A stretch of 64,000 nt of DNA from Candidatus Multivorans sp. (GTDB taxonomy: Bacteria > Acidobacteriota > Thermoanaerobaculia > Multivoradales > Multivoraceae). This document shows positions 1 through 64,000 of this stretch, in pieces (within the stretch, counting starts at the first letter, position 1; every line of letters starts with the position of its first letter). Made by a program: the position numbers and the translations under genes. The notes below the pieces were generated by a model, which had not been told where the DNA came from, did not search any database, and saw nothing but the letters and a program-made list of their open reading frames with translations. The stretch lies in the NCBI GenBank assembly GCA_965247095.1, contig OZ251997.1, forward strand, positions 3,360,001 through 3,424,000, read 5' to 3'.

Positions 1-2
1 AC

Positions 3-677
3 CGGGAGCGTCTGGACGTCTTCCGCCACGGCCTCATTGCCGCCAACCTCGGCGACGCGGGGGGCTTCCACTACAAGAAAAGCCGCCGCGGCGACAGCGA
101 GATCGACCGCGCCGTGGCCGCGGCCCTGAGCGGGCTGGGCGAGGAACTCGCCACCGAGGACTTCTTCCCCTTCGGCTACGACGAACGCCAGTACTGCTCC
201 CCCGGCTTCGACCTGCCGGTCGGTGTCTTGACCCGCACCCCCTGGGGCCGCTATCCCGAGTACCACACCTCCGCCGACGATCTCAGCTTCATCGGCGCCG
301 AAGCCCTCGCCGGTTCGCTCGCCGCCTACCTGGCGACCGCCGCCGTGCTGGAGGAGAACACCGACCAGACTGGCAGGGAGGTCCGATCCGCTCCGACCCG
401 GAGTCGTCGCTTCGTCGCTCGCACTGACGCCCAGGACCGCCGATACCGCAACCTGGAGCCCTTCGGCGAAGCCCAGCTCGGCCGCCGCGGGCTCTACGGG
501 GGCCTCGGCGGCGCCGGCCGCAAGGAGCGGGAGATTGCCATGTTGTGGGTGCTCAACCAGAGCGACGGCGAGCACTCCCTGCTCGACATCGCGGAGCGCT
601 CGAGGCTACCGTTCGACGTGATCAGCGAGGTGGCGGAGGTTCTGCGTGAGGCGGGGTTGCTGGAGGCGGCGGACTAG
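3..677 (+). CDS. DUF4910-family aminopeptidase-like protein with C-terminal winged helix (5' partial); often linked to polysaccharide loci
   Basis: Open frame from window start; motifs DERQYCSPGFDLPVG, YPEYHTSADDL, GEAQLGRRGLY, MLWVLNQSDGEHSLLDIAERS. Confidence 0.8.
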   Translation, partial: RERLDVFRHGLIAANLGDAGGFHYKKSRRGDSEIDRAVAAALSGLGEELATEDFFPFGYDERQYCSPGFDLPVGVLTRTPWGRYPEYHTSADDLSFIGAEALAGSLAAYLATAAVLEENTDQTGREVRSAPTRSRRFVARTDAQDRRYRNLEPFGEAQLGRRGLYGGLGGAGRKEREIAMLWVLNQSDGEHSLLDIAERSRLPFDVISEVAEVLREAGLLEAAD

Positions 678-3007
678 GGCTCCACGACCCTCATCGGCAG
701 CCGTAGCGGCGCCACGCCGCGGCTCGCAAACCAGGCGACCTGCTCGTAGACCAGGTCGATCTCGAGCGTGTAGTCGCCTGCTGCGTCCGGTGCGCGGACC
801 GGCAGGGCGATCGTCTCGAAGGCGCCCGGGCTCATGCGCGGCAGCAGGCTGCGCGGGCCCTCCGGGCCGACCTGGGGGCCGGCTTCCGCGCCGTCGCCTT
901 CCGCGGCCACGATTCCTTGACGCCAGCGGGCACCCAGGTTGACTCCCACGGCGCCCTGGCGCTCCCACGCCACGTTCGACTCGTTGCTCACCCCTATCGG
1001 AAGCTGGACTTCGGCGCCTGCCTCAAGCGTTGCCGGCACCAGGCCCACGGTGCCGATCCGGGCCGCAAAGACATCGGCGTTCAGATGCTCCTCGCTACCC
1101 AGGATCCGCAACTCGGCGCCGAGGTAGAAAGTCTCCTCGGTCTCCTGGTTCCAGGCGTAGACGGCGCACGGGGCGGGCGGCCGGACCTTGGTCCACTTGG
1201 TCGGCGCGCCGCGGGCTGTCTCGACCCTCAGACGGTGGACATAGCTCCGATGGCCGTCCCGCCGTCTCACCTTGTGGGGCTTCCCGGAGCGGAGCGTCAC
1301 CCGTTGGGCCCGGTCGGCTTCGGTCACCTCCACGTCGACCCTGGCGCCGCCGTCGAGGCGCAGCCGCAGGGTGTTCGGAGCGACCGGCGAGGAGACGCCG
1401 AGCACCAGGCTGTCGAATCGCTGCCGGGACTCGATCAGGATCTCGCTCGGGCCGCGGGCCGCGACCCACCAGGACCCGCCTCGCGCCAGCACCCGGTCCG
1501 CCCGTCCCATGACGGACATGCCGGCCGCCGCCCTCCTCTCGTAGCCGGGCACGTTGCGCAGCGAGAGTTCGAGCGGCAGGTAGCGGAGCGGTGCGTTGCG
1601 GGTGTGCGCCTGCAGCGTCGGCGCGGGCACGGTGACGCCGAAGGGCGCCAGCACCATGGCGCCGGCGAACAGCCCGGCCGCGGTGAAGCCCGCCGGCAGC
1701 GTCCAGGGCGGGATCCGGCCCGGGACCAGGAACAGGAAGGCCGGGACGACGCTGACGAAGTAGCGGTTGCCGACGAAGCCGCCGCCGCCCTGCCAGTTCC
1801 AGCCGATGAAGAGCAGGAAGTAGCCGGCGACCGCAACCAGGGACAGGAGCAGCAGCCAGCGGTCCCGGTCGCGGCGACCGCCGAGCAGGAACAGAGCCAG
1901 GGCGATGCCGGTGAAGGGGTGGTAGGGCAGCAGGCCGGCGTGCCGGCCGACCAGGAAGTAGCCGATGTTCTCGACCACCTGCCCCACAGACTGGCGCGGG
2001 ATGCGGAACAGCCACGTGAACGCGTTGCCGGTCGGGGACTCGGGAATCGCGTTCGCACTCGTCGAGCCGGCGGCCGGTCCCGGCTCGCCGGCGCTTTGCG
2101 CCTCCTCGATCCGGCGCGCCTCGATGATCTCGGGCGGCCAGTCGCCGGGCTCGCACACCCGCACCGCGGCCCGCACGTCGGACCCGAGGTAGGGCAGGAT
2201 CTGGCCCGTCATGCGCTGGGACATCGCCGCCAGCAGCGCCAGGGTGACGGCGAAACCGGCGGTCCAGACGGCGGCCGTCCGCCACTGCCGGCGCAGCAGG
2301 AAGGCGCCCGCGAGGGCGAGGGCGATGGCGGCGAACATCGGCTTGTTGTAGGTGGGGAGCGCGAGCAGCACGCCGGAGAGGGCGGTCAGCCACAGGGTGC
2401 GGCGGCGGTTCTCGAAGCCCCAGTACAGCGCGCCGAAGACGCCGAACATGTTGAACACCTCGGGCTGCAGCCAGAACACGTAGCGGGAGCATGCCGAGAG
2501 CAGCAACAGGCCGCAGGCAAAGGCGGCGGCAGTTGCGGGCGCGGTGCGGCGGGCGAGGAACACCGCGGCCAGCCACAGCATGGCGACGAACAGCGCCATG
2601 TTGAGGAACACCATGCCGTTGGCGCCGAAGAGCACAGCGAAAGGCGCGGCGAACAGCGGGTAGGCGAGCGGCTTGCCGTAGTGCGCGGTGCTCCAGCCGT
2701 CGGACGTCATCAGGATCAGGTTGTGGGTGGAGGCGAAGGGGAACTCCTCCAGCAGCCGGTCGCCGTCCGCCGGCAGGTAGCGCAGGTCGAAGTCGCGGGC
2801 GAGGCTCAGCGCCATCAGGTAGTAGGCCGGCTCGTCGGCCTTGAGCGTCGGCGGCTGGCCGGGTTTACCGATCGTGAGCGGGACGGTGAGCAGGAAGCAA
2901 CTCAGAGCGGCCAGGGTCACGACCGTGGGCCGGCTTTTGAACAGTCCCTCGCGGCGCCGGAGCAGAGACCGGAGCCGCCTGGTCAACCCTGCGGCGCCCG
3001 CGGTCAC
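674..3007 (-). CDS. Multi-pass membrane protein, GT-C glycosyltransferase-like, with C-terminal Ig-like domain
   Basis: Many TM segments; ADEPAYY after TM1; WQGGGGFVGNRYF loop; GTG start at 3007 overlaps the upstream stop (GTGA). Confidence 0.6.
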   Translation of the reverse strand: MTAGAAGLTRRLRSLLRRREGLFKSRPTVVTLAALSCFLLTVPLTIGKPGQPPTLKADEPAYYLMALSLARDFDLRYLPADGDRLLEEFPFASTHNLILMTSDGWSTAHYGKPLAYPLFAAPFAVLFGANGMVFLNMALFVAMLWLAAVFLARRTAPATAAAFACGLLLLSACSRYVFWLQPEVFNMFGVFGALYWGFENRRRTLWLTALSGVLLALPTYNKPMFAAIALALAGAFLLRRQWRTAAVWTAGFAVTLALLAAMSQRMTGQILPYLGSDVRAAVRVCEPGDWPPEIIEARRIEEAQSAGEPGPAAGSTSANAIPESPTGNAFTWLFRIPRQSVGQVVENIGYFLVGRHAGLLPYHPFTGIALALFLLGGRRDRDRWLLLLSLVAVAGYFLLFIGWNWQGGGGFVGNRYFVSVVPAFLFLVPGRIPPWTLPAGFTAAGLFAGAMVLAPFGVTVPAPTLQAHTRNAPLRYLPLELSLRNVPGYERRAAAGMSVMGRADRVLARGGSWWVAARGPSEILIESRQRFDSLVLGVSSPVAPNTLRLRLDGGARVDVEVTEADRAQRVTLRSGKPHKVRRRDGHRSYVHRLRVETARGAPTKWTKVRPPAPCAVYAWNQETEETFYLGAELRILGSEEHLNADVFAARIGTVGLVPATLEAGAEVQLPIGVSNESNVAWERQGAVGVNLGARWRQGIVAAEGDGAEAGPQVGPEGPRSLLPRMSPGAFETIALPVRAPDAAGDYTLEIDLVYEQVAWFASRGVAPLRLPMRVVEP

Positions 3008-4056
3008 GGTCGGACTCCGGGCGGCGTCCCGGACGCCGATCGCCAGCCGCCGGCCTCGGGCCAGTGCGCGCGCAGGAGACCCGAGGAGGGGTCCAGGTCG
3101 ACGACGGGCGGTGTTTCCGATGGCGCCGCGAAGTCCACGGACGACCCGGGTCCGGCCGCAGTCCACGTTCGCGTCGTCCCACGAAGGAAGAGGAGCGTGT
3201 CACCGTTCCCGACCCACTCGGGGTAGAGCGAGTCGGGCGGCGCCGCCCACTTCTCGTCCCGCCACTCTCCCTGTTCGAACCGGGCCGTCCGCACCCGATA
3301 GACGCTCCCGTCGTAGCGGCTCCAGGCCACCGCGGCGCCGTCCGCGGTGACCAGCAGCCGGGGCGTGATGTCGGGCACCCGGTTGTCCGGCGAGACGCGG
3401 CCTCCGGCCCAGCTTCCGTCCGGCTGCCCTTGCCGCCAGACCAGATCGTCGTCGTTGCCGTCGAAGGCGGACCACACGAGCAGCCAGGAACCGTCGGCGA
3501 GGACCGCGGCGTCGAGTGCGGTCTGCGACCCGGGCCCGGCGCCGACGAGGCGGGTCGCCGGCTCGAACTTTCCGTCGCGGTAGGGAGACAGCCACACCTC
3601 CTGGGCGCGGGGCCGGGTTGCCTCGAGCCAGGCGAGTCCCTGCACGGGCCCCGCGCCGGCGGCCGCCAGCCAGCGCGCGGAGGCCATCTGGATCGCCCCG
3701 GTCGGGCGGTCGGGCGGAGGAAGAGCGCGGATCTGGCCGTCGCGGCCGCGGTGGAGCCTGAGGCGGGGTCGGTTCCTGTCCACGGCGACTCCCGCTACCG
3801 CCCATTCCTGCACGCCGTCGGGGTCGCGGCCGAGCAGCACCAAATCGTCGTAGCGGACGGACGTCACCGGTGGCGGCGTCGCCGGCAGTTCCACTGCCTG
3901 GTCGGGGCCCAGCCACAGGGTCGGGCGCCCGGCCGTCGCCTCCAGGTGAGCCCAGTCCTGTCCCTGATAGGCGGTCAGCCCGTCGGCGGCGAGACCCGGC
4001 GGGAACCCGGCGCTCCAGGCAAGGAACGCCAGCGTCAGGCAGAGCGGCCTTCGCAT
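3004..4056 (-). CDS. Secreted hypothetical protein (beta-rich, propeller-like repeats)
   Basis: Signal peptide MRRPLCLTLAFLAWSAG...; repeated LLVWSAFDGNDDD / AVAWSRYDGSVY motifs. Confidence 0.6.
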   Translation of the reverse strand: MRRPLCLTLAFLAWSAGFPPGLAADGLTAYQGQDWAHLEATAGRPTLWLGPDQAVELPATPPPVTSVRYDDLVLLGRDPDGVQEWAVAGVAVDRNRPRLRLHRGRDGQIRALPPPDRPTGAIQMASARWLAAAGAGPVQGLAWLEATRPRAQEVWLSPYRDGKFEPATRLVGAGPGSQTALDAAVLADGSWLLVWSAFDGNDDDLVWRQGQPDGSWAGGRVSPDNRVPDITPRLLVTADGAAVAWSRYDGSVYRVRTARFEQGEWRDEKWAAPPDSLYPEWVGNGDTLLFLRGTTRTWTAAGPGSSVDFAAPSETPPVVDLDPSSGLLRAHWPEAGGWRSASGTPPGVRP

Positions 4057-4097
4057 CGGCCTCAGCTTACCGGGCAGCAGGCCGGTAAGCTCCGCGC

Positions 4098-4829
4098 GTG
4101 TCGAGATTTGCCGAGCGGATCGTGGTGGTGGCCGGCGCCACGGGAGCGATCGGCGGCGCCGTCGCTCGGCGGCTGGCGGCGGAGGGCGCTTCCCTGGTGC
4201 TCCTGAGTCGGGACGAGGCGCGTCTGGCGGCGACCGCCGGCGAACTGGAGGGCGCGGATGGCGTCATCCGAACCGTCGCCGGCGACCTGACCGAAGCCGC
4301 GGTGAGCGACGCCGCCGGGGCGGTCTCGGAGTCGCTCGGCGACGGCATCGATCTTCTGGTGCATGCCGCGGGCGCCTTTCGCGCGGGCGCCTTCGAGACG
4401 GCGCCGGCCGGTGACCTCGACCTCCAGCTCGCGGTCAACGCGCGCGCTCCCTACCTCTTGACCCGGCGGCTGCTTCCCGGTCTCCGCCGGCGCGGCGGCC
4501 TGGTCGTGTTCGTCAACTCGACGGCGGGGCTTGTGGCCGGGGCGGGGAGCGCCGCGTATGCCGCCAGCAAGCACGCCTTGAGGGCCCTGGCGGATGCCCT
4601 GCGCGCCGAGGTCAACGCGGACGGCGTTCGCGTGCTGAGCGTCTACCCCGGCCGCACCCGGAGCCGGATGCAGCAGGACGTCTGTCGCAGCCTGGGGCAG
4701 CACTACGACGCGGAACGCTTCCTCGACCCGGTCGACGTCGCGTCGGCGATCGTCGAGGCCGCGGCGCTGCCGCCGTCGGCCGAGGTGGTCGACCTGCGGC
4801 TCCGGCCCGCCCTCAAACCGCGGCTCTGA
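4098..4829 (+). CDS. SDR family oxidoreductase
   Basis: AGATGAIG Rossmann motif, NSTAG, catalytic YAASK. Confidence 0.9.
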   Translation: MSRFAERIVVVAGATGAIGGAVARRLAAEGASLVLLSRDEARLAATAGELEGADGVIRTVAGDLTEAAVSDAAGAVSESLGDGIDLLVHAAGAFRAGAFETAPAGDLDLQLAVNARAPYLLTRRLLPGLRRRGGLVVFVNSTAGLVAGAGSAAYAASKHALRALADALRAEVNADGVRVLSVYPGRTRSRMQQDVCRSLGQHYDAERFLDPVDVASAIVEAAALPPSAEVVDLRLRPALKPRL

Positions 4830-4866
4830 GCCGCTGGCGCGCCCAGGAGCGCGTCGCGGCCGGCAC

Positions 4867-6399
4867 TCAGGGCGTTCGCTTCCTCGGCGAGGTGACCACG
4901 TACCCTAGCGCCTTCAGCCGCTCCAGTTCCTCCGGTGTGATCTCCGGTTCGCCGCGCTCGGCCAGCAGGGCCGCCCGGTCCACGCCGTTCGCCGACAGCC
5001 AGCGACTCTGCAGGCGGCGTGCGAAGTCGTCTTCGGCGGGAATGGGCTGGACCGTTCCGTCCGCGGACCACTCGAACGACTCGAGTTGAGGCCGGGTCCC
5101 CGGTGCGCCCATCAGCGGTGGGGCTGCCTCGAACTGCCGCTCGAGCCGGGCTACGAGCTCCTCGGGTTCCTCCGCCAGCGGCGCCGGCGGTTCGCCGTCC
5201 GCTAGCGCCAGCATCGCGTCGTAGTAGCGGTCCTCGGCCGGCGCGAATCGGCTCTTCCAGAGCAGTTGGCGCCCCTCCTCGACCAGGGACAGGTGATTTG
5301 TGCCGTTGCCCACGTAGAGCTCCGACAGCGCGCCGGCAGGGCTCGGCTCGAACAGGCTCGGCGGACTGCCCGGCGGCGGCGTCCCTCCCGCGGCCGCGAT
5401 CAGGGTCGAGAAGAGGCGATAGTTGGCGACCACAGGTCCGGGGTCGAGCGGCTGGGTCCAGCCGGCCGGCAGCTTGACGATCAGCGGCACCTCGATCAGC
5501 ACCCGGTGCAGGCTGTTGCCGTGCAGGACCTGGCCGTTCTCGCCGAACTCCTCGCCGTGGTCCGAGGTCACGGCGATCAAGGCGTCGTCGAAGTGCCCGC
5601 TCTCGCGCAGCGCCTCCAGCATGGCGCCGACCTGGGCGTCGGCGTAGGCCGCGTTCAGTTGGTAGAGCTGCCAGGCGCGCTCACGGTGATCCGGGTCGAG
5701 GGGGATGTCCGGATCGGCGAACGGCCTCATCTGCAGGGGCGTGATCCGCTCCGGCAGGTCGTCGCGCGGCGCCGTCAGGCGGTCGAGGTACGGAGCATGG
5801 AGGAGGTAGGGCGCGTGCGGGGGCAGCACGTGCATCCAGACGAACTGGGGTCCCCCGTCCAGGGCGCGGAGAATCTCGGTCACGCGCTCCATCCGGGTCA
5901 CCGGGCCGAAGCGTTCGAAACCGCGAACGTAGCCGAAGGTTTGGGTGAGCCAACTGTTCGAGCGGAAGGCCGCGTTCTGGAAACCCAGATCGCGCAGGAT
6001 CTCCGGCAGGGTCGGCAGGTCGTCCCGGAGACGAGCGCGCGCGCTGTGCCAACTGCCATGCCGCCAGGGTTGCCGTCCGGTGAAGAGCGATGCCATGGAC
6101 GGCACCGTCCAGCTCGAACTCGCAATCGCTGTGCCGGCCCAATCCGCGTCGGTGGCCAGACGGTCGAGGTGCGGCATCAGGCCGCTCCCGACCAGGTCGG
6201 CGCGCAGCGCGTCGACCGTGATCAGGACGATCGGCCCGCGGTGGACCGGCGGCGCTTCGGAGCAGCCGGTGGCCAGGGTCGCGACGGCCAGAACGCCGGC
6301 AGCGATGCGGGTTCCATCCGTGCGCCCGATGACGGGCGCACGGACTGGTTCGCCCGTGGCGCGGAGCGCCACGGGGGTTCCGGCCGGGCGTCGCCTCAT
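4867..6399 (-). CDS. Sulfatase-like hydrolase/transferase (alkaline phosphatase superfamily), probable lipoprotein
   Basis: VLITVDALRAD, SSWTVPSMASLFTG, PPHAPY, TSDHGEEFGE, VPLIVK; LATGC lipobox-like sequence. Confidence 0.85.
   Translation of the reverse strand: MRRRPAGTPVALRATGEPVRAPVIGRTDGTRIAAGVLAVATLATGCSEAPPVHRGPIVLITVDALRADLVGSGLMPHLDRLATDADWAGTAIASSSWTVPSMASLFTGRQPWRHGSWHSARARLRDDLPTLPEILRDLGFQNAAFRSNSWLTQTFGYVRGFERFGPVTRMERVTEILRALDGGPQFVWMHVLPPHAPYLLHAPYLDRLTAPRDDLPERITPLQMRPFADPDIPLDPDHRERAWQLYQLNAAYADAQVGAMLEALRESGHFDDALIAVTSDHGEEFGENGQVLHGNSLHRVLIEVPLIVKLPAGWTQPLDPGPVVANYRLFSTLIAAAGGTPPPGSPPSLFEPSPAGALSELYVGNGTNHLSLVEEGRQLLWKSRFAPAEDRYYDAMLALADGEPPAPLAEEPEELVARLERQFEAAPPLMGAPGTRPQLESFEWSADGTVQPIPAEDDFARRLQSRWLSANGVDRAALLAERGEPEITPEELERLKALGYVVTSPRKRTP
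6308..6381 (-). repeat. Double-hairpin palindromic element (module X), copy in the N-terminus of the sulfatase-like gene
   Basis: Minus strand GGAACCCCCGTGGCGCTCCGCGCCACGGGCGAACCAGTCCGTGCGCCCGTCATCGGGCGCACGGATGGAACCCG aligns with 9794-9864 and 47821-47899. Confidence 0.85.
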
Positions 6400-6429
6400 G
6401 CCGGCTACCTTATGGCGGACGGTCGCCCC

Positions 6430-7824
6430 TTACTGAGGCAGGAGCTCGACGTGGAGGTCCGACCAGGCCCAGCCGGGCTGGGCCGGTTCGTTGTCGTACT
6501 CGCCGCGGAAGCCGAAGCCGACCGCGATCCGTTGCCCCGGCGCGAAGGGAATCGCGGAGATGTTCGGCTGGCCAACGGAACGCATGACCTCGGCGCCGTT
6601 CGAATCGGTCAGGGACAGGACGATCTGGCCGCCGGCGGCGTCGAAGTCGAACATGACGTCATAGGTCTCGTTGGGCCGCATCAGGTGAGGCGTCGCCACG
6701 CGCTGCTTGTTGACGTGGTTGATTCCCCAGTCGGTGCGGTAGAACACCTGGGCCGGCCCACCGGGTCCCTTGGCGATGCCGAACCCGAACAGGTCGACGT
6801 GCTTCTCGCGCGCCAGCCAGAACAGGTTCTGGTTGCGCGACGAAACCCGGTTCCAGCCGCCGTGATGGACCTTGAAGCGGAAGACCGCCCGCTGGTAGGA
6901 GCCGGGCGGTGTGTTCAGTCGCCTCTCGAAACTGGGCTGGGCGTTCGTGGCGCGGTGGAAGGTGCCTTCGAGATCCATGCACACCCAGCCCGAGGTGCAG
7001 GAACTGGACACTGGAGGAGGCGGGTCCGGATCCGGTGTCGGCGGCTCGCCGTAGCCCGGCGGTCGGAGCGCCGAGGCGCCGCTCTGGGATGGTTGCAGGA
7101 CAGTCAGCAGGTCCGCATCGTCATCGGCGACCAGTCCGGCGACATAGAAGTTGTCGGCACAGCTTGTGGAGATCGTGTAGTGATCGCCGAGATCGATGCC
7201 GACCACCTTCAGCACATCGGTGACATAGGTCAGGGACAGCGGCAGGTGGCTGAGGACCCGGGATTCCAGGGCCCAGTTGCCGTCGTGGCTGCGCACCCTG
7301 TGTTCGCAGGTGTTGCTGGAGTGGGACAGGTTGAGGATCGCGTAGTCCGAGCGGTCACGGCTGTCCCGCCGAATCCCGGACACGAAGGCCCAGGTTCCGC
7401 CGGGGACCATGTTGTCCGAGTCGACGATCGGGACCTGCTCTCGCAGACCCACCCGCCTGCCGCTCGAGTCCGTGGGCATCGTGTAGGCATGGAAGGTGAG
7501 TTCGCCGTGGGCGACGAGTTCGACCATCGAGGGGTCGTCACCGGCCAGGTTGCTGTACTGCATCGTGCGACCGGCGGGAACCGACATGCTGATCGGCGAC
7601 TCGGGCCGCTGGGTGCCGTTGGTCCCGGAGGCGATGGGCAGAATGTCGAAGCTCTGACTCTCGTCCGTCGGATTGTGGACGCTGAGCAGGACTTCCTTGG
7701 CTTCGTCGTCGTGCGCGATCAGCACGTAGAACGTGTCCTGTGCGAACAGGGCAGCCGGCAAACCGACCAGAAGAGTCGCGAGGGCCATTGCCGCCACTCC
7801 TGGTTTGCCGATTGGCTTCGTCAT
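6430..7824 (-). CDS. Secreted two-domain hypothetical protein with Pro-rich linker
   Basis: ATG at 7824, signal peptide ending ALFA-QD, EPPTPDPDPPPP linker. Confidence 0.65.
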   Translation of the reverse strand: MTKPIGKPGVAAMALATLLVGLPAALFAQDTFYVLIAHDDEAKEVLLSVHNPTDESQSFDILPIASGTNGTQRPESPISMSVPAGRTMQYSNLAGDDPSMVELVAHGELTFHAYTMPTDSSGRRVGLREQVPIVDSDNMVPGGTWAFVSGIRRDSRDRSDYAILNLSHSSNTCEHRVRSHDGNWALESRVLSHLPLSLTYVTDVLKVVGIDLGDHYTISTSCADNFYVAGLVADDDADLLTVLQPSQSGASALRPPGYGEPPTPDPDPPPPVSSSCTSGWVCMDLEGTFHRATNAQPSFERRLNTPPGSYQRAVFRFKVHHGGWNRVSSRNQNLFWLAREKHVDLFGFGIAKGPGGPAQVFYRTDWGINHVNKQRVATPHLMRPNETYDVMFDFDAAGGQIVLSLTDSNGAEVMRSVGQPNISAIPFAPGQRIAVGFGFRGEYDNEPAQPGWAWSDLHVELLPQ

Positions 7825-7943
7825 CGGATTTCTCCCTTGCCTGTGGAGATCTCGCTGATACGTAGAAACATCCATAATAGCATATAAGTCGGTTGGAGGG
7901 AACCCGTTAGAAGGTCTCGATCCTTGCCTGTAACATTCCGAGC

Positions 7944-9110
7944 TTGACTGCCAACCGCTTCTCCGGGCGCCTCGGAACAGTCCCGCGGGCCGCCGCACTC
8001 GGCGCTGCGCTGCTCGCTCTGGGCGCGGTCGCGGGTGCCCAGACACCGAGTCATTGCAAGGCCTTCGGCGACAGCATCACGGCCGGTGCCGGTGACGATC
8101 CGGGGCGCGCCGAGGCCGGCTATCCGCCCCGTCTCGAAGCTCTGGCGCCCGGCCTGGTGGTCGATAACCGGGGCGTCGGCGCCGAGCGGACGCCGGAAGG
8201 TCTGGCCCGCATCGACGGCGTGCTGGCGGAGCCGGGGGACTGCCTGTTGCTGATGGAGGGCACGAACGACATCGGCCGCGGCATTTCGCCGGAGACCACC
8301 CTGTTCAACCTGGACCGTATGGCCGCCCGAGCAGCCGCCGCCGGCCGGACGCCGTACCACGCCACCCTGATTCCCCGCTTGCCGAATGCCCGTTTCGATC
8401 CGAACAACTGGCAGAACCAGGATCTGGTGCAGTCGATCCGGCGGCTGGCGGCGATTCGAGGCCGCGGCCTGGTCGATCCGTTTGAGCTCTTCAGTACGCG
8501 GAAGCGCCTGTTCCACGCGTTCTACTACGCCGGCATCGAGGATCCCGTCGGGCACCCGAACGGCGCCGGCTACGACCTCCTCGCCTCGGTCTTCGCCGAC
8601 GTGCTCCAGGCTACGGACGCGGCGCCGCCCGTCCCGACACGGGTGATCCCGGCACACGGCGCCGAGGAGATTCCGCCCGCGAGTGCCCTGGAGGTCGAGG
8701 TGCGGGACTTCGGCAGCGCCATCGACACAGGTTCCGTGGTGCTCACGGTCGATGGCTCGCCGGCGCCGGCGCCTGGCGTCAGCGACGACGGACGTTGGCT
8801 GCGGTGGCGTTTCTCGCCGGCGGCGCCACTCGACGGCGTGGTGACGCTGTCCTTGCGCGCCAGCGATGCCGAGGGCAACGTCTACGACCGCATGGTGGGC
8901 CGCTTCCTGGTCGAGGGGGCCGTTCTGCCGCGGGGCGACATCGATCGGGACGGTCGCGTGGACGGCCGGGATCTGGTATTCCTGGGTCTCGCGTTCGGGG
9001 CGGCCTCGAGGTCCCGCCGCTTCGACGCCGATGCCGATTTCGACGGCAGCGGCCAGGTGGACGGCGAGGATCTGGCCATCCTCGCGGCGAACTTCGGCGC
9101 TGGTCTCTGA
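7944..9110 (+). CDS. Secreted SGNH/GDSL hydrolase with Ig-like and C-terminal dockerin-like domains
   Basis: FGDSIT, MEGTND, DPVGHPN; paired Ca-binding loops GDIDRDGRVDGRD and DADFDGSGQVDGED. Confidence 0.8.
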   Translation: MTANRFSGRLGTVPRAAALGAALLALGAVAGAQTPSHCKAFGDSITAGAGDDPGRAEAGYPPRLEALAPGLVVDNRGVGAERTPEGLARIDGVLAEPGDCLLLMEGTNDIGRGISPETTLFNLDRMAARAAAAGRTPYHATLIPRLPNARFDPNNWQNQDLVQSIRRLAAIRGRGLVDPFELFSTRKRLFHAFYYAGIEDPVGHPNGAGYDLLASVFADVLQATDAAPPVPTRVIPAHGAEEIPPASALEVEVRDFGSAIDTGSVVLTVDGSPAPAPGVSDDGRWLRWRFSPAAPLDGVVTLSLRASDAEGNVYDRMVGRFLVEGAVLPRGDIDRDGRVDGRDLVFLGLAFGAASRSRRFDADADFDGSGQVDGEDLAILAANFGAGL

Positions 9111-9127
9111 GAGCCAGGGGAGTGAAC

Positions 9128-10261
9128 ATGCAACTCGGCATCCTGGGCCTGCCCAAGGCCGGCAAGACGGCGCTGTTCAATGCGCTCACTGCCTCCCGGC
9201 AGGCGACCGGCAAGTTCCGGGCCTCGAACACCACGAACGTTGGAATCGCCCAGGTACGGGACCGGCGCCTGGAGAAGCTCCGGGATCTCTACCAGCCGCG
9301 GCGCTACGTGCCGGCGCAGGTCCGATGCGTCGATGTTCCCGGCATCGACCGGGGCCGGGGAGAGACCCTGGACCTGGCTGAACTGCGGATGATGGACGCC
9401 CTGGTCCACGTCGTGCGCGCCTTTGAGGACCCGGAACTCCTGCACCCGGCGGGTCGCATCGACCCGCAGCGCGACATCGCCACGATCGATCTGGAGCTGA
9501 TTCTCGCGGACCACGAGGTGGTGGAGCGGCGACTGGAGCGTCTCGATCAGGCGCAGAAGAGAGGCCTCACCGACCTGGAGAAGCGGGAGCGCGCGATGCT
9601 GTCGGACCGCATTCTGCCGGCGCTCGAGGCGGAAACACCGCTGCGCCTCATGGACCTCGACGCGGAGGACGAGAAGCGGCTGCGCGGCTACGGCCTCCTG
9701 TCCCGAAAGCCGATGCTGGTGGTGCTGAATGTCGACGAGGACGTGGCGGGCGACCCCGCTGCGGTGGCCGGGGTCGAAGCGCCGCCCGGGGCCGAACCCG
9801 GGTGGCGCGAAGCCGCGCCAGCCGCGAACCAGTCCGGGCGCTCGTCATCGAGCGCTCGGATGGACCTCCTTGCCGTGAGCGCTTGCCTGGAAGAGGAGAT
9901 CTCCCGTCTCGACCTGGCCGATCAGGGCGACTTCCTGGCCGAAGCGGGACTCGACCAGCCGAGTGCGGTCCGGGTGGTGCAGGCGGGCTACGAGCTGCTG
10001 GGGCTGATCTCCTTCTTCACCGTCGGCGACGACGAGGTCCGCGCGTGGACCATCCGCCGGGGCAGCGCGGCGGTGACCGCGGCGGGCGCCGTTCACTCCG
10101 ACATCGAGCGTGGCTTCATTCGCGCCGAGGTGACCGGGTGGCAGGAACTGATCGACGCCGGATCGCTGGCCGTCTGCCGCGAACGCGCGACCCTGCGCCT
10201 GGAGGGCAAGGGGTACCGTGTGCAGGACGGCGAGGTCGTCCACTTCCGGTTCAACGTGTAG
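9128..10261 (+). CDS. ychF: Redox-regulated ATPase YchF
   Basis: GILGLPKAGKT P-loop, DVPG, HVVRAF, FFTVGDDEVRAWT, IRAEV, LRLEGKGYRVQDGEVVHFRFNV. Confidence 0.95.
   Translation: MQLGILGLPKAGKTALFNALTASRQATGKFRASNTTNVGIAQVRDRRLEKLRDLYQPRRYVPAQVRCVDVPGIDRGRGETLDLAELRMMDALVHVVRAFEDPELLHPAGRIDPQRDIATIDLELILADHEVVERRLERLDQAQKRGLTDLEKRERAMLSDRILPALEAETPLRLMDLDAEDEKRLRGYGLLSRKPMLVVLNVDEDVAGDPAAVAGVEAPPGAEPGWREAAPAANQSGRSSSSARMDLLAVSACLEEEISRLDLADQGDFLAEAGLDQPSAVRVVQAGYELLGLISFFTVGDDEVRAWTIRRGSAAVTAAGAVHSDIERGFIRAEVTGWQELIDAGSLAVCRERATLRLEGKGYRVQDGEVVHFRFNV
9794..9864 (+). repeat. Double-hairpin palindromic element (module X) inserted in-frame in ychF
   Basis: GAACCCGGGTGGCGCGAAGCCGCGCCAGCCGCGAACCAGTCCGGGCGCTCGTCATCGAGCGCTCGGATGGA; encodes EPGWREAAPAANQSGRSSSSARMD. 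Confidence 0.85.
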
Positions 10262-10289
10262 TCCGGCGCGAAGAGGTAACCTGCGCTGG

Positions 10290-10991
10290 ATGGACCGGAG
10301 GGGACCTTTCCGGCTCGACGATCGCCGCATCGCCTTCCCTCCGCCGCGGTTGGCGGATCCAAGCGGCCTGCTCGCGGTGGGTGGAGGCCTCGAGCCGGAG
10401 CGGCTGCTCGCCGCCTACCGGTCCGGCATCTTCCCCTGGCCGCTGCTGGGTCCAGACGGGCCCATGCTGTGGTTCTCGCCCGATCCGCGTCTGGTGCTCT
10501 ATCCGGAGCGGTTCAGAATGTCGCGCAGTTTGCGGCGCGAACTCCGGCGCGACCCGTTCGAGGTCGCGATCGACACGCGCTTCAGAGAGGTCATTGTGGC
10601 CTGCGCCGAGAACCCCCGTCCCGGACAGGAGGGGAGCTGGATCACAGATCCGCTGATCGACGCGTTCGAGCGCCTGCACCGGCTCGGCCACGCTCACTCG
10701 ATCGAATGCCTCAAGGGCGGCGAGTTGGTGGGCGGCCTCTACGGGGTCTCGATCGGCGGAGCGTTCTTCGGTGAATCGATGTTCGCCCGCCGCTCCAACT
10801 CGTCCAAGATCGCGCTGGTTCACCTGGTTCGCCGCCTCGAACGGTGGGGCTACGCGTTCGTGGACTGCCAGCAGGTCACCGAGCATCTGCTCCGGTTCGG
10901 CGCCGAGGAGATCCCGCGCGGCCGCTTTCTGGACGAACTCGAAGCGGCTCTTAGGCTCCCCGGCCGTCCGGGTTCGTGGCGCTCCCCGTAG
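10290..10991 (+). CDS. aat: Leucyl/phenylalanyl-tRNA--protein transferase
   Basis: GLLAVGG, AYRSGIFPW, WFSPDPR, GHAHSIE, LVGGLYGV, FFGESMF, SKIAL, DCQ. Confidence 0.95.
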   Translation: MDRRGPFRLDDRRIAFPPPRLADPSGLLAVGGGLEPERLLAAYRSGIFPWPLLGPDGPMLWFSPDPRLVLYPERFRMSRSLRRELRRDPFEVAIDTRFREVIVACAENPRPGQEGSWITDPLIDAFERLHRLGHAHSIECLKGGELVGGLYGVSIGGAFFGESMFARRSNSSKIALVHLVRRLERWGYAFVDCQQVTEHLLRFGAEEIPRGRFLDELEAALRLPGRPGSWRSP

Positions 10992-10997
10992 CTGCGG

Positions 10998-11948
10998 TCA
11001 GGAGTACGGTTCCAGTTGCGTCAACCGGGTGAGGACCGCGTTGGCGATCTGTGAGCCCACCTCCGCCTCGAAGACGAGAATGTCGCTTTCGGCGCCGTCG
11101 TAGGACTCGCTCCAGAGTACGGTTCCGTCCTCGGCCAGGAGCAGGCGGGCCCAGACCCGGAGGCGATCCTGCTCCCGCTGAACCCGGCCGTCGAGCAGGT
11201 AGTCGGCTGAAAGCCCGTTCGCTCCGCCGCCGGCGCTTGGGAAGGGTCGGGCGTCGTACGCGACGACCGCCAGCCGATCGCCCGCCTGCTGGCCGAGCGA
11301 CGTGATGAGCTCCTGGGCCAGGCCCTGGCGGAACGGCTCGGCGCCGGACCATGTCTCCACCGCCGCGAAGGGCAGGACCGCCAGCACCTGCCGTGACGGT
11401 TCGCTCGCGGTGGATGGTCCGGAGTCCAGCGTGCGCCAGACGAAGATCGTGGCGACGATGCCGAGGGCCGCCCCGAGAGCGGCGAGCACGGCGCCGGGTC
11501 CTGACCGCCAGCGCCGGGCGGTGCCGCCCCTGCTGAGGGTCGGTTCGTCGCCGTCGTTGACGTCGCTGACGGGCTTCAGGAAGCGGTACCCGAGGCGCGG
11601 CAGCGTTTCGATGTACTCGGGTGTGTCGGCGCTGTCGCCAAGTGCGACCCGGATCCGCTTGACACAGGAGTTCATGCTCTGGTCGTACTCGACGTGGACT
11701 TCGTCGGGCCAGAGATGGCGGCGGACGGCCTCGCGCGAGACCACTGCGCCACGGTGCGCGATCAGTAACTCGAGGAGTCGGGCGGGTTGGGGCTGAAGCC
11801 GTACCGTGCGCCCGAGGCCGGAGAGTTCGAGGGTCTCGGGATCGAAGCGGAACTCGCCGAACTTAAGCCGGCGAGGGCGTGCAGGGAAGGTGCGGTCGGG
11901 TTTCGTGCCCAGGCGTCCCTCGTGCGACGAGTCGTTATCGCGCTGCAT
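10998..11948 (-). CDS. Membrane-anchored winged-helix (OmpR/CadC/ToxR-type) transcriptional regulator with TolB-N-like domain
   Basis: FGEFRFDP...RLQPQPARLL...IETLPRLGYRF wHTH; one TM helix; LAVLPF...YLLDGRVQR. Confidence 0.85.
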   Translation of the reverse strand: MQRDNDSSHEGRLGTKPDRTFPARPRRLKFGEFRFDPETLELSGLGRTVRLQPQPARLLELLIAHRGAVVSREAVRRHLWPDEVHVEYDQSMNSCVKRIRVALGDSADTPEYIETLPRLGYRFLKPVSDVNDGDEPTLSRGGTARRWRSGPGAVLAALGAALGIVATIFVWRTLDSGPSTASEPSRQVLAVLPFAAVETWSGAEPFRQGLAQELITSLGQQAGDRLAVVAYDARPFPSAGGGANGLSADYLLDGRVQREQDRLRVWARLLLAEDGTVLWSESYDGAESDILVFEAEVGSQIANAVLTRLTQLEPYS

Positions 11949-12081
11949 GAGCTTGCCCTTGGACTACTGCGAGTGAGCTGTTGTTTGGCGTTTTCCAGCC
12001 CCGAAAGTGGTGTTCCGAATTGGGGACCCTGGTTTTAGAGGACACAAAAGGACACTACGCACGAAGCATTCCGGGCGATGC

Positions 12082-12117
12082 GTGACAGTTGTGTGACCAG
12101 TTCGTGACCCCCGTGAC
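12082..12117 (-). promoter_or_regulatory. Phased GTCAC direct repeats (Pho-box/OmpR-family-like site) upstream of the wHTH regulator
   Basis: GTGAC on + at 12082, 12093, 12104, 12113 (11/11/9 spacing); minus strand GGTCACACAACTGTCAC resembles a Pho box. Confidence 0.5.
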
Positions 12118-12409
12118 CTGCGCCGTCGCTTGCTATGGCAAGCGCGGACCCAAGCCTGGATCACTGTGCGGAGCTACTGGCGCCAGGGGAGCGACGGAGC
12201 GTCAGGTACCGCGATTTCGGCGGTCCGTTGGCTCTGAGGGAACATCGGATGCATCGCGTGTCCGAGTCCTGGCCGGCCCTGGCTTCTCGCGGTGCAACGC
12301 CTGGGCGGGAGCCGAACATTCCGGCCCCGGGCCTCGGCGTGTTTGTCAGGGGACGTAAATCCTTGGCACAGTCGTACTTACGGCGTCGGTGTGCTAGGTT
12401 CTGCGGGCC

Positions 12410-12460
12410 AAAAAAAGAGGATAGGGACCGCTCCGGGGTTCTCACCCGAACCGACCTTAG
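12410..12460 (-). terminator. 3' end of the large RNA: GGGU-GAGA-ACCC hairpin, terminal helix strand and U-tract
   Basis: Minus strand ...GGTTCGGGTGAGAACCCCGGAGCGGTCCCTATCCTCTTTTTTT. Confidence 0.6.
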
Positions 12461-13272
12461 GTCTCTCATCCCTCGCTCGCGTTTCCTCAACCCTTCAGCT
12501 TGGCGGGCATCCGGTCGTGGAGCGCTTTGCGCGCCACCGATCCTTCCGTTCAGGCCTGGGCGCCCTCGCCTTGCGGCTCCGGCGGTGGAACCTTGCGGCC
12601 CCTCCAGCCCCGTCCGAGTTTGCCGGGACTCCCCTTCGCCTACCCGTTGCCTTCGGGTCTCCCGCTCCGGCTTGCGCCTTCGCATTCAACCCTCCGGCTC
12701 GGGTGGCCGAAAGGTCCGCGCCGTCGTTCCGCCATGGCCGGTTCCTCGGCTTGCGCCTCCGAACCGATCACTTTGCGGCCCGCCGTCGCGGGGACTCCCT
12801 GCCTCTCTCTCCGCCGACATGGCGCCTTTGGGGGTACTTCGTCGCTCAACTGGTCGGGTCTCACGACGAAGCCCCCGAAGCGTCTGCCGATGAAGCGCTT
12901 CAGTTAGCGATCAGCCTTCCGTTGCTGCCGGGCAACTTCCGACCGTTCGCCCCCCTGAAGCCGCCTCCCTGGTTCAGGCGCCACGAGGCTTGCGCCCCTC
13001 GGTGCCACTCCCGGGGAAGCCTTCGGCTACGGGAGTCACTCGCTAGCTGGAACTCCATGTCGTCGGGGTCGCTCCGGCTTGCGCCTCGGTTTCCCCGGCT
13101 CCAAATGGCTCCTGCCACCGAGCCCGGCTCTCAAGTCGTGACCTTCCTACCCTCGCTCTTCAAGTGCGCCCACCACGCGAACGTGACTTTCGCCCTTCTC
13201 AAGCTCCGATCTGAGGGCCTCGGCTCTTGGACCGGTGGATTGGGTTGCGATCCTTGGTCACAGTCCCTATCC
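12419..13272 (-). ncRNA. Candidate large (~854 nt) highly structured non-coding RNA of unrecognised class
   Basis: 5' GGAUAGGGACUG pairs with 3' CGGUCCCUAUCC; four GGC-GCAA-GCC hairpins plus other GNRA/UUCG loops; own promoter and U-tract; no credible ORF. Confidence 0.75.
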
Positions 13273-13279
13273 GCGAAAC

Positions 13280-13309
13280 AACGTATAGGGCGCCTGAAGG
13301 TTGTGTCAA
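13280..13309 (-). promoter_or_regulatory. Sigma70-type promoter of the large RNA
   Basis: TTGACA (13309-13304), 18-nt spacer, TACGTT (13285-13280); 7 nt further is G13272, the first base of the terminal helix. Confidence 0.75.
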
Positions 13310-13492
13310 GGGAAGGGCGGCGGACGGCCTCGGGCCGATGCTTGCGGGAGAGCCTTAACCGATTGAACCTCAGCAACTTGACCCTTGCAACCTTGAATTC
13401 GATCGGGTCGGTGACGGCTGCGGATTTCCTGCGGAATCGGGTGGCTGCCGCAGAAGCCGGCTCGTTTGCTCCCGCTTGCGGGGCGGCGCGGA

Positions 13493-13568
13493 TGGTGCCC
13501 AGGGGCGGATTCGAACCACCGACACCCTGATTTTCAGTCAGGTGCTCTACCGACTGAGCTACCTGGGC
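13493..13568 (-). tRNA. tRNA-Phe(GAA)
   Basis: GCCCAGGTAGCTCAGTCGGTAGAGCACCTGACTGAAAATCAGGGTGTCGGTGGTTCGAATCCGCCCCTGGGCACCA: cloverleaf, GAA anticodon, encoded CCA. Confidence 0.98.
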
Positions 13569-13604
13569 AAGTCGCGCGCGCCGGCCAGGGCGCTAGAGCA
13601 GCGT

Positions 13605-13634
13605 GTTCTAACAGGCATGCGGCGAGCCAGTCAA
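13605..13634 (-). promoter_or_regulatory. Putative sigma70 promoter of tRNA-Phe
   Basis: TTGACT, 18 nt, TAGAAC, preceded by TG. Confidence 0.45.
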
Positions 13635-13671
13635 TGGAGCGCCGGGTGCAGAACGACTAGAGTAGTGGACC

Positions 13672-16600
13672 ATGCGACAATCCAGAAGCGCCGTCCAGCG
13701 TAGACCTGCTCACCTTCCCGCGGACCGAAGGGGCTTCGGCGCGGGCTCGCGATCGGGCTTCCTGGTCGCCCTTACGGCCGCGTCGATCAGCCTGCTGACG
13801 ATGGGAGTTGAGGCGGCGCAAGGACAGCGCCTGCTGAGCCTGGGCTCTGAACCGGCGGAACCTCCAGTCGCCGAGGCCGCACGCATCGACCCGGTCGCGG
13901 GGCCCGTGACGGTGCAGGTCGATCTCGATCTGGTCCGTTCGGCGCCGTCTCGGCTGGAACTGCCGACTTCAGACGGTCGGGTGCTCGTCGCGGAGCGGAG
14001 CGTCTTCGAGGATCGCGGCAACGGCAACGTGATGTGGGCGGGCAGCTTTCCTGGAGCGGGCTACGAGAGCGTCGTCCTGACGGTGGAGGACGGTAGCTTT
14101 GTGGGGCGGTTCGGCGAACCGGGAGGCGCCAAGTTCCGAATCAGCGCGGATCCGTCAGGTCGCGGCAGGATGGTCGACACCGCGCGCACCGGGTGACGCC
14201 CCGGAGACCTTCTGTCCGGTCGGTCTGGAGCCCGACAGTCTGTCGCGGGTCGGCCCGGTAGAGCCGCGGCGCGTCGACCTGCAGCAGCGGGTGGCGAGTC
14301 CCCAAAGCCACGACCGGCTGGACATCCTGGTGCTTTACACGGCGCAGGCGGCGCGGAACTGGGCGAACCGCGGCGGCGCCGTGGCCTCGATCCGGAACGC
14401 CGGCGACTATCTCAACCTGGTGCTCCGTAACGGCCAGTTGGGAGTCGAAGCGAACATCGTCCACGTCGCCAGAGCGCCCGCTGCTCTCGAGGCCGTGGCC
14501 AGAGATGGTGTTGGCCCGTACGGCGGCAACCTGCTCACGCAACTGCGCTGGAACGGCGACGTCCTTCAACTACGAAGGCAGCACGATGCCGACCTGGTCC
14601 ATCTGTTCACGGGCGAGAGCACGAGACTGCTCCAGTTTTGCGGTTTCGCCTCCTTGCTGCCCCGCGACTGGACGGCTGACCGGTTCTCGCCCTTCGCTCA
14701 CGGCTGGACCACGAACGACTGTTCCGGCGACGATCTAATCTTCGCCCACGAGATCGGCCACGGATTGGGCGCCAACCACGACCCTCCGAATGCCACTCAG
14801 ACTCAGATTGAGCAGGCCGTAACGCCGTACGCATTCGGCCACGCCAACCAAGATCACATACCGAACGTCGGAACGCTCATGAGCTACCGCGGCCAGACGG
14901 AGCCGTACTTCTCGTCCGTGCGGATCAGGCCCAGGCGACGGACGATCGGCGTCGCTGGCGAGCAGGAGAACGAGCGCGCGCTTCGCAGCACCGTGAAGAT
15001 CGGCGTAGGCTACAGCGACGCGATACAGCCGCCGTCGGAGGACGCCCCCGCCGCGCCGACGAACGTTCGCGTCGAGGTAACCGGGGCGACATCAGCTCGC
15101 GTCAGTTGGGACGACAACTCGGACGATGAAGAGGGCTTTCGAGTCTGGGTTGCAGCAGCAGGGTGAACCGATCGCGGTCGGGCGATTGGTTGGCGCCGAC
15201 CAGGAGTCTTTCGAAGTCGATGACCTCGAGCTTGGCTTCAACTTCTTCTGGGTGACTTCGCACATCGGCAGCGCCCGTTCCTGGAGAACCAGCTTCGTGG
15301 ATGCCGTCGTGCCTGGGGCCGAGCCGGCCGCGCCGACGGATTTGAGCGTCACATCGTTCGGAAGCTTCGCGATCGTGACGTGGACCGACAACTCGGACGA
15401 CGAGACCGGCTTCGAAGTCCAGGTTCTGCGCGGGGGCGAACTCTGGTTCCGGGACGCCCTCCCCGCCGGTCAACGGTTCGCCATCGTCACGGGCCTTGAG
15501 CCAGGCGTTCGCTACGTCTATCGGGTGTCCGCGTACGGTAGTGGCGGCTTGTCCTGGAGCGAGAACGTGGCCGTGGTGTCGCCGGAGCGTAGCGGGCCCG
15601 CGCCACCCACGAATCTCCGCGCGACCCTGACCGACGCCACCTCGGTTCGCCTGACCTGGACCGACAACTCGGCCGACGAGGTCGGTTTTCAGGTTCGGGC
15701 CGCCGTCTGGGGTTGGTCCGAGTTCTTCCCGGTTGACGCCGACACGGAATCCATCGAGATTCCCGGGCTGGCCCGAGGCGGTCGCTATTTCTTCAGCGTG
15801 GTGGCCGAGGACGCCGAGGGACTCACCGGGTTGAGTGACACCCTGATCGTCCCGCTCGGTGTGGGCGGCCGGGGACCGCGGGCGCCGAGGCGTCTTCGAG
15901 CGACACCGATCGACCCGGTCTCCGCGCGACTGACGTGGGAGGACGACTCGACGGACGAACTGGGCTTCGAGATCCAGGTCCGGCAGTTCGGCGACTGGGG
16001 GCGAACCGCCCTGGTCGGTGCCAACGAGGAGGCCTTTCTGCTGAGAGGCCTGACGCCCGGGAGCGTCGACGACTACCGCGTCTTCGCGTACAACGACACC
16101 GGATTCTCCGGTGCCAGCAACTCCGTGACCGTGAAACTACGCGGGGGCACCGTCCCCACGGAGTTCACGGCGGCGCCATCGGGCGCCTCTGCAATCGACC
16201 TGAAGTGGTCCGGGAGGTGGGCCCAGAGGTCGCTTGGCCTTGTCTCGGTCGAGGGGCGCAACCCCGAATCCGGCTGGGTTGAACTGGTGACAGCCGAAGC
16301 CGCGGCCGGTTCGGTTCAGGTCACCGGTCTGATGACCGACACCCCCTACACTTTCCGTCTCGCAGCGTTGGCCGGCGGCTCACGGTCGTTCTCCGAGGAA
16401 GCCAGCGCGACCACGGGCGCCTACCGCGACGCCTGCCGTACAGGCGGGCAGTACCTGTGCCTGCGGGATGGCCGCTTCGAGGTGCAGGCGCACTGGACGA
16501 ACCCGGACATAGTGGGTGACTACGGCTTCGGCACCGGGGTTCCCATCGACTTTTCCGACGAATCGGGTCTGTTCTGGTTCTTCGAGCCGAACAACGTGGA

Positions 16601-17264
16601 ACTGGTCATCAAGGTTCTCGACGGCCGCGCGCTCAACGGCAACTACTGGGTCTTCTTCGGCGCCCTTTCGGACGTGGAGTACTGGGTCACGGTGGAAGAC
16701 ACACAGGGCCAGCAACGGCTCACGTACCACAACCCGCCCAAGGAAATCTGTGGGCAGAGCGACATCGCGGCCTTCTCAGGCGGCGGCTTGGCGGCGAGCC
16801 CTGCCTCGCCGGCCGGGGTTCCGGCCCAACCCGGGATCGACCTGGTGAAACTGAAAGCGGTGGCGCTGCCCGCGACGCGCATCGGCCGACCGCAGGAGAC
16901 GGGCGGGCAGTGCGAGCCGGGCCAGGAGCTGCTCTGCCTGCTCGACAATCGCTTTGCGGTCGAGGTCAGTCTCGTCGATCCCAACGTCGAGCCTCCGCTC
17001 GACCCCACAAAGATCGCCAAGGTCGCGCCTTCTCTGACCACGGCCAACACCGGATTCTTCTGGTTCTTCAACCCGGAGAACATCGAGCTGGCGGTGAAGG
17101 TGCTCGATGGACGGGCGATCAACGGCAGCTTCTGGGTCCTGTACGGCGGTCTCTCGGACGTGGAGTACAAGATGACGGTCGAGGACACGGTCACGGGTTC
17201 AGCGGCCGGGTACGCCAACAAGAAGGGGAGTATCTGCGGGCACGTCGATACCGAGCCCTTCTGA
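13672..17264 (+). CDS. Large secreted M12B/reprolysin-like zinc metalloprotease with FN3 repeats and two C-terminal repeat domains; split over three ORFs by two +1 frameshifts (recoded, pseudogene or assembly error)
   Basis: ORFs 13672-14196, 14099-15166, 15126-17264 in frames 1, 2, 3; HEIGHGLGANH and GTLMSY Met-turn; repeated WxDNSxDExGF FN3 units; CLxDxRF...FWFF...KVLDGR x2. Confidence 0.8.
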
Positions 17265-17318
17265 TCCCCGCAGCCGCCCTTTCGGCCGCCTTCGGCGTGT
17301 TACGCTGCGCCGACTCCG

Positions 17319-18899
17319 ATGCTCCCCGTTCGCCGCGCACTGGTCTCGGTCTTCGACAAGGCGGGCCTTGAGGGACTTGGTTCGGGACTGGCGAAGCTGG
17401 GCGTCGAGATCATCTCGACCGGCGGCACGGCGCGGCAGCTCACCGAGCACGGTGTAGCCGTCACCGCGGTGTCCGATGTGACCGGCCACCCCGAGATCCT
17501 CCATGGGCGGGTCAAGAGTCTGCACCCCCGGATCTTCGGCGGCATCCTCGCCGACCGGCGGCGGCCGGAACATCGGGCGGAGCTGGAGCAGCATGAGATC
17601 CCGCCGATCGATCTGGTGGCCGTGAACCTGTACGCCTTCGCCGCCGCGGCCGCGGCCCCGGATGCGACTCTGGACGGCACGGTGGAGATGATCGACATCG
17701 GCGGCCCCAGCATGGTCCGTGCCGCGGCCAAGAACTTCGCCAACGTGGCGGTCGTCGTGGACCCGGCGGACTACCCGAGGATCCTCGAAGCGCTCCAGGC
17801 CGAGGGCGGCCTGCCCGAAGAGTTCCGGCGCGAACTGGCGCTCAAGGCGTTCCGGCACACCCAGAGCTACGACGCCGCGATCGCCGACTGGCTGGAAGGC
17901 GGCGCGGCGGAGGCGGCCGAGGCGGCCGAGGACGAGTCCCGTTCGTTGCCGGAATCCGTCCGGCTGGAACTCGAGCAGGTCCTGGCGCCGCGCTACGGGG
18001 AAAACCCGCACCAGGGAGCGGCGGTTTACAGGGAGGTGCGCGGCGCCGGCGTTCTGGGCGGTTTCCGGCAACTCCAGGGCCGGGAACTCTCCTGGAACAA
18101 CATGCTCGATGCGGACGCCGCGCGAAAGCTGTCGGCCCTGTTCGGCGCTCCGGACGACGCTCCGGCAGTGGTCATCGTCAAGCACAACAATCCGTGCGGC
18201 GTAGGTACGGGCGCGTCGCTCGTGGAAGCCTACGAGCGGGCCCTGGCCTGCGATCCGGTTTCCGCGTTCGGCTCGATCATCGCCGTCAACCGGCCCTTCA
18301 CGGGGGCCTTGGCAGAGGCCGTGGCGAAGCTCTTCGTCGAGGTCATTGTGGCGCCCTCCTTTGAGCCGGCCGCACTGGAGCGGCTGGGCCGAAAGAAGAA
18401 CCTCCGCCTGCTTGAGTGTCCGCCCTTCTCTGCTTCGGACGGCGCCTACGAGCTGCGAGCCGTCGACGGCGGTTTCATCGCCCAACACCTCGATAGCGCT
18501 CCGGAAGACCCGCGGGAGTGGACCTGTCCCACCCGGGCGCAGCCCGACGAGGCGCAACTGCGGGCGCTCGACTTCGCCTGGCGGGTGTGCCGGGCGACGA
18601 AGTCGAACGCGATCGTGGTCACCAACGAACACCAGACGGTCGGCATCGGCGCCGGCCAGATGAGTCGGGTCGATTCCTGCCGCATCGCGCTCGACAAGGC
18701 GCAACTCTCCGTTGCCGGCACGGTGGCCGCCTCGGACGCCTTCTTCCCCTTCCGCGACGGTGTCGACACCCTGGCCGAGGCCGGAGTGGCCGCGATCGTC
18801 CAGCCCGGCGGCTCCGTCCGCGACGACGAGGTGATCGCGGCTGCCGACGAGCACGGCATCGTCATGCTCCTGACCGGTCGCCGCCACTTCAAGCACTAA
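17319..18899 (+). CDS. purH: Bifunctional AICAR formyltransferase/IMP cyclohydrolase
   Basis: RRALVSVFDK, ISTGGT, GRVKSLHP, IDIGGPSMVRAAAKN, RYGENPHQ, KHNNPCG, ASDAFFPF, QPGGSVRD. Confidence 0.97.
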   Translation: MLPVRRALVSVFDKAGLEGLGSGLAKLGVEIISTGGTARQLTEHGVAVTAVSDVTGHPEILHGRVKSLHPRIFGGILADRRRPEHRAELEQHEIPPIDLVAVNLYAFAAAAAAPDATLDGTVEMIDIGGPSMVRAAAKNFANVAVVVDPADYPRILEALQAEGGLPEEFRRELALKAFRHTQSYDAAIADWLEGGAAEAAEAAEDESRSLPESVRLELEQVLAPRYGENPHQGAAVYREVRGAGVLGGFRQLQGRELSWNNMLDADAARKLSALFGAPDDAPAVVIVKHNNPCGVGTGASLVEAYERALACDPVSAFGSIIAVNRPFTGALAEAVAKLFVEVIVAPSFEPAALERLGRKKNLRLLECPPFSASDGAYELRAVDGGFIAQHLDSAPEDPREWTCPTRAQPDEAQLRALDFAWRVCRATKSNAIVVTNEHQTVGIGAGQMSRVDSCRIALDKAQLSVAGTVAASDAFFPFRDGVDTLAEAGVAAIVQPGGSVRDDEVIAAADEHGIVMLLTGRRHFKH

Positions 18900-19543
18900 T
18901 GGGGCCCGCGCGTACGGTGGCCTTGGCGCCCGTCCTTGCAGCGGTCTGCCTGCTCTCTGCCGGCGGTGCGGTGGCCGACGATCCGTGGCTCGTTCTCGAC
19001 GACTTCCGGCGCTCGCTCGAAGCCTCGGGACCGCTCTCGGCGGGCTTCGTGCAGACCTTTGTGCCCTACGGATTCGATCCGGAGGACGGCGAGACGGAGC
19101 GGGGCAACCTCGCCGTCGCCCTGCCGGGCTGCCTGCGCTGGGACTACTCGCCCCCCTTCGAGAAGGCCTTCCTGCTGTGCGACCGGACGGTGTACCACTG
19201 GAACCCCGGCGAGTCGGTCGGTCAGCGCTATGACCTGTCGGAGGAGCTGGCCCCGGGGCTCGACTTCTTCCTCCTCACCACCGACGATCTCCGGCGCCGG
19301 TACGAGGCGGAGCTCGACCCGGCGCCCGGGAAACGCCTGCGCCTGGTTCTGCGCCCGCTCGAACCGAGCGAAGACGTCGCCCTTGTGCAGGTTGTGATCG
19401 ACCGCGAAGAGCAACGTCTGCGCGAACTGACCTACTACGACGCCCAGCGCAACGAGAACCGCTTCATCGTCGGCGACTACCGCAGCGGAGCAGCCCCCGG
19501 CCGCTTCGAACCGCCCCCCGGAATCGAGTGGGAGGAACCCTAG
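18899..19543 (+). CDS. lolA: Outer-membrane lipoprotein carrier LolA-like protein
   Basis: ATG overlaps the purH stop; signal peptide; AGFVQT, PGCLRWDY. Confidence 0.7.
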   Translation: MGPARTVALAPVLAAVCLLSAGGAVADDPWLVLDDFRRSLEASGPLSAGFVQTFVPYGFDPEDGETERGNLAVALPGCLRWDYSPPFEKAFLLCDRTVYHWNPGESVGQRYDLSEELAPGLDFFLLTTDDLRRRYEAELDPAPGKRLRLVLRPLEPSEDVALVQVVIDREEQRLRELTYYDAQRNENRFIVGDYRSGAAPGRFEPPPGIEWEEP

Positions 19544-19566
19544 GAGCTCCGCGCCGCCGGGCAGCT

Positions 19567-20514
19567 CTAGCTCCGCGCCCTCGCCGCCCGGAGCTCCCTC
19601 ACCCCGTACACCACCACGGTGTCGAAGGTGCGCGAAGCCGAGTCCCTCCAGGCCGGCCTGCCGGCGGTCAGCACCAGTGCCCGCCGTTGACACTCCCCCG
19701 CGTGACACAACCGAAGGTGCCGGTGGGAGGTCCCGTCCTCCGGTCGGAACTCGAGTTCGAGCACCCCGGTGACCTCGCGGCCGAAGTCCACGCGGAAGGA
19801 CGACTGCTCTCCGGGCGCGATCTCAAGGCCGGGGGACGAGGACACGCGGACGATGCGATGCGGCCCTGCGGCCCGCCAGATCGGCGCCGGCTTCGCCAGT
19901 GCGCCCCGGGCCACCCGGCCCCACCGGCCGACAGGAGGCCGCCCCCATGCGCGGACGGTCCCCAGTTGGGCGGCGTCCACGCCATGCGCGTCTCCCTTCG
20001 CCAGGCGCGGATCCCAGACGTCGAGGAACCGCCAGTTGCGGTCGGTCACGACCGCCATCGAGCCGTCGTCGAGTTCGATGCCCGCGAGCGCGCCGCCGTC
20101 GCCGTACGGAGTGCGCGCCTCGATCGTCAAGCGGTTGGGGCCGGCGCGCAGCAGGTGCGCGACCTGGAACTCGTCGATGGGCTCGCCGCGCCGGAAACCG
20201 CCGCGCGCGATCTGGTGGCCGTTCAGGTGAACCGCGTACTCCCGGTCGGCGGTGACGAAGAGGCGCGCCGCCGCCTCCGGCGCCTCCTCCAGCTCGAAGT
20301 CGGCCAGCAGCAGATAGGCCGCCGGCCGGCCGGGTTCCGAGTCCGCCGCCTCCGGCCAGATCCACTCCGCCGCGCCGGTCGGCGGCGAGGAGTCGCCGCA
20401 GCCCGCCAGCAGGCTTCCCGTGAGCAGGGCGGCGGCGAGCAGGCCCTTCCGGGCGCCGGAAACCGGGCGCCCCTGCCCCCACCAGCCTCTGACCGATCGA
20501 CGCGTCACATGCAC
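19567..20514 (-). CDS. Lipoprotein with alpha-L-rhamnosidase N-terminal-like domain
   Basis: LLAGC lipobox; AEWIW, ARLFVTADREYAVHLNG, VVTDRNWR, VDFGREVTG. Confidence 0.6.
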   Translation of the reverse strand: MHVTRRSVRGWWGQGRPVSGARKGLLAAALLTGSLLAGCGDSSPPTGAAEWIWPEAADSEPGRPAAYLLLADFELEEAPEAAARLFVTADREYAVHLNGHQIARGGFRRGEPIDEFQVAHLLRAGPNRLTIEARTPYGDGGALAGIELDDGSMAVVTDRNWRFLDVWDPRLAKGDAHGVDAAQLGTVRAWGRPPVGRWGRVARGALAKPAPIWRAAGPHRIVRVSSSPGLEIAPGEQSSFRVDFGREVTGVLELEFRPEDGTSHRHLRLCHAGECQRRALVLTAGRPAWRDSASRTFDTVVVYGVRELRAARARS

Positions 20515-20609
20515 GCCGCGAGCGTATCGGCCCAGAGGGAAACCGGTTGGACGGGGGCGACGGTGACAGGAGGTTTGACCGGCGGCGCGCCGCGCGGGTA
20601 GGGTCGTGT

Positions 20610-23101
<2,492 letters not shown>

Positions 23102-23108
23102 GTACGCG

Positions 23109-23948
23109 GTGACGGCTGACGGCTTCGAACTCGCGCCGGGAATCGCGCTCGGTCGCGGCGGCCTGCCCGTGATTGCCGGCCCGTGCGTGATCGAGGGCCG
23201 CGACTGGCTCGTGGGTGTGGGCCAGCAGCTCCAGGCGATGAGCCATCGCCTCGGGCTGCCGCTGATCTTCAAATCCTCGTTCGACAAGGCGAACCGCAGC
23301 TCGGGCGACAGCTTCCGGGGACCGGGGCTGACCGAAGGGCTGGCGGCGCTGGCCGAGGTCAAGGCGGCGACCGGACTTCCGGTGTTGACCGATGTCCACG
23401 AACCGCACCAGTGCGGGCCGGCGGCCGAAGTCTGCGATGTGCTCCAGATCCCCGCCTTCCTCTGCCGCCAGACCGACCTGGTGGTGGAGGCTGCCGCCAC
23501 CGGCAGAGCCCTCCTGATCAAGAAGGGCCAGTTCATGGCCCCGGCCGAGATGGTGCGGGTGGTCGACAAGGCGCGCGGCACAGGCAACGCCAGGATCGCG
23601 GTGACCGAGCGCGGCAACTCCTTCGGGTACCACAACCTCGTCGTCGACATGCGCGGTTTCTCGATCCTCGCCGAGCATCGGATCGCCGTCCTCTACGACG
23701 TCACGCACTCGCTGCAACTGCCCGGCGCCCGCGAGAAGGAGAGCGGCGGCGACCGCCGGTTTGCGGAGCCGCTGACCCGCGCCGCGATTGCCGCCGGCGC
23801 CGCCGGCCTCTATCTCGAGGTGCACCCGGATCCGGACTGCGCGCAGTGCGACCGGGAGACGCAGTTACCGCTGGCGCGCGCCGAGAACCTGCTCCTGTCG
23901 GCGCTCGAGATTCACCGCTCGCGCGTCGCCGAGGGGCCCTGGGTCTAG
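23109..23948 (+). CDS. kdsA: KDO 8-phosphate synthase
   Basis: IAGPCVIE, FKSSFDKANRSS, QIPAFLCRQTDL, KKGQF, ERGNSFGY, EVHPDP. Confidence 0.95.
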   Translation: MTADGFELAPGIALGRGGLPVIAGPCVIEGRDWLVGVGQQLQAMSHRLGLPLIFKSSFDKANRSSGDSFRGPGLTEGLAALAEVKAATGLPVLTDVHEPHQCGPAAEVCDVLQIPAFLCRQTDLVVEAAATGRALLIKKGQFMAPAEMVRVVDKARGTGNARIAVTERGNSFGYHNLVVDMRGFSILAEHRIAVLYDVTHSLQLPGAREKESGGDRRFAEPLTRAAIAAGAAGLYLEVHPDPDCAQCDRETQLPLARAENLLLSALEIHRSRVAEGPWV

Positions 23949-23954
23949 CAGTCC

Positions 23955-24983
23955 GTGGCGAAAGTGGCCGAACTCGCGACAACAGCGACCGCCGAATCGG
24001 AGCGCAGCCTGGAGATAGCCCGAGCCGTGCTCGAGATCGAAGCGGCGGCGATCCGCGGCTTGATCGGGCAACTCGGGGACTCCTTCGCGGAGGCGGTGTA
24101 CCGCATGCGCGATTGCCGGGGACGGGTGGTCTGCACCGGCATGGGCAAGAGCGGCCACGTGATGAAGAAGGTGGCGGCCACCCTGGCTTCCACCGGCACC
24201 CCGGCCCTGTTCATCCACCCGGCCGAGGCGATCCACGGCGACCTGGGCATGATCGTGCCCGGCGACGTGGTCCTGGCCGCCTCGTCGTCCGGCGGCACCG
24301 AAGAGCTGCTGCGGATGATGGACGTGCTGCATCGCCGCGGCGTGCCCCTGATCGCCATCACCGGAGGTGCGAAGAGCCCGATCGCCGAACGCGCCGACCT
24401 CCACCTGTCGGCGGCGATCGACCAGGAGGCATGTCCCCTCAACCTCGCGCCGACGGCATCGACGACGGCCACCCTGGCCCTGGGCGACGCTCTCGCCATG
24501 GCGCTGCTCGAGGCGCGCGGGTTCACGCTCGAGGACTTCGCCACGCTTCATCCGGGCGGCGAGCTCGGCCGGCGGTTGATGACGGTGGATCAGGTCATGC
24601 ACGGCGACGCCGCCGTGCCCCGGGTCGGGCTTCAGGCTTCGATGCGGGAGGCGCTGTTCGAGATGACCGAGAAGTCGTTCGGCATCACCGCCATCGTCGA
24701 CGACGCCGGGGGTCTCTGCGGCGTGATCTCGGACGGCGATCTGCGGCGCCTGCTGAACACGGACCCGGCCGCGGGCGGGTCCGCCGGCGGCGCCTTCCTC
24801 GACCGCGCGGTCTGCAACTACATGACGCCCGAACCGAAGACGATCCAGGCTGACACCCTGGTCACGGTCGCCCTCGAGGCGATGGAGAGGCACCGGATCA
24901 CGTCCCTGTTCATCTGTCACGGCGACGGCCGCCTGCGCGGCCTCGTCCACATCCACGATCTCTGGGGTCTGCGCCGCCGGTAA
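23955..24983 (+). CDS. kdsD: Arabinose-5-phosphate isomerase (KpsF/GutQ; SIS + CBS domains)
   Basis: GMGKSGH, LASTGTPALFIHPAEAIHGDLG, EACPLNLAPTASTT, HPGGELG. Confidence 0.95.
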   Translation: MAKVAELATTATAESERSLEIARAVLEIEAAAIRGLIGQLGDSFAEAVYRMRDCRGRVVCTGMGKSGHVMKKVAATLASTGTPALFIHPAEAIHGDLGMIVPGDVVLAASSSGGTEELLRMMDVLHRRGVPLIAITGGAKSPIAERADLHLSAAIDQEACPLNLAPTASTTATLALGDALAMALLEARGFTLEDFATLHPGGELGRRLMTVDQVMHGDAAVPRVGLQASMREALFEMTEKSFGITAIVDDAGGLCGVISDGDLRRLLNTDPAAGGSAGGAFLDRAVCNYMTPEPKTIQADTLVTVALEAMERHRITSLFICHGDGRLRGLVHIHDLWGLRRR

Positions 24984-24991
24984 CCGGGGCT

Positions 24992-25492
24992 GTGTCTTCC
25001 ATGCTCTCCTCGATCATCCTGCGGCTCCGCTTCCTGCTCTTCGATGTCGACGGCGTGCTCACCGACGGCCGGCTCTTCTACGTCGGGGACGAGGTGGCGG
25101 TGGCGTTCGACGTCAAGGACGGTCTGGCAGTGCGGCGAGCGCGCGAGGCGGGTCTGGGGATGGGTATCCTGAGCGCCAGAGACTCCGCCGCGGTCGCGCG
25201 CCGCGCCGCCGACCTGGGCTTCGACGAGGTCCTTCTGGGCTGCCGGGACAAGGCGGCGGCCTTCGCGGACCTGCTGGAGCGTCGGGCGCTCGACCCCTCC
25301 GAAGTGGCCTACGTCGGCGACGACCTGGTCGATCTGCCCGTGCTCCGCCGCGCGGGCCTGTCCGTCGCCCCGGCCGACGCGGTGCCCGAAGTGCGCGACA
25401 ACGTCGACCTGGTGCTCAACGCCCGCGGCGGCCGCGGCGTGGCCCGGGAACTGGTGGAGCGGATCGTCGAGGCGCTGGGACCGGTCTCCTAA
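24992..25492 (+). CDS. kdsC: KDO 8-phosphate phosphatase (HAD)
   Basis: FDVDGVLTDG, FDVKDG, AYVGDDLVDL, GGRGVARE. Confidence 0.92.
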   Translation: MSSMLSSIILRLRFLLFDVDGVLTDGRLFYVGDEVAVAFDVKDGLAVRRAREAGLGMGILSARDSAAVARRAADLGFDEVLLGCRDKAAAFADLLERRALDPSEVAYVGDDLVDLPVLRRAGLSVAPADAVPEVRDNVDLVLNARGGRGVARELVERIVEALGPVS

Positions 25493-25496
25493 CTAG

Positions 25497-27250
25497 TGTC
25501 CGCCAGAAAACCCAGCAAGCCATTGAGTTTGCAGGTCTTTGCGAGGATTCTGTAACGGGAAGATAGTGGTCATCGGTTAGCCTTTTGGGCGAAGTCGGCC
25601 AGTTATGGGTCCGTTTCGGGTGATCTTCGGGGAGGTGGGCGATGCGGGAGGTGCAAAGTCGGCAGTTCAAGGTCGGCCAAGTGCCGATCGGGGAGATTTG
25701 GATCGACCCAAAGTCTCGGGACGACATCCCGGCGGTGTTGAAGGGTCTTCAGCACCTCTGGTGCGACGAGGAGTTGCGTGGTCGTCTGTTCGATCTCCTG
25801 GACGAGCACGTGTTGCCGGGGACCGACCGGAAGGTTGGTCGTCCAGGCATGGAGTTGTGGCGGATTCTGGTGTTGGGGGTGCTGCAGCAGGGTCTGGGCT
25901 GCGACTTCGACCGGCTTCAGGAGTTGGCCAACCAGCACGCGACCGTGCGCGCGTTCCTGGGTCACGGTGAGTTCGGCGACAAGAGCTACTACGAGTACCA
26001 GACGGTGGCGGACAACGTGTGTCTGTTGACGCCGGCGCTATTGTCCGAGGTGGGCAGATTGGTGGTGGAAAGCGGCCATGCGGTCGCGCGAAAAAAGCCT
26101 GGCGAGCCGTTGCGCGGGCGGTGTGACTCGTTCGTGGTCGAGACGGACGTGCATTACCCGACGGACGTGAATCTGCTGTGGGATGCGATGCGGCGCCTTG
26201 TGCGGGAGACCGGTCGATCGGCAGGGAGGCACGGCATCGGTGGCTGGCGTCAGTGGCGGCATCAGTCGAGGTTGGTGCGCAGGCTGTTCCACAAGGTACG
26301 TGGGACGCGCCGGGCGAAGCGGTTTCCGGCCCGTGTGAGGGCGTACTTGGCGCAGTGCGGCGAGCTGGTGGCGCGGGCGACAACCACTGTCGAGGCGCTG
26401 CGGGCTGCGGGGTGTGAAGCGGCCTGTGAATCGATCGAGGGCTTCATCGGCCATGCTCGGCGTCAGATCGACCAGGTCGAGCGCCGGCTGCTTCTGGGCG
26501 AGACGATTCCTCATCGGGAGAAGGTCTTCTCGATCTTCGAGCCGCACACGCGATGGGTCTCGAAGGGCAAGGCGGGCACGCCGGTGGAGCTCGGAGTCCC
26601 GGTGGCGCTGATCGAGGACCAGTATCGGTTCATCCTTCACCACGAGGTGCTGTGGCACGGCGAGGACGTCGATGCGGCAGTGCCGCTGGTGAGGGCGGCC
26701 CAGGAGCGGTTCCCGGACCTGCGGGCGTGCAGCTTCGACCGAGGTTTCCACAGTTCGGAGAACCGCATCCGGCTTGACCAGATTCTTGATCTCAACGTCC
26801 TGCCGAAGAAGGGGTATCTGTCTCGCGCCGATCGGGAGCGGGAGAACGGTGAAGCCTTCGCCGCCGCACGGCGTGCGCATCCGGCAGTCGAGTCGGCCAT
26901 CAACGCTCTGGAGCATCGCGGCCTCGACCGTGTCCGAAGCTGCGGCGCCGATGGCTTCGAGCGCACCGTCGCTCTCTCGGTGCTCGCGGCCAACCTGCAT
27001 CGCCTCGGCCGCTTGCTGCAGCAGCTCGAACGAAGACGCCAGCGGCGACGACGCGCCGCCTAACGGCGACGCCTTTCCGAAAACCGAATCAGCGCCGAGC
27101 ACCGGAGGCGCCGCCCTGCCCGACAAACCCTGATTGCGCCTCGTAAACACCAGAACCGCCCTCGCTCGCCACCGCGCGGCTCCGATCCCGCCAATCATGC
27201 GCCAATGAAACGACCCAGAACCCGAGAAAGACGGCGTTTTCTGGCGGACA
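25497..27250 (+). mobile_element. Intact insertion sequence (ISNCY/IS5-like DDE)
   Basis: 15-bp perfect terminal IRs TGTCCGCCAGAAAAC / GTTTTCTGGCGGACA, each flanked by CTAG (25493-96, 27251-54), consistent with a target duplication. Confidence 0.92.
25642..27063 (+). CDS. DDE transposase (ISNCY-type)
   Basis: RCDSFVVETDVHYPTD, EKVFSIFEPHTRW, SFDRGFHS, HPAVESAINALE. Confidence 0.9.
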   Translation: MREVQSRQFKVGQVPIGEIWIDPKSRDDIPAVLKGLQHLWCDEELRGRLFDLLDEHVLPGTDRKVGRPGMELWRILVLGVLQQGLGCDFDRLQELANQHATVRAFLGHGEFGDKSYYEYQTVADNVCLLTPALLSEVGRLVVESGHAVARKKPGEPLRGRCDSFVVETDVHYPTDVNLLWDAMRRLVRETGRSAGRHGIGGWRQWRHQSRLVRRLFHKVRGTRRAKRFPARVRAYLAQCGELVARATTTVEALRAAGCEAACESIEGFIGHARRQIDQVERRLLLGETIPHREKVFSIFEPHTRWVSKGKAGTPVELGVPVALIEDQYRFILHHEVLWHGEDVDAAVPLVRAAQERFPDLRACSFDRGFHSSENRIRLDQILDLNVLPKKGYLSRADRERENGEAFAAARRAHPAVESAINALEHRGLDRVRSCGADGFERTVALSVLAANLHRLGRLLQQLERRRQRRRRAA

Positions 27251-27254
27251 CTAG

Positions 27255-27950
27255 CTAGGGCGGCGCCGGATCGAGCCCGACGTCGTTCGCCGCGCCGGCC
27301 CTGTCGGAGCGACCCGACAGGAGTTCGGTGAGGCGACGCTCTTCCTCGGGCTGATCGAAGACTTGCAGCATCTTCTTGCGCGAAGGGTTCTGCGGCAGCA
27401 TGGCCCGAAGCCGCTGCTCCTCGCGCTCGGGGAGCCCGGCGAGATCCGCCAAGGTGGGGTAGATTTCAAGCAGCTCGGCGGTCCGGTCGCAGAATCCTCC
27501 CTTCGCTTCGACCCCGGGGCCGGCGAAAATGATCGGCACGCGGCAGGAGCGCTCCCAGAGTGTGTACTTGCGCCATTGGTTCGATAGGTACCTCGCCGCC
27601 CAATCGGCGAGCTGGGTGTCGGACGTCTCTTCGTCGTCGACGTCGAGGGAGCTCCAGTCGAAGTTGCTGCGGTCGAGCTCGTTCACCGGCCAGCCGGGGG
27701 CCCACAGAAAGCCACGGAAGCTGTTGTAGTAGTGCCACGACGCGGCCTCGTTCTGGGTGTTGTGAAACGTCTTGCCGCCGCCGATCGCTTCATAGCTGTG
27801 CTGCATGAAGTGCTGGGGCAGAGTGACGGCCAGCGGCATGGCGTCGCGCCAGACGTCGCCGTTGCCGTAGCAGCCGGAGGTGGTCGGGCGCCTGCCGGTC
27901 ATCAGACTCGCCCGAGAGGGGTTGCAGGCGGGCGTCTGGCAGTAGGCCGT
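27255..27950 (-). pseudogene. Sulfatase remnant with internal deletions
   Basis: AYCQTPACNPSRASLMTG (CxPSR), GGKTFH, then jumps directly to WRKYTLWERSCRVP. Confidence 0.75.
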
Positions 27951-28755
27951 TGCAGGTGGGGGCGGTCGGGCAGGAAGTTACGGATGTACTTGAAGCGCGT
28001 CGTCCGTAGCGCTCTGATGTGGTCGACCGTCTCATCGCAGCGGTCGCGAGCGGCAAAGATCGCCGTCCGCTTCTCGTAGTCCTGGCCGAGGATGTCGCGA
28101 GCTTGCATGTATTCGGGAATCTCGATTCCGGCGAGTGCGAGCGAAAGGGTCCCGATATCGATGTGCTCCACGAGGTCGTCGCGAACCTGCCCGGGCTCGA
28201 TGGTCGGTCCGGCGATGACCAGAGGCACGTGCAGGCCTTCGTCGTAGAGAAACTGCTTCCCCCTGGCATGGCTGATTCCGTGGTCGGTCATGAAGAGAAC
28301 GACCGTGTCCTCATGGTCGCCCTCGTCTTCGAGCCGTGCAATGACGTCGCCGACGAACTTGTCTGTGAGCCGAACCGAGTCGAGGTAGGCCGCCCAATCC
28401 GCCAACAGGACCGGATCGTTCGGATAGTAGGGCGGAAGCTTCACCTTGGAGGGATCGGTCTTGCTCCCCAACAGCTTCTCGACGCGAGCGCTGATCTGTC
28501 GGAACGACTCGAGTGATTGGCCGCGGTGTTTTCCGCCGGGGAGGTGAACCTGCGCGAAGAAGGGTTGGCCGGGTCGACGGCGACTCCAGTCGGGGCCGTC
28601 GTACATGGCTCGGTCCCATTCGAAGTTGTAGTGCGTCTTCCCCAGAGTGGCTCGATCCGTGTTGGGCCACCCGGTGATCGCGGTGTAATAGCCGGCTTCT
28701 CGAAACAGCTCGGGGATCGGCCGGATGCCAGGAGGTAAGTGGATCTTCAGCTTCC
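27951..28755 (-). pseudogene. Second sulfatase remnant (N- and C-terminally truncated)
   Basis: ELFREAGYYT, QPFFAQV, MTDHG, LYDEGLHVPLVI, AARDRCDE; no start and no CxPxR motif. Confidence 0.75.
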
Positions 28756-29700
28756 CCGAAGGCGTCCGCTTCGACCGCGCCTACTGCAATGCGCCCGTAT
28801 GCGTCCCCTCCCGCGGGTCGATCATTACCGGCCTCCACCCCCACAACCACGGGGCGAAGATTCTGCGAGACCCGCTGCCCAACGAAGTGCGCACGGTCGC
28901 CCACTACTTCAAGGATCACGGCTACGTCACCGGCGCGATCGGCAAGATGCACTTCGTCGACGAGACCCGGCGGCACGGCTTCGACCACAGGCTCTATCGC
29001 GACGATCACCTCAACCGGCTCACCCGGGCTGAGCAGCAGGCGTTTCGAGACGATCAATACGCGGCGTACCCCGAGGACGGCGGGTACGCGACCGGGCTGA
29101 GCGGCTCCGCCTCGACTCTGCCGGAGAGGTACTTCCCCGATACGTTTTACGCCGAGGAGTCGGTCGCCTTTCTGCGCGAGAACAAGGACCGCCCCTTCTG
29201 CCTGTGGACGTCGTTCTACATGCCGCACACGCCTCTGGTGCCGGCAAAGCGGTACTGGGACATGTACGACGGAGTCAGTCTCAGTCTGCCCGAGCGTTCG
29301 GATCGGGAGCTGGAGGACGGCTTCGAGGGGCACTTGATTCGCGCCAGGCAGCGTGGCTGGTACGACCAGAAAGACGACGATCTGCGTGACGCGATTCGCG
29401 GCTATTACGGCAACATCTCCCAGACGGACGCCAACGTCGGGCGGGTGTTCGACACGTTGCGCGAGCTGGGGCTCGACAGGAACACGGTGGTCGTCTACAC
29501 CTCGGACCACGGTGAGATGGCCGGTGCGCACCGCACGTGGACCAAGCACAACATGTACGAGCAGAGCGTGAACGTGCCGCTGGTCGTGCGCATGCCGGAG
29601 CGGATGGAAGCCGGGACCGCCCGCACGCAGCTCATCGAGCACGCCGATCTGCTCCCGACTCTGACCGAGCTGTGCGGGCTGGGGAGTCCCTCTGACCGCC
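28756..29700 (+). pseudogene. Third sulfatase remnant (choline-sulfatase-like), truncated at both ends
   Basis: Begins abruptly at EGVRFDRAYCNAPVCVPSR; GKMHF, TSDHGEMAG, KHNMYEQS. Confidence 0.75.
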
Positions 29701-29826
29701 GTCGCCGAGCGCCTCTACGCTGGTTGAAGGAGCTCCGAATCATGCGGGCGCCATCGACATGACGGCCTGCTGCACTCCCTCGCGTGATCCCGATCGGCCG
29801 GCCAGCGGCGCAGACCCAGCCGCTGC

Positions 29827-30153
29827 GGCGCCGACTGGCGTCATCCCGAGGGACCGGGATCGTCGATCGCCCGGCGCGAGGACCATCCCGTCGTCCAGGT
29901 GTCGCACAACGATGCCGTGGCCTACTGCGCGTGGGCGGGATGCCGGCTCCCTACCGAGGCGGAGTGGGAGCTCGCGGCTCGCGGAGGAGTGGAGCAGACC
30001 GCGCTGCCCTGGGGCGACGAGCTCGAGCCCGATGGCGAGCATCGCTGCCACGTCTCCTACTGCAGTCGCTACCGCCTGTCGGCCCGTACCCACAACACGC
30101 CCGACAGCGCAGCGGGACACATGGGCTTTCGCTGCGCCGCCGACGTCGGCTAG
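29827..30153 (+). pseudogene. Formylglycine-generating enzyme (SUMF1/FGE) remnant
   Basis: ADWRHPEGP, HPVVQVS, RLPTEAEWELAARGG joined directly to SYCSRYR and HMGFRC. Confidence 0.8.
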
Positions 30154-30172
30154 CGAAGGGGACTCCTGGTCT

Positions 30173-30217
30173 GAGCACGCTCCCGCGCTGTACGTCGAGC
30201 TGGCGGACGGCGCTCCT
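30173..30217 (+). repeat. Repeat segment A (copy of 32231-32275)
   Basis: 45 bp, 4 mismatches. Confidence 0.85.
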
Positions 30218-30302
30218 TCCCCCGCGGTAGTAGGCTCTGGCGGTCAGGTTTGCAATGCCCCGCGGGATCGGCTGCGGATGAGAGTTCGCGTGGAGGTCGA
30301 GA

Positions 30303-30500
30303 ATGAAGTACCAGGTAGCGCTTCAGGAGTCCGAAGAGGGCTTCAGCGTCTGGGTGCCGGGCCTGCCCGGCTGCGTGTCCCAGGGTGAGACCGAAGAGGA
30401 AGCGCTGGCCAACATCGCTGAGGCGGTCCGGGAGTACCTGGAAGTGGCTGCTGAAAACGCGGCTGGTATGAAGATCCGGGAAATCGAAGTCGCCGTATAG
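30303..30500 (+). CDS. HicB-family antitoxin (short)
   Basis: VWVPGLPGCVSQGETEEEALANIAEAVREYL. Confidence 0.9.
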   Translation: MKYQVALQESEEGFSVWVPGLPGCVSQGETEEEALANIAEAVREYLEVAAENAAGMKIREIEVAV

Positions 30501-30505
30501 AGGCG

Positions 30506-30718
30506 ATGCCAAAGATCCCTGGGGTCAATCATCTCCGGGCGGTACGTGCACTGGAGAGGGTCGGTTTCCGCATCGCGCGGCAAGGCAAGCACATCGTCCT
30601 GACGGACGGTCAGCGCATCGTTACCGTGCCCCGCAACAACCCCGTCAATGCGTTCACGATGGGACGAATCGTCCAGGACGCCGGCCTGACCGAGGCAGAG
30701 TTCAGGAAGCTGCTTTGA
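30506..30718 (+). CDS. HicA-family toxin
   Basis: VRALERVGFRIARQGKHIVL...VTVPR...IVQDAGLTEAEFRKLL. Confidence 0.9.
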   Translation: MPKIPGVNHLRAVRALERVGFRIARQGKHIVLTDGQRIVTVPRNNPVNAFTMGRIVQDAGLTEAEFRKLL

Positions 30719-30742
30719 ACCGGGCTACGTCGGGAGCAGGTC

Positions 30743-30797
30743 GCGAGTCTTCTCAGACCTTGACGCCGGCGGTGGGTGAACCACGATAGCCGCCGTC
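30743..30797 (+). repeat. Repeat segment B (copy of 32276-32330)
   Basis: 55 bp, 7 mismatches. Confidence 0.85.
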
Positions 30798-30925
30798 AAG
30801 GCGCCGCCGGTTTAGTGGAAGCAGCGGGCGGAGGACGTGTACGGCGTCTAGGGCTTAGCAGGCGATTGCTCAGGCCGTCTTGCGGGGCCGGTTGCGGAGT
30901 AGACTCAGAACCTGAGAGCTTGAAG

Positions 30926-31180
30926 ATGATGTCCACGACGAACACGGAACTACTCGGTCGTATCACGGCCCGTCCGGATGTCTTCGGCGGTAAGCCGATC
31001 ATCCGTGACATGCGGATCTCCGTGGAGCTGATCCTCAGTCTCCTGGCGCAGGGGGCCACTCCCGACGCCATCCTGGAGGACTATCCGGATCTGGAAGCAG
31101 ACGACATTCGGGCTTGCACGGCCTACGCCCACGCAGTCATCGCGCGAGACACGCTGTCCGCGGTGTCCGTCGCCAAGTAG
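30926..31180 (+). CDS. DUF433-family antitoxin
   Basis: RITARPDVFGGKPIIRDMRISVELIL...ILEDYPDL. Confidence 0.9.
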   Translation: MMSTTNTELLGRITARPDVFGGKPIIRDMRISVELILSLLAQGATPDAILEDYPDLEADDIRACTAYAHAVIARDTLSAVSVAK

Positions 31181-31533
31181 TGCGGTTCTTTGTGGACCGA
31201 TGCGCCGGCCGCCGGCTGGCCGAGTGGCTACGTGAACGAGGACACGATGTCGCTGAATCGCTCGAACTCGGCCCCGATCCGGGCGACAGAGCGCTACTCC
31301 ATCGAGCGGCCGAGGACGACCGAATCCTGGTCACGATAGACACGGATTTCGGCGAACTCATCTTCGGGCAAGCGGCAGCCCATGCGGGCCTGGTGCGGCT
31401 TCCCGATGTCCCCGCGGAGCGGCGAATCGCGTTGATGAATGAGCTGTTGGCGCGCCATCGACGCGAGCTGGAGGCGCGAGCGGTGATCACGATACGAGGT
31501 GAGCGAGTCCGGGTCTCGCGGCAACCGTCCTAA
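31180..31533 (+). CDS. DUF5615 PIN-like toxin
   Basis: RFFVDRC...LRERGHDV...DRILVTIDTDFGEL; GTG start coupled to the DUF433 stop. Confidence 0.88.
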   Translation: MRFFVDRCAGRRLAEWLRERGHDVAESLELGPDPGDRALLHRAAEDDRILVTIDTDFGELIFGQAAAHAGLVRLPDVPAERRIALMNELLARHRRELEARAVITIRGERVRVSRQPS

Positions 31534-31689
31534 CTCCACTAGCTGCGTAGGAGCGCCACTCGCCGCCGGCCGCGCCCTGCTGCGCGTCGACCGACGCCAA
31601 AGGCAGCCACGTGACCGTCAGCGTCGCGGCCACCAGGACCCGTGGGTTCCGTGCCCGTCGGCGAACATCTTCAGTGGAGCTCGCGCTCA

Positions 31690-32296
31690 AGAAAAATTGC
31701 CAACCATCGAAGTCGAAGGCGCGGACTTGTCCTTGACGTGGGCGAGGAGCGTCGTCGTGGACGCGGGCGTGCCCGTGCGGTTGGCGGCGGACGCGACCGC
31801 TCGCGGCGGCGCCCGTGTGGAGCGGGTGGAGTTCGTCGTCGATGGCGCCTCCTTTGGGGTCGACCGCGAGGCGCCCTACGAGCTGACGTGGATGGCGGAA
31901 GGCACCGGGCGCTACATGGTGACGGCCAGCGTCCACGACAGCGAGGGAAACGTCGCGGTCTCCGCTCCCCTGACGGTCTTCGTCGGTCTGCGAGCCCTGG
32001 AACGGCCCATCGTCCGCTCGGAGGACGATGCGAAAGCAACGAACCCGGCGAACCTGAACTCCCACAGCCCCAACTCCAGTTGGACAAGTACCCGAGATCT
32101 CGCCGCGCTGATTCAGGAAGTGGTTGATCGGCCGGACTGGCAGGCGGGCAACGCCCTCGTGCTCCTGTTCGGCCGATCAGATGGAGGACAGCGGGACGCG
32201 CGGTCCTTTGATGGCGCCGGTCGGCGTCTGGAGCACGCTCCCGCGCTGTACATCGAGTTGGCAGACGACGCTCCTGCGGGTCTCCTCAGACCTTGA
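31690..32296 (+). pseudogene. Fragment of a secreted Ig-like-domain protein
   Basis: VERVEFVVDG...EAPYELTW...GRYMVTASVHD; no clear start; apparent internal deletion before TRDLAALIQEVVDRPDWQAGNAL. Confidence 0.55.
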
Positions 32297-32378
32297 CGCC
32301 GACCGTCAGTGAACCGCGATAGCCGCCGTCCGTACCGCGGCACAGAACCCGGAGCTAGGATGCCCCGCGGAACCAAGA

Positions 32379-33128
32379 GTGAAGATCCTGGTCATCGCCG
32401 ACGTGCACGGTAACGCCGAGGCTCTCTCGGCCGTCCTGGAGAAGGAGCGGGACGCCGACGTGACGATCTTCCTCGGTGACACCGTCCTCTCGGGCCCGCA
32501 GCCGAACGAGACGATGGCGCTGCTCGGGGGCATCGACGGGACCCTCATCGCGGGCAATCACGACGTGGAGATGCTGGAGCCGGAGCGGTTCGAGAACTGG
32601 CCGGCGCCGTGGCTGGCCTACACCCGTTGGATCGTCGACACCCTGGAGCCGCCGGGCTGGGAGTTGCTCCGCGGCCTCAAGCCCGAGGGGCCCTACGAGA
32701 TCGGCGGCCTGCGCGTGTTCCTGCACCACGGCGTGCTGCCCGACGAGCCGCAGCAGGCACTGCCCGACACGGCCGACGATCGGTTGATGGCCCTGGCCAG
32801 GGGCTCGGACTGCCCCCTGGTGCTCTTCGGCCACTCGCACATCCAGTTCCGGCGCACGATCGACGGGCAGGAGTTCATCAACCCCGGCAGTGTCGGCCAG
32901 CCGCGCTGCGGTCGGCGGGTTGCCTGCTACGGATTGATCGAGGACGGCGCGTTCCGTCACTGCCAGGTCGAGTACGACCCCGGTCCCTGGCTCGAGGCGC
33001 TCGACGGCGTCCGGCCGCTCGACGGGTTTCCGAGGTTCCGGGAGTGGTTGAAACGGGCGCTGCTGAGTGGGTACGGGATCGGCGAGCGGCAGCCGTGGAC
33101 GCGGTATGCGCGGGAGGGGTACGTGTAG
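32379..33128 (+). CDS. Metallophosphoesterase (calcineurin-like, YfcE-type)
   Basis: ADVHGN, LGD, GNHD, HHG, FGHSH, NPGSVGQPR. Confidence 0.92.
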   Translation: MKILVIADVHGNAEALSAVLEKERDADVTIFLGDTVLSGPQPNETMALLGGIDGTLIAGNHDVEMLEPERFENWPAPWLAYTRWIVDTLEPPGWELLRGLKPEGPYEIGGLRVFLHHGVLPDEPQQALPDTADDRLMALARGSDCPLVLFGHSHIQFRRTIDGQEFINPGSVGQPRCGRRVACYGLIEDGAFRHCQVEYDPGPWLEALDGVRPLDGFPRFREWLKRALLSGYGIGERQPWTRYAREGYV

Positions 33129-33145
33129 CCGGCGTATCCAGTGGC

Positions 33146-33381
33146 CTAGATCTCCTCCACCGCCGGAGCCCGCACCCAGGTCGCTTCCAGTCGTTCCACG
33201 TTGAGCGGCATGCCGATGTAGAAGGCGCGGTCCTTCTTCAGCTTCTCGATGTTCACGAGGGGGTAGCAGACCGGGATGTTGTTGCCCAGCATGTTGCGGT
33301 GCGTGGGCGAGTTGTGGGGCTGCGGCGCCTGGAAGTCCGACTCGAAGCGGATGCCGGGGAAGCCGACGGCCAGCAGCTTCG
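33146..33381 (-). pseudogene. C-terminal fragment of a cyclase-family (kynurenine formamidase-like) protein
   Basis: KLLAVGFPGI...THRNMLGNNIPVCYPLVNIEKL...MPLNVERLEATWVRA. Confidence 0.55.
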
Positions 33382-33640
33382 TTCTCCCCGGTGAGCATGG
33401 GCGCGAAGCCCGAGCCGCAGATCAGGACATCGGTCTGGGCCACGAGGGCACGGGCCGGTTCGAGGACCTTGTGGCTGGTGGCGGCGGCGTCCAGCACGAC
33501 GGTGCCGGCCGCGACAGGAAGCCGCGGCGGAACGAGAAGACGCGCTCTCCCGTCGCCGCGTCGACGTAGACGACCACCACGTGGTCCTCCGGCCCGCTCC
33601 GCGGCACCAGGCGGCTGGTGTCGACACCTGCCTTCAAGGC
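33382..33640 (-). pseudogene. PfkB-family carbohydrate kinase fragments
   Basis: AGVDTSRL...VYVDAATGERVF, then a frame break to VVLDA...TDVLICGSGFA. Confidence 0.55.
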
Positions 33641-33655
33641 GGGTGTCCAAGCCGG

Positions 33656-34393
33656 CTACTCGGCGGGCTTGCGGAGCGGTGTCCGCGCGGAGAGCTTGCG
33701 TTCGAGACGACCAAGCTCTTTCTCGATTCCGGGGCGGACATGCGGCGCCGCGAAGGCCAGCAGGGCCATGTGGAAGCCACACAGACTCTTGAGCCGGAAG
33801 ACCTCGTCGTCGAGAACGCCGTATGCCCACTGGTCGAGCGCGAGCTCCCAGCCCACATGGAGCTGCACCTCGAGGAACTGTTGGCCCACGATGTTGCGCA
33901 GTTGCCCGTCGGCGAGGGCCTCGGTGATCGCGGCGCGAATCGCGTCCTTGGAAGACCTGAAGTGCTCCCCCTCGTCCTGCTCGTTAAGTCTTGCCCAGGA
34001 GCCGGTCCTGAAGTCCGCCACGATGAGCGGCCGCAGCAGGTCGCCGTTGTCGACTACGTAACGGAGAATGCCCTCCATGGCTCTCGACGCCCGGAGCAAG
34101 GGGTCGCGGGAGGCGCCGACGCCGGTGTCGGTGGCCGGCGCCTCCAGACGCCCCACCGAGTCCTGGATCAGCGCCTGCAGGATCTCTTCGCGGGAGCCCA
34201 GCAGGTTGTAGAGCGTGGTGACGCTCAGGCCGGCCTGACGGGCCAGCTTGCGCATCGAGAGACCCTCGGGCCCCGCCTCCTGGAGAAGGGCGCGGGCAGA
34301 CTCCAGAATGCGTAGCCGCCGTGCCGCTACGTTCGCTTCGCGTCGATTCGTCGGCCCGCCAGCCTTGGGGCTCTTGGCTTCGGGGGTCGTCAT
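33656..34393 (-). CDS. TetR/AcrR-family transcriptional regulator
   Basis: RILESARALL...LSMRKLARQAGLSVTTLYNLLGSREEIL. Confidence 0.92.
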   Translation of the reverse strand: MTTPEAKSPKAGGPTNRREANVAARRLRILESARALLQEAGPEGLSMRKLARQAGLSVTTLYNLLGSREEILQALIQDSVGRLEAPATDTGVGASRDPLLRASRAMEGILRYVVDNGDLLRPLIVADFRTGSWARLNEQDEGEHFRSSKDAIRAAITEALADGQLRNIVGQQFLEVQLHVGWELALDQWAYGVLDDEVFRLKSLCGFHMALLAFAAPHVRPGIEKELGRLERKLSARTPLRKPAE

Positions 34394-34444
34394 AGGTGGG
34401 GTTTCCGCCCTGGAAGTTGTACGCCAGTCAATGGACCGGCAACA

Positions 34445-34463
34445 TGTTACATTGTTTCAAGTT
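34445..34463. promoter_or_regulatory. Candidate TetR operator (imperfect palindrome), similar to 42832-42850
   Basis: TGTTACATTGTTTCAAGTT vs TGTAACAGTGTCTCAACTT (15/19). Confidence 0.45.
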
Positions 34464-34481
34464 TCCCGAAGGAGGACGATC

Positions 34482-35117
34482 GTGACAGGGATCAACGTGG
34501 CCGAGCTTGAGCCGGTAGGGGAGTTTGGATCGAAGGCGTGGTGCGAGGCGTGCGCCAGGTACGGGGTGCAACTCCTGGAAGACGGCGATCTTCCGGCCGA
34601 CATCGAGTGGGGATTCAGCGAGATCTACACCCATCCCCCGGCGAGGCTGCTTGAGGGCGACCGCGAGATGTCGGCCTACTACATCATGGTCAAGGACGGC
34701 CGGATCACGGGTGGCGACGGCGCCCCAGAGGAGTGCCGCGCGCTGCCGGGCTTCCACGTGAAGCTCCCGTGGGCGTCGATCTGCAACCAGTCGGGGTCCA
34801 AGTACGGCCGCGAGGGTCAGATGAGGCGCTCCGCCCAGGAGAAGGTGATGTTCCAGCAGATCGAGGAGCATGTGGGGCGGCCGAATCCCCTTGGACTGGG
34901 CGGCGGTCCCAAGCACGTGTGGCCCCGGGAAGTCGGGATGGCGCTGGGGAAGGGCGCGGAGGAAGGCGGCGGTCTGCACAACATCGCCGCCAGCCTGCAG
35001 AACCCGTCCCCTGAGTTCGCGGAGATGCCGACGACCGACATGGGCGTCCCGGACTTCGAGGCGATGACCGAGGAACAGAAGCAGCGCTTCCTGGGGCTCC
35101 TCGCGGTCGAAGTCTGA
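34482..35117 (+). CDS. Hypothetical protein divergent from TetR
   Basis: AAGGAGG SD followed by GTG; GC3-rich codon usage. Confidence 0.7.
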   Translation: MTGINVAELEPVGEFGSKAWCEACARYGVQLLEDGDLPADIEWGFSEIYTHPPARLLEGDREMSAYYIMVKDGRITGGDGAPEECRALPGFHVKLPWASICNQSGSKYGREGQMRRSAQEKVMFQQIEEHVGRPNPLGLGGGPKHVWPREVGMALGKGAEEGGGLHNIAASLQNPSPEFAEMPTTDMGVPDFEAMTEEQKQRFLGLLAVEV

Positions 35118-35151
35118 GGCCGGGCCGGGGACGGCGCCGCGGGCCGACTCG

Positions 35152-37817
35152 TCACGGACTCCCATCCAGGGCGAACCGCGCGGCCGTCTCGTACGTCGCC
35201 CCCACCGGCTCGCCGTTCTCCATCGCCGGCCGGAAGACCGAGCGCCTCGCCGCCGCGACGGCGCTCTCGGTGAGACCGTGGGGCAACCCCTCCAGCACCT
35301 CGACGTCGACGACGCAGCCCTCCTCGTCGATGCTGGCGCGCAGGGTCACCGTGCCCTCGGCGCCCGCGCGCCGCGCCTCGTCGGTGTACTCGTGGGCGAC
35401 TTGGTAGATCATCTCGCCCGGTTCGCGGTCTGAGTTCGCGGTGGTGCCGGCCGGCGGGTCGTCGCCGGTCTCCGCTGCCGCCGAACCGCGCGTGTGACAG
35501 ACGAGGATCCTCGCCCGGTCGGGGATCGGGCCCTCGGGCGAGATGGCCAGGATGCTCCTGGCCTCGGCGACGCCGTGTTCGGACCGGCCGGAGTCGATCA
35601 GCAGCCTGGCGAGGCTGTAGCGGGGCGCCACGGACGCCTCGTCGTCCATGACCTCGATCACGCGGCGGAAGGCCTCCTCTGCCTCGAGCACGTCCTGCTC
35701 CGTGCGGCCGGGCTTGTCGAAGAGGGCCACGCCCAGCGCGTTGTAGGCCCGCGCTCGCAAGCGGATGTCCTCTTCCACCCTCGCGCCGGGGCCGCGTTTG
35801 GTCAGGTCCAGCGCCCGGCGCGCGGCGCTGGCCATCTGTTCGAGATCTGAGCGTTGGTAGTGGGCCGCCGCCTCGGCGAGCCACCGCTCGGGCGTATTCG
35901 GCAGGGTTGGCGCCTCGGCGGCCTCGGTCGGGGCGTTGCCGGCGTCCAGGTCAAACGCGACGACGGAGGTCGTGGCGGCGAGGTCGTCGCGCACGCCTAC
36001 AGCGACGCGATGCGGCCCGGGTCCGGTGACCACGTCGAACACGAAGGGCCACGAGCGCTGGCGGGCCTCGTCGATCTCGCCCGCCTGCACGAGAACCGGT
36101 ACGGAGTGCTCCGTGACTTCGGAGATGCGCCCCTCGCTGTCGATCAACTGCACCCAGACGCGGAACCTGGCCTCGTGATCCCCGCCCTTCGGCGCCAGAC
36201 TGAGCGAACCGATGGGCACAGTGACCAGGAGCCTCGACTGGATGTCGCCGTTCTCGAGCCGGAGTTGGCTGTCTGGGCCGCGGACCGGCGCAACGCTGAC
36301 CCCCATCGAGTTGGCGGTCTCTCCCAACGTCAGGGCCGCCAACGTCATGTCCGCCATCTCCACGGGCACCGGCTTGTCGACATAGCTGTCGCGGTGACGA
36401 AGCGTGAGGCGTCCGCGATGGCGCTCTCGCGCCTCCTCGGTCAACTTGACCTCGATGCGGTGACTGCGCCCGCGCTCGATGTGGGTCGGCGGCCGCGTTC
36501 GCGACGATGGCGGGGACGGGGCCGACGGCGAACGCGGTAAGTAACCGAGCGAATAGCGGTTCTGGAGGTCGCTCGCGATGCGGTCGAACCCGCCCGCGAA
36601 GTTGCGCGTGTTGACGATCGCCCTCCCGCCGGTGCGATCGGCCAGGCGGAGCAGCGGCTCCTCGAGATTGCTGGCGCGGGTGAAGTCGATGCTGGAGGAG
36701 AAGCGAAGGTCCGCGGTGTTCATGCCGCTGAGACGCACTCCGGCCGCGGCCACGCTATGGAAGGTGACGCGGTTGGCATTGGCGAGCGAGGCGAGCTCTT
36801 CGAATCGCCGCGAAAGGTCGTACTGGAAGGCCTCGAGGGAGGCGTTCGCGGCATCGATACTCCTTGGGTTTCGGTTGACTAAACGCGAGTTGCTGACGGC
36901 GCGCCACCGCCCCGCGTATCGTTGAACCGCTCCTCGACCGCCCTGAAGAGGTCCTCCGCCGGTCGCATGGGCAGCCCGTTGCTGATGTAGAGAATCGCCT
37001 TGCGCCCCGGCAGGCCCGCCATCGTCTGGATCGCGTTCTCCAGGTTCACGATCGAGGCGTCGACCTCGTTTCTGACCGTTGCGGCGAAGTTGCGGATCAG
37101 TCCCATCACCACGAGGTAGCTGACCTCATCGTTTTCGCCGTTCAGCACGCGCAGGATGTCGAGGCGCTCCGACTCGGTCCTCTCGCGGCTGCCGACGACC
37201 CTCCCGACCTCGTGGGTCGCCTCGGCGACACGCCAGGCCTCGGTGGTGAAGGGGAGCGCGACCTCGTACCTGCCCCGATCGAAGACGGCGAGCATCACGC
37301 GGTCGTGCGGGCTGAGCTGGACGCTCAGGAAGTTGCGCAGAAAGGGCAGCAACCGGTTGCGGTCCGTGGGCGTCAGGTTGGCGCTGTCGATGTAGACCAT
37401 CAGGCTCAGCCGGTGCTCCGGCGGCGGCGCCTCGGCCGGGATGAAGCGATCCAGGTCGCTGGGCCGCGGCTGAGCGCCGCGAGAGCCCCGTGCCGTCCGC
37501 TGGCGCGCGCCCGCGTCCAGACCGTCCGTGAACTCGTAGAAGTTCGACAGCTCCACCGGCCGACCGTTCTCGCGCACCTCGAAGTCGCCGGCCGTGAGAT
37601 CCGTCACCGGGTTGCCGTCGCGGTCGGTTACCCAGACGTCGACGTTGACGACACGCACGTCGATCGTCTCGGCGAAGGTCGAGGGCGCCTCCGAGGGCTC
37701 GGGCTGCGCCCGGGCGGCGCCGTTCACGGAGCACAGCAGAAGGGCCGCCGCGAGCCCGACCTTTACGGCCCGCATCCGTCCCCGGCGATCTCCACCCGCT
37801 TGAAGCAAGACGTCCAT
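35152..37817 (-). CDS. VWA (Acidobacterial VWFA-type) protein fused to TPR-like and TonB C-terminal domains; one frameshift near 36910
   Basis: VRVVNVDVWVTDRDGNPVTDL, LPGRKAILYISNG, LADRTGG, YSLGY; C-terminal YTDEARRAGAEGTVTL...FRPAMENGEPV; frame break at a CGGGG run. Confidence 0.75.
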
Positions 37818-37844
37818 CCTCCACGAAGCGTATCGCTGGGTGCT

Positions 37845-40730
37845 TCAGGTCGAGTCGTGAAGCGTAACGATGCCTGCGTCGCCGTCGACGCTGATTTCCT
37901 GTCCCGAGGCGACGCGCTGCGTGACGTTGCCCGTGCCCACAACCGCGGGAATGCCGTACTCGCGGGCGACGATCGAGCCGTGACCGAGGATGCCGCCGAT
38001 GTCGGTGACCAGGCCCGAGGCGTGAGCGAACAGCGGCGTCCAGGCGGGATTGGTCATCGGGCAGACGAGGATGGCGCCGGACCGCATCTGGTCGAACTCC
38101 GGCGGCGACTTGATCAGGCTCGCGGGCGCGGTGACGGTGCCGGGGCTCACGGGGACTCCGCGCAGCGTGGGGCTGTCGGGATCGTTGCGTGCCTGGGTCT
38201 CCTTGAAGGCGATCGACGCGTTCTCGGTCGCTTCCGGGGGCACGGTGCCCGGCGGGTGAAGTCGCTTGCGCGCTTCCCGGAGTTCGCGCCGTCCGGCGGC
38301 GAGCGCGCCGAGACGGGGCCGGGCCTCGCCCTTCGCCCGCGCTTCGATCGCGTCGCGGATCTCACTGCTGACGCAGAAGTAGATGTCGTCGGGCCGGGCG
38401 AACGTGCCGGCGTCGACCAGGCGCCGTCCCAGCTCCGTCGCCAGCGAGCGCAGCACGGGCCAGGCGCTGCCGAGGTGGAACATCGTTTCCTCGCGGATGG
38501 AGTAGAAGCGGTAGGTGAACCAGAGGCGGAAGCGGAACTGCCAGCACTCGAGGCCGTCGAGGAGCTGCTCGATGTCCGCGAGGGCCTTCTTCCGCTTCGC
38601 CCTGGCGTCGATCCCGTGCCGCGCCGGGCTGTAGTCCCGGTTGGCGACCATGGTCTTGAGCGTCGCGAAGAACGGCGTCGGATCCTCGCTCTGCGGCGGC
38701 TCGACGAAGTCGAGCGTGTAGCCCTGGTGGCCAAAAGTCGCCAGGTAGTCGTGGATCGCCTGAAGCGCGGGTCCGCTCGCCGGGTGCTGCTCCAGCGCGT
38801 CCTGGAGCCGCAACGCCGGCGTCGTCATCACCAGCTCCCACAGCGAGTCGTCGGCACGGATGCGCTTGCAGACCTCGTAGATCGCGTCGTTCGCTTCCAT
38901 CGTCTTCGACTTGAAGCCGCTCAGGAACTGGCCGCTGGTGAAGTGGCGGTCCGGCAACGTCTCGCGCAGGAAGCACTGGAGCTGATCGTCGGTCGACTTG
39001 GCGACGCCGAAGGTGTGGCTGGTGTCGTTGGACCAGTAGTCGCCCTCCGCCACGCCGAGGTCCACGATCCCCTGGAGCAGGGTCTCGTCTGACGCCGTCG
39101 CCCGGTCGACCGCGCGCCACTTGTCGACGATCCCCAGGAGCCGCGGCAGGGTCTCTTCCGTCCACTTCTTCAGGACCCGCTCGTTCCACTGGGTGCGGTT
39201 GAATGCGATGTAGGTCGGGTTCTTGCTCTCGGGCATGGTCACCCGCTGCGCCAGGTCTTCGAGCTCCGCCGACGCGGCCCACTCGTCGAAGGCCCGGCGC
39301 TCGTCGACGGTGAGCGACTCCAGGAAGAGTCCGAGATCGTGCTCGGCTGCCTGCGCGCTCGCGATCCTGGATTGCTCGCGCTTCTCGGCCGCCTCCAGTT
39401 CCGCGGCCTCCAGGTCGGCCTCGGTCGGCTGTCGGGCCTCCTTGCCGTCCTGATCCGGGAAGAGCTGCGGCCAGTCGGCGCGCTGGTAGGCGAAACCGTT
39501 CATGGTCACGAAGATCGGACCGCCGCCGATCATCAGGCTCCGGCCCTTGCGGACGTTCTCGAGACCCACGGTCAGGTAGAGCTCCTCGAACAGCGGGCAG
39601 ATGGGGTCGGGCATGTTCTCGACGATCTGGCGGCGCGTCAGGACGCGGGCCGGAGGGGTCGGCACCCACTCCACCTCGATCGGCTGGGGCGGCAGGTTCG
39701 TGATCGGCCGCGATTGCAGCAGGAAGAGTTGGCCGCCCGAGATCGCCCACTCGATGTCCTGGGGTACGCCGCCCATCAGTGCCTCGACCTCGACGCCGAG
39801 TTCGACGAGTTCACGGATGGCTTCGGGCGACAGCGACGATCGGCCTCGCTCCGCCTCGGCGATCTCCTCGAGCCGCGTTCCCTGCTCACCGTCCTGGACG
39901 ATCTGCTGTTCCTTCGTGCCGATCACCGTCTCGGTGGCCTGCCGCGACTCGCGGTCAACCACGTAGGTGTCGGGCGTCACCTGCCCGCCGACGATGGCCT
40001 CGCCGAGTCCGAAGCTGGCGTTGACGATCGCCTCGGAGCGTTCGCCGGTCGCCGGATTGGCGGTGAACAGGATGCCCGAGATCTCGGACGGCACCATGAT
40101 CTGCACGACGACGGCCATGGCCACCTTGCCTTGGTCGATGCCCATCTGGTGGCGGTAGGCGATCGCGCGGGGCGTCCAGAGCGACGCCCAGCAGTCGCGC
40201 ACCGCCTGAACCACGGCGTCCTCACCGCGCACGTTGAGGTAGGTGTCCTGCTGGCCGGCGAAGGAGGCTTCCGGGAGATCCTCGGCGTTGGCCGACGAGC
40301 GCACCGCCACCGGCGGGTTCCGATAACGCGGCGGAAACGGCCTCCTGGGAACGCGGGCGTCTCGCCCGCATCCGGCGCGAAGGGCCGGTCCGGCGGCCTC
40401 TAGACATCGGTAGGCGGCGACGATCTCGGAGGCCGCAAGGTCGGAGAGGGCGGGCTCGCCCAGGTGTCCCTGGATCGCGGCCGACGCCCTGTCGAAGGAC
40501 ATGGCGCCGTTCGCGAGTTGCGGCTTGGCGAGCGCGACGATGCGCTGCTGCAGACCGTGCTCGGCAACGAAGGCCCGGTAGGCGGCCGTGGTGACGTGGA
40601 ATCCGTTCGGCACCGCGAATCCGGCGCCCGACGCCCGCGCCAGCGAGCGGCCCTTGCCGCCCAGGAGCTCGAGGTCGTCATCCCGCGTGTCGAGCGGACG
40701 GACGAATTGTGTTGCCGTTCGCGACTTCAT
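37845..40730 (-). CDS. PEP/pyruvate-binding + PEP-utilising mobile-domain enzyme (rifampin phosphotransferase/PEP synthase-like architecture)
   Basis: LGGKG, VAVRSSANAEDL, SFAGQQDT, FGLGE, QDIEWA, LQSRPIT; C-terminal TNPAWTPLF...GGILGHGSIVAREYGIPAV. Confidence 0.88.
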   Translation of the reverse strand: MKSRTATQFVRPLDTRDDDLELLGGKGRSLARASGAGFAVPNGFHVTTAAYRAFVAEHGLQQRIVALAKPQLANGAMSFDRASAAIQGHLGEPALSDLAASEIVAAYRCLEAAGPALRAGCGRDARVPRRPFPPRYRNPPVAVRSSANAEDLPEASFAGQQDTYLNVRGEDAVVQAVRDCWASLWTPRAIAYRHQMGIDQGKVAMAVVVQIMVPSEISGILFTANPATGERSEAIVNASFGLGEAIVGGQVTPDTYVVDRESRQATETVIGTKEQQIVQDGEQGTRLEEIAEAERGRSSLSPEAIRELVELGVEVEALMGGVPQDIEWAISGGQLFLLQSRPITNLPPQPIEVEWVPTPPARVLTRRQIVENMPDPICPLFEELYLTVGLENVRKGRSLMIGGGPIFVTMNGFAYQRADWPQLFPDQDGKEARQPTEADLEAAELEAAEKREQSRIASAQAAEHDLGLFLESLTVDERRAFDEWAASAELEDLAQRVTMPESKNPTYIAFNRTQWNERVLKKWTEETLPRLLGIVDKWRAVDRATASDETLLQGIVDLGVAEGDYWSNDTSHTFGVAKSTDDQLQCFLRETLPDRHFTSGQFLSGFKSKTMEANDAIYEVCKRIRADDSLWELVMTTPALRLQDALEQHPASGPALQAIHDYLATFGHQGYTLDFVEPPQSEDPTPFFATLKTMVANRDYSPARHGIDARAKRKKALADIEQLLDGLECWQFRFRLWFTYRFYSIREETMFHLGSAWPVLRSLATELGRRLVDAGTFARPDDIYFCVSSEIRDAIEARAKGEARPRLGALAAGRRELREARKRLHPPGTVPPEATENASIAFKETQARNDPDSPTLRGVPVSPGTVTAPASLIKSPPEFDQMRSGAILVCPMTNPAWTPLFAHASGLVTDIGGILGHGSIVAREYGIPAVVGTGNVTQRVASGQEISVDGDAGIVTLHDST
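40344..40390 (+). repeat. REP-like palindromic module Y, in-frame inside the PEP-utilising gene
   Basis: CCTGGGAACGCGGGCGTCTCGCCCGCATCCGGCGCGAAGGGCCGGTC; similar to 47897-47933 and 40870-40897. Confidence 0.8.
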
Positions 40731-40757
40731 TGGTTCCGTTCCGATCCTGGGAACCCG

Positions 40758-40855
40758 GGCACCGCGAATCCGGCACCCGACGCCCGCGCGAGCGAGCGGC
40801 CCTTGCCGCCCAGGAGCTCGAGGTCGTCATCCCGCGTGTCGAGCGGGCGGACGAA
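40758..40855 (+). repeat. 98-bp duplicate of 40609-40706 bracketed by CCTGGGAAC[C/G]CG repeats
   Basis: 3 mismatches in 98 bp; flanks at 40746-57, 40856-67, 40870-81. Confidence 0.9.
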
Positions 40856-40939
40856 CCTGGGAACGCGACCCTGGGAACGCGGGCATCCTGCCCGCATTTC
40901 CGGCTCCGGCCGGCCCCCTGGAATCACAAACGTCATGGC

Positions 40940-41716
40940 TTAGTTCCAGAACCGGTCCAGCCGCGTCCAGGACCGGATTGGAATCACCTCGCCGGTCAGG
41001 AGGTCCGACGCCGGCGAGGCGAGGAAGAGACAGAGATCGGCGACATGCTCGGGGCCCGGCGGCCGCTCGAGGCGCGGCACGGGTGTCCCGTCCTCCTTCT
41101 CGGCCGGTTGGATGACGCCCCACTTCACCATCCCCGGCGTTGCGATCAACCCCGGCGCGACGCAGTTGACGCGGATGTTGTGCTGCGCCCACAGGAAGGC
41201 GAGGTTGTTGCTCAGGCTGATCACGCCCGCCTTGGCGGCCGAGTAGTGGAGCATCCCGGGGTTGCCCTTGGTCCCGGCCACCGACGAGATGTTGATGATG
41301 TTGCCGCTCTGCTGCTCGATCATCTGCTTGCCGGCGGCGATGCAGCCGAGCCAGGTGCCGGTCAGGTTGAGGTCGACGATGCGCTGCCACTCGTCGTAGG
41401 GTGTGTCCTCGGCCTTGCGCATCTTCGAGCCGCCGCCGGCGTTGTTGACCATGACGTCGAGCCGCCCGAAGGCCTCCACGGTCCTCGCGATGAGGCCGTC
41501 GACCTCGTCCGGGACGGTGATGTCGCAGCCGATGGCCAGGGCCGTGCCGCCGGCCGACTCGATCTCGGCGACGACGCCGTCGAGGTTCTCCTTCTTGCGC
41601 GAAGCGACGACGACCTTGGCGCCGGCCTCGGCGTAGGCCTTGGCGATGCAGGCGCCGATCCCACCGGCGCCACCGGTGACGATGGCGACCCTGTCGGTCA
41701 GATCGAGCTTGGACAT
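40940..41716 (-). CDS. SDR family oxidoreductase
   Basis: TGGAGGIG, NNAG, NISS, YSAAK, RVNCVAPG. Confidence 0.92.
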   Translation of the reverse strand: MSKLDLTDRVAIVTGGAGGIGACIAKAYAEAGAKVVVASRKKENLDGVVAEIESAGGTALAIGCDITVPDEVDGLIARTVEAFGRLDVMVNNAGGGSKMRKAEDTPYDEWQRIVDLNLTGTWLGCIAAGKQMIEQQSGNIINISSVAGTKGNPGMLHYSAAKAGVISLSNNLAFLWAQHNIRVNCVAPGLIATPGMVKWGVIQPAEKEDGTPVPRLERPPGPEHVADLCLFLASPASDLLTGEVIPIRSWTRLDRFWN

Positions 41717-41718
41717 GC

Positions 41719-42801
41719 TTACTTTCCGCCCTTCTTCTTGGTTGTCTTGGTTGGCGCCGGGTTGCCGACCCTGCCGGTCGTGATGCGGCCGCCCGCGCCG
41801 TCGTCGCCGGATCCGGGAACGATCTCCTCAGGGCACCCGCCGCCGGGTGGAACCATCCAGTCGCACCCCGGCGTGTTCCCCGGGCCGTCGTTGTGGCACG
41901 CGAGGAGGGCCGCGTAGTCGGCCTTCAGGGTGCCCGGCTTGCGTGGCGGCATGAAGTCGTTGACGTGCGTCTGGCCGGCTTCCAGCAACTGGGCGGTTCT
42001 GGTCGGCGCCCGATGGCAGTTGAGACAGGCGTTGCCCTCGATGTGCGGCGTCCTGAGGTCCCAGTGCGTTCCGCCGACCACCCAGTAGGGCGCTTCCGGA
42101 TCGACCCACTGCGGCAGGACGGGCTCGCTGGGATCGGACGGAAGCCGGGCGCCGTCGATCCAGGGGTCGTGCAGGAAGGCGTTGTTCTGGTGGCACTGGG
42201 TGCACTGGACGCCGTCGGGCGGCGGGATCCAGGCGTTGTCGAAGTCGTCGGAATCCGGCCCCGGGAGCTTCCCGGCCAGGAGACCCTTGTCGTCGAAGTG
42301 GAGGTAGTCGGCCTGTGTGAGGTCGCCCTTCCCGTCGGGCGATTCGAAGAAGCAGGTGGCGCCCGTGGTCTTGTTGTGGCCGATCATCTGAACGGACGCG
42401 ATGCCCCTCTCGAAGAGTTCCCGCCCGGCCGACCGGCAGAAGTAGACCCACACGACATCGTCCAGGGGGCTGCCGTCGGCGGCAGTGCCACCGACCCGGC
42501 CGACCCTCGAGCCGACGAAGCAGTTGCCCTTGAAGTCGGGCGTGTCGCACTTGCGATAGCCCGGATCCTCGAACACCTCCGCGCCATCGACGCGGATCGG
42601 GATCCGCACGCCCGCGCCGCAGTCGACCGTGGGTGGCACGCCGACGTGCTCGCTGCACATCGCGGCGTACTCGGACGCCGTCTCCGGCATGGTCAGCACC
42701 TTGCCGCCCGGCACGCAGGCGTCCTGAGCGAATGCTCCGGGCTGCGCCGTGAGCGTGAGCAGCAGGGCGGCCGCCGCCGCGCAGAATGATCGAAGCCTCA
42801 T
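41719..42801 (-). CDS. Secreted c-type cytochrome-like protein
   Basis: Signal peptide; CTQCH and CLNCH heme-binding motifs; several extra Cys. Confidence 0.7.
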   Translation of the reverse strand: MRLRSFCAAAAALLLTLTAQPGAFAQDACVPGGKVLTMPETASEYAAMCSEHVGVPPTVDCGAGVRIPIRVDGAEVFEDPGYRKCDTPDFKGNCFVGSRVGRVGGTAADGSPLDDVVWVYFCRSAGRELFERGIASVQMIGHNKTTGATCFFESPDGKGDLTQADYLHFDDKGLLAGKLPGPDSDDFDNAWIPPPDGVQCTQCHQNNAFLHDPWIDGARLPSDPSEPVLPQWVDPEAPYWVVGGTHWDLRTPHIEGNACLNCHRAPTRTAQLLEAGQTHVNDFMPPRKPGTLKADYAALLACHNDGPGNTPGCDWMVPPGGGCPEEIVPGSGDDGAGGRITTGRVGNPAPTKTTKKKGGK

Positions 42802-42926
42802 TCCGTTTCCCTGCAACCAGTGTACCGAACTTGTAACAGTGTCTCAACTTGGATCTACGGCCTCGGGGGAGGACAAGGCCCTTCGGCCGGGAAGTGACGC
42901 CTTCGGCTACCGCCGCGCCCAGCCGC

Positions 42927-43328
42927 CTACACGAGCGTCGCCACGCCCTCGGCGGCGGCCGCTTCGGTCAGGCGCCGGTCCAGGCTCGCCAGAGCGCAGC
43001 CTTCGCGAATCGCCAGCGCCAAGTAGCTGGCGTCGTAGGCCGTCAGGCGGTGGTCGCGCGCCAGCGCCATGACGTGCCGGTCGTCCGCTTCGCCGGGACA
43101 GCGGATGGGAAGCCGGCGCAACCGCGCCATGGAGACGTCGGCGTGGCGGTTGTCGATCCGCCCCCGACGTTCGGCCGACAACAGTAGATTCCGCAGCTCG
43201 TGCCAGAACACGTCCGGTACTTTTGCCGTGTCGTTGCCCAGACGGTCCAATGCCAAGTCGGCCAGCACTGCTTCCTCGTCCGGCAGCACCCAAGCGGCCG
43301 CCACCGAGGCGTCGGGAACGAATGCCAT
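42927..43328 (-). CDS. VapC PIN-domain toxin
   Basis: FVPDASVAAAW...ELRNLL...LTAYDASYLALA...LASLDRRL. Confidence 0.9.
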   Translation of the reverse strand: MAFVPDASVAAAWVLPDEEAVLADLALDRLGNDTAKVPDVFWHELRNLLLSAERRGRIDNRHADVSMARLRRLPIRCPGEADDRHVMALARDHRLTAYDASYLALAIREGCALASLDRRLTEAAAAEGVATLV

Positions 43329-43570
43329 CAGCGCGTGTGCCCTTCATGGCGCCAGGACAGGAGTTCCGAGGTCGTCACCGCACGCTGTTTCGCCCGTTCC
43401 CGGCGCAGCGTCGCGCAGAGCGCGGCATGCTCCCGGCCGTCGACGAGCGGCGTCACATGGGCAATCGGCCTTGCGCCGCGGCAAAGGACCAAATCCTCAC
43501 CTGCCTCCACCTCCGCGAGCAGCGCCGAGAGGTGCGTCTTGGCTTCACCAATCTTCACGTAGCGTGTCAT
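43328..43570 (-). CDS. Phd/YefM-family antitoxin
   Basis: VKIGEAKTHLSALLAEVEAGEDLVLCRGARPIA. Confidence 0.9.
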   Translation of the reverse strand: MTRYVKIGEAKTHLSALLAEVEAGEDLVLCRGARPIAHVTPLVDGREHAALCATLRRERAKQRAVTTSELLSWRHEGHTR

Positions 43571-43674
43571 GTTCTTCGTATCCTCATCAGCCCAGCCCGA
43601 GAGAAGACTAGGCTCGGGACGTCACTTGGTCAAGTGCTTGGTTCGGTCCGGGCCAGGGGCTTGGAACCAGCTTC

Positions 43675-45660
43675 ATGGGGGGCCCACCCCATGCGGCGCA
43701 CGCTGCGAGTCACGGCTTCGCTATTGTGCCGACCGTGTACGGCGCTTCTCCCGCCTTGACCGCCGCCCCCCGGCCCCGCCTGGCCGCTGCGCGTCAGGCC
43801 GCGGTAGCGGTCCTCGGGGCGCTGTGGTGTCTGAGCACGGCCGGCGTACTCGCCGCCCAGCCGAGCTCCGGCCCGAGCCACGCGATCGCCTACTTCGGTG
43901 AACCGAAGTACGCCGCGGCCATCCCCCATTTCGGCTACGTCCATCCCGACGCTCCCAAGGGCGGCGAGATGCGCACCTGGCTTCCGGGGACGTTCAACAA
44001 CCTGCACCCCTACGTGGACAAGGGCCGCTTCGAGATCTACAGCACCTGGCGGGTCCGAACGATCACCTTCGATCGCCTGATGATGCCCTCCGAGGACGAG
44101 CTCTCGAGCCTCTACTGCCTGCTGTGCGAGACGGTGGAGGTCGCCGAGGACTACCGTTGGGTGGCCTACACGCTCCGACCCGAGGCGCGGTGGCACGACG
44201 GCGTGCCGGTCACGGTGGACGATGTCGTGTGGACTTATCAGACCCTCAAGGCCGACGGCCCGGTCAGCTTCAAGGCGGCCTGGCGGCACGTGGAGGGCAT
44301 CGAACGCCTCGGGGAGCGCTCGTTCCGCTTCCTCTTCGGCGCCGTCGGGAGGAGCCGCAGATCGGTCATGGAGGCGTCCTCCTTCCTGACGATGCCGAAG
44401 CACTACTGGCAGGACCGGGACTTCACGGCGACCACCCTGGCGCCGCCGCTCGGCAACGGCGCCTACCGGGTCGGCGCGGTCGACCCCGGCCGGCGGATCG
44501 TCTACGAACGGGTCGACGACTACTGGGCGAAGGACCTCAACTTCAAACGCGGGCACCACAACTTCGATCGCTTCACCGTCCTCTACTTTCGCGACATCAA
44601 GGCGGGCATCCAGGCCCTCAAGGCCCGCGTGGTCGACTACTACCGCGACCAGGATGAGCGGGAGGTCGCCACCGCCTACGACTTCGCCGAGGTCGATCTT
44701 GGGCTCTTCAACAAGGAGACCTACCGGATGGGGACGACCTACGGGATGCACTGGTCGGTCGTCTTCAACACCCGCCTGCCGCAGTTCCAGGACATTCGCG
44801 TCCGCGAGGCGCTGACCCTGGCCTACAACTTCGACTGGGGCAACCGGACGCTCCAGTACGGAGCGCTGCGGCGCAACAGCACGTTCTTCCTGGGCTCGGA
44901 GATGGCGGCGCGCGGCCTGCCGTCGGCCGAGGAGCTGGCGCTGCTCGAGCCGCTGCGGGAGCACATCCCCGAGCGCGTGTTCACGCACGAGTTCACCCTG
45001 CCCACGAACGACGGCTACGGCCGCAACCGGGAGGCGCTGCTGCGGGCTGGGAACCTGCTCGACGAAGCCGGCTGGGTCGTGCGCGACTTCCGGCGCGCCA
45101 ACGCGGCGACTGGAAAGCCGCTCCGGTTCGAGATCATGGTCAGGCTCAGGGAGCACGAGCGCATGCTCGTGCCCTACGTCGAGAATCTGAAGCGGCTCGG
45201 CGTCGAAGCGACGGTCCGCCGGGTCGAATCGAACATCTACACGAACCGCGCGCGCCACTACGACTTCGAGCTGACGATGCAGAAGATCTGCACCCACAGC
45301 ATCCCGCAGCCGGCCCGTACGCGCAGCCACATGCACTCCGAGAGCGCCGACCTCCCGAACCTGTTCAACTACCCGGCGATCCGCAACCCGGCGGTGGACG
45401 CCCTGGTCGAGAAGGTGATCGCGGCCGAGACCGAGGAGGAGATGAACATCGCGGGCCGGGCGCTCGATCGGGTGCTGCTGTGGAGCTTCTACGTCATCCC
45501 GGAGGGCGCCCCAAAGGGCCGCCACCTCCTCTACTGGGACCGCTTCGGCCATCCGCCCCTGGGGCGCGAGCACATGAACTGGACCGGCTTCCCGCACCTC
45601 TGGTGGTTCGACCAGGAGAAGAGCGATCGGGTCGACGCCGCTCTGGGCGAGACCCGCTAG
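43675..45660 (+). CDS. ABC transporter peptide-binding protein (YejA-like); start uncertain
   Basis: HAIAYFGEPKY, PDAPKGG, LRPEARWHDG, YERVDDYWAKDL, RALDRVLLW. Confidence 0.88.
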   Translation: MGGPPHAAHAASHGFAIVPTVYGASPALTAAPRPRLAAARQAAVAVLGALWCLSTAGVLAAQPSSGPSHAIAYFGEPKYAAAIPHFGYVHPDAPKGGEMRTWLPGTFNNLHPYVDKGRFEIYSTWRVRTITFDRLMMPSEDELSSLYCLLCETVEVAEDYRWVAYTLRPEARWHDGVPVTVDDVVWTYQTLKADGPVSFKAAWRHVEGIERLGERSFRFLFGAVGRSRRSVMEASSFLTMPKHYWQDRDFTATTLAPPLGNGAYRVGAVDPGRRIVYERVDDYWAKDLNFKRGHHNFDRFTVLYFRDIKAGIQALKARVVDYYRDQDEREVATAYDFAEVDLGLFNKETYRMGTTYGMHWSVVFNTRLPQFQDIRVREALTLAYNFDWGNRTLQYGALRRNSTFFLGSEMAARGLPSAEELALLEPLREHIPERVFTHEFTLPTNDGYGRNREALLRAGNLLDEAGWVVRDFRRANAATGKPLRFEIMVRLREHERMLVPYVENLKRLGVEATVRRVESNIYTNRARHYDFELTMQKICTHSIPQPARTRSHMHSESADLPNLFNYPAIRNPAVDALVEKVIAAETEEEMNIAGRALDRVLLWSFYVIPEGAPKGRHLLYWDRFGHPPLGREHMNWTGFPHLWWFDQEKSDRVDAALGETR

Positions 45661-45683
45661 CAAACGCCGCCTGACGCCCACGC

Positions 45684-46757
45684 ATGCTGCTCTACATTCT
45701 GCGCCGTCTCGTCCTGATGGTGCCGACGCTGGTCGGCGTGCTGCTGGTCAACTTCGTGATCATTCAGGCGGCGCCGGGTGGTCCGGTGGATCAGGCGATC
45801 GCCCGCCTGCAGGGAACCGGAGTCGATGCCGGCGCCAGCGTGCTCGGCGGCGGCGCGGGTTCGACCCTGGAGGCCGAGCTCGCCGCGACCGGCGGCATCG
45901 ACCCGGCGCTGATCGAGGAACTCGAGCGGCAGTTCGGCTTCGACAAGCCGGCGCCCGTCCGCTTCTTCATCATGCTCCGCGACTACCTGCGCTTCGACCT
46001 GGGCGAGAGCTTCTACCAGGACGTCCCGGTCATCGATCTCATCCTCGATCGGATTCCGGTCTCGATCTCCCTGGGGCTCTGGACCCTGCTCATCGTCTAC
46101 TCGGTGTCGATCCCGCTCGGCATCCGCAAGGCCACCGCCGACGGCTCGCCGTTCGACGTCTGGTCGAGCGTGGTGATCCTCGTCGGCTACGCGATTCCGG
46201 CCTTCATCCTCGCCGTGCTGCTCATCGTGCTGTTCGCGCGCGGCGGCCTGATCGAGTACTTCCCGCTGCGCGGCCTGGTGTCCGACGACTTCGCCGACCT
46301 GGGGCTTTGGGCTCAGGCGAAGGACTATTTCTGGCACTTGGCGCTGCCGATCACGGCGCTCGTGGCCGGGAGCTTCGCGACCCTCACGATGTTGACCAAG
46401 AACTCGTTTCTCGACGAGGTCCACAAGCAGTACGTGCTGACGGCCAAAGCCAAGGGCCTCCGGACCCGCCGCGTGCTCTACGGCCACGTGTTTCGCAACG
46501 CGATGCTGATCGTGATCGCCGGTTTCCCGAGAGCTCTCGTCGGAGCGCTGTTCACCGGCGTGCTCCTCGCCGAGATCATCTTCTCGCTCGACGGCCTGGG
46601 CCTCCTGGGCTTCGAGGCGATCGTCACGCGCGACTACCCGATCATCTTCGGGACCCTCTACGTTTCGACCCTGCTGGCCCTGGTGCTGCAGCTCCTCACG
46701 GACATCACCTACACGCTCACCGATCCACGCATCGACTTCGAGAGCCGAGAGGTTTGA
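45684..46757 (+). CDS. yejB: ABC transporter permease YejB
   Basis: IIQAAPGGPV, FGFDKP, TKNSFLDE, HVFRNAML, DPRIDFESR. Confidence 0.9.
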   Translation: MLLYILRRLVLMVPTLVGVLLVNFVIIQAAPGGPVDQAIARLQGTGVDAGASVLGGGAGSTLEAELAATGGIDPALIEELERQFGFDKPAPVRFFIMLRDYLRFDLGESFYQDVPVIDLILDRIPVSISLGLWTLLIVYSVSIPLGIRKATADGSPFDVWSSVVILVGYAIPAFILAVLLIVLFARGGLIEYFPLRGLVSDDFADLGLWAQAKDYFWHLALPITALVAGSFATLTMLTKNSFLDEVHKQYVLTAKAKGLRTRRVLYGHVFRNAMLIVIAGFPRALVGALFTGVLLAEIIFSLDGLGLLGFEAIVTRDYPIIFGTLYVSTLLALVLQLLTDITYTLTDPRIDFESREV

Positions 46758-47799
46758 GCAGCCCGGTGCCAGTCGCGCCCAGCCTCGGCAGGAGGAGATG
46801 GGCTGCCTTCAAGGCCAATCGGAGGGGCTACTGGTCGCTCCGGGTCTTCGTCGTCATCTTCGGCGCCTCCCTCTTCGCCGAGTTCCTCGCCAACGACAAG
46901 CCTCTGGTTGTCCGCCATGAGGGCCGCTTCTATCTGCCGATCGTTTCGACGTACTCGGAGGCCGAGTTCGGTGGCGTGTTCGAGGTGGAAGCCGACTACC
47001 GGGAGGAGTTCGTCAAGGAGCTCATTCGAGGCAGCGATGGATGGATGATCTGGCCGCCGATCCCGTACGCGCACGACACGATCGACTACGAACTGCCCGG
47101 TCCGGCCCCGTATCCACCGTCCCGCCAGCACTGGCTGGGCACGGACGATACGGGCAAGGACGTGTTCGCTGGTCTCATCTACGGGATCCGCCTGTCCTTT
47201 CTGTTCGGGTTGGTGCTTACCGCCCTGAGCTCGATCATCGGGGTGCTGGCGGGCGCCGTGCAGGGCTATCTGGGGGGCAAGGTGGACCTCTTCGGCCAGC
47301 GCCTGATCGAGATCTGGGCCGGGCTGCCGATTCTCTTCGTCCTGATCATTCTCGCCAGCATCGTGGATTCCAACGTCTTTTGGCTGCTCGGGATCCTCGT
47401 CGCGTTCAGTTGGATGGCGCTCGTGGGCGTCGTCCGGGCCGAAGTGCTGCGCGCTCGCAACTTCCAGTACGTGACCGCCGCGCGGGCCCTGGGGGCGGGG
47501 GACGGGAGGATTGTCCGCCGCCACGTTCTGCCCAACGCGATGGTCGCCACCTTCACCTTCCTGCCCTTCATCCTGACCGGGTCGATCACCCTGCTCACCT
47601 CGCTCGACTTCCTCGGCTTCGGCCTGCCTGTCGACTCGCCCTCGCTGGGGAGGCTGCTCGCCCAGGGTCGGGTCAACCTGCACGCCCCGTGGCTGGGCCT
47701 CGTGTCCTTCTTCACGCTGGCCACGCTGCTGACGCTCGTGATCTTCATCGGCGAGGCGCTGCGCGACGCCTTCGATCCCCGAAGGACGGGGACGCAGTC

Positions 47800-47803
<4 letters not shown>
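46754..47803 (+). CDS. yejE: ABC transporter permease YejE
   Basis: FKANRRGYWSL, ANDKPL, WLGTDD, LTSLDFLGFGLP, FIGEALRDAFDP. Confidence 0.9.
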
Positions 47804-49536
<1,733 letters not shown>

Positions 49537-49732
49537 CAGCGGCAGGGCCGGCCGGCCTGAGCGATGCGCTTGCCCCTGGACAGTTGTCGTCGGACCGCCG
49601 CGGTACCCTGGGGCCGGCCAGATCGACCAAGGCGGATTATCTCCATTAACAACGAAGAAGATGCCGACAAATTGATGTTTGAGCCAAAATATGCCACGAT
49701 CACGTAATTATTGGGATCACAGGAGGGACACC

Positions 49733-51019
49733 GTGCTTGTTTCATTCGCCGTCACGAACTACGCTTGCTTCAAGGATCGCCAGGAACTCACGCTGGTGCC
49801 ACCGCGCAAGACTGACGACGACGAGTTCGCGTTCGACACCGGCGTGCGGCGGGTTCCCCGACTCCACCGCGCCGCTGCTCTCTACGGCGCGAACGCGAGC
49901 GGGAAGTCACGGCTCATCCAGGCGCTCGCGTTCGTCGACTCGTTCGTCATCGGCTCCTCAAAGCGACGCCAGACAGGTGAGGGGATCCGCCACGAGCCGT
50001 TCCGGTTCGACGCCGACAGCCGGTTGCGTCCCACGACCTTCGAGATCTCGTTCATCGAGGCAGGATCCGTCTATGAGTACGGCTTCTCGGTGGACAGCGA
50101 ACGCGTCCACGAGGAGTGGCTGCTGCAGTGGCCGGCTGGGGGGCGGCAGCGAATGCTGCTCGATCGAGAGTACGACTCCGCTACGGGCAGTGAGTCCTGG
50201 AGCTTTGGCGCCTCGGTCCGTGGCGAGAAGAGAGCCTGGCAGGCGAGCACAAGACCGGACACGCTGCTCGTCTCCACGGCTGCTCAGTTGAATAGCGAGG
50301 TCTTCACGCCGGTCGTCGAGTGGTTTCAGCGGAGTCTCCGTGTCGTACCTTCGGGAGGCCTCCCTCCTGCCGTCACGATCGCGACGATCCACGGCGATGA
50401 GCGGGCCACCGACAGAGTGCTGGGGATGCTCCAAGACGCCGACATCGCCGTTTCCTCCCTGCGAACCCGTAAGGAGTCGGTTCGAGTAGATGACCTGCGC
50501 CCCAGCCCTCCACCGGAGATTCTGAGGGAGTTCAAGGATGCCGGCCACACGACTGTGAATCTCTGGGAGGCCGATCTCGGCCACCGACCTGAGGGGTGTA
50601 CCGAGACCCATTTTCTCGACTTCGATGACGAGTCGGAGGGCACCCGACGGCTCCTTGCGCTCGCGGGTGTGTGGCTCGACATCCTCGACAACGACCTCGT
50701 GGTGGTCGTTGATGAGTTGGACTCCAGCATGCACGCGCACCTGACCGCGGCCCTCGTCAGCCGGATCAACAGCGCTCCTCCGGACGGTGAAAGCCGGCGC
50801 GCTCAACTCATCGCAACGCTCCACGACACTTCACCGATGAAGAGTGCGCTGGATCGCGACCAGATCTGGCTCACCGACAAGGACCCGACGAAGGAAGTGT
50901 CTAGCCTGACGCCGCTGAGCGTCTTCAAGCCGCGCCGGCGCGAACCCCTTGACCGCGGCTACCTCGGTGGCCGCTACGGCGGCGTGCCGGTGATCGCAGA
51001 GTACGGCTACGAGAGGTGA
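49733..51019 (+). CDS. AAA_21-type ATPase (RloA/AbiLi-like)
   Basis: SD AGGAGG + GTG; FAVTNYACFKD, YGANASGKS, ESEGTRRL, VVDELDSSMH, QLIATLHD, YLGGRYGGVP. Confidence 0.88.
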   Translation: MLVSFAVTNYACFKDRQELTLVPPRKTDDDEFAFDTGVRRVPRLHRAAALYGANASGKSRLIQALAFVDSFVIGSSKRRQTGEGIRHEPFRFDADSRLRPTTFEISFIEAGSVYEYGFSVDSERVHEEWLLQWPAGGRQRMLLDREYDSATGSESWSFGASVRGEKRAWQASTRPDTLLVSTAAQLNSEVFTPVVEWFQRSLRVVPSGGLPPAVTIATIHGDERATDRVLGMLQDADIAVSSLRTRKESVRVDDLRPSPPPEILREFKDAGHTTVNLWEADLGHRPEGCTETHFLDFDDESEGTRRLLALAGVWLDILDNDLVVVVDELDSSMHAHLTAALVSRINSAPPDGESRRAQLIATLHDTSPMKSALDRDQIWLTDKDPTKEVSSLTPLSVFKPRRREPLDRGYLGGRYGGVPVIAEYGYER

Positions 51020-51022
51020 TCA

Positions 51023-51631
51023 ATGGCCCGCCGACACTGGCCGCGGACGAAACCGCGCCGACCGCCGCGGTCGTCCAAGCCGAGGATTCTGATTCTCTGC
51101 GAGGGCCAGAAGACGGAACACATCTACTTTGCCGCCTTGAAGGTCGAGATGAGACTGCCCAGTGTCCGCGTGTGGCGTCTCTCCAAGGTAAGGGGACTTC
51201 GCGGTTTGACGGCGGCTGCCGACGAAGCCCGCCGGAACGACCCTGGCCTCGACGAGATCTGGTGCGTGCTCGACCACGACGGGCGCGAAGAAGAAGTGCG
51301 GAAGTTCCTTGTCTGGCACGAGCGTGCCCGGAAGAGTCGGAGCCGTCAGAGGATCGAGGCCGTGATTTCAGACCCCTGCTTCGAGTACTGGCTGCTACTT
51401 CACTTCGAGTACACGACCCGGTCCTTCGACAAAGTCGGAGGCTGCGAACAGGTCACTCAGATGCTGCGGAGGTACGAGAACGACTACGAGAAGGGGGACC
51501 GTCGCTTCTTCGAAGGCCTTGGTGGCCTCCGCGACCAGGCCATCCAGAACGCGGCGCAAGCCGGTAGAGCGGGCCCGTCGCCCGCCACCGACATCGGCCG
51601 CCTGATCGAACGCCTTCGTGAACTCCACTGA
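51023..51631 (+). CDS. RloB-family protein (AbiLii-like)
   Basis: ILILCEGQKTEHIYF, WCVLDHD, SDPCFEYWLLLHF. Confidence 0.88.
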   Translation: MARRHWPRTKPRRPPRSSKPRILILCEGQKTEHIYFAALKVEMRLPSVRVWRLSKVRGLRGLTAAADEARRNDPGLDEIWCVLDHDGREEEVRKFLVWHERARKSRSRQRIEAVISDPCFEYWLLLHFEYTTRSFDKVGGCEQVTQMLRRYENDYEKGDRRFFEGLGGLRDQAIQNAAQAGRAGPSPATDIGRLIERLRELH

Positions 51632-51751
51632 TCTGCTGATCCCCGACCGAAGATCTACGGCGGAAGCTACGAGAACTCCCGGTCCATTCTCGTCCGCAAT
51701 TCCGGGCCTACGCGACCGCGTCTCAGCGAGGCGCCTCCGCTCCGTCACCGG

Positions 51752-53074
51752 TCAGGCGCCCCGGTCCCGGTCCCAGGCGAGGCGTCCGGCGACGAACACG
51801 GCGCGCACCGCCCGATCGTCGCCCAGGAGGGCGAGTGCGTACAGAGTGTCCTCGAGGTTCTCGGAAAGGGCGTGGCGGTCGCGCATCACCGGTGTTGCCG
51901 CCGGATCGAGGACCACGATGTCCGCCCAGCGGCCGGGTTCGAGACACCCGATCTCCTCGTCGAGACCCAGCAGCCTGGCGTTGCCCCGGGTGGCGGAGTG
52001 GAAGAGGTCGTGGGCGCCGAACTGGACCCCTCGAAGCAGGGCCGCCTGGTAGGCGGCGCCGAGCGTGTGGAGCATCGAGTAGCCGGTTCCGGCGCCGACG
52101 TCGCTTCCCACCCCGATGCCAACCGGACGTTCCGGGCGGTTGACCAGGCTCCGGTCGAAGATCCCGGAGCCCAGAAAGGAGTTCGCGGTCGGGCAGTGGA
52201 CCACCGTCGTGCCGGTCTCGTGGAGCCGCTGGCATTCCCGTTCGCCGAGGTGGACTCCGTGGGCAAGAAGCGTGCGGGGCCCCAGCAGGCCCGCCCGGTC
52301 GTACACGTCCGTGTAGTCGAGCGCCTCTGGGAAGAGTTCCCGAACGCGAGCGATCTCGGCCCGGCTCTCACCGAGATGCGACTGCACCAGAAGCTCGGGG
52401 CGCGAGGCCGCGAGTTCGCCTGCGAGCCGAAGCTGCTCGCCGCTGGAGGTGATGGCGAATCGAACCGTGATCGCGTAGCGAAGGCGGCCCCGGAGATGCC
52501 AGCGGTCGGCGAGCGCTTCGCTATCGGCGATGCCCGCTTCGGGATCGTCCCGCAGGCCGGCCGGTGCGTTGCGGTCCATCATTGTCTTGCCGGTGACGAT
52601 GGCCATGCCCCGCGCTTCGGCTGCGTTGAACAGGGCTTCGGCAGCTTGCGGGTGGACCGAGGAGAAGGCGACCGCGGCAGTCGTTCCGTGCTGGACCAAC
52701 CGCTCCAGGAACACCCCGGCTGCCTCGGCGGCGTGGGCCGGATCCTGGTAGCGGAGTTCCTCGCGCCAGGTGAAGCGGTCGAGCCAGTCCAGCAGATCTC
52801 GGCCGGGTGCCGCGAGCATCCGATACTGGGGGAAGTGGACGTGGGCGTCGATGAAGCCGGGCAGGACCAGCGCGTCGCCATAGTGGTCCTGAGGGAGTTG
52901 CCCGTACTGCTCCGGCAACGCGGCGGCGTCCCCACGAAAGGAGATGCGCCCCTTCCCGTCGACCGCAACGGCGCCCTGAGGGTGGAAGTCGACGGCCTCC
53001 GCCGGGCCTGCGGCCGCTGGATCGGCGCGGTAGGTCAGGACCGCTCCGCGGATCACCCGCCCGCTGTCCGTCAC
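51752..53074 (-). CDS. guaD: Guanine deaminase
   Basis: PGFIDAHVHFPQ, LLDWL, GKTMMDRNAP, YAITVRFA, HCPTANSFLGSG, LGDDRAV. Confidence 0.93.
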   Translation of the reverse strand: MTDSGRVIRGAVLTYRADPAAAGPAEAVDFHPQGAVAVDGKGRISFRGDAAALPEQYGQLPQDHYGDALVLPGFIDAHVHFPQYRMLAAPGRDLLDWLDRFTWREELRYQDPAHAAEAAGVFLERLVQHGTTAAVAFSSVHPQAAEALFNAAEARGMAIVTGKTMMDRNAPAGLRDDPEAGIADSEALADRWHLRGRLRYAITVRFAITSSGEQLRLAGELAASRPELLVQSHLGESRAEIARVRELFPEALDYTDVYDRAGLLGPRTLLAHGVHLGERECQRLHETGTTVVHCPTANSFLGSGIFDRSLVNRPERPVGIGVGSDVGAGTGYSMLHTLGAAYQAALLRGVQFGAHDLFHSATRGNARLLGLDEEIGCLEPGRWADIVVLDPAATPVMRDRHALSENLEDTLYALALLGDDRAVRAVFVAGRLAWDRDRGA

Positions 53075-54015
53075 GCGGGAAATCGCTCCAGGAGCTGGGC
53101 GGCGACGCCGGTAGCGATGGCGGCGGGCGTCTTGGACCGGATCTGCGGCAGCCCGATCGGACAGACGAGCGCGTCGGTCAGACCATCCGGCAGGCCCGCG
53201 CTGCGCAGCCGCTGCACGAATCGAGCACGCTTGCTCGAGGAACCGATGAGCCCGACATAGCTGAACCGGCGGGCCGCAAGAGCGGCATGGACGATCGCAA
53301 GATCGAGCGGATGGCTGTGGGTCATCACGACGACGGCGGCGCCCGAAGGGGCGGCGGACAGCTCGTCCGCGGCGTCCGAGCTCTCGATGGTCCGGATGGG
53401 CTGAGGCAGGACGGGCGGGAACGCGTCAGAGCGCCCGTCGATCCAGGTGACGGCAAAGGGGAGAGGCGCCAGGGCGAGCATGAGCGCCCGGCCGACGTGC
53501 CCGGCGCCGAATAGCCAGACCTCCTGCGGCCGGTCGCCGAAGCGCTCGACGACGTCGACTTCTCCGTCCGTTCCCGCGTCGCCGGCGCCCTCGTCTCCAT
53601 CCTTGACAGGGGCCCGGCCCACCGCTCGTCGGCCGATCCGGGCACAGACCGTGAACGGACCGGCCCGCTCCCGCGCCGCGAGCGCGCGGACGGTGTCGAG
53701 CTGCTCCGTCACGAAGACTTCGGACAGCACCTCGACGCTGCCGCCGCAGCACTGGGCGAGTTCGGGCCCGAGGGAATAGCGGTCGAGGGCGGCAGACTGC
53801 GTACCTGCAGCCAGCGCCTGCCGCGCCGCATGGAGCACCCGCCATTCGAGTTCGCCGCCGCCGATCGTGCCGGAGAAGCCGGTACGCCCAGGTCCGACGA
53901 CCATGCGGGCGCCGGCCTCGCGAGGTGCGGAGCCCCGCACGGTTACGACACTGACCAGGGCGCAGGCGCCGTGCGCCTCCAGGAGGCTGGCGACTTCGGG
54001 CCAGACACGGCGCAT
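53071..54015 (-). CDS. xdhC: Xanthine dehydrogenase accessory protein
   Basis: GSAPREAGARM, GTIGGGELE, LGPELAQCCGG, LFGAGHVG, MTHSHPLD, GLIGS. Confidence 0.93.
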   Translation of the reverse strand: MRRVWPEVASLLEAHGACALVSVVTVRGSAPREAGARMVVGPGRTGFSGTIGGGELEWRVLHAARQALAAGTQSAALDRYSLGPELAQCCGGSVEVLSEVFVTEQLDTVRALAARERAGPFTVCARIGRRAVGRAPVKDGDEGAGDAGTDGEVDVVERFGDRPQEVWLFGAGHVGRALMLALAPLPFAVTWIDGRSDAFPPVLPQPIRTIESSDAADELSAAPSGAAVVVMTHSHPLDLAIVHAALAARRFSYVGLIGSSSKRARFVQRLRSAGLPDGLTDALVCPIGLPQIRSKTPAAIATGVAAQLLERFPA

Positions 54016-54019
54016 GGAG

Positions 54020-56470
54020 TCAACCCGCGACCGGCGCTTCGACCGCCAGAGCGGGTGCGGGACGATGTTCGTGCCGCAGAGCGTCCGCGGCGCGCAGGAT
54101 GGCTTCCGGCGTGGCCGGCGCATCGAGCGGCGGCACCGTGCCCGGGGCCAGGCTGGCCACTGCGTGGGTGATGGCGGAGAAAGCCGAGAGCGCGAGCATG
54201 AGCGGAGGTTCGCCGACCGCCTTCGAGCGGTAGATCGTGGGTTCCGGATTGGCGCCCGACCGGTAGAGCTCCACGCGGAAGTCGGCCGGAACGTCGGAAC
54301 AGGTGGGAATCTTGTAGGTCGATGGTGCGTGGGTCAGCAGCCGTCCCGACGGGTCGAACACCAGCTCCTCGGTGGTGAGCCATCCCAGACCCTGGACGAA
54401 GCCGCCTTCGATCTGGCCGATGTCGATCGCTGGATTGAGCGAGTTCCCGGCATCGTGCAGGATGTCCACCCGGTCGAGTCGGATCTCGCCAGTTTCCGTG
54501 TCTACGGTGACTTCGCTGCAGGCGGCGCCGCAGGCGAAGTAGAGGAACGGCCGTCCGCTGCGCCGGTCCCGGTTCCAGCCGATCTTCGGCGTGCGGAAGA
54601 AACCGGTAGCCGACAACGACACGCGTTGCTCGAAGGCGGTCGCCGCCAGTTGCCTGAACGAAATCGTGTCGAGGCGTCCGCCGTCGCCTCTCGCGACGCC
54701 GACTCGTCCGTCCGCGAAGGAGATGGCGTCCGGCTCGACGCCAAAGTGCCGGGCGGCGAGATCCGCGAGCCGCCGTCTGATCTTCCGGGCGGCCAGCCTT
54801 GCAGCCATGCCGTTCAGGTCCGAGCCGGACGACGCCGCGGTGGCCGGGGAGTTCGGAACCTTGTCCGTTCGCGTCGCGGTGACCCACACCTTGGCGATGT
54901 CGACTCCCAGCTCCTCTGCGACCACCTGGGCGACCTTGATGTAGAGCCCCTGGCCCATCTCGGTGCCGCCGTGGTTCACCTGAACCGAGCCGTCCACGAA
55001 GACGTGGACCAGGGCGCCGGCCTGATTCAGGGCCAGCAGCGTGTACGCGATCCCGAACTTGACCGGAGTCAGCGCGATGCCCTTGCGAAGGGGACCCCCC
55101 AGGAGATTGAAGCGCGACACGGCCGCACGCCGCGCCGCGTAGTCGCTGGTCTGCTCCAGCGTCTCCACGATGTCCGGGAGGACGTGCTCTTCCACCGTCA
55201 TGCCGTAGGGCGTCGTGTCCCGGCCCGGGCGGTAAAGGTTCCGCTTGCGCACCAGGAGCGGATCGAGCCCCAGGGTGATGGCCGCGGCGTCCATCGCCCG
55301 CTCGGCCACGATCATCCCCTGGGGTCCGCCGAATCCCCGGAACGCGGTGTTGGAGACCGTGTCCGTTTGCAGGCGGCGCGAGTTGATCGTCGCAGCGGGG
55401 TAGTAGTACGCGTTGTCGGCGTGGAACGTTGCCCGGTCGCAAACGCCGGAAGACAAGTCCGCCGAGCAGCCGCAGCGGGCCGCCAGGTCGATCTCGATTC
55501 CCGTCAGGACGCCGGAAGCGTCCAGACCGCAGCGAAAGTCCGCCCGGAAGTCGTGACGCTTGCCTGTCATTGCCATGTCGTCGTCGCGGTCGAGCCGGAG
55601 CTTTGCCGGGCGGCCGACCGTTCGGGCGGCGAGGGCGGCCAGGCAGGCCCACTGAGCCGCCTGCGACTCCTTGCCGCCAAAGGCGCCGCCCATTCGGCGG
55701 CACTCGCAGACGACCGCGGCGTCAGGGATGTCCAGCATGCCCGCGACCAGCCCCTGGACTTCGGCGGGGTGCTGGGTCGAGGAGAAGACCCGGATCTCGT
55801 CGTCCTCGCCGGGCACCGCGAGCGCGGCCTGTCCCTCCAGGTAGAAGTGCTCCTGACCGCCGATCCGCAGACTCCCTTCGAGACCGCGCGGAGCAGCAGC
55901 AATGGCGCCCGCCGCGTCGCCGCGCTCGAAGCCGTAGGGCGGCAGCAGGTCCGTTCCCTGAGCGAGCGCGTCGTCCACGGTGACCCGGGGCGGGCGGGAC
56001 TCGACTTCGATGCGGGCGCGCTTCACGGCCCGGCGGGCGATGTCGCGTGTCTCGGCCACGACCGCGAAAACGACCTCGCCGGGAAAGCGAATCGTGTCTC
56101 CCGCCAGGATCGGATCATCCCCGGCCGCGGGGCTGCAGTCGTTTCGCCCGGGAATGTCGCCCGCTTCGAGAACCGCCAGAACTCCCGGGAAGGCCCGCAC
56201 AGCCGAGAGGTCCAGGGAGCGGATGAGGCCACAGGCCGCACCCGCGGCGCCGGGCGCCACGTGGACCGTGCCCCGAGGCTCCGGCAGATCGTCGACGTAG
56301 TTCGCCGTGCCGCGGACGTGCCGCGCCGCACTGTCGTGGGGGAGTCCCCGCCCGACGCTCCGGCCCGGTGCGCTGCCGGGGTCGGCGATCTTCTCAGGGG
56401 AGGTCCGGTCTCCCGCCGTTGCCGAGGCGCCCGCTGACTCGGCGGTCCTAGCCTGGATCAGGGTACTCAG
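54020..56470 (-). CDS. xdhB: Xanthine dehydrogenase molybdopterin-binding subunit (probable CTG start)
   Basis: GQEHFYLEG, RMGGAFGGKE, AFRGFGGPQG, HGGTEMGQG, SKAVGEPP; the PHDSA..HV.G.A.Y.DD motif lies upstream of the first ATG/GTG. Confidence 0.9.
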   Translation of the reverse strand: MSTLIQARTAESAGASATAGDRTSPEKIADPGSAPGRSVGRGLPHDSAARHVRGTANYVDDLPEPRGTVHVAPGAAGAACGLIRSLDLSAVRAFPGVLAVLEAGDIPGRNDCSPAAGDDPILAGDTIRFPGEVVFAVVAETRDIARRAVKRARIEVESRPPRVTVDDALAQGTDLLPPYGFERGDAAGAIAAAPRGLEGSLRIGGQEHFYLEGQAALAVPGEDDEIRVFSSTQHPAEVQGLVAGMLDIPDAAVVCECRRMGGAFGGKESQAAQWACLAALAARTVGRPAKLRLDRDDDMAMTGKRHDFRADFRCGLDASGVLTGIEIDLAARCGCSADLSSGVCDRATFHADNAYYYPAATINSRRLQTDTVSNTAFRGFGGPQGMIVAERAMDAAAITLGLDPLLVRKRNLYRPGRDTTPYGMTVEEHVLPDIVETLEQTSDYAARRAAVSRFNLLGGPLRKGIALTPVKFGIAYTLLALNQAGALVHVFVDGSVQVNHGGTEMGQGLYIKVAQVVAEELGVDIAKVWVTATRTDKVPNSPATAASSGSDLNGMAARLAARKIRRRLADLAARHFGVEPDAISFADGRVGVARGDGGRLDTISFRQLAATAFEQRVSLSATGFFRTPKIGWNRDRRSGRPFLYFACGAACSEVTVDTETGEIRLDRVDILHDAGNSLNPAIDIGQIEGGFVQGLGWLTTEELVFDPSGRLLTHAPSTYKIPTCSDVPADFRVELYRSGANPEPTIYRSKAVGEPPLMLALSAFSAITHAVASLAPGTVPPLDAPATPEAILRAADALRHEHRPAPALAVEAPVAG

Positions 56471-57948
56471 GCCGCCTCCTCCCTGCTGCCGCGGACCCGC
56501 GTCTCCCGGCTCGGACGCCCCGCGATCTCGCTGAGCGCCTTGAGGACGAGAGAGCCGGCGACGCGCAGCCGGTACTGGGCGCTCGCCCGGTGGTCGTCGA
56601 TCGGCGAGAAGTCACCGGCCAGCGCGGCCCGGACCCGCTCCTCCGCGTCACGCCGCAATCCGCTGTTCTCCAGGCTGAGCCCGATCAGAGTCTCTTCGGT
56701 CCGCGGGGAACGCCTGGGCGTCGCCGCCATGCCGCCCCAGGCCATCCTGGCGGAGACGATGCGCCCGCCGACCGTGTGGAACCAGAACGCCCCGAGCACG
56801 GACGAGATGTCCTGGTCGTAGCGCTTCGAGATCTTGTAGCTGCGGAAATGCTCGTCCGGGCCAAGGCGGGGAACCCGGATCCGGGTCAGGAGTTCGCCGG
56901 GTGCGCGGTCCTGAACGCCGTAGTCGAGGAAGAACGCCTCGAGCGGCAGGGTCCGGCGACGTTCGCCGAGGCGGAGCTCGATGGAAGCCCCGAGTGCGAT
57001 CAGAACCGGAGGCATGTCGCCTATCGGCGAGCCGTTCGCAATGTTGCCGCCGACCGTGCCGACTGCCCGCACCTGCTTCGAACCCAGGCGATTGAGCACT
57101 TCGCCGACATCCGGGTCGATGCCGCAAAGCGCCGCCTCCGCTTCGGCGTACGTGGCGGCGGCGCCAAGCTCCACCCGGTCGTGCTCTTCACGCACGGCCC
57201 GGAGGGAGGGGACGCGCCCGGTGTGAATGATCTGGGGCAGGTGACGCAGTTCCTTCGTGATCCATAGACCGACATCCGTCGCGCCGCCCGTGATCACGGC
57301 GTCAGGGTGTCGGGCGCAGAGGTCGGCCAGGCTGTTCTCGGAGGCCGGGGCCGCGAAAAACGTCTCGTCGTTGCCAACGAAGAGGTCCTGACCGTCGTCG
57401 AGCGTGTCGAGCTGCTCAGCCGTGCGAGCCGCATTTCGCGTGAACTCGTCCTGAGGCGTGCCGCCGCAGGAGACGAGAGCCGCGTCGGCGATCGGACGGT
57501 AGCCGGTGCATCGACATAGGTTGCCGGCGAGCCACTCGTTCACCGCGGCGCGGTCTGGATGCTGGTTCGCGTGGTAGAGAGCGAACAGGGTCATGACGAA
57601 GCCGGGCGTGCAGAACCCGCACTGGGAAGCGTGGTGGTCGACGAGCGCCCGCTGGACAGGATGAAGGTCCGAGGCGCGAGGCGCCAGGTCGTCAACGGTG
57701 ACCACTTCGGCCCCGTCCAGGGAGCCAAGGAGTTGAATGCAACTGTTCGTCGGCTCGTAGACCACGCGCCCGTCGCGGAGGCGGCCGACAGCAACGGTGC
57801 AGGCGCCGCAGTCCCCTTCGGCGCAGCCCTCCTTGGTGCCTGTCGCGCCTTCGCGGAGACGTAGATGCTCGAGCAGCGTCTCGGTGGGTGCGAACCCCTC
57901 CAGGCTCGTGACCCGCCCTCGACGTACAATGCGCAACGCAGGGCGCAT
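56467..57948 (-). CDS. xdhA: Xanthine dehydrogenase small subunit (2Fe-2S/FAD)
   Basis: GTKEGCAEGDCGACT, SQCGFCTPGF, GNLCRCTGY, GGNIANGSPIGD, YKISKRYDQDIS. Confidence 0.95.
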   Translation of the reverse strand: MRPALRIVRRGRVTSLEGFAPTETLLEHLRLREGATGTKEGCAEGDCGACTVAVGRLRDGRVVYEPTNSCIQLLGSLDGAEVVTVDDLAPRASDLHPVQRALVDHHASQCGFCTPGFVMTLFALYHANQHPDRAAVNEWLAGNLCRCTGYRPIADAALVSCGGTPQDEFTRNAARTAEQLDTLDDGQDLFVGNDETFFAAPASENSLADLCARHPDAVITGGATDVGLWITKELRHLPQIIHTGRVPSLRAVREEHDRVELGAAATYAEAEAALCGIDPDVGEVLNRLGSKQVRAVGTVGGNIANGSPIGDMPPVLIALGASIELRLGERRRTLPLEAFFLDYGVQDRAPGELLTRIRVPRLGPDEHFRSYKISKRYDQDISSVLGAFWFHTVGGRIVSARMAWGGMAATPRRSPRTEETLIGLSLENSGLRRDAEERVRAALAGDFSPIDDHRASAQYRLRVAGSLVLKALSEIAGRPSRETRVRGSREEAA

Positions 57949-57949
57949 C

Positions 57950-58100
57950 TGCGCAAACTATCGCAGCTTCTGCTTTCAGGAGATCGCTCCGGGCGGCTTT
58001 AGGCCGCAGTTCGGCGGCATCGTGACGGACAGCTCGATCGTCGCGGGTTTCCGGAAGGAGTTCGGCACCGGCTTCGCCTGGGACATGAGCGGTCACAATC
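57950..58100 (+). pseudogene. Short internal fragment resembling a TonB-dependent receptor
   Basis: FCFQEIAPGGFRPQFGGIVTDSSIVAGFR...AWDMS; no start codon. Confidence 0.4.
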
Positions 58101-58165
58101 TGTGTCCAGGCACCGGTCCACGGAGGGCGTTGACCGCCGTCGCGGCGTCAGCATAGGCTTGGCCT

Positions 58166-58435
58166 ATGTCAGGCGCTGCACGACGACCGTCAGCAACTCA
58201 GCCGTTCCGGGTAGCTCGTCTGTTCCGCAACGGCCGGAATCAGGCGCTCCGGATCCCGCGCGAGTTCGAACTGCAGGCCGACGAGGTGACCATTCACCGG
58301 GAGGATGGTCGCTTGATCATCGAACCCGTCGATCGGAAGCCATCGCTTGCAGAGGTTCTCTCGCGTCTCGCCCCGCTCGAAGAAGACTTCCCGAACATCG
58401 AGGATCCTCCGGTCGAGCCGGAAGAGACCCTCTGA
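58166..58435 (+). CDS. AbrB/MazE-type (VapB) antitoxin
   Basis: ARLFRNGRNQALRIPREFEL...LIIEP. Confidence 0.9.
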   Translation: MSGAARRPSATQPFRVARLFRNGRNQALRIPREFELQADEVTIHREDGRLIIEPVDRKPSLAEVLSRLAPLEEDFPNIEDPPVEPEETL

Positions 58436-58448
58436 CTCGGTAAGAACC

Positions 58449-58847
58449 GTGCCGCGATACCTGTTGGACACGAACGCCGTATCCCAGTTGATCCGGCGCC
58501 CCGATGGCGAACTCGCCAAGAGATGCGCCGCTCTTGAGCCGGGGAATCTCGCAACGAGCGTGATCGTGGCCGCCGAGTTGCGGTACAGCGCCGAACGTCG
58601 CGGTTCCCGGCGTCTGACGACGCAGTTGGACGCAGTGTTGTCGGCGGTCGACATCCTGGCCTTGGAAGAACCGGCGGACCGGCACTACGGCGCGATCCGG
58701 AGCGAATTGGAGCGGGTCGGCCAGCCGATCGGGCACAACGACCTGCTCATCGCGGCTCACGCCAGGGCCCTTCGCCTGACATTGGTGACCAACAATGTCC
58801 GCGAGTTCCGCAGGGTGCCGGATCTGGTGGTCGAGGACTGGCAGTGA
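58449..58847 (+). CDS. VapC PIN-domain toxin
   Basis: YLLDTNAVS, SVIVAAEL, GQPIGHNDLLIAAHA, LVTNNVREFRRVPDL. Confidence 0.92.
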   Translation: MPRYLLDTNAVSQLIRRPDGELAKRCAALEPGNLATSVIVAAELRYSAERRGSRRLTTQLDAVLSAVDILALEEPADRHYGAIRSELERVGQPIGHNDLLIAAHARALRLTLVTNNVREFRRVPDLVVEDWQ

Positions 58848-58899
58848 CGACCGCTTGAGGTGGGTCTCGGCGAGTGCTGCGCCGACCGTCGTGGCGAGA

Positions 58900-59352
58900 A
58901 TCCTGAGCCGCCTACACGGGCGACGACGAGGAAGGCCTGCGCAAGGCAAGCACCTGGGGCGACTACATCATCTGCAACGTGGAGTACGTCGCGCTGGACT
59001 TCGCGGCGCTTCGCGAGTTCATGCGCGGCCTCGTCGATGCCAGGGCTCACCCCGAGCCACCGAAACCCTCTCCGTCCCCGGCCTCGCCTTCGCCGAACAC
59101 GGCCCGCGCGACCTCGGCCTTTCCTACGGCCACCTCGAAGGCCGCGCCGACCCGCCGCTTCCACCCGAAGTCGTCGCCGCCGGCGAGATGGTGCTGGAGC
59201 TGACGAAGGAGCGCGGGATGTTTTTCCTGGACAACGTACTGCCGGAGAATGTGGCTGGGCAGCTCGACCGCGGTGTGATGGTTGGCGCCGGACGGAGGGA
59301 GGATACGGCGGAGGTGGGGAGGGAGCACACCGGGCGGACGATGCCCTGGTAG
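58900..59352 (+). pseudogene. HpcH/HpaI aldolase/citrate-lyase-like remnant with internal deletion
   Basis: TWGDYIICNVEY...LREFMRGLVD, then a frame change to VPGLAFAEHGPRDLGLSYG. Confidence 0.5.
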
Positions 59353-59671
59353 GGCTGCGGCGGGCTGGCCGACCCGCGTGAAGTTGCCTGGCGGTGAAGA
59401 AGCTGAACTCGATAAGCGCGTCTGCCGCCTTCACGGTTCTGTCCGATTGAGCTTGGCCCGATCCGGGGACGCAGGTTCTCGCAGGAGGTGTCTGCGATAC
59501 TGAGACCAGGGCCTCCGCACCCAACAGAATCTCGGTGGCAGATGGTCGAGCTGTTGATGTCTGGGAGCGAGCCCAGCCCACGAGCTAGAGCTATGCCAGA
59601 CGAGGCATTGGACGGGTCCGGTCTTGAGCACCCTGGCTGTTCACGCCGAGTGCATCACGCGTGAAACGAAT

Positions 59672-61045
59672 CTACGGCTTGGGATAGGGGTCGAACCGGA
59701 AGACCCTGTTAGATTGCTGGCGTTCGAGCTGCAGCGTAACGAGCGCCGTTCGATGTGGTGTAAAGAACTTGCTGATCTCATCCTTCTTGATGTGGATGGC
59801 GCCGATGCCGTCGTCAGCAAGAGTCTCGAACCCGACGTATGTATACGGAGGGTTGATCTCCGGGTGAGCGGTGACGCTCATGCGTAGGTACTCCCCGACC
59901 TTGTCGATTGCGGATTTCAAACGTGTGCAGTCTACGTAGACGCTGCGGTAGGAGGGATCATCGCTGTATTTGTGGACTCCCCTAATCACTGTCCCGTGGA
60001 ACCGCTCAGCGGTCTGGTCGTTGTCTTTCTCGTAGAATTGCAGCAGATAGTCCTCGACGCCGACTCCGTATTGGTCCTCCACGTGCACGACGGTGTTCTG
60101 GAACCCATGCTTCCGCGCGTTGCCGCTAGGCCGGTTGGGCAGGAGCGCCTCGTTGCGGCGCGCCAGCACTTCGCACCACCCGTGGAAGCCGTCGTCCTCC
60201 ACGGTCAAGCTTCTCACGATGTCGGTGAGCAGGTCGCGATCTCGCTTCGACTTCACGTTGCTCTTACTCAGTTTGATCGAGCTATGGTCGTGGCCGTCTA
60301 CGATGCCAAACGCTGCCGTGCCCGATGACTCTTCAAGCGACCGCCAATCGCGTCCTACATTGGGATTTTCCGGGTGGGCCGGGAACGTGCCGGTCATGCG
60401 AACACAGTTCATGTTGGCTGTCGAAATACGTACGGTACCGTCCGAACCGTCCTCATTCCCAATGGCACGAATCCCCCTATATCCATTGTTGCCGACCAGC
60501 ACGGTGCATAGTACGTTTCCTTGGTCGTACATTCTGCCGCCGTCGCCAAACCTGTCGCGCTGCGCCAGCTCCCAGGTGTAGGAGCTGGCAAGTTCCAGTC
60601 CTTTGAGGATCTGTGTGCCGGTCTCGAAGGGGTTACCCTCTGGCTTCTTGGCAATGAAGCCCTTGAACACGCGCGCGGCGAATGAGCGGCCCTTGTGTGC
60701 TAAGGGTGAACCGAAGTTGGCTGGCGCAAGCATGACCATCCGATGTACGGGTGCTTGGTCTGGGTTGAAATAGCGATTCAGCCATTGCCGGATGACAAGT
60801 CCGCCGGCGCTGTGGACGACGGCGTCTACGCTCCTCTTGTCTGTGGGAAGACCATGGTGGTCCCAAGCCTTCTTCATCGCCGAGGCCAGATCGTCGAAGC
60901 GGATCTCGTCCTCCATGCTGAGGTAGTCCCCCAAGCTGATAGTGACGACCTCGCGCTCGAGCGCAGCCTCAAGGTGTTTCGCGAGCGGCTCAAAGTCGTC
61001 GGAAGAGGCACTCCAACCGTGCAAAATGACTATGCGATTAGCCAT
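59672..61045 (-). CDS. Alpha/beta-hydrolase fold protein
   Basis: ILHGWS oxyanion motif, VHSAGG nucleophile elbow, MLAPANFGSPLA, SDGTVR; lower GC than flanks. Confidence 0.8.
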   Translation of the reverse strand: MANRIVILHGWSASSDDFEPLAKHLEAALEREVVTISLGDYLSMEDEIRFDDLASAMKKAWDHHGLPTDKRSVDAVVHSAGGLVIRQWLNRYFNPDQAPVHRMVMLAPANFGSPLAHKGRSFAARVFKGFIAKKPEGNPFETGTQILKGLELASSYTWELAQRDRFGDGGRMYDQGNVLCTVLVGNNGYRGIRAIGNEDGSDGTVRISTANMNCVRMTGTFPAHPENPNVGRDWRSLEESSGTAAFGIVDGHDHSSIKLSKSNVKSKRDRDLLTDIVRSLTVEDDGFHGWCEVLARRNEALLPNRPSGNARKHGFQNTVVHVEDQYGVGVEDYLLQFYEKDNDQTAERFHGTVIRGVHKYSDDPSYRSVYVDCTRLKSAIDKVGEYLRMSVTAHPEINPPYTYVGFETLADDGIGAIHIKKDEISKFFTPHRTALVTLQLERQQSNRVFRFDPYPKP

Positions 61046-61486
61046 CACCCGACCCCGCCCGGTCGATGTAGGCCTTGATTCCGCCCCTACTGGCCACCGT
61101 TTTGTTGCTCATGCTCTCCCCTTCTTTCGGAGAATGTGCTGGCGCGAGCATACGCGAAATGGACGCGCCGGACACTTGGTTTGGCCTCGGACACTAGCGT
61201 GAGCGGCAGACTCGGGGCGCGCAGGCGGGGTTCTACCTTACTGTCCAACAAACCGTGAGCACCTGAGTTTGACGACGCTACGTGGCATGAGAAAAGGCAA
61301 ACCGCGAGAGCCTTTGGCGCAAGCGTATGAGGCCACCAGTCTCGCGATGCGATCGGAGAGTCCCTGGAAGCCGCTGGATCCATGAATCGGCGATAGGGCC
61401 TACGAGCCCAAGCGCATCAACAAGTCCTTCGAACTGGGACTATACTCGATAGTGACCATTCCTGAGGCACGCCGAAGAGCCATATC

Positions 61487-61717
61487 CTACTGATTCCGTT
61501 CCTGTCGGATCCTCTCGAGTTCCTGTTGGAATAGCTCGTCGTACCGTTCCTGGTCAAACGGTCGCGTGCCCGGATAGTCAGCAGCCGACAGCATCAAGCG
61601 AGCCAAACCGCCAAACGCTAGGGCCAGGAACAGAGTGAAGAGCAAGACCCCAGCGAGGATCTGCCCGAGGGCGACTGCCCATACGGTCCGCCAGAAAGAC
61701 AGTGGCTCCCTAGTCAT
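61487..61717 (-). CDS. Small membrane protein
   Basis: 76 aa, one long hydrophobic helix, charged tail; GAAGGAG upstream. Confidence 0.5.
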   Translation of the reverse strand: MTREPLSFWRTVWAVALGQILAGVLLFTLFLALAFGGLARLMLSAADYPGTRPFDQERYDELFQQELERIRQERNQ

Positions 61718-61776
61718 CGATCATTTGACTCCTTCGACTAGTTCCCTATACCGCTTCAGTGTAACCGCTGGAGGAG

Positions 61777-62961
61777 TTATGAAGACGTCTCTAGAGATGA
61801 CAATTCAGTCGCTCTTAGGGAGCGGTACGGCACTACAACGAACAGCGGGACGACCACCAGCGCGATGAAGCCCCAGGCCAGCGTGCCGTAGCCCCTGGCA
61901 ACCAGGTCGATGATCCCGAACGTCGACAGACCAGCCGCGGCCGCCAGTACCCCCACCGCAGTCCCCGCCTTCTGCACCCTCGTCAGCCTCCCCGAAGCAG
62001 GCCTCCACCGACGCGGCAGGTCGTCGAGATGGCTCTCGACGCGCCTCAGGAGCGCGTGAATCGAACCGACCGCCGTCTCGATCAACGTCCAGCCGGCGAC
62101 GAGTCCGAAGATCGCGATCCAGAGCGCCGGCCCGCCGGCGCGGCCGTCGGCCGCGCTGGTGATCATCGGCAGCCAGGGCACCTCGGCGTCCATGACAGAG
62201 GCCTGAGGGAACCGCAGAAGGCACGCCAGGGTCAGCGCGAACGGCACCGTCATCGCGACCCCGGCCAGAGCGCCGGACGAGAAGGTTTCGGACCGCCGCG
62301 TCTGGCGATGGAGGCAGAAGAGCACCGCCGGCACGACGGCGACGTTATAGGCGACGTACAGAACGGCGGCGACGATCACCTCCAGCACGCCTCCCTCGGG
62401 CGCCGTCGCCGCCGCCACCGGCTGCGCGACCGACTGCGCACCCGCCTCCTCGACCGGCGCCGTCAACACGAGCACCGCGAACGCGCAGTACCCCAGATAC
62501 AGAGCCGCGCTCCCCCAGGTCTTCGCCTTCTCGATGAAGCCGGAACCGCGCCACGACAGAAACCCGACGCACGCCAGCGCGATCGCCAGACTCAGCGGCT
62601 TCGGAATCCCAAGGGTCTGCTGCAGCACCTCACCGATCGCCGCGGTCATTACCGCGATCACCAGCATCATCATGCTCAGGATGAGCAGGTCGACGAGCCA
62701 CCAGAACGGGCCGACCAGGTTCCGGCTCCACGTCTTGTAGTCGTACGCCCCGGCGAGCCGCGCGAGCTCGAAGGACAGCGCCATGACGACGGCGAAGCAG
62801 ACGGTGATGATCGCGACGGACAGCCATCCCCAGTTGCCGAAGCGGCCGGCGTACTCCACGACTTCCCTGCCGGTGGCGTAGCCGCCTCCGATGATCATCG
62901 ACTGGGCGATGATCGCCGGCAGGACGAGGGTGTGGAAGCGGGTTGGCGCCCGTGCCGGCAT
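61777..62961 (-). CDS. YkvI-like membrane protein (APC-related transporter)
   Basis: IIGGGYATGREVVEY; about 10 TM helices; WTLIET, FGIIDLVARGYG. Confidence 0.8.
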   Translation of the reverse strand: MPARAPTRFHTLVLPAIIAQSMIIGGGYATGREVVEYAGRFGNWGWLSVAIITVCFAVVMALSFELARLAGAYDYKTWSRNLVGPFWWLVDLLILSMMMLVIAVMTAAIGEVLQQTLGIPKPLSLAIALACVGFLSWRGSGFIEKAKTWGSAALYLGYCAFAVLVLTAPVEEAGAQSVAQPVAAATAPEGGVLEVIVAAVLYVAYNVAVVPAVLFCLHRQTRRSETFSSGALAGVAMTVPFALTLACLLRFPQASVMDAEVPWLPMITSAADGRAGGPALWIAIFGLVAGWTLIETAVGSIHALLRRVESHLDDLPRRWRPASGRLTRVQKAGTAVGVLAAAAGLSTFGIIDLVARGYGTLAWGFIALVVVPLFVVVPYRSLRATELSSLETSS

Positions 62962-62978
62962 CGTGGGTGCCTCGGAGG

Positions 62979-64000
62979 TCAGTCGCCGGTCCGCACGAAG
63001 CGGATGGGCGAGACTGCCGGCTCCAGCGGCGCGGAAACGGCGTTGATCGCCCCCGCATCGTTGTAGTCGAAGCGGATCTTGACCCCTCCGAACCCTGCCG
63101 CGGCCGTGCTGGCCGGCAGATCGTAGGGGACGCTCCATACGTCGTAGTGGTAGTGCGCGAGCGGGAACTCGATGCCTACGACCTCCAGGATCAGGCCGTC
63201 CCCCTCAACTCGCACGGAGGCTTTGCCGTAGCCGGCGTGCTCGAAGTCGCCGGCGTAGTCGGCGAGCGGATGCGACGGGTTGGTGTCCGCCACCGCTGCC
63301 GCGAGATCGGCCTTCTTGCCCTCCTCGGCCTTCTCCTTCGCTTCGGCTTCCCGCTTGCGCGCCCTGGCGGCCCAGTCGATGGGATCGAGGCCGAGCATGC
63401 GGTCGAACGCGTTGCGCACGACGAGCGCGGGCACCGTCCCGGTGTGCGAGGCATTGGAGAGGGCGACGACGCCGATCTGCTCGTCGGGCAGCCACTCCAT
63501 CGCGGAGATGAAGCCGTCGATGCCTCCCCCGTGGCTGACGTGCTTGCGGCCCCGGTAGCCGCCCACCATGAGGCCCAGCCCGTAGGTGGGATCGCTGATC
63601 TCGGGACCGTTCTGCAGTCTCTCCTGGAGCGGGCCGGTCATCACCATCTGCGGTAGCTGCATGAGCCTCGCCGAGTCCTCCTTCAGGAGCTGCGTGTCGC
63701 CGACCTTCCCGTAGGCGAGATGGAACAGCACGTAGCGGGCGAGCTCCCGGGCAGATGTGTTGATCGAACCGGCGGGCCCGATGGCGTCAATGTTGCGGAA
63801 CGGCACGCGCTCGATCTCCTGCTGCGCGCCGTAGCCGTAGGAGAAGTCGTCGTCCTCCTGCATCCGGTCGACGGAGAAGGTGGCCCGCTTCATGCCGAGG
63901 GGCCGGAGGATCCGCTCCTCGACCAGCTCCTCCCACGACTTGCCGCCAATCCGTTCCGAGACCACGCCGGCGGTGAGGAACATCAGGTTCTGGTACTGGT
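62979..64000 (-). CDS. Serine hydrolase (class C beta-lactamase/PBP family) with DUF3471-like C-terminus (5' partial)
   Basis: YQNLMF (YxN), ILRPLGM, GPAGSINTS, HGGGIDGF, YAGDFEHAGYG. Confidence 0.88.
   Translation of the reverse strand, partial: QYQNLMFLTAGVVSERIGGKSWEELVEERILRPLGMKRATFSVDRMQEDDDFSYGYGAQQEIERVPFRNIDAIGPAGSINTSARELARYVLFHLAYGKVGDTQLLKEDSARLMQLPQMVMTGPLQERLQNGPEISDPTYGLGLMVGGYRGRKHVSHGGGIDGFISAMEWLPDEQIGVVALSNASHTGTVPALVVRNAFDRMLGLDPIDWAARARKREAEAKEKAEEGKKADLAAAVADTNPSHPLADYAGDFEHAGYGKASVRVEGDGLILEVVGIEFPLAHYHYDVWSVPYDLPASTAAAGFGGVKIRFDYNDAGAINAVSAPLEPAVSPIRFVRTGD

Follow-up and report, generated by a model that had tools for sequence, protein, structure and literature searches.

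What is a palindromic repeat of about 70 nt doing in the middle of ychF, the gene for the ribosome-binding ATPase YchF, and how did it come to recur at other loci of the same stretch of DNA? The gene (9128..10261, + strand; Pfam MMR_HSR1 and YchF-GTPase_C) lies in the window, that is, the whole 64,000-nt stretch analysed here (GCA_965247095.1, contig OZ251997.1, positions 3,360,001-3,424,000, forward strand), to which the coordinates below refer unless a genome position is given. The initial annotation had described a two-hairpin element at three sites of the window, and likened it to the palindromic elements (RPEs) that Ogata and colleagues reportedly found in Rickettsia in 2000. The element could indeed be aligned at all three sites, at 9794-9863 (+), 6314-6381 (-) and 47821-47890 (+). 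With a probability of roughly 0.8, we propose that it is a selfish repeat of the REP/BIME type, belonging to a genus of Thermoanaerobaculia (Acidobacteriota) and mobilised by a REP-associated tyrosine transposase (RAYT), and that its copies lying within genes are the in-frame survivors of insertion.

The ychF copy (9794..9866, +) comprises a GAAC head (9794-9797) and a 69-nt unit (9798-9866), in which hairpin 1 (HP1), a GAACC spacer, hairpin 2 (HP2) and a degenerate right head, GGACC, follow one another. Its predicted translation, AEPGWREAAPAANQSGRSSSSARMD, occupies residues 225-248 when numbering starts from 9122; the N-termini of the orthologues (MQLGILGLPKAGKT) suggest the ATG at 9128 as the start codon. 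All of the 18 congeners first examined lack the insert, the match being split at residues 2-224 and 248-379; two further YchF alignments also place it outside the orthologue sequence; and the matches to the PDB entry 1jal cover residues 2-208 and 249-379, between which 40 residues of the query stand against 20 of the chain. These alignments agree with the earlier view of this copy as internal and in frame, and identify it as a true in-frame insertion of 69 nt (23 codons). The insert is common to the host genome (G000, 4.6 Mb; the comparison set comprises 42 genus genomes, labelled G0xx) and five closer relatives, i.e. to six species. It is full-length in G049 and G038, and G044, G048 and G051 have lost part of it in frame, the later deletions measuring 27 and 57 nt, each a multiple of three; the YchF proteins of G000 and G051 are 99% identical. 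Shared by six species, the insertion appears to be old, and the insert is presumably translated. As for environmental data, a metagenome contig of 3903 nt (run X12) carries ychF without the element; in a metatranscriptome (run X20, contigs only) both ychF flanks are covered, no contig runs across the element, and the element-bearing RNA contigs lead into other loci. The AlphaFold2 model of YchF, obtained with a 17-sequence alignment, is poor (mean pLDDT 40.3).

The three window copies are members of a large family. An nhmmer model built from them yielded 161 matches at E<=1e-3 in the 4.6-Mb genome, and a second model, built from 154 matches, yielded 172 at E<=1e-2, of which 159 at E<=1e-7, the count that is used throughout. 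The genome holds far more than three copies, at a density of one per ~29 kb. A 30-nt HP2 pattern (with at most 3 mismatches) was found in 38 of the 42 genus genomes, with 0 to 131 matches per genome and 131 in G000, and the reversed control pattern gave no match in any of the 42. The element core, a ~70-nt two-hairpin repeat, consists of HP1, a head, HP2 and a second head, 66-69 nt in all. HP1 is paired in 96.4% of cells with 71 double-change cells, and HP2 in 95.6% with 62, as compared to 24-65% of paired cells and 7-18 double-change cells in the shifted controls. These figures show that both hairpins are kept through compensatory change, and that it is the structure rather than the peptide that is conserved, as had been surmised. 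The sequence GG(A/C)AC forms the foot, or head, of all three hairpin types, and precedes the third type in 204 of 334 copies. In most long-form copies, GGGAAC on the left is accompanied by GGCAC on the right. A repeated protein motif was considered as the identity of the element and ruled out, most copies being intergenic and all six frames being used.

The second window copy (6311..6381, - strand) begins with GGAAC (6381-6377), continues with a 66-nt unit (6376-6311) and has GGAAC at its end. It resides in a gene for a lipoprotein of the sulfatase / alkaline-phosphatase superfamily (4867..6399, - strand; Pfam Sulfatase at residues 57-338), which starts at the ATG 6399-6397 and encodes a LATGC lipobox. 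The insert is predicted to lengthen the signal peptide in its n-region by 22 residues, which lie between MRRRPA and GTRIAAGVLAVATLATGC. The site is empty in G051, where the left flank is 100% identical over 96 nt, and also in G049, with ATGAGGCGACGCCCGGCC and GGAACCCGCATC on its two sides and the ATG conserved; in relatives, this ATG is conserved together with its upstream region. None of the codons ATG, GTG and TTG occurs between the element and the lipobox. These comparisons identify the copy as a true, and probably coding, in-frame insertion of 66 nt; the insertion is recent.

The third copy is a long form (47821..47931, +), with the two core hairpins at 47821-47890 and two small hairpins at ~47893-47931. 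It falls after the stop codon of a yejE-like permease gene (TGA 47801-47803) and before the GTG 47938, the probable start of a yejF-like gene for a double ABC ATPase (47938..49536, +; Pfam ABC_tran twice, and oligo_HPY). A codon-usage gene caller likewise puts the start at 47938. In the comparison with G016, on which this start rests (the G038 row was left out), an ATG is found at the position matching the GTG 47938, the upstream repeat content is different, and the sequence upstream of 47938 is not conserved as protein. This copy is most likely intergenic, in an operon spacer, and untranslated. The initial annotation had made both N-terminal copies depend on the choice of the start codon: the sulfatase copy, with its empty site and same ATG, appears to be truly coding, whereas the yejF one does not.

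An HUH/Y1 nuclease flanked by the repeats, as had been suggested, was searched for, and a RAYT-like Y1 transposase gene (G000:C1:2898172-2898813, - strand; a 214-aa ORF) was found outside the window, between two inverted long-form copies (G000:C1, 2898002-2898081, +, and 2898904-2898985, -). The following lines of evidence bear on its identity. First, it is the only PF01797 match in G000 (34.9 bits for a cut-off of 23). Second, its HVHVLI and YIEGNP motifs align to E. coli TnpA-REP, and TnpA-REP is also its best PDB match (4er8, E 1.9e-7). Third, it scores 79.8 bits against the NCBIfam model 'REP-associated tyrosine transposase' (REP_Tyr_transpos), 0.2 under the cut-off of 80. Fourth, element copies are also found next to RAYT genes in G016, G044 and G012, i.e. 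four of the 12 loci scanned when G000 is included. The gene is present in a single copy and does not look mobile. Only G000, G016 and G044 yielded a cognate RAYT (at least 76% identical), and 17 of the 42 genus genomes have no match to it at E<=1e-5. Since these 17 include the high-copy genomes G038, G039, G049, G043 and G052, the copy number does not track the cognate RAYT gene.

We propose that the GC-rich hairpins, each with a GG(A/C)AC head in front, would move in single-stranded form through the action of a REP-associated tyrosine (HUH-Y1) transposase, for which the RAYT of G000 is the candidate. The mobile unit would be the head-to-head stretch (HP1, head, HP2, head; 66-69 nt), it would land at head-like GGAAC/xAAC sequences, and the cut may occur at the head. 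In four of the five resolved sites the junction falls at a GGAAC-like motif, either between G and AAC or right after AAC, and the racemase insertion does not adjoin AAC; the placement of the junctions is ambiguous by 2-7 nt, hence the cut site is not fixed by them. The junction repeats measure 7, 4, 3 and 3 nt, which is no fixed-length duplication.

Alternatively, the element could be a MITE moved by a DDE-type transposase, the GGAAC(CC) around the sulfatase insert being a target-site duplication of 5-7 bp and the proximity of the RAYT a coincidence. GGAACCC does occur on both sides of the 66-nt sulfatase insertion and once in the empty site, GAAC flanks the ychF insert on both sides, and the cognate RAYT is missing from high-copy genomes. 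However, the element ends are devoid of terminal inverted repeats, as judged by direct inspection of the consensus; the flanking repeat varies in length from site to site and is unequal at the histidine-kinase site, where a left AAC faces a right CAC; the long-form copies mostly differ between their left and right ends; and two inverted copies right beside the only Y1 gene are unlikely by chance at the observed density. We regard this explanation as quite unlikely and favour mobilisation by a RAYT.

The 159 copies distribute as 110 intergenic ones, 25 inside called genes and 24 overlapping gene ends, as counted with a crude codon-usage gene caller and not from a curated annotation. With ~85% of coding sequence, the 25 copies entirely held by genes represent a depletion, and insertions into genes would be mostly lost. 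The hosts are real genes, as several of their proteins have Pfam domains to either side of the insert or one that it splits: racemase, MmeI-like enzyme, E2 acyltransferase, hydantoinase, Lhr, amidase_3, UvrD, prolyl oligopeptidase, GyrA, histidine kinase and YchF. Filled and empty orthologous sites, already described for ychF and the sulfatase gene, were found also for the histidine kinase, uvrD and racemase genes, and for gyrA, which has a single match in G000. The gyrA insert is common to G000, G049 and G038, and of the 41 other genus genomes 36 lack it, the match being split at the site, G001, G011 and G046 not being counted. These filled and empty sites uphold the idea of a mobile family of palindromes which, like the RPEs, lengthens housekeeping proteins by added peptides.

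The use of three sense frames by the copies holds genome-wide, with 7, 25 and 3 of the sense copies that meet called genes in phases 0, 1 and 2, respectively, and antisense frames are used too. The copies were said to share the sense of their host gene in every case, which is correct for the three window copies but not genome-wide, as antisense in-gene copies exist. The lack of stops in three frames was rejected as evidence, since 38% of the consensus shuffles are equally open in all three sense frames. Among 148 near-full copies, the open frames number 129, 138 and 99 in sense, and 146, 14 and 145 in antisense. The majority form of the unit is 68 nt long, and unit length differs with location: multiples of three account for 12 of 19 deep-in-gene copies (a set hand-picked from the gene-overlap listing), for 23 of the 110 intergenic ones and for 14 of the 30 at gene ends (Fisher p=4e-4, deep versus intergenic), and the unit is exactly 69 nt in 11 of 19, 10 of 110 and 13 of 30, respectively (deep versus intergenic, p=5e-6). 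The seven deep copies with other lengths are tandem units, a long form, degenerate copies, or lie in hosts without Pfam support. The persisting in-gene insertions would keep the frame because five of the six element frames are normally open and 69 nt, the unit length of one subfamily, divides by three; these insertions would fall where the proteins may tolerate 22-24 extra hydrophilic residues. An intron- or intein-like removable insert was set aside, as no supporting feature was seen.

One may object that the in-gene copies are not translated in working proteins, the hosts being dead, or the true starts and stops avoiding the element. Some copies do, or are likely to, fit this description: the yejF copy probably precedes the start codon, N-terminal copies hinge on the choice of the start codon, and Pfam support is absent or partial for the hosts L019, L022, L025, L023 (a sulfatase fragment) and L028. 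Against it, the ychF and gyrA inserts lie mid-gene and in frame, and were kept through speciation in six and three species, respectively, with the rest of the proteins conserved; gyrA is single-copy in G000; both deletions in the ychF insert preserve the frame; and the sulfatase gene has a conserved ATG and no alternative start between element and lipobox. As a general account of the in-gene copies, the objection is therefore very unlikely to hold.

That the host would keep the repeat because it serves some role as RNA or DNA (mRNA stabilisation, termination, gyrase binding), the in-gene copies being a by-product, is the least probable explanation of all, for although compensatory changes attest to strong conservation of the hairpins, the copies in co-directional spacers lie nearer to the upstream stop (median 48 nt) than to the next start (96 nt), and such roles have been proposed for REPs (in passages of PMC3733652), these same copies are randomly oriented (25 with and 26 against the direction of the genes), which poorly fits a strand-specific RNA role, congeners differ widely in copy number (0 to 131), and an Rfam scan of the window at the gathering threshold returned one tRNA and no match to the element. 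Regarding replication, no strand bias was detected: the best two-arc split of the copy orientations scores 43, a value reached by 15.5% of 200 shuffles. The cumulative GC skew climbs over nearly all of the chromosome and does not mark out an origin or a terminus that could be used.

A selfish, RAYT-mobilised repeat would offer a clean natural case in which selfish DNA lengthens the essential proteins of a free-living bacterium by 22-24 residues, and in which the filled and empty alleles of close relatives make the insertion site, its age and its later erosion directly readable. The GGAAC head of the three hairpin types and the junction data combine into a testable guess for the RAYT cut site, and in genomes of this group element copies mislead gene callers as to starts, stops and seemingly new domains. 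Going further is tentative, and we rather doubt it: the family would be a REP family with an unlisted GGAAC head, its head-to-head stretch would be mobile and land at head-like sites, and its 69-nt (3n), five-frame-open subfamily would time and again have given rise to lineage-specific loops in proteins that are essential (GyrA, YchF, UvrD), loops that survive speciation and favour DNA-metabolism genes. If true, repeats driven by RAYTs would steadily supply free-living bacteria, and not Rickettsia alone, with protein insertions.

Among known systems, the IS200/IS605 elements (IS608, ISDra2), which move by single-strand 'peel and paste', share with the present family the Y1 HUH enzyme superfamily (the RAYT has weak PDB matches to 2xm3 and 2f4f), subterminal hairpins and, as the four of five junctions suggest, insertion at a short specific target without a fixed duplication. 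They differ in that the present repeat carries no transposase gene and has target and right end alike, both being GGAAC-like; to our knowledge, these two sequences are not alike in IS608. Similarly to RPEs, our repeats are palindromic, lie in frame in housekeeping genes in more than one frame, add tens of residues and are kept across species. We know of no transposase associated with RPEs, whereas a RAYT occurs in the present genome, where the copies are mostly intergenic and the unit measures 66-69 nt. The length of RPEs is given as 105-146 nt in a table of PMC3184786, and the RPEs (Ogata et al. 2000) are cited in both PMC3733652 and PMC3184786.

Literature searches on the genus and repeats and on REPs and Acidobacteria yielded no account of this family, and the supplementary tables of PMC3733652 and PMC6006769, in which REP families and intragenic REPs are listed, could hold relatives. 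The initial suggestion that such a family might be undescribed was nevertheless too strong, as in-frame intragenic REPs tied to RAYTs are known across many bacteria, including in UvrD and other repair genes (passages of Di Nocera et al. 2013, PMC3733652). In-frame REPs and RPEs being already published, the present case extends a known pattern and opens no new one. The closest likeness is to the REP/BIME/REPIN repeats and their RAYT (TnpA-REP): short GC-rich hairpins with a short conserved head, composite arrays, a mostly intergenic location, a single Y1 HUH transposase gene between inverted copies (REPtron), and a minority of copies in frame in genes, many of them of DNA repair or replication (UvrD), a bias also reported in PMC3733652. 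The differences lie in the common unit, made here of two unlike hairpins in direct, not inverted, order; in the host, an uncultured Thermoanaerobaculia genus; in the high share of copies touching genes (49 of 159 with the crude gene caller); and in the head, GG(A/C)AC instead of GTAG or CGTC. Because other feet are known for minor REP classes (in part of PMC6006769), the element stands outside the two large REP super-families, GTAG and CGTC, and still within the REP kind.

The genome under study (G000; a single contig of 4,617,209 bases, 67.7% G+C) carries a family of two-hairpin palindromic repeats, three copies of which lie in the window (C1:3360001-3424000): in ychF at 9794-9863 (+), in a sulfatase-family lipoprotein gene at 6314-6381 (-) and beside yejF at 47821-47890 (+). 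These copies, which the initial annotation had named, align well with one another. A profile built from them gave 161 matches at E≤1e-3 in G000, and a second profile, from 154 of these, gave 172 matches at E≤1e-2 and 159 at E≤1e-7. The 70-nt consensus, GGAAC-C-[CGGGTGGCGCG atc CGCGCCACCCG]-CGAACCAG-[TCCGTGCGCCCG tcat CGGGCGCACGGA]-TGG, is usually followed on its 3' side by (C/A)AC. Both stems are conserved by compensatory change, as had been proposed for the second: 96.4% (HP1, first hairpin) and 95.6% (HP2, second hairpin) of the cells are paired, with 71 and 62 double-change cells, respectively, whereas controls in which the 3' partner was offset by 1-2 columns gave only 24-65% pairing and only 7-18 double changes. 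About half of the copies (76/159) run on into a third small hairpin, GCGGGCRTCYYGCCCGC, which has 334 copies of its own in G000 versus 41 for the reversed control, 204 of the 334 being preceded by GG[AC]AC. Hence, different hairpins share one head, GG(A/C)AC, and are joined as in BIMEs. The sole Rfam match in the window at the gathering threshold is a tRNA gene (13496-13568, minus strand).

A 30-nt hairpin-2 pattern (≤3 mismatches) matched in 38 of the 42 genus genomes, with counts of 0 to 131, and its reversed control matched in none of the 42. An exact scan of one genome per bacterial or archaeal species gave at least 108 stretches. Among the 80 matches listed, nearly all are from MAGs titled Candidatus Multivorans sp., Thermoanaerobaculia or Acidobacteria, with one Vicinamibacteraceae; by these titles, the assignment of the family to Acidobacteriota was right.

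The ychF copy is internal to its gene, as first thought. The match to YchF of all 18 congeners first searched ends at residues 213-225 and restarts at 238-249 with the two pieces adjacent, and, in the aligned DNA, five relatives lack 69 nt here. YchF proteins of more distant relatives are ~356 aa long, and, between two matched blocks of Haemophilus influenzae YchF (1jal), 40 query residues stand opposite 20 chain residues. The insert occurs at the identical site in five closer relatives; it is complete in G049 and G038, and has lost 27 nt in G044 and 57 nt (the left arm of HP1 plus some upstream codons) in G048 and G051. Outside the insert, YchF is highly conserved (99% identity between G000 and G051). 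A 3903-nt metagenome contig (run X12) bears a ychF allele without the element, in which 10 other letters replace 79.

In the sulfatase-family gene, the empty site ATGAGGCGACGCCCGGCC|GGAACCCGCATC is found in both G051 and G049, the left flank in G051 being 100% identical to that of G000 over 96 nt; at the bar, G000 has 66 extra nucleotides with GGAACCC on each side. The ATG of this gene is conserved in relatives and no ATG, GTG or TTG occurs from the element to the lipobox in G000, which places the 22 inserted residues in the n-region of the signal peptide. Upstream of yejF, the permease gene stops at 47801-47803, and GTG 47938 is the probable yejF start, whose counterpart in G016 is an ATG (MTPQPPFLQISDLSVAF); the repeats upstream of that ATG differ from those of G000. 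The yejF copy is best read as lying within an operon spacer. The proposed likeness to Rickettsia palindromic elements (RPEs) thus stands for the ychF and sulfatase copies, which have empty orthologous sites and whose inserts we infer to be translated, and probably falls for the yejF copy.

Genes were called genome-wide with a codon log-odds model trained on long ORFs (expected GC1>GC2, high GC3), a crude caller that gave 3371 genes covering 85% of G000. By this caller, 110 of the 159 copies fall between genes, 25 within a gene and 24 across a gene end, against ~85% in genes expected for random placement. A Pfam scan of 23 hosts revealed domains on either flank of the insert, or one domain that it divides, in the following proteins: an Asp/Glu racemase (with three copies in tandem, residues 96-166), an MmeI-like restriction-modification enzyme, an E2 acyltransferase (insert in a linker), a hydantoinase, the Lhr helicase, an amidase_3, UvrD, a prolyl oligopeptidase, GyrA (C-terminal domain, residues 710-733), a histidine kinase (inside HATPase_c) and YchF. 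Five hosts (loci L019, L022, L025, L023 and L028) had partial or no Pfam support. By raw tally, many in-gene or gene-edge hosts act on DNA (L014, L015, L021, L024, L029, L031, L189 and L193), namely GyrA, UvrD, Lhr, an AddB-like nuclease, two SNF2 helicases, the MmeI-like enzyme and a MutS-like protein.

The gyrA insert is common to G000, G049 and G038, and is absent (match split at its site) from 36 of the 41 other genus genomes, with no clear reading for G001, G011 and G046. At this site G046 gyrA (L146) has a different, shorter extra peptide, ESTGPVGASARPSLG, and the G046 genome has zero matches to the hairpin-2 pattern; the peptide may be what erosion has left of an old copy, or may have come from an unrelated insertion. 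For uvrD, the insert of G000 recurs in G051, G048 and G049, and G016 and G038 lack it. The inserts of the kinase and the racemase occur in G000 only, among the five and four relatives returning the gene, respectively. In G048 (C2:1729708-1730487), at least five tandem copies lie inside an 884-aa open frame.

Copies also supply gene ends. Eight called genes (for example L181, L182 and L183) end in (F)HPCAR*, with the TGA stop provided by the TCAT loop of an antisense copy; they include a CoA-transferase, an FAD oxidase and a D-Tyr-tRNA deacylase whose Pfam domain ends six residues ahead of that stop. At the 3' end of the element, the ATG of GGATGG was predicted by the gene caller as the first codon of nitrile hydratase alpha, PurS and some other genes, the copies concerned including G000:C1:2742403-2742472 (L191) and 3755864-3755933 (L192).

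Out of 148 near-full copies, 129, 138 and 99 can be read through in the three sense frames, and 146, 14 and 145 in the antisense frames. The unit was taken to begin just after the left head and to include the right head, and its length was measured in all 159 copies. Intergenic units are mostly 68 nt, and 23/110 have a length divisible by three. Of the 19 copies that we ourselves classified as deep inside genes, 12 have such a length and 11 measure 69 nt; at gene ends, the corresponding values are 14/30 and 13/30. Fisher's test, comparing the deep and intergenic sets only, gave p=4e-4 for divisibility by three and p=5e-6 for the 69-nt length. The seven deep exceptions are tandem units, a long form (with further hairpins), degenerate copies or copies in unsupported hosts. 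Deep copies are further from the consensus than the comparison copies (mean 57.2 vs 65.2 bits, p=5e-4). Independent deep events comprise 14 sense and two antisense (p=0.018 versus the 60:40 expected from open frames); in co-directional spacers, 25 copies run with and 26 against the gene direction. As to the strands themselves, G exceeds C by 47,698 on the G000 plus strand, and symmetric replichores are not visible in cumulative GC skew or gene-strand counts because both climb over most of the chromosome, the latter from a minimum at 0.28 Mb to a maximum at 4.17 Mb.

Five filled/empty pairs have readable insertion sites: CCGGCCGG·AAC·CCGCATC (sulfatase gene), CACTG·AAC·TCCTT (ychF, G049), ACGC(G/C)·AAC·GTCTTC (uvrD), GTGCG(A/G)·AAC·CTGGAC (histidine kinase, with an insert that ends on the right in CAC instead of AAC) and TTCCTGG·CGCCAC (racemase, without AAC). 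Four of the five have the insert at a head-like G/AAC. The repeated junction measures 7, 4, 3 and 3 nt and its two sides are sometimes unlike, which is at odds with a fixed target duplication. The pattern does fit an enzyme that would cut at the head in donor and target alike, the exact cut position being ambiguous, much as IS200/IS605 enzymes cut beside a short guide-recognised sequence. The short form would then be the part of the long form that lies between two heads, and a copy inserting at the right head of one already present would give rise to tandem arrays like that of the racemase, with a 68-69-nt period; head cutting would account for both.

Outside the window, the only Pfam Y1_Tnp match in G000 (C1:2898256-2898492; 34.9 bits, cut-off 23) falls in an ORF of 214 aa (C1:2898172-2898813) with the motifs HVHVLI (HUH) and YIEGNP (tyrosine). 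The solved structure that it matches best is Escherichia coli TnpA-REP (4er8; E 1.9e-7), and it scores 79.8 bits against the NCBIfam model 'REP-associated tyrosine transposase' (RAYT; cut-off 80). Long-form copies at 2898002-2898081 (+) and 2898904-2898985 (-) directly bracket it in inverted orientation, so that the suggested search for an HUH nuclease between repeats uncovered a REPtron arrangement. Within the genus, orthologues were found only in G016 (99% identical) and G044 (76%); in 22 more genomes the sole match is a paralogue ~50% identical to it, and 17 of 42 gave no match at E≤1e-5. Since the latter include G038, G039, G049, G043 and G052, with 78-121 pattern matches each, we infer that this RAYT is the mobilising enzyme from the arrangement, not from correlation across genomes. 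The RAYT proteins of G000 and G016 (gene at C1:2226319-2226960) are 99% identical, YchF and GyrA of the pair being 95% identical; from these values, the gene may have been recently transferred between the two lineages.

Searches of the main text of papers yielded no description of the family in this genus. The suspicion that it might be undescribed was too strong: the element belongs, as a new member, to the REP/RAYT kind and is not a kind apart. What it adds is filled and empty alleles side by side, gyrA and ychF inserts outlasting speciation, the 3n length filter and the head-targeting model. Passages of Di Nocera et al. 2013 (PMC3733652) describe REPs inside genes of several species, many of them in replication and repair genes (UvrD among them), a tendency toward DNA-acting hosts like that of G000, and treat some of these as equivalent to Rickettsia RPEs; Delihas 2011 (PMC3184786) reviews in-frame fusions of repeats to genes. 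Quentin et al. 2018 (PMC6006769), in a list of REP types, note that minor classes, some of them in Acidobacteria, have unusual feet. The family described here has GG(A/C)AC as its head in place of GTAG or CGTC, together with a direct two-hairpin unit, and agrees with the REP/RAYT definition in all other tested respects.

What the first reader, a model, noticed from the sequence alone, without database searches (positions are those of the whole stretch)
12419..13272. Candidate ~854-nt giant structured non-coding RNA with its own promoter, closed 5'/3' helix and repeated GCAA hairpins
Seen in sequence (minus strand): a consensus -35 TTGACA (13309-13304), 18 nt, then -10 TACGTT (13285-13280). Seven nt later G13272 begins GGAUAGGGACUG, which pairs over 12 bp (one G-U) with CGGUCCCUAUCC at 12430-12419, followed immediately by UCUUUUUUU. 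Inside are four identical GGC-GCAA-GCC hairpins (+ coordinates 12669-78, 12748-57, 12987-96, 13076-85) and GCC-GCAA-GGC (12568-77). There are also a CACG-UUCG-CGUG loop (13174-85), GGGU-GAGA-ACCC, and longer helices such as 12830-44/12864-76 and 13007-13/13030-36. The transcribed strand is purine-rich, and the overlapping ORFs are RLAP-repeat nonsense. I cannot find the hallmarks of RNase P (GAGGAAAGUCC), tmRNA, rRNA or a group II intron (GUGCG start, domain V). Established knowledge: large ornate bacterial RNAs (GOLLD, ROOL, OLE, HEARO) share this size class and GNRA richness, and GOLLD often neighbours tRNAs. Inference: this may be an undescribed large ncRNA class. Repeated GNRA loops could mediate tertiary or multimeric (RNA-cage) assembly or repeated protein docking.
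Basis: partly seen in the sequence, partly recalled or inferred. Interest (0 to 1): 0.93.

Follow-up and report, generated by a model that had tools for sequence, protein, structure and literature searches.

The report
Abundant giant structured RNA, sponge symbionts
One genus of sponge-associated bacteria carries a previously undescribed non-coding RNA of roughly 620 to 860 nucleotides with an elaborate conserved fold, found at very high depth in sponge RNA libraries, which adds a new member to the few giant bacterial RNAs of unknown function.

Summary
Window 13272 to about 12410 (minus strand) is a real, separate, non-coding RNA gene.

- **Known families:** it matches none of the 4227 Rfam 15 families. 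RNase P, tmRNA, 6S and SRP RNAs lie elsewhere in the genome.
- **Distribution:** it is single-copy and found in 36 of 42 genomes of one genus. Public titles of matching records read Candidatus Multivorans / Thermoanaerobaculia MAGs. It was found in 0 of 131 other genomes of the order and 0 of 150 other genomes of the phylum.
- **Conserved unit:** conservation starts at the -35 box and stops at the T-run.
- **Fold:** 94% of cells pair, against 34-45% in slid controls. One divergent homologue keeps 21 pairs through changes on both sides.
- **Coding:** there is no codon periodicity, and 373 of 381 indel runs break the frame.
- **Length:** it varies from about 620 to 860 nt because whole GCAA-capped arms are gained or lost.
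- **Expression:** contigs of four sponge RNA libraries from three studies cover it at summed depths of 10^3-10^5, against about 0 on the flanks.

The function is unknown. I favour a self-folding architectural RNA, possibly self-assembling, like ROOL, GOLLD or OLE. The transcript ends and strand are not shown. The -10 box is weak and there is no local terminator hairpin.

The parts
13304..13309 (-). -35 box TTGACA
   Evidence: Read. It is identical in 33 of 34 aligned homologues; the 34th reads TTGACT, offset in the alignment. Conservation of the locus begins here.
13280..13285 (-). -10-like hexamer TACGTT, 18 nt after the -35 box
   Evidence: Read. T1, A2, T5 and T6 are invariant in 34 sequences. 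It matches only 3 of 6 consensus positions and is not called by the scan tool.
12410..13272 (-). Predicted transcript (about 863 nt here; about 620 nt in the shortest homologues)
   Evidence: Fold z -4.68. No Rfam match. Homologues in 36 of 42 genus genomes. Covariation. RNA-library contigs cover about 12463-13260. The ends themselves are inferred from sequence and conservation.
13260..13272 (-). 5' strand of closing helix P1
   Evidence: 13 pairs with 12419-12431. 10 pairs never vary and 3 vary on one side only, with 100% of cells paired in 33 sequences (helix 1; map).
12419..12431 (-). 3' strand of closing helix P1, directly before the T-run
13242..13259 (-). 5' strand of helix 2; pairs with 12453-12472
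   Evidence: 13 pairs, 99.1% of cells paired (helix 2). Nearly invariant sequence on both strands.
13133..13226 (-). 5' domain (helices 4-8) with the UUCG-capped hairpin at 13172-13187
   Evidence: The UUCG loop is kept in 33 of 34 sequences. Pair 110:157 is CG in 18 and UA in 14 sequences. An alternative long-range pairing of GGUGGGC with GCCCGCC (12510-12496 region) came from RNAalifold on 20 sequences.
13039..13122 (-). Arm A, capped by a GCAA tetraloop (13079-13082)
   Evidence: Helices 10-11, with 7 pairs changed on both sides. The GCAA loop is kept in 33 of 34 sequences. A 17-nt exact repeat of its tip recurs in module 2 (D3).
12963..13020 (-). Arm B, capped by GCAA (GAAA in 20 of 34 homologues)
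   Evidence: Helices 14-16, with 6 pairs changed on both sides. Loop counts.
12897..12961 (-). Domain C, with hairpin loop CCGGCA (12926-12931)
   Evidence: Helices 17-19. Pair 375:416 is GC in 17 and AU in 16 sequences. The loop is identical in 33 of 34 sequences. This domain is part of covariance model R1.
12830..12876 (-). Hairpin D, with invariant 7-nt loop CCGACCA (12851-12857)
   Evidence: Helix 21, 17 pairs, 99.8% of cells paired. The loop is identical in 34 of 34 sequences.
12716..12791 (-). Variable module 1 (GCAA-capped arm), absent from short forms
   Evidence: Helices 22-25. Present in 22 of 34 aligned sequences.
12632..12714 (-). Variable module 2 (GCAA-capped arm)
   Evidence: Helices 26-30. 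Present in 21 of 34 sequences. A repeat of the GGGAGUCCC motif lies 166 nt away (D7).
12546..12617 (-). Variable module 3 (forked arm with two GCAA loops)
   Evidence: Helices 31-34. Present in 16-17 of 34 sequences.
12474..12543 (-). 3' domain, including the nearly invariant AUGCCCGCCAAGCUG (12496-12510)
   Evidence: Helices 3 (3' strand) and 35-37. Invariant columns listed.
12432..12450 (-). Last local hairpin (UUCGGG ... CCCGGA)
   Evidence: Helix 38, 100% of cells paired, 3 pairs vary on one side. The loop sequence varies.
12410..12418 (-). T-run UCUUUUUUU; conservation ends here
   Evidence: No local terminator hairpin was called.
12323..13487 (.). Block of about 1165 nt that holds the RNA gene and is missing in genus-mate G003
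   Evidence: Pairwise BLAST of the tRNA-Phe to regulator interval. The same interval is only 380-470 nt in G003, G022 and G011.
13493..13568 (-). tRNA-Phe(GAA), upstream neighbour (context only)
   Evidence: Adjacent in all 15 homologous loci compared and in L014 and L008.

Best explanation
**What is shown or strongly supported (about 0.9).** This is a stand-alone gene for a large non-coding RNA of a family not in Rfam. The RNA is about 863 nt here and about 620 nt in its shortest relatives. It appears to be transcribed from its own conserved promoter on the minus strand. It folds into a multi-domain structure closed by pairing of its 5' and 3' ends. It reaches very high levels in sponge-associated Thermoanaerobaculia of one genus.

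**How it most likely works (inferred, about 0.35).** It acts through its folded shape, as ROOL, GOLLD and OLE do.
- A sequence-invariant core, made of the 5' and 3' domains and two hairpins with invariant loops, makes the specific contacts.
- A variable number of GCAA-capped arms pack by tetraloop-helix contacts. These contacts could be within one molecule or between copies, giving a compact particle that is possibly homo-oligomeric.
- That particle would scaffold or sequester a partner that is still unknown.

The RNA is dispensable, because six species of the genus lack it.
For: **Not a known RNA**
- No Rfam family matches at gathering scores in the whole window.
- None matches at E up to 10 on 12200-13700, or at E up to 1 on three homologous loci.
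- RNase P, tmRNA, 6S and SRP RNAs are found elsewhere in G000.
- The OLE and ROOL models find nothing in G000.

**A conserved unit**
- It is single-copy in G000 and present in 36 of 42 genus genomes.
- 31 public records hold its first 20 nt.
- In distant clades the promoter is 79-92% identical, while the spacer upstream falls to 40-55% and the downstream flank to 31-47% (15 of 33 loci compared).

**Structure**
- Fold z-score is -4.68.
- On 33 sequences and 278 pairs, 94.2% of cells pair against 34-45% when partners are slid.
- 31 pairs change on both sides, against 11-19 when slid and 19.1 +/- 2.5 when shuffled (0 of 500 shuffles reach it).
- In the divergent homologue of G170, 204 pairs have letters. 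Of these, 21 changed on both sides and stayed paired, 28 changed on one side and stayed paired, and 20 changed and broke.

**Not coding**
- Variable columns fall 112, 106 and 104 in the three codon phases.
- 373 of 381 indel runs are not multiples of three.
- The longest open frames differ from genome to genome, and the ORFs have no Pfam match.

**Abundant RNA**
- Four RNA libraries from three studies were laid on 11400-14600.
- Summed contig depth is 1.6e2 to 6.8e5 in the bins from 12470 to 13325.
- It is 0 in all bins from 11507 to 12362 and in 13326-13432, and at most 17.5 from 13647 on.
- The tRNA bins read 0.6-771.

**For the proposed mode of action**
- GCAA is enriched threefold.
- Six hairpins carry GNRA loops, and two other loops are invariant. 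One of them, CCGGCA, contains a self-complementary CCGG.
- Whole arms come and go without touching the core.
- ROOL is reported to be as abundant as 16S rRNA yet non-essential.
- ROOL and GOLLD often lie near tRNA genes and are held together by kissing loops and A-minor contacts (passages of PMC12286853).
Against: **Limits of the expression and transcript evidence**
- Neither the strand nor the ends of the RNA are shown. Only contigs could be laid, and these carry no strand or end information.
- As laid, the contigs stop near 12463 and 13260, so both strands of the closing helix are uncovered.
- The -10 box is weak and the scan tool calls no promoter and no terminator here.
- Termination by a helix that closes an 860-nt domain would be unusual.

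**Limits of the covariation evidence**
- All homologues come from one genus and are 69-95% identical, so many helices never vary.
- One of the five measures (further pair types) is not beyond shuffles: 158 against 153.4, reached by 39 of 500.
- The structure tested was derived from the same alignment.
- Two RNAalifold runs disagree in the 5' domain.

**Against the proposed mechanism**
- No assembly, partner or phenotype was tested.
- A 4-nt palindrome in a GC-rich RNA can be chance: CCGG occurs 13 times against 10.8 expected.
- Unlike ROOL and GOLLD, there is no phage or plasmid context.
- Unlike OLE, there is no linked protein gene.
- Loss in six species shows the RNA is not essential.
Confidence: 0.45

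Rival explanations
1. It is a protein-titrating regulatory RNA, in the manner of CsrB/RsmZ or 6S RNA. On this reading, the repeated hairpin modules are docking sites for many copies of one RNA-binding protein. The module number sets the capacity, and the high level of the RNA serves sequestration.
For: The repeated, near-identical arm tips include a 17-nt exact repeat and four GGCGCAAGCC hairpins. Their number differs between species. The RNA is very abundant and dispensable.
Against: GGA and Shine-Dalgarno-like words are not enriched over composition: GGA 33 against 32.4, GGAGG 4 against 5.0. The repeated loops are GNRA tetraloops, which usually make RNA-RNA contacts. The most conserved parts are the non-repeated core, not the repeats. 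The short forms keep only two or three such hairpins. A canonical 6S RNA is present elsewhere.
Confidence: 0.2
2. It is the cargo or remnant of a small mobile insertion at the 3' side of tRNA-Phe. On this reading it is an RNA gene of phage or other mobile origin, as ROOL and GOLLD are, now fixed in the chromosome. Its function would relate to mobile-element conflict rather than host physiology.
For: The gene sits in a block of about 1165 nt that starts 6 nt after tRNA-Phe and is missing from G003. Its presence is patchy within the genus, with six genomes lacking it. ROOL and GOLLD are encoded in phages and prophages, often near tRNA islands (PMC12286853 passages).
Against: There are no att-like direct repeats. 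There is no integrase or other mobile gene nearby. It is single-copy and always at the same syntenic site in the 15 loci compared. It has no match in 50,697 phage records or 72,556 plasmid records. YchF identity places three non-carriers among carriers, which fits loss better than repeated gain.
Confidence: 0.12
3. It is a ribozyme, or the catalytic RNA of an unknown ribonucleoprotein. The invariant core would form an active site, and the GNRA-capped arms would be peripheral stabilisers, as in RNase P RNA and group I and II introns.
For: The core sequence is invariant across genomes whose YchF protein is only 77-80% identical. The peripheral arms carry GNRA loops, and a helix closes the 5' and 3' ends.
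Against: No Rfam ribozyme or intron family matches. The RNA is not inserted in a gene, and no joints were seen in the RNA contigs beyond one low-depth skip (table 5). Dispensability in six species argues against a housekeeping catalytic role. Canonical RNase P RNA is present elsewhere.
Confidence: 0.08
4. It is not an RNA gene. On this reading it is a protein-coding region, such as the 412-aa plus-strand ORF 12292-13530, or a long 5' leader of the downstream regulator gene.
For: Long ORFs overlap the region on both strands. A Trans_reg_C regulator lies 464 nt downstream on the same strand.
Against: There is no Pfam match and no codon periodicity. 373 of 381 indel runs shift the frame, and the frames are not conserved. 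The plus strand is pyrimidine-rich, so stop codons are rare by composition. The regulator keeps its place in genomes that lack the RNA. RNA contig depth is 0 between the RNA and the regulator.
Confidence: 0.02

Closest known systems
ROOL RNA (Rfam RF03087)
   Same: Both are large (ROOL env-120 is 659 nt), with a highly branched fold, very high cellular abundance and dispensability. Both lie next to tRNA genes and have no known protein partner (ROOL features from passages of PMC12286853; this RNA).
   Different: No sequence or structure match. This RNA is chromosomal and syntenic in one genus, not phage- or plasmid-borne. Its length varies by whole arms. Its oligomeric state is unknown.
GOLLD RNA
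   Same: Both fall in the same size class, above 800 nt. Both have a tRNA neighbourhood and GNRA loops, and the function of both is unknown (passages of PMC12286853).
   Different: None of the 4227 Rfam families matches this RNA. That GOLLD is among those families is recalled, not checked by a call. There is no prophage context here, and it occurs in a different phylum.
OLE RNA (Rfam RF01071)
   Same: Both are large, ornate, abundant RNAs limited to a narrow ecological group of bacteria.
   Different: No match. That OLE genes sit beside the genes of their protein partners is recalled. Here the neighbours are tRNA-Phe, a response-regulator-like gene, YchF and a metallopeptidase, none conserved as a unit with the RNA.
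Bacterial RNase P RNA (RF00010)
   Same: In both, a helix joins the 5' and 3' ends, the core is invariant, and peripheral hairpins are capped with GNRA loops.
   Different: The genome has its own RNase P RNA elsewhere at 232.6 bits. This RNA does not match the model even at E 10, is twice as long, and is missing in six species.
raiA motif RNA
   Same: Both are abundant structured bacterial ncRNAs of unknown function (abstract of PMC12968392 as shown in the search listing).
   Different: That raiA is much shorter is recalled. raiA is found in over 2700 species according to that abstract, against one genus here. No Rfam match.

Membership tests
Any Rfam 15 family (4227 models) | Score at or above the family's gathering threshold | tested here: not met
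   In 64 kb only tRNA-Phe passes. At E up to 10 on 12200-13700, nothing overlapping the RNA scores better than 14.7 bits (ar45, MIAT). Nothing was found on three homologous loci at E up to 1.
ROOL (RF03087) | Match to the ROOL covariance model | tested here: not met
   No match in G000 at E up to 1, although the tool's control genomes did not ring either. The direct cmscan of the region is also negative.
ROOL / GOLLD | Encoded in phages or prophages, often in tRNA islands | tested here: inconclusive
   One tRNA-Phe lies directly upstream. There are no phage genes nearby and no match in the phage or plasmid collections.
ROOL / GOLLD / OLE | Forms a defined homo-oligomer (cage or dimer) | not testable with these tools
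   This needs native gels, mass photometry or cryo-EM of the transcript.
OLE (RF01071) | Match to the OLE covariance model | tested here: not met
   No match in G000 at E up to 1 (the controls did not ring) and none in the region.
RNase P RNA, tmRNA, 6S RNA, SRP RNA | Is the genome's copy of that housekeeping RNA | tested here: not met
   Each is found elsewhere in G000 above its cut-off: RF00010 232.6 bits, RF00023 134.7 bits, RF00013 71.7 bits, RF00169 60 bits.
Group II intron | Match to intron domain models, and insertion in a host gene | tested here: not met
   No intron family appears. RF01998 (group-II-D1D4-1) has no match in G000. The element has its own promoter and lies between genes.
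Large ornate bacterial ncRNAs (descriptive kind) | Over about 500 nt, many conserved helices supported by covariation, and no coding capacity | tested here: met
   620-863 nt and 38 helices. 31 pairs have changes on both sides, and 21 more compensated pairs are seen in G170. No coding signal.
Large ornate bacterial ncRNAs (descriptive kind) | Expressed as a stable RNA | tested here: met
   Contigs of four RNA libraries from three studies cover it at depths of 10^3-10^5, with about 0 on the flanks. Strand and ends are not shown.

The most novel reading that the evidence does not exclude
The RNA is the protomer of a new natural RNA-only assembly. Copies would join through the invariant self-complementary CCGGCA loop and the GCAA-capped arms. 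The number of arms, which differs between species, would set the geometry or size of the particle. This would be the first such assembly outside phage-borne RNAs of Firmicutes and rumen or lake metagenomes, made in bulk by an animal symbiont.
Probability: 0.15. Interest if true: 0.92.

Novelty: new member of a known kind. Interest (0 to 1): 0.8.

Why it matters
Only a handful of bacterial RNAs above 500 nt with elaborate folds are known. Each has opened new questions, and three of them were recently shown to form RNA-only dimers or cages (PMC12286853, passages).

This one is unrelated to all described families, and its evidence is unusually clean: promoter-to-terminator conservation, covariation, and natural length variants made of whole arms. 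In sponge metatranscriptome contigs its depth is far above that of every neighbouring gene laid.

The natural short (about 620 nt) and long (about 860 nt) forms are ready-made deletion mutants for structural work. The six species that lost the gene are natural knock-outs for comparative genomics.

It may also point to a trait of uncultivated sponge symbionts, whose biology can be studied mainly through sequence. The narrow range (one genus) limits its general reach.

Tried and rejected
**Hypotheses and searches that led nowhere**
- **RNase P, tmRNA, 6S or SRP RNA in disguise:** rejected, because each is elsewhere in G000.
- **OLE, ROOL or group II intron:** no match. I guessed RF01998 from memory to be GOLLD. 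It turned out to be group-II-D1D4-1, so GOLLD was tested only through the all-family cmscan.
- **Relatives outside the genus:**
  - BLAST of 16 other genomes of the order gave one 27-nt hit at E 1e-4, taken as chance.
  - Model R1 found 0 of 131 non-genus genomes of the order and 0 of 150 other genomes of the phylum. Both ran with Infernal's stricter filters.
  - R1 on two family-mates and three non-carriers gave only E 0.06 and 0.64.
  - R1 with filters off on the syntenic loci of three non-carriers gave at best 15.5 bits.
  - The metagenome pattern scan gave three contigs, all 88.7-89.3% identical long forms.
- **Mobile-element signs:** no att-like repeat and no phage or plasmid match.
- **CsrA-like or ribosome-sponge idea:** GGA, AGGA and GGAGG are not enriched.
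- **Pseudoknot search by column-pair statistics:** too noisy at this diversity to name any.

**Cover gaps**
- As laid, no RNA contig covers 12412-12462 or 13261-13272. One contig end at 12462 carries adapter-like letters.
- This may be a real 3' end, or a product of short, strain-variable unitigs. I draw no conclusion from it.

**Literature**
- No paper holds 'Candidatus Multivorans'.
- None holds GOLLD, ROOL and Acidobacteri* together.
- The sponge, Thermoanaerobaculia and ncRNA searches gave nothing on this RNA in their listings.
- I read only listings for all papers except PMC12286853, of which I saw 12 passages.
- Supplements were not consulted.

Full report
**1. Observation**

On the minus strand the -35 box TTGACA lies at 13309-13304, and TACGTT lies at 13285-13280 after 18 nt. 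G13272 follows 7 nt later. GGAUAGGGACUG (13272-13261) pairs over 12 bp, with one G-U, with 12430-12419, and UCUUUUUUU follows.

The four GGC-GCAA-GCC hairpins, the GCC-GCAA-GGC hairpin, the UUCG hairpin and the GAGA hairpin are all at the stated coordinates. These features exceed chance:
- The fold has z -4.68 against 20 shuffles.
- GCAA occurs 12 times against 3.8 +/- 1.7 expected, reached by 0 of 500 shuffles.
- The RNA strand is 60% purine.

The tool's promoter rule finds no site, because the -10 hexamer matches 3 of 6 positions. Its terminator rule also finds none, because the T-run follows the long-range closing helix rather than a local hairpin.

**2. It is not a known RNA**

Rfam 15 (4227 families) gives only tRNA-Phe in the window. 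Nothing overlapping the element scores above 14.7 bits at E up to 10, and nothing is found on three homologous loci.

The genome's RNase P, tmRNA, 6S and SRP RNAs are elsewhere. The OLE, ROOL and one group II intron model find nothing in the genome.

**3. It is a conserved unit**

The sequence is single-copy in the 4.6-Mb genome. In the genus, 36 of 42 genomes hold it. A first draw gave 19 of 24.

The exact first 20 nt occur in 31 records of the species-representative genome collection. Their titles read Candidatus Multivorans, Thermoanaerobaculia, Holophagales or Acidobacteria MAGs.

Nothing was found outside the genus:
- 0 of 131 other genomes of the order and 0 of 150 of the phylum with covariance model R1 (with stricter filters).
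- Nothing in two family-mates.
- Three metagenome contigs, all close relatives.

Alignments begin at the -35 box and end at the T-run. In the distant clade the promoter is 84-89% identical, while the spacer towards tRNA-Phe falls to 40-53% (15 of 33 loci compared).

**4. It is not coding**

- Variable columns are spread evenly over the three phases (112, 106, 104).
- 373 of 381 indel runs are not multiples of three.
- The longest open frame ranges from 94 to 257 codons on the sense strand and from 107 to 301 on the antisense strand.
- The 412-aa plus-strand ORF has no Pfam match. It lies on the pyrimidine-rich strand, where stop codons are rare by composition.

**5. Structure**

RNAalifold on the 15 long forms gives 278 pairs in 38 helices. 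Counted on 33 distinct sequences:
- 94.2% of cells pair, against 34-45% when partners are slid.
- 31 pairs change on both sides, against 11-19 when slid and 19.1 +/- 2.5 when shuffled (0 of 500).
- The count of further pair types is not beyond shuffles (39 of 500).

The structure was derived from the same alignment, which favours it. An independent check is the divergent homologue of G170, which is 69% identical in its 5' part. Of 204 pairs with letters:
- 133 are unchanged.
- 28 changed on one side and stayed paired.
- 21 changed on both sides and stayed paired.
- 20 changed and broke.
- 2 are unchanged non-pairs.

The architecture has the following parts (window map):
- a 13-bp helix joining the ends;
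- a nearly invariant second helix;
- a 5' domain with a UUCG hairpin;
- two GNRA-capped arms;
- a domain with the loop CCGGCA (33 of 34);
- a hairpin with the loop CCGACCA (34 of 34);
- a 3' domain.

The pairing of the 5' domain differs between two RNAalifold runs.

**6. Length variants**

Homologues fall into forms of about 905, 826, 740 and 662 aligned nt. The differences are whole arms:
- module 1 (12716-12791);
- module 2 (12632-12714);
- module 3 (12546-12617).

Each arm is capped by GCAA. The arm tips repeat one another, including a 17-nt exact repeat, and a junction motif recurs 166 nt away. The arms therefore look like duplications inserted at junctions of a constant core.

**7. Expression**

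20 of 24 listed runs hold the stretch or part of it. 8 of these are on record as RNA, and the runs come from 9 studies. Several are labelled sponge metagenome.

Contigs of four RNA libraries (X9 and X11 of one study, X18 and X19 of two others) were laid on 11400-14600:
- Summed depths are 1.6e2 to 6.8e5 in the bins from 12470 to 13325.
- Depth is 0 in all bins from 11507 to 12362 and in 13326-13432.
- Depth is at most 17.5 from 13647 on, and 0.6-771 over the tRNA.

DNA carry-over cannot give that contrast, so the stretch is present as abundant RNA. Contigs show neither strand nor ends. As laid, they stop near 12463 and 13260.

**8. Genomic setting**

The upstream neighbour is tRNA-Phe. Downstream on the same strand is a Trans_reg_C regulator. 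Further out lie YchF and an M12 peptidase.

In three genus-mates without the RNA, the tRNA and the regulator are 380-470 nt apart. Against G003, this genome has an extra block of about 1165 nt that starts 6 nt after the tRNA.

There are no att-like repeats, no mobile genes nearby, and no phage or plasmid match.

YchF identity to G000 separates the groups as follows:

| Group | Genomes | YchF identity to G000 |
|---|---|---|
| Non-carriers | G167, G019, G003 | 85-87% |
| Long-form carriers | 14 genomes | 84-98% |
| Short-form carriers | most others | 77-80% |
| Non-carriers | G022, G013, G011 | 75-76% |

Three non-carriers sit within the range of long-form carriers, while short-form carriers are more distant. 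This suggests at least one secondary loss. It rests on one protein only and is an inference.

**9. Mechanism**

The data show an abundant, structured, dispensable RNA with an invariant core and variable GNRA-capped arms.

I infer, at about 0.35, that it works as a folded architectural particle, possibly self-assembling. The grounds are the GNRA enrichment, the invariant loops (one self-complementary), the arm modularity, and the parallel with ROOL. ROOL is as abundant as 16S rRNA, non-essential and found near tRNA genes. ROOL and GOLLD are held together by kissing loops and A-minor contacts (passages of PMC12286853).

The rivals are:
- a protein-titrating RNA (0.2), though GGA-type words are not enriched;
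- mobile-element cargo (0.12);
- a ribozyme (0.08);
- not an RNA gene (0.02).

The remaining probability covers functions not thought of here.

**10. Novelty and verdict**

No search of the paper library found this RNA (listings only). It belongs to no described family. In kind it joins the large ornate bacterial RNAs.

Interest is high for RNA biology, tempered by the one-genus range and the unknown function.

Noticed in passing
L099:1033-1092 (G162, another locus of a genus-mate): A 60-nt piece, 92% identical to the junction of module 3 and the 3' domain (query 745-805), lies far from that genome's full copy, just after what looks like the end of an ORF. It could be a recombination remnant or a shared motif.
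   Followed up: partly
window 12412-12462 and 13261-13272: As laid, RNA-library contigs do not cover the last 50 nt or so, or the first 12 nt, of the predicted transcript, so both strands of the closing helix are uncovered. One contig end at 12462 carries adapter-like letters (tables 2, 7, 8). This may be a processed 3' end or an assembly artefact at a strain-variable site.
   Followed up: no
window 12926-12931 and 12851-12857 versus 12622-12627 and 13256-13259: The two invariant non-GNRA hairpin loops repeat words that also form strands of long-range helices. CCCGGC occurs in the loop region and as the 3' strand of helix 9. GACCA occurs in the loop and at the 5' end in helix 2. This could allow alternative or intermolecular pairing, or it could be chance in a GC-rich RNA.
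   Followed up: partly
window 9101-10258 (+), YchF: In most genus-mates the YchF match comes in two adjacent pieces (query 6-232 and 255-386) within one open frame of about 358 aa. This genome and its nearest relatives therefore carry about 22 extra residues in the middle. A few relatives show one in-frame stop in the match.
   Followed up: no
window 12292-13530 (+): A 412-aa ORF runs antisense through the whole RNA gene and the tRNA. It has no Pfam match and is not conserved. It is a good example of a spurious long ORF on a pyrimidine-rich strand.
   Followed up: yes
window 13495-13568 (+): The antisense strand of tRNA-Phe gives a sub-threshold hit to the Rfam family Plastid-ycf2 (28.4 bits against a gathering score of 65.7). 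The same hit appears in two homologous loci. It probably reflects a tRNA-derived model rather than biology here.
   Followed up: no
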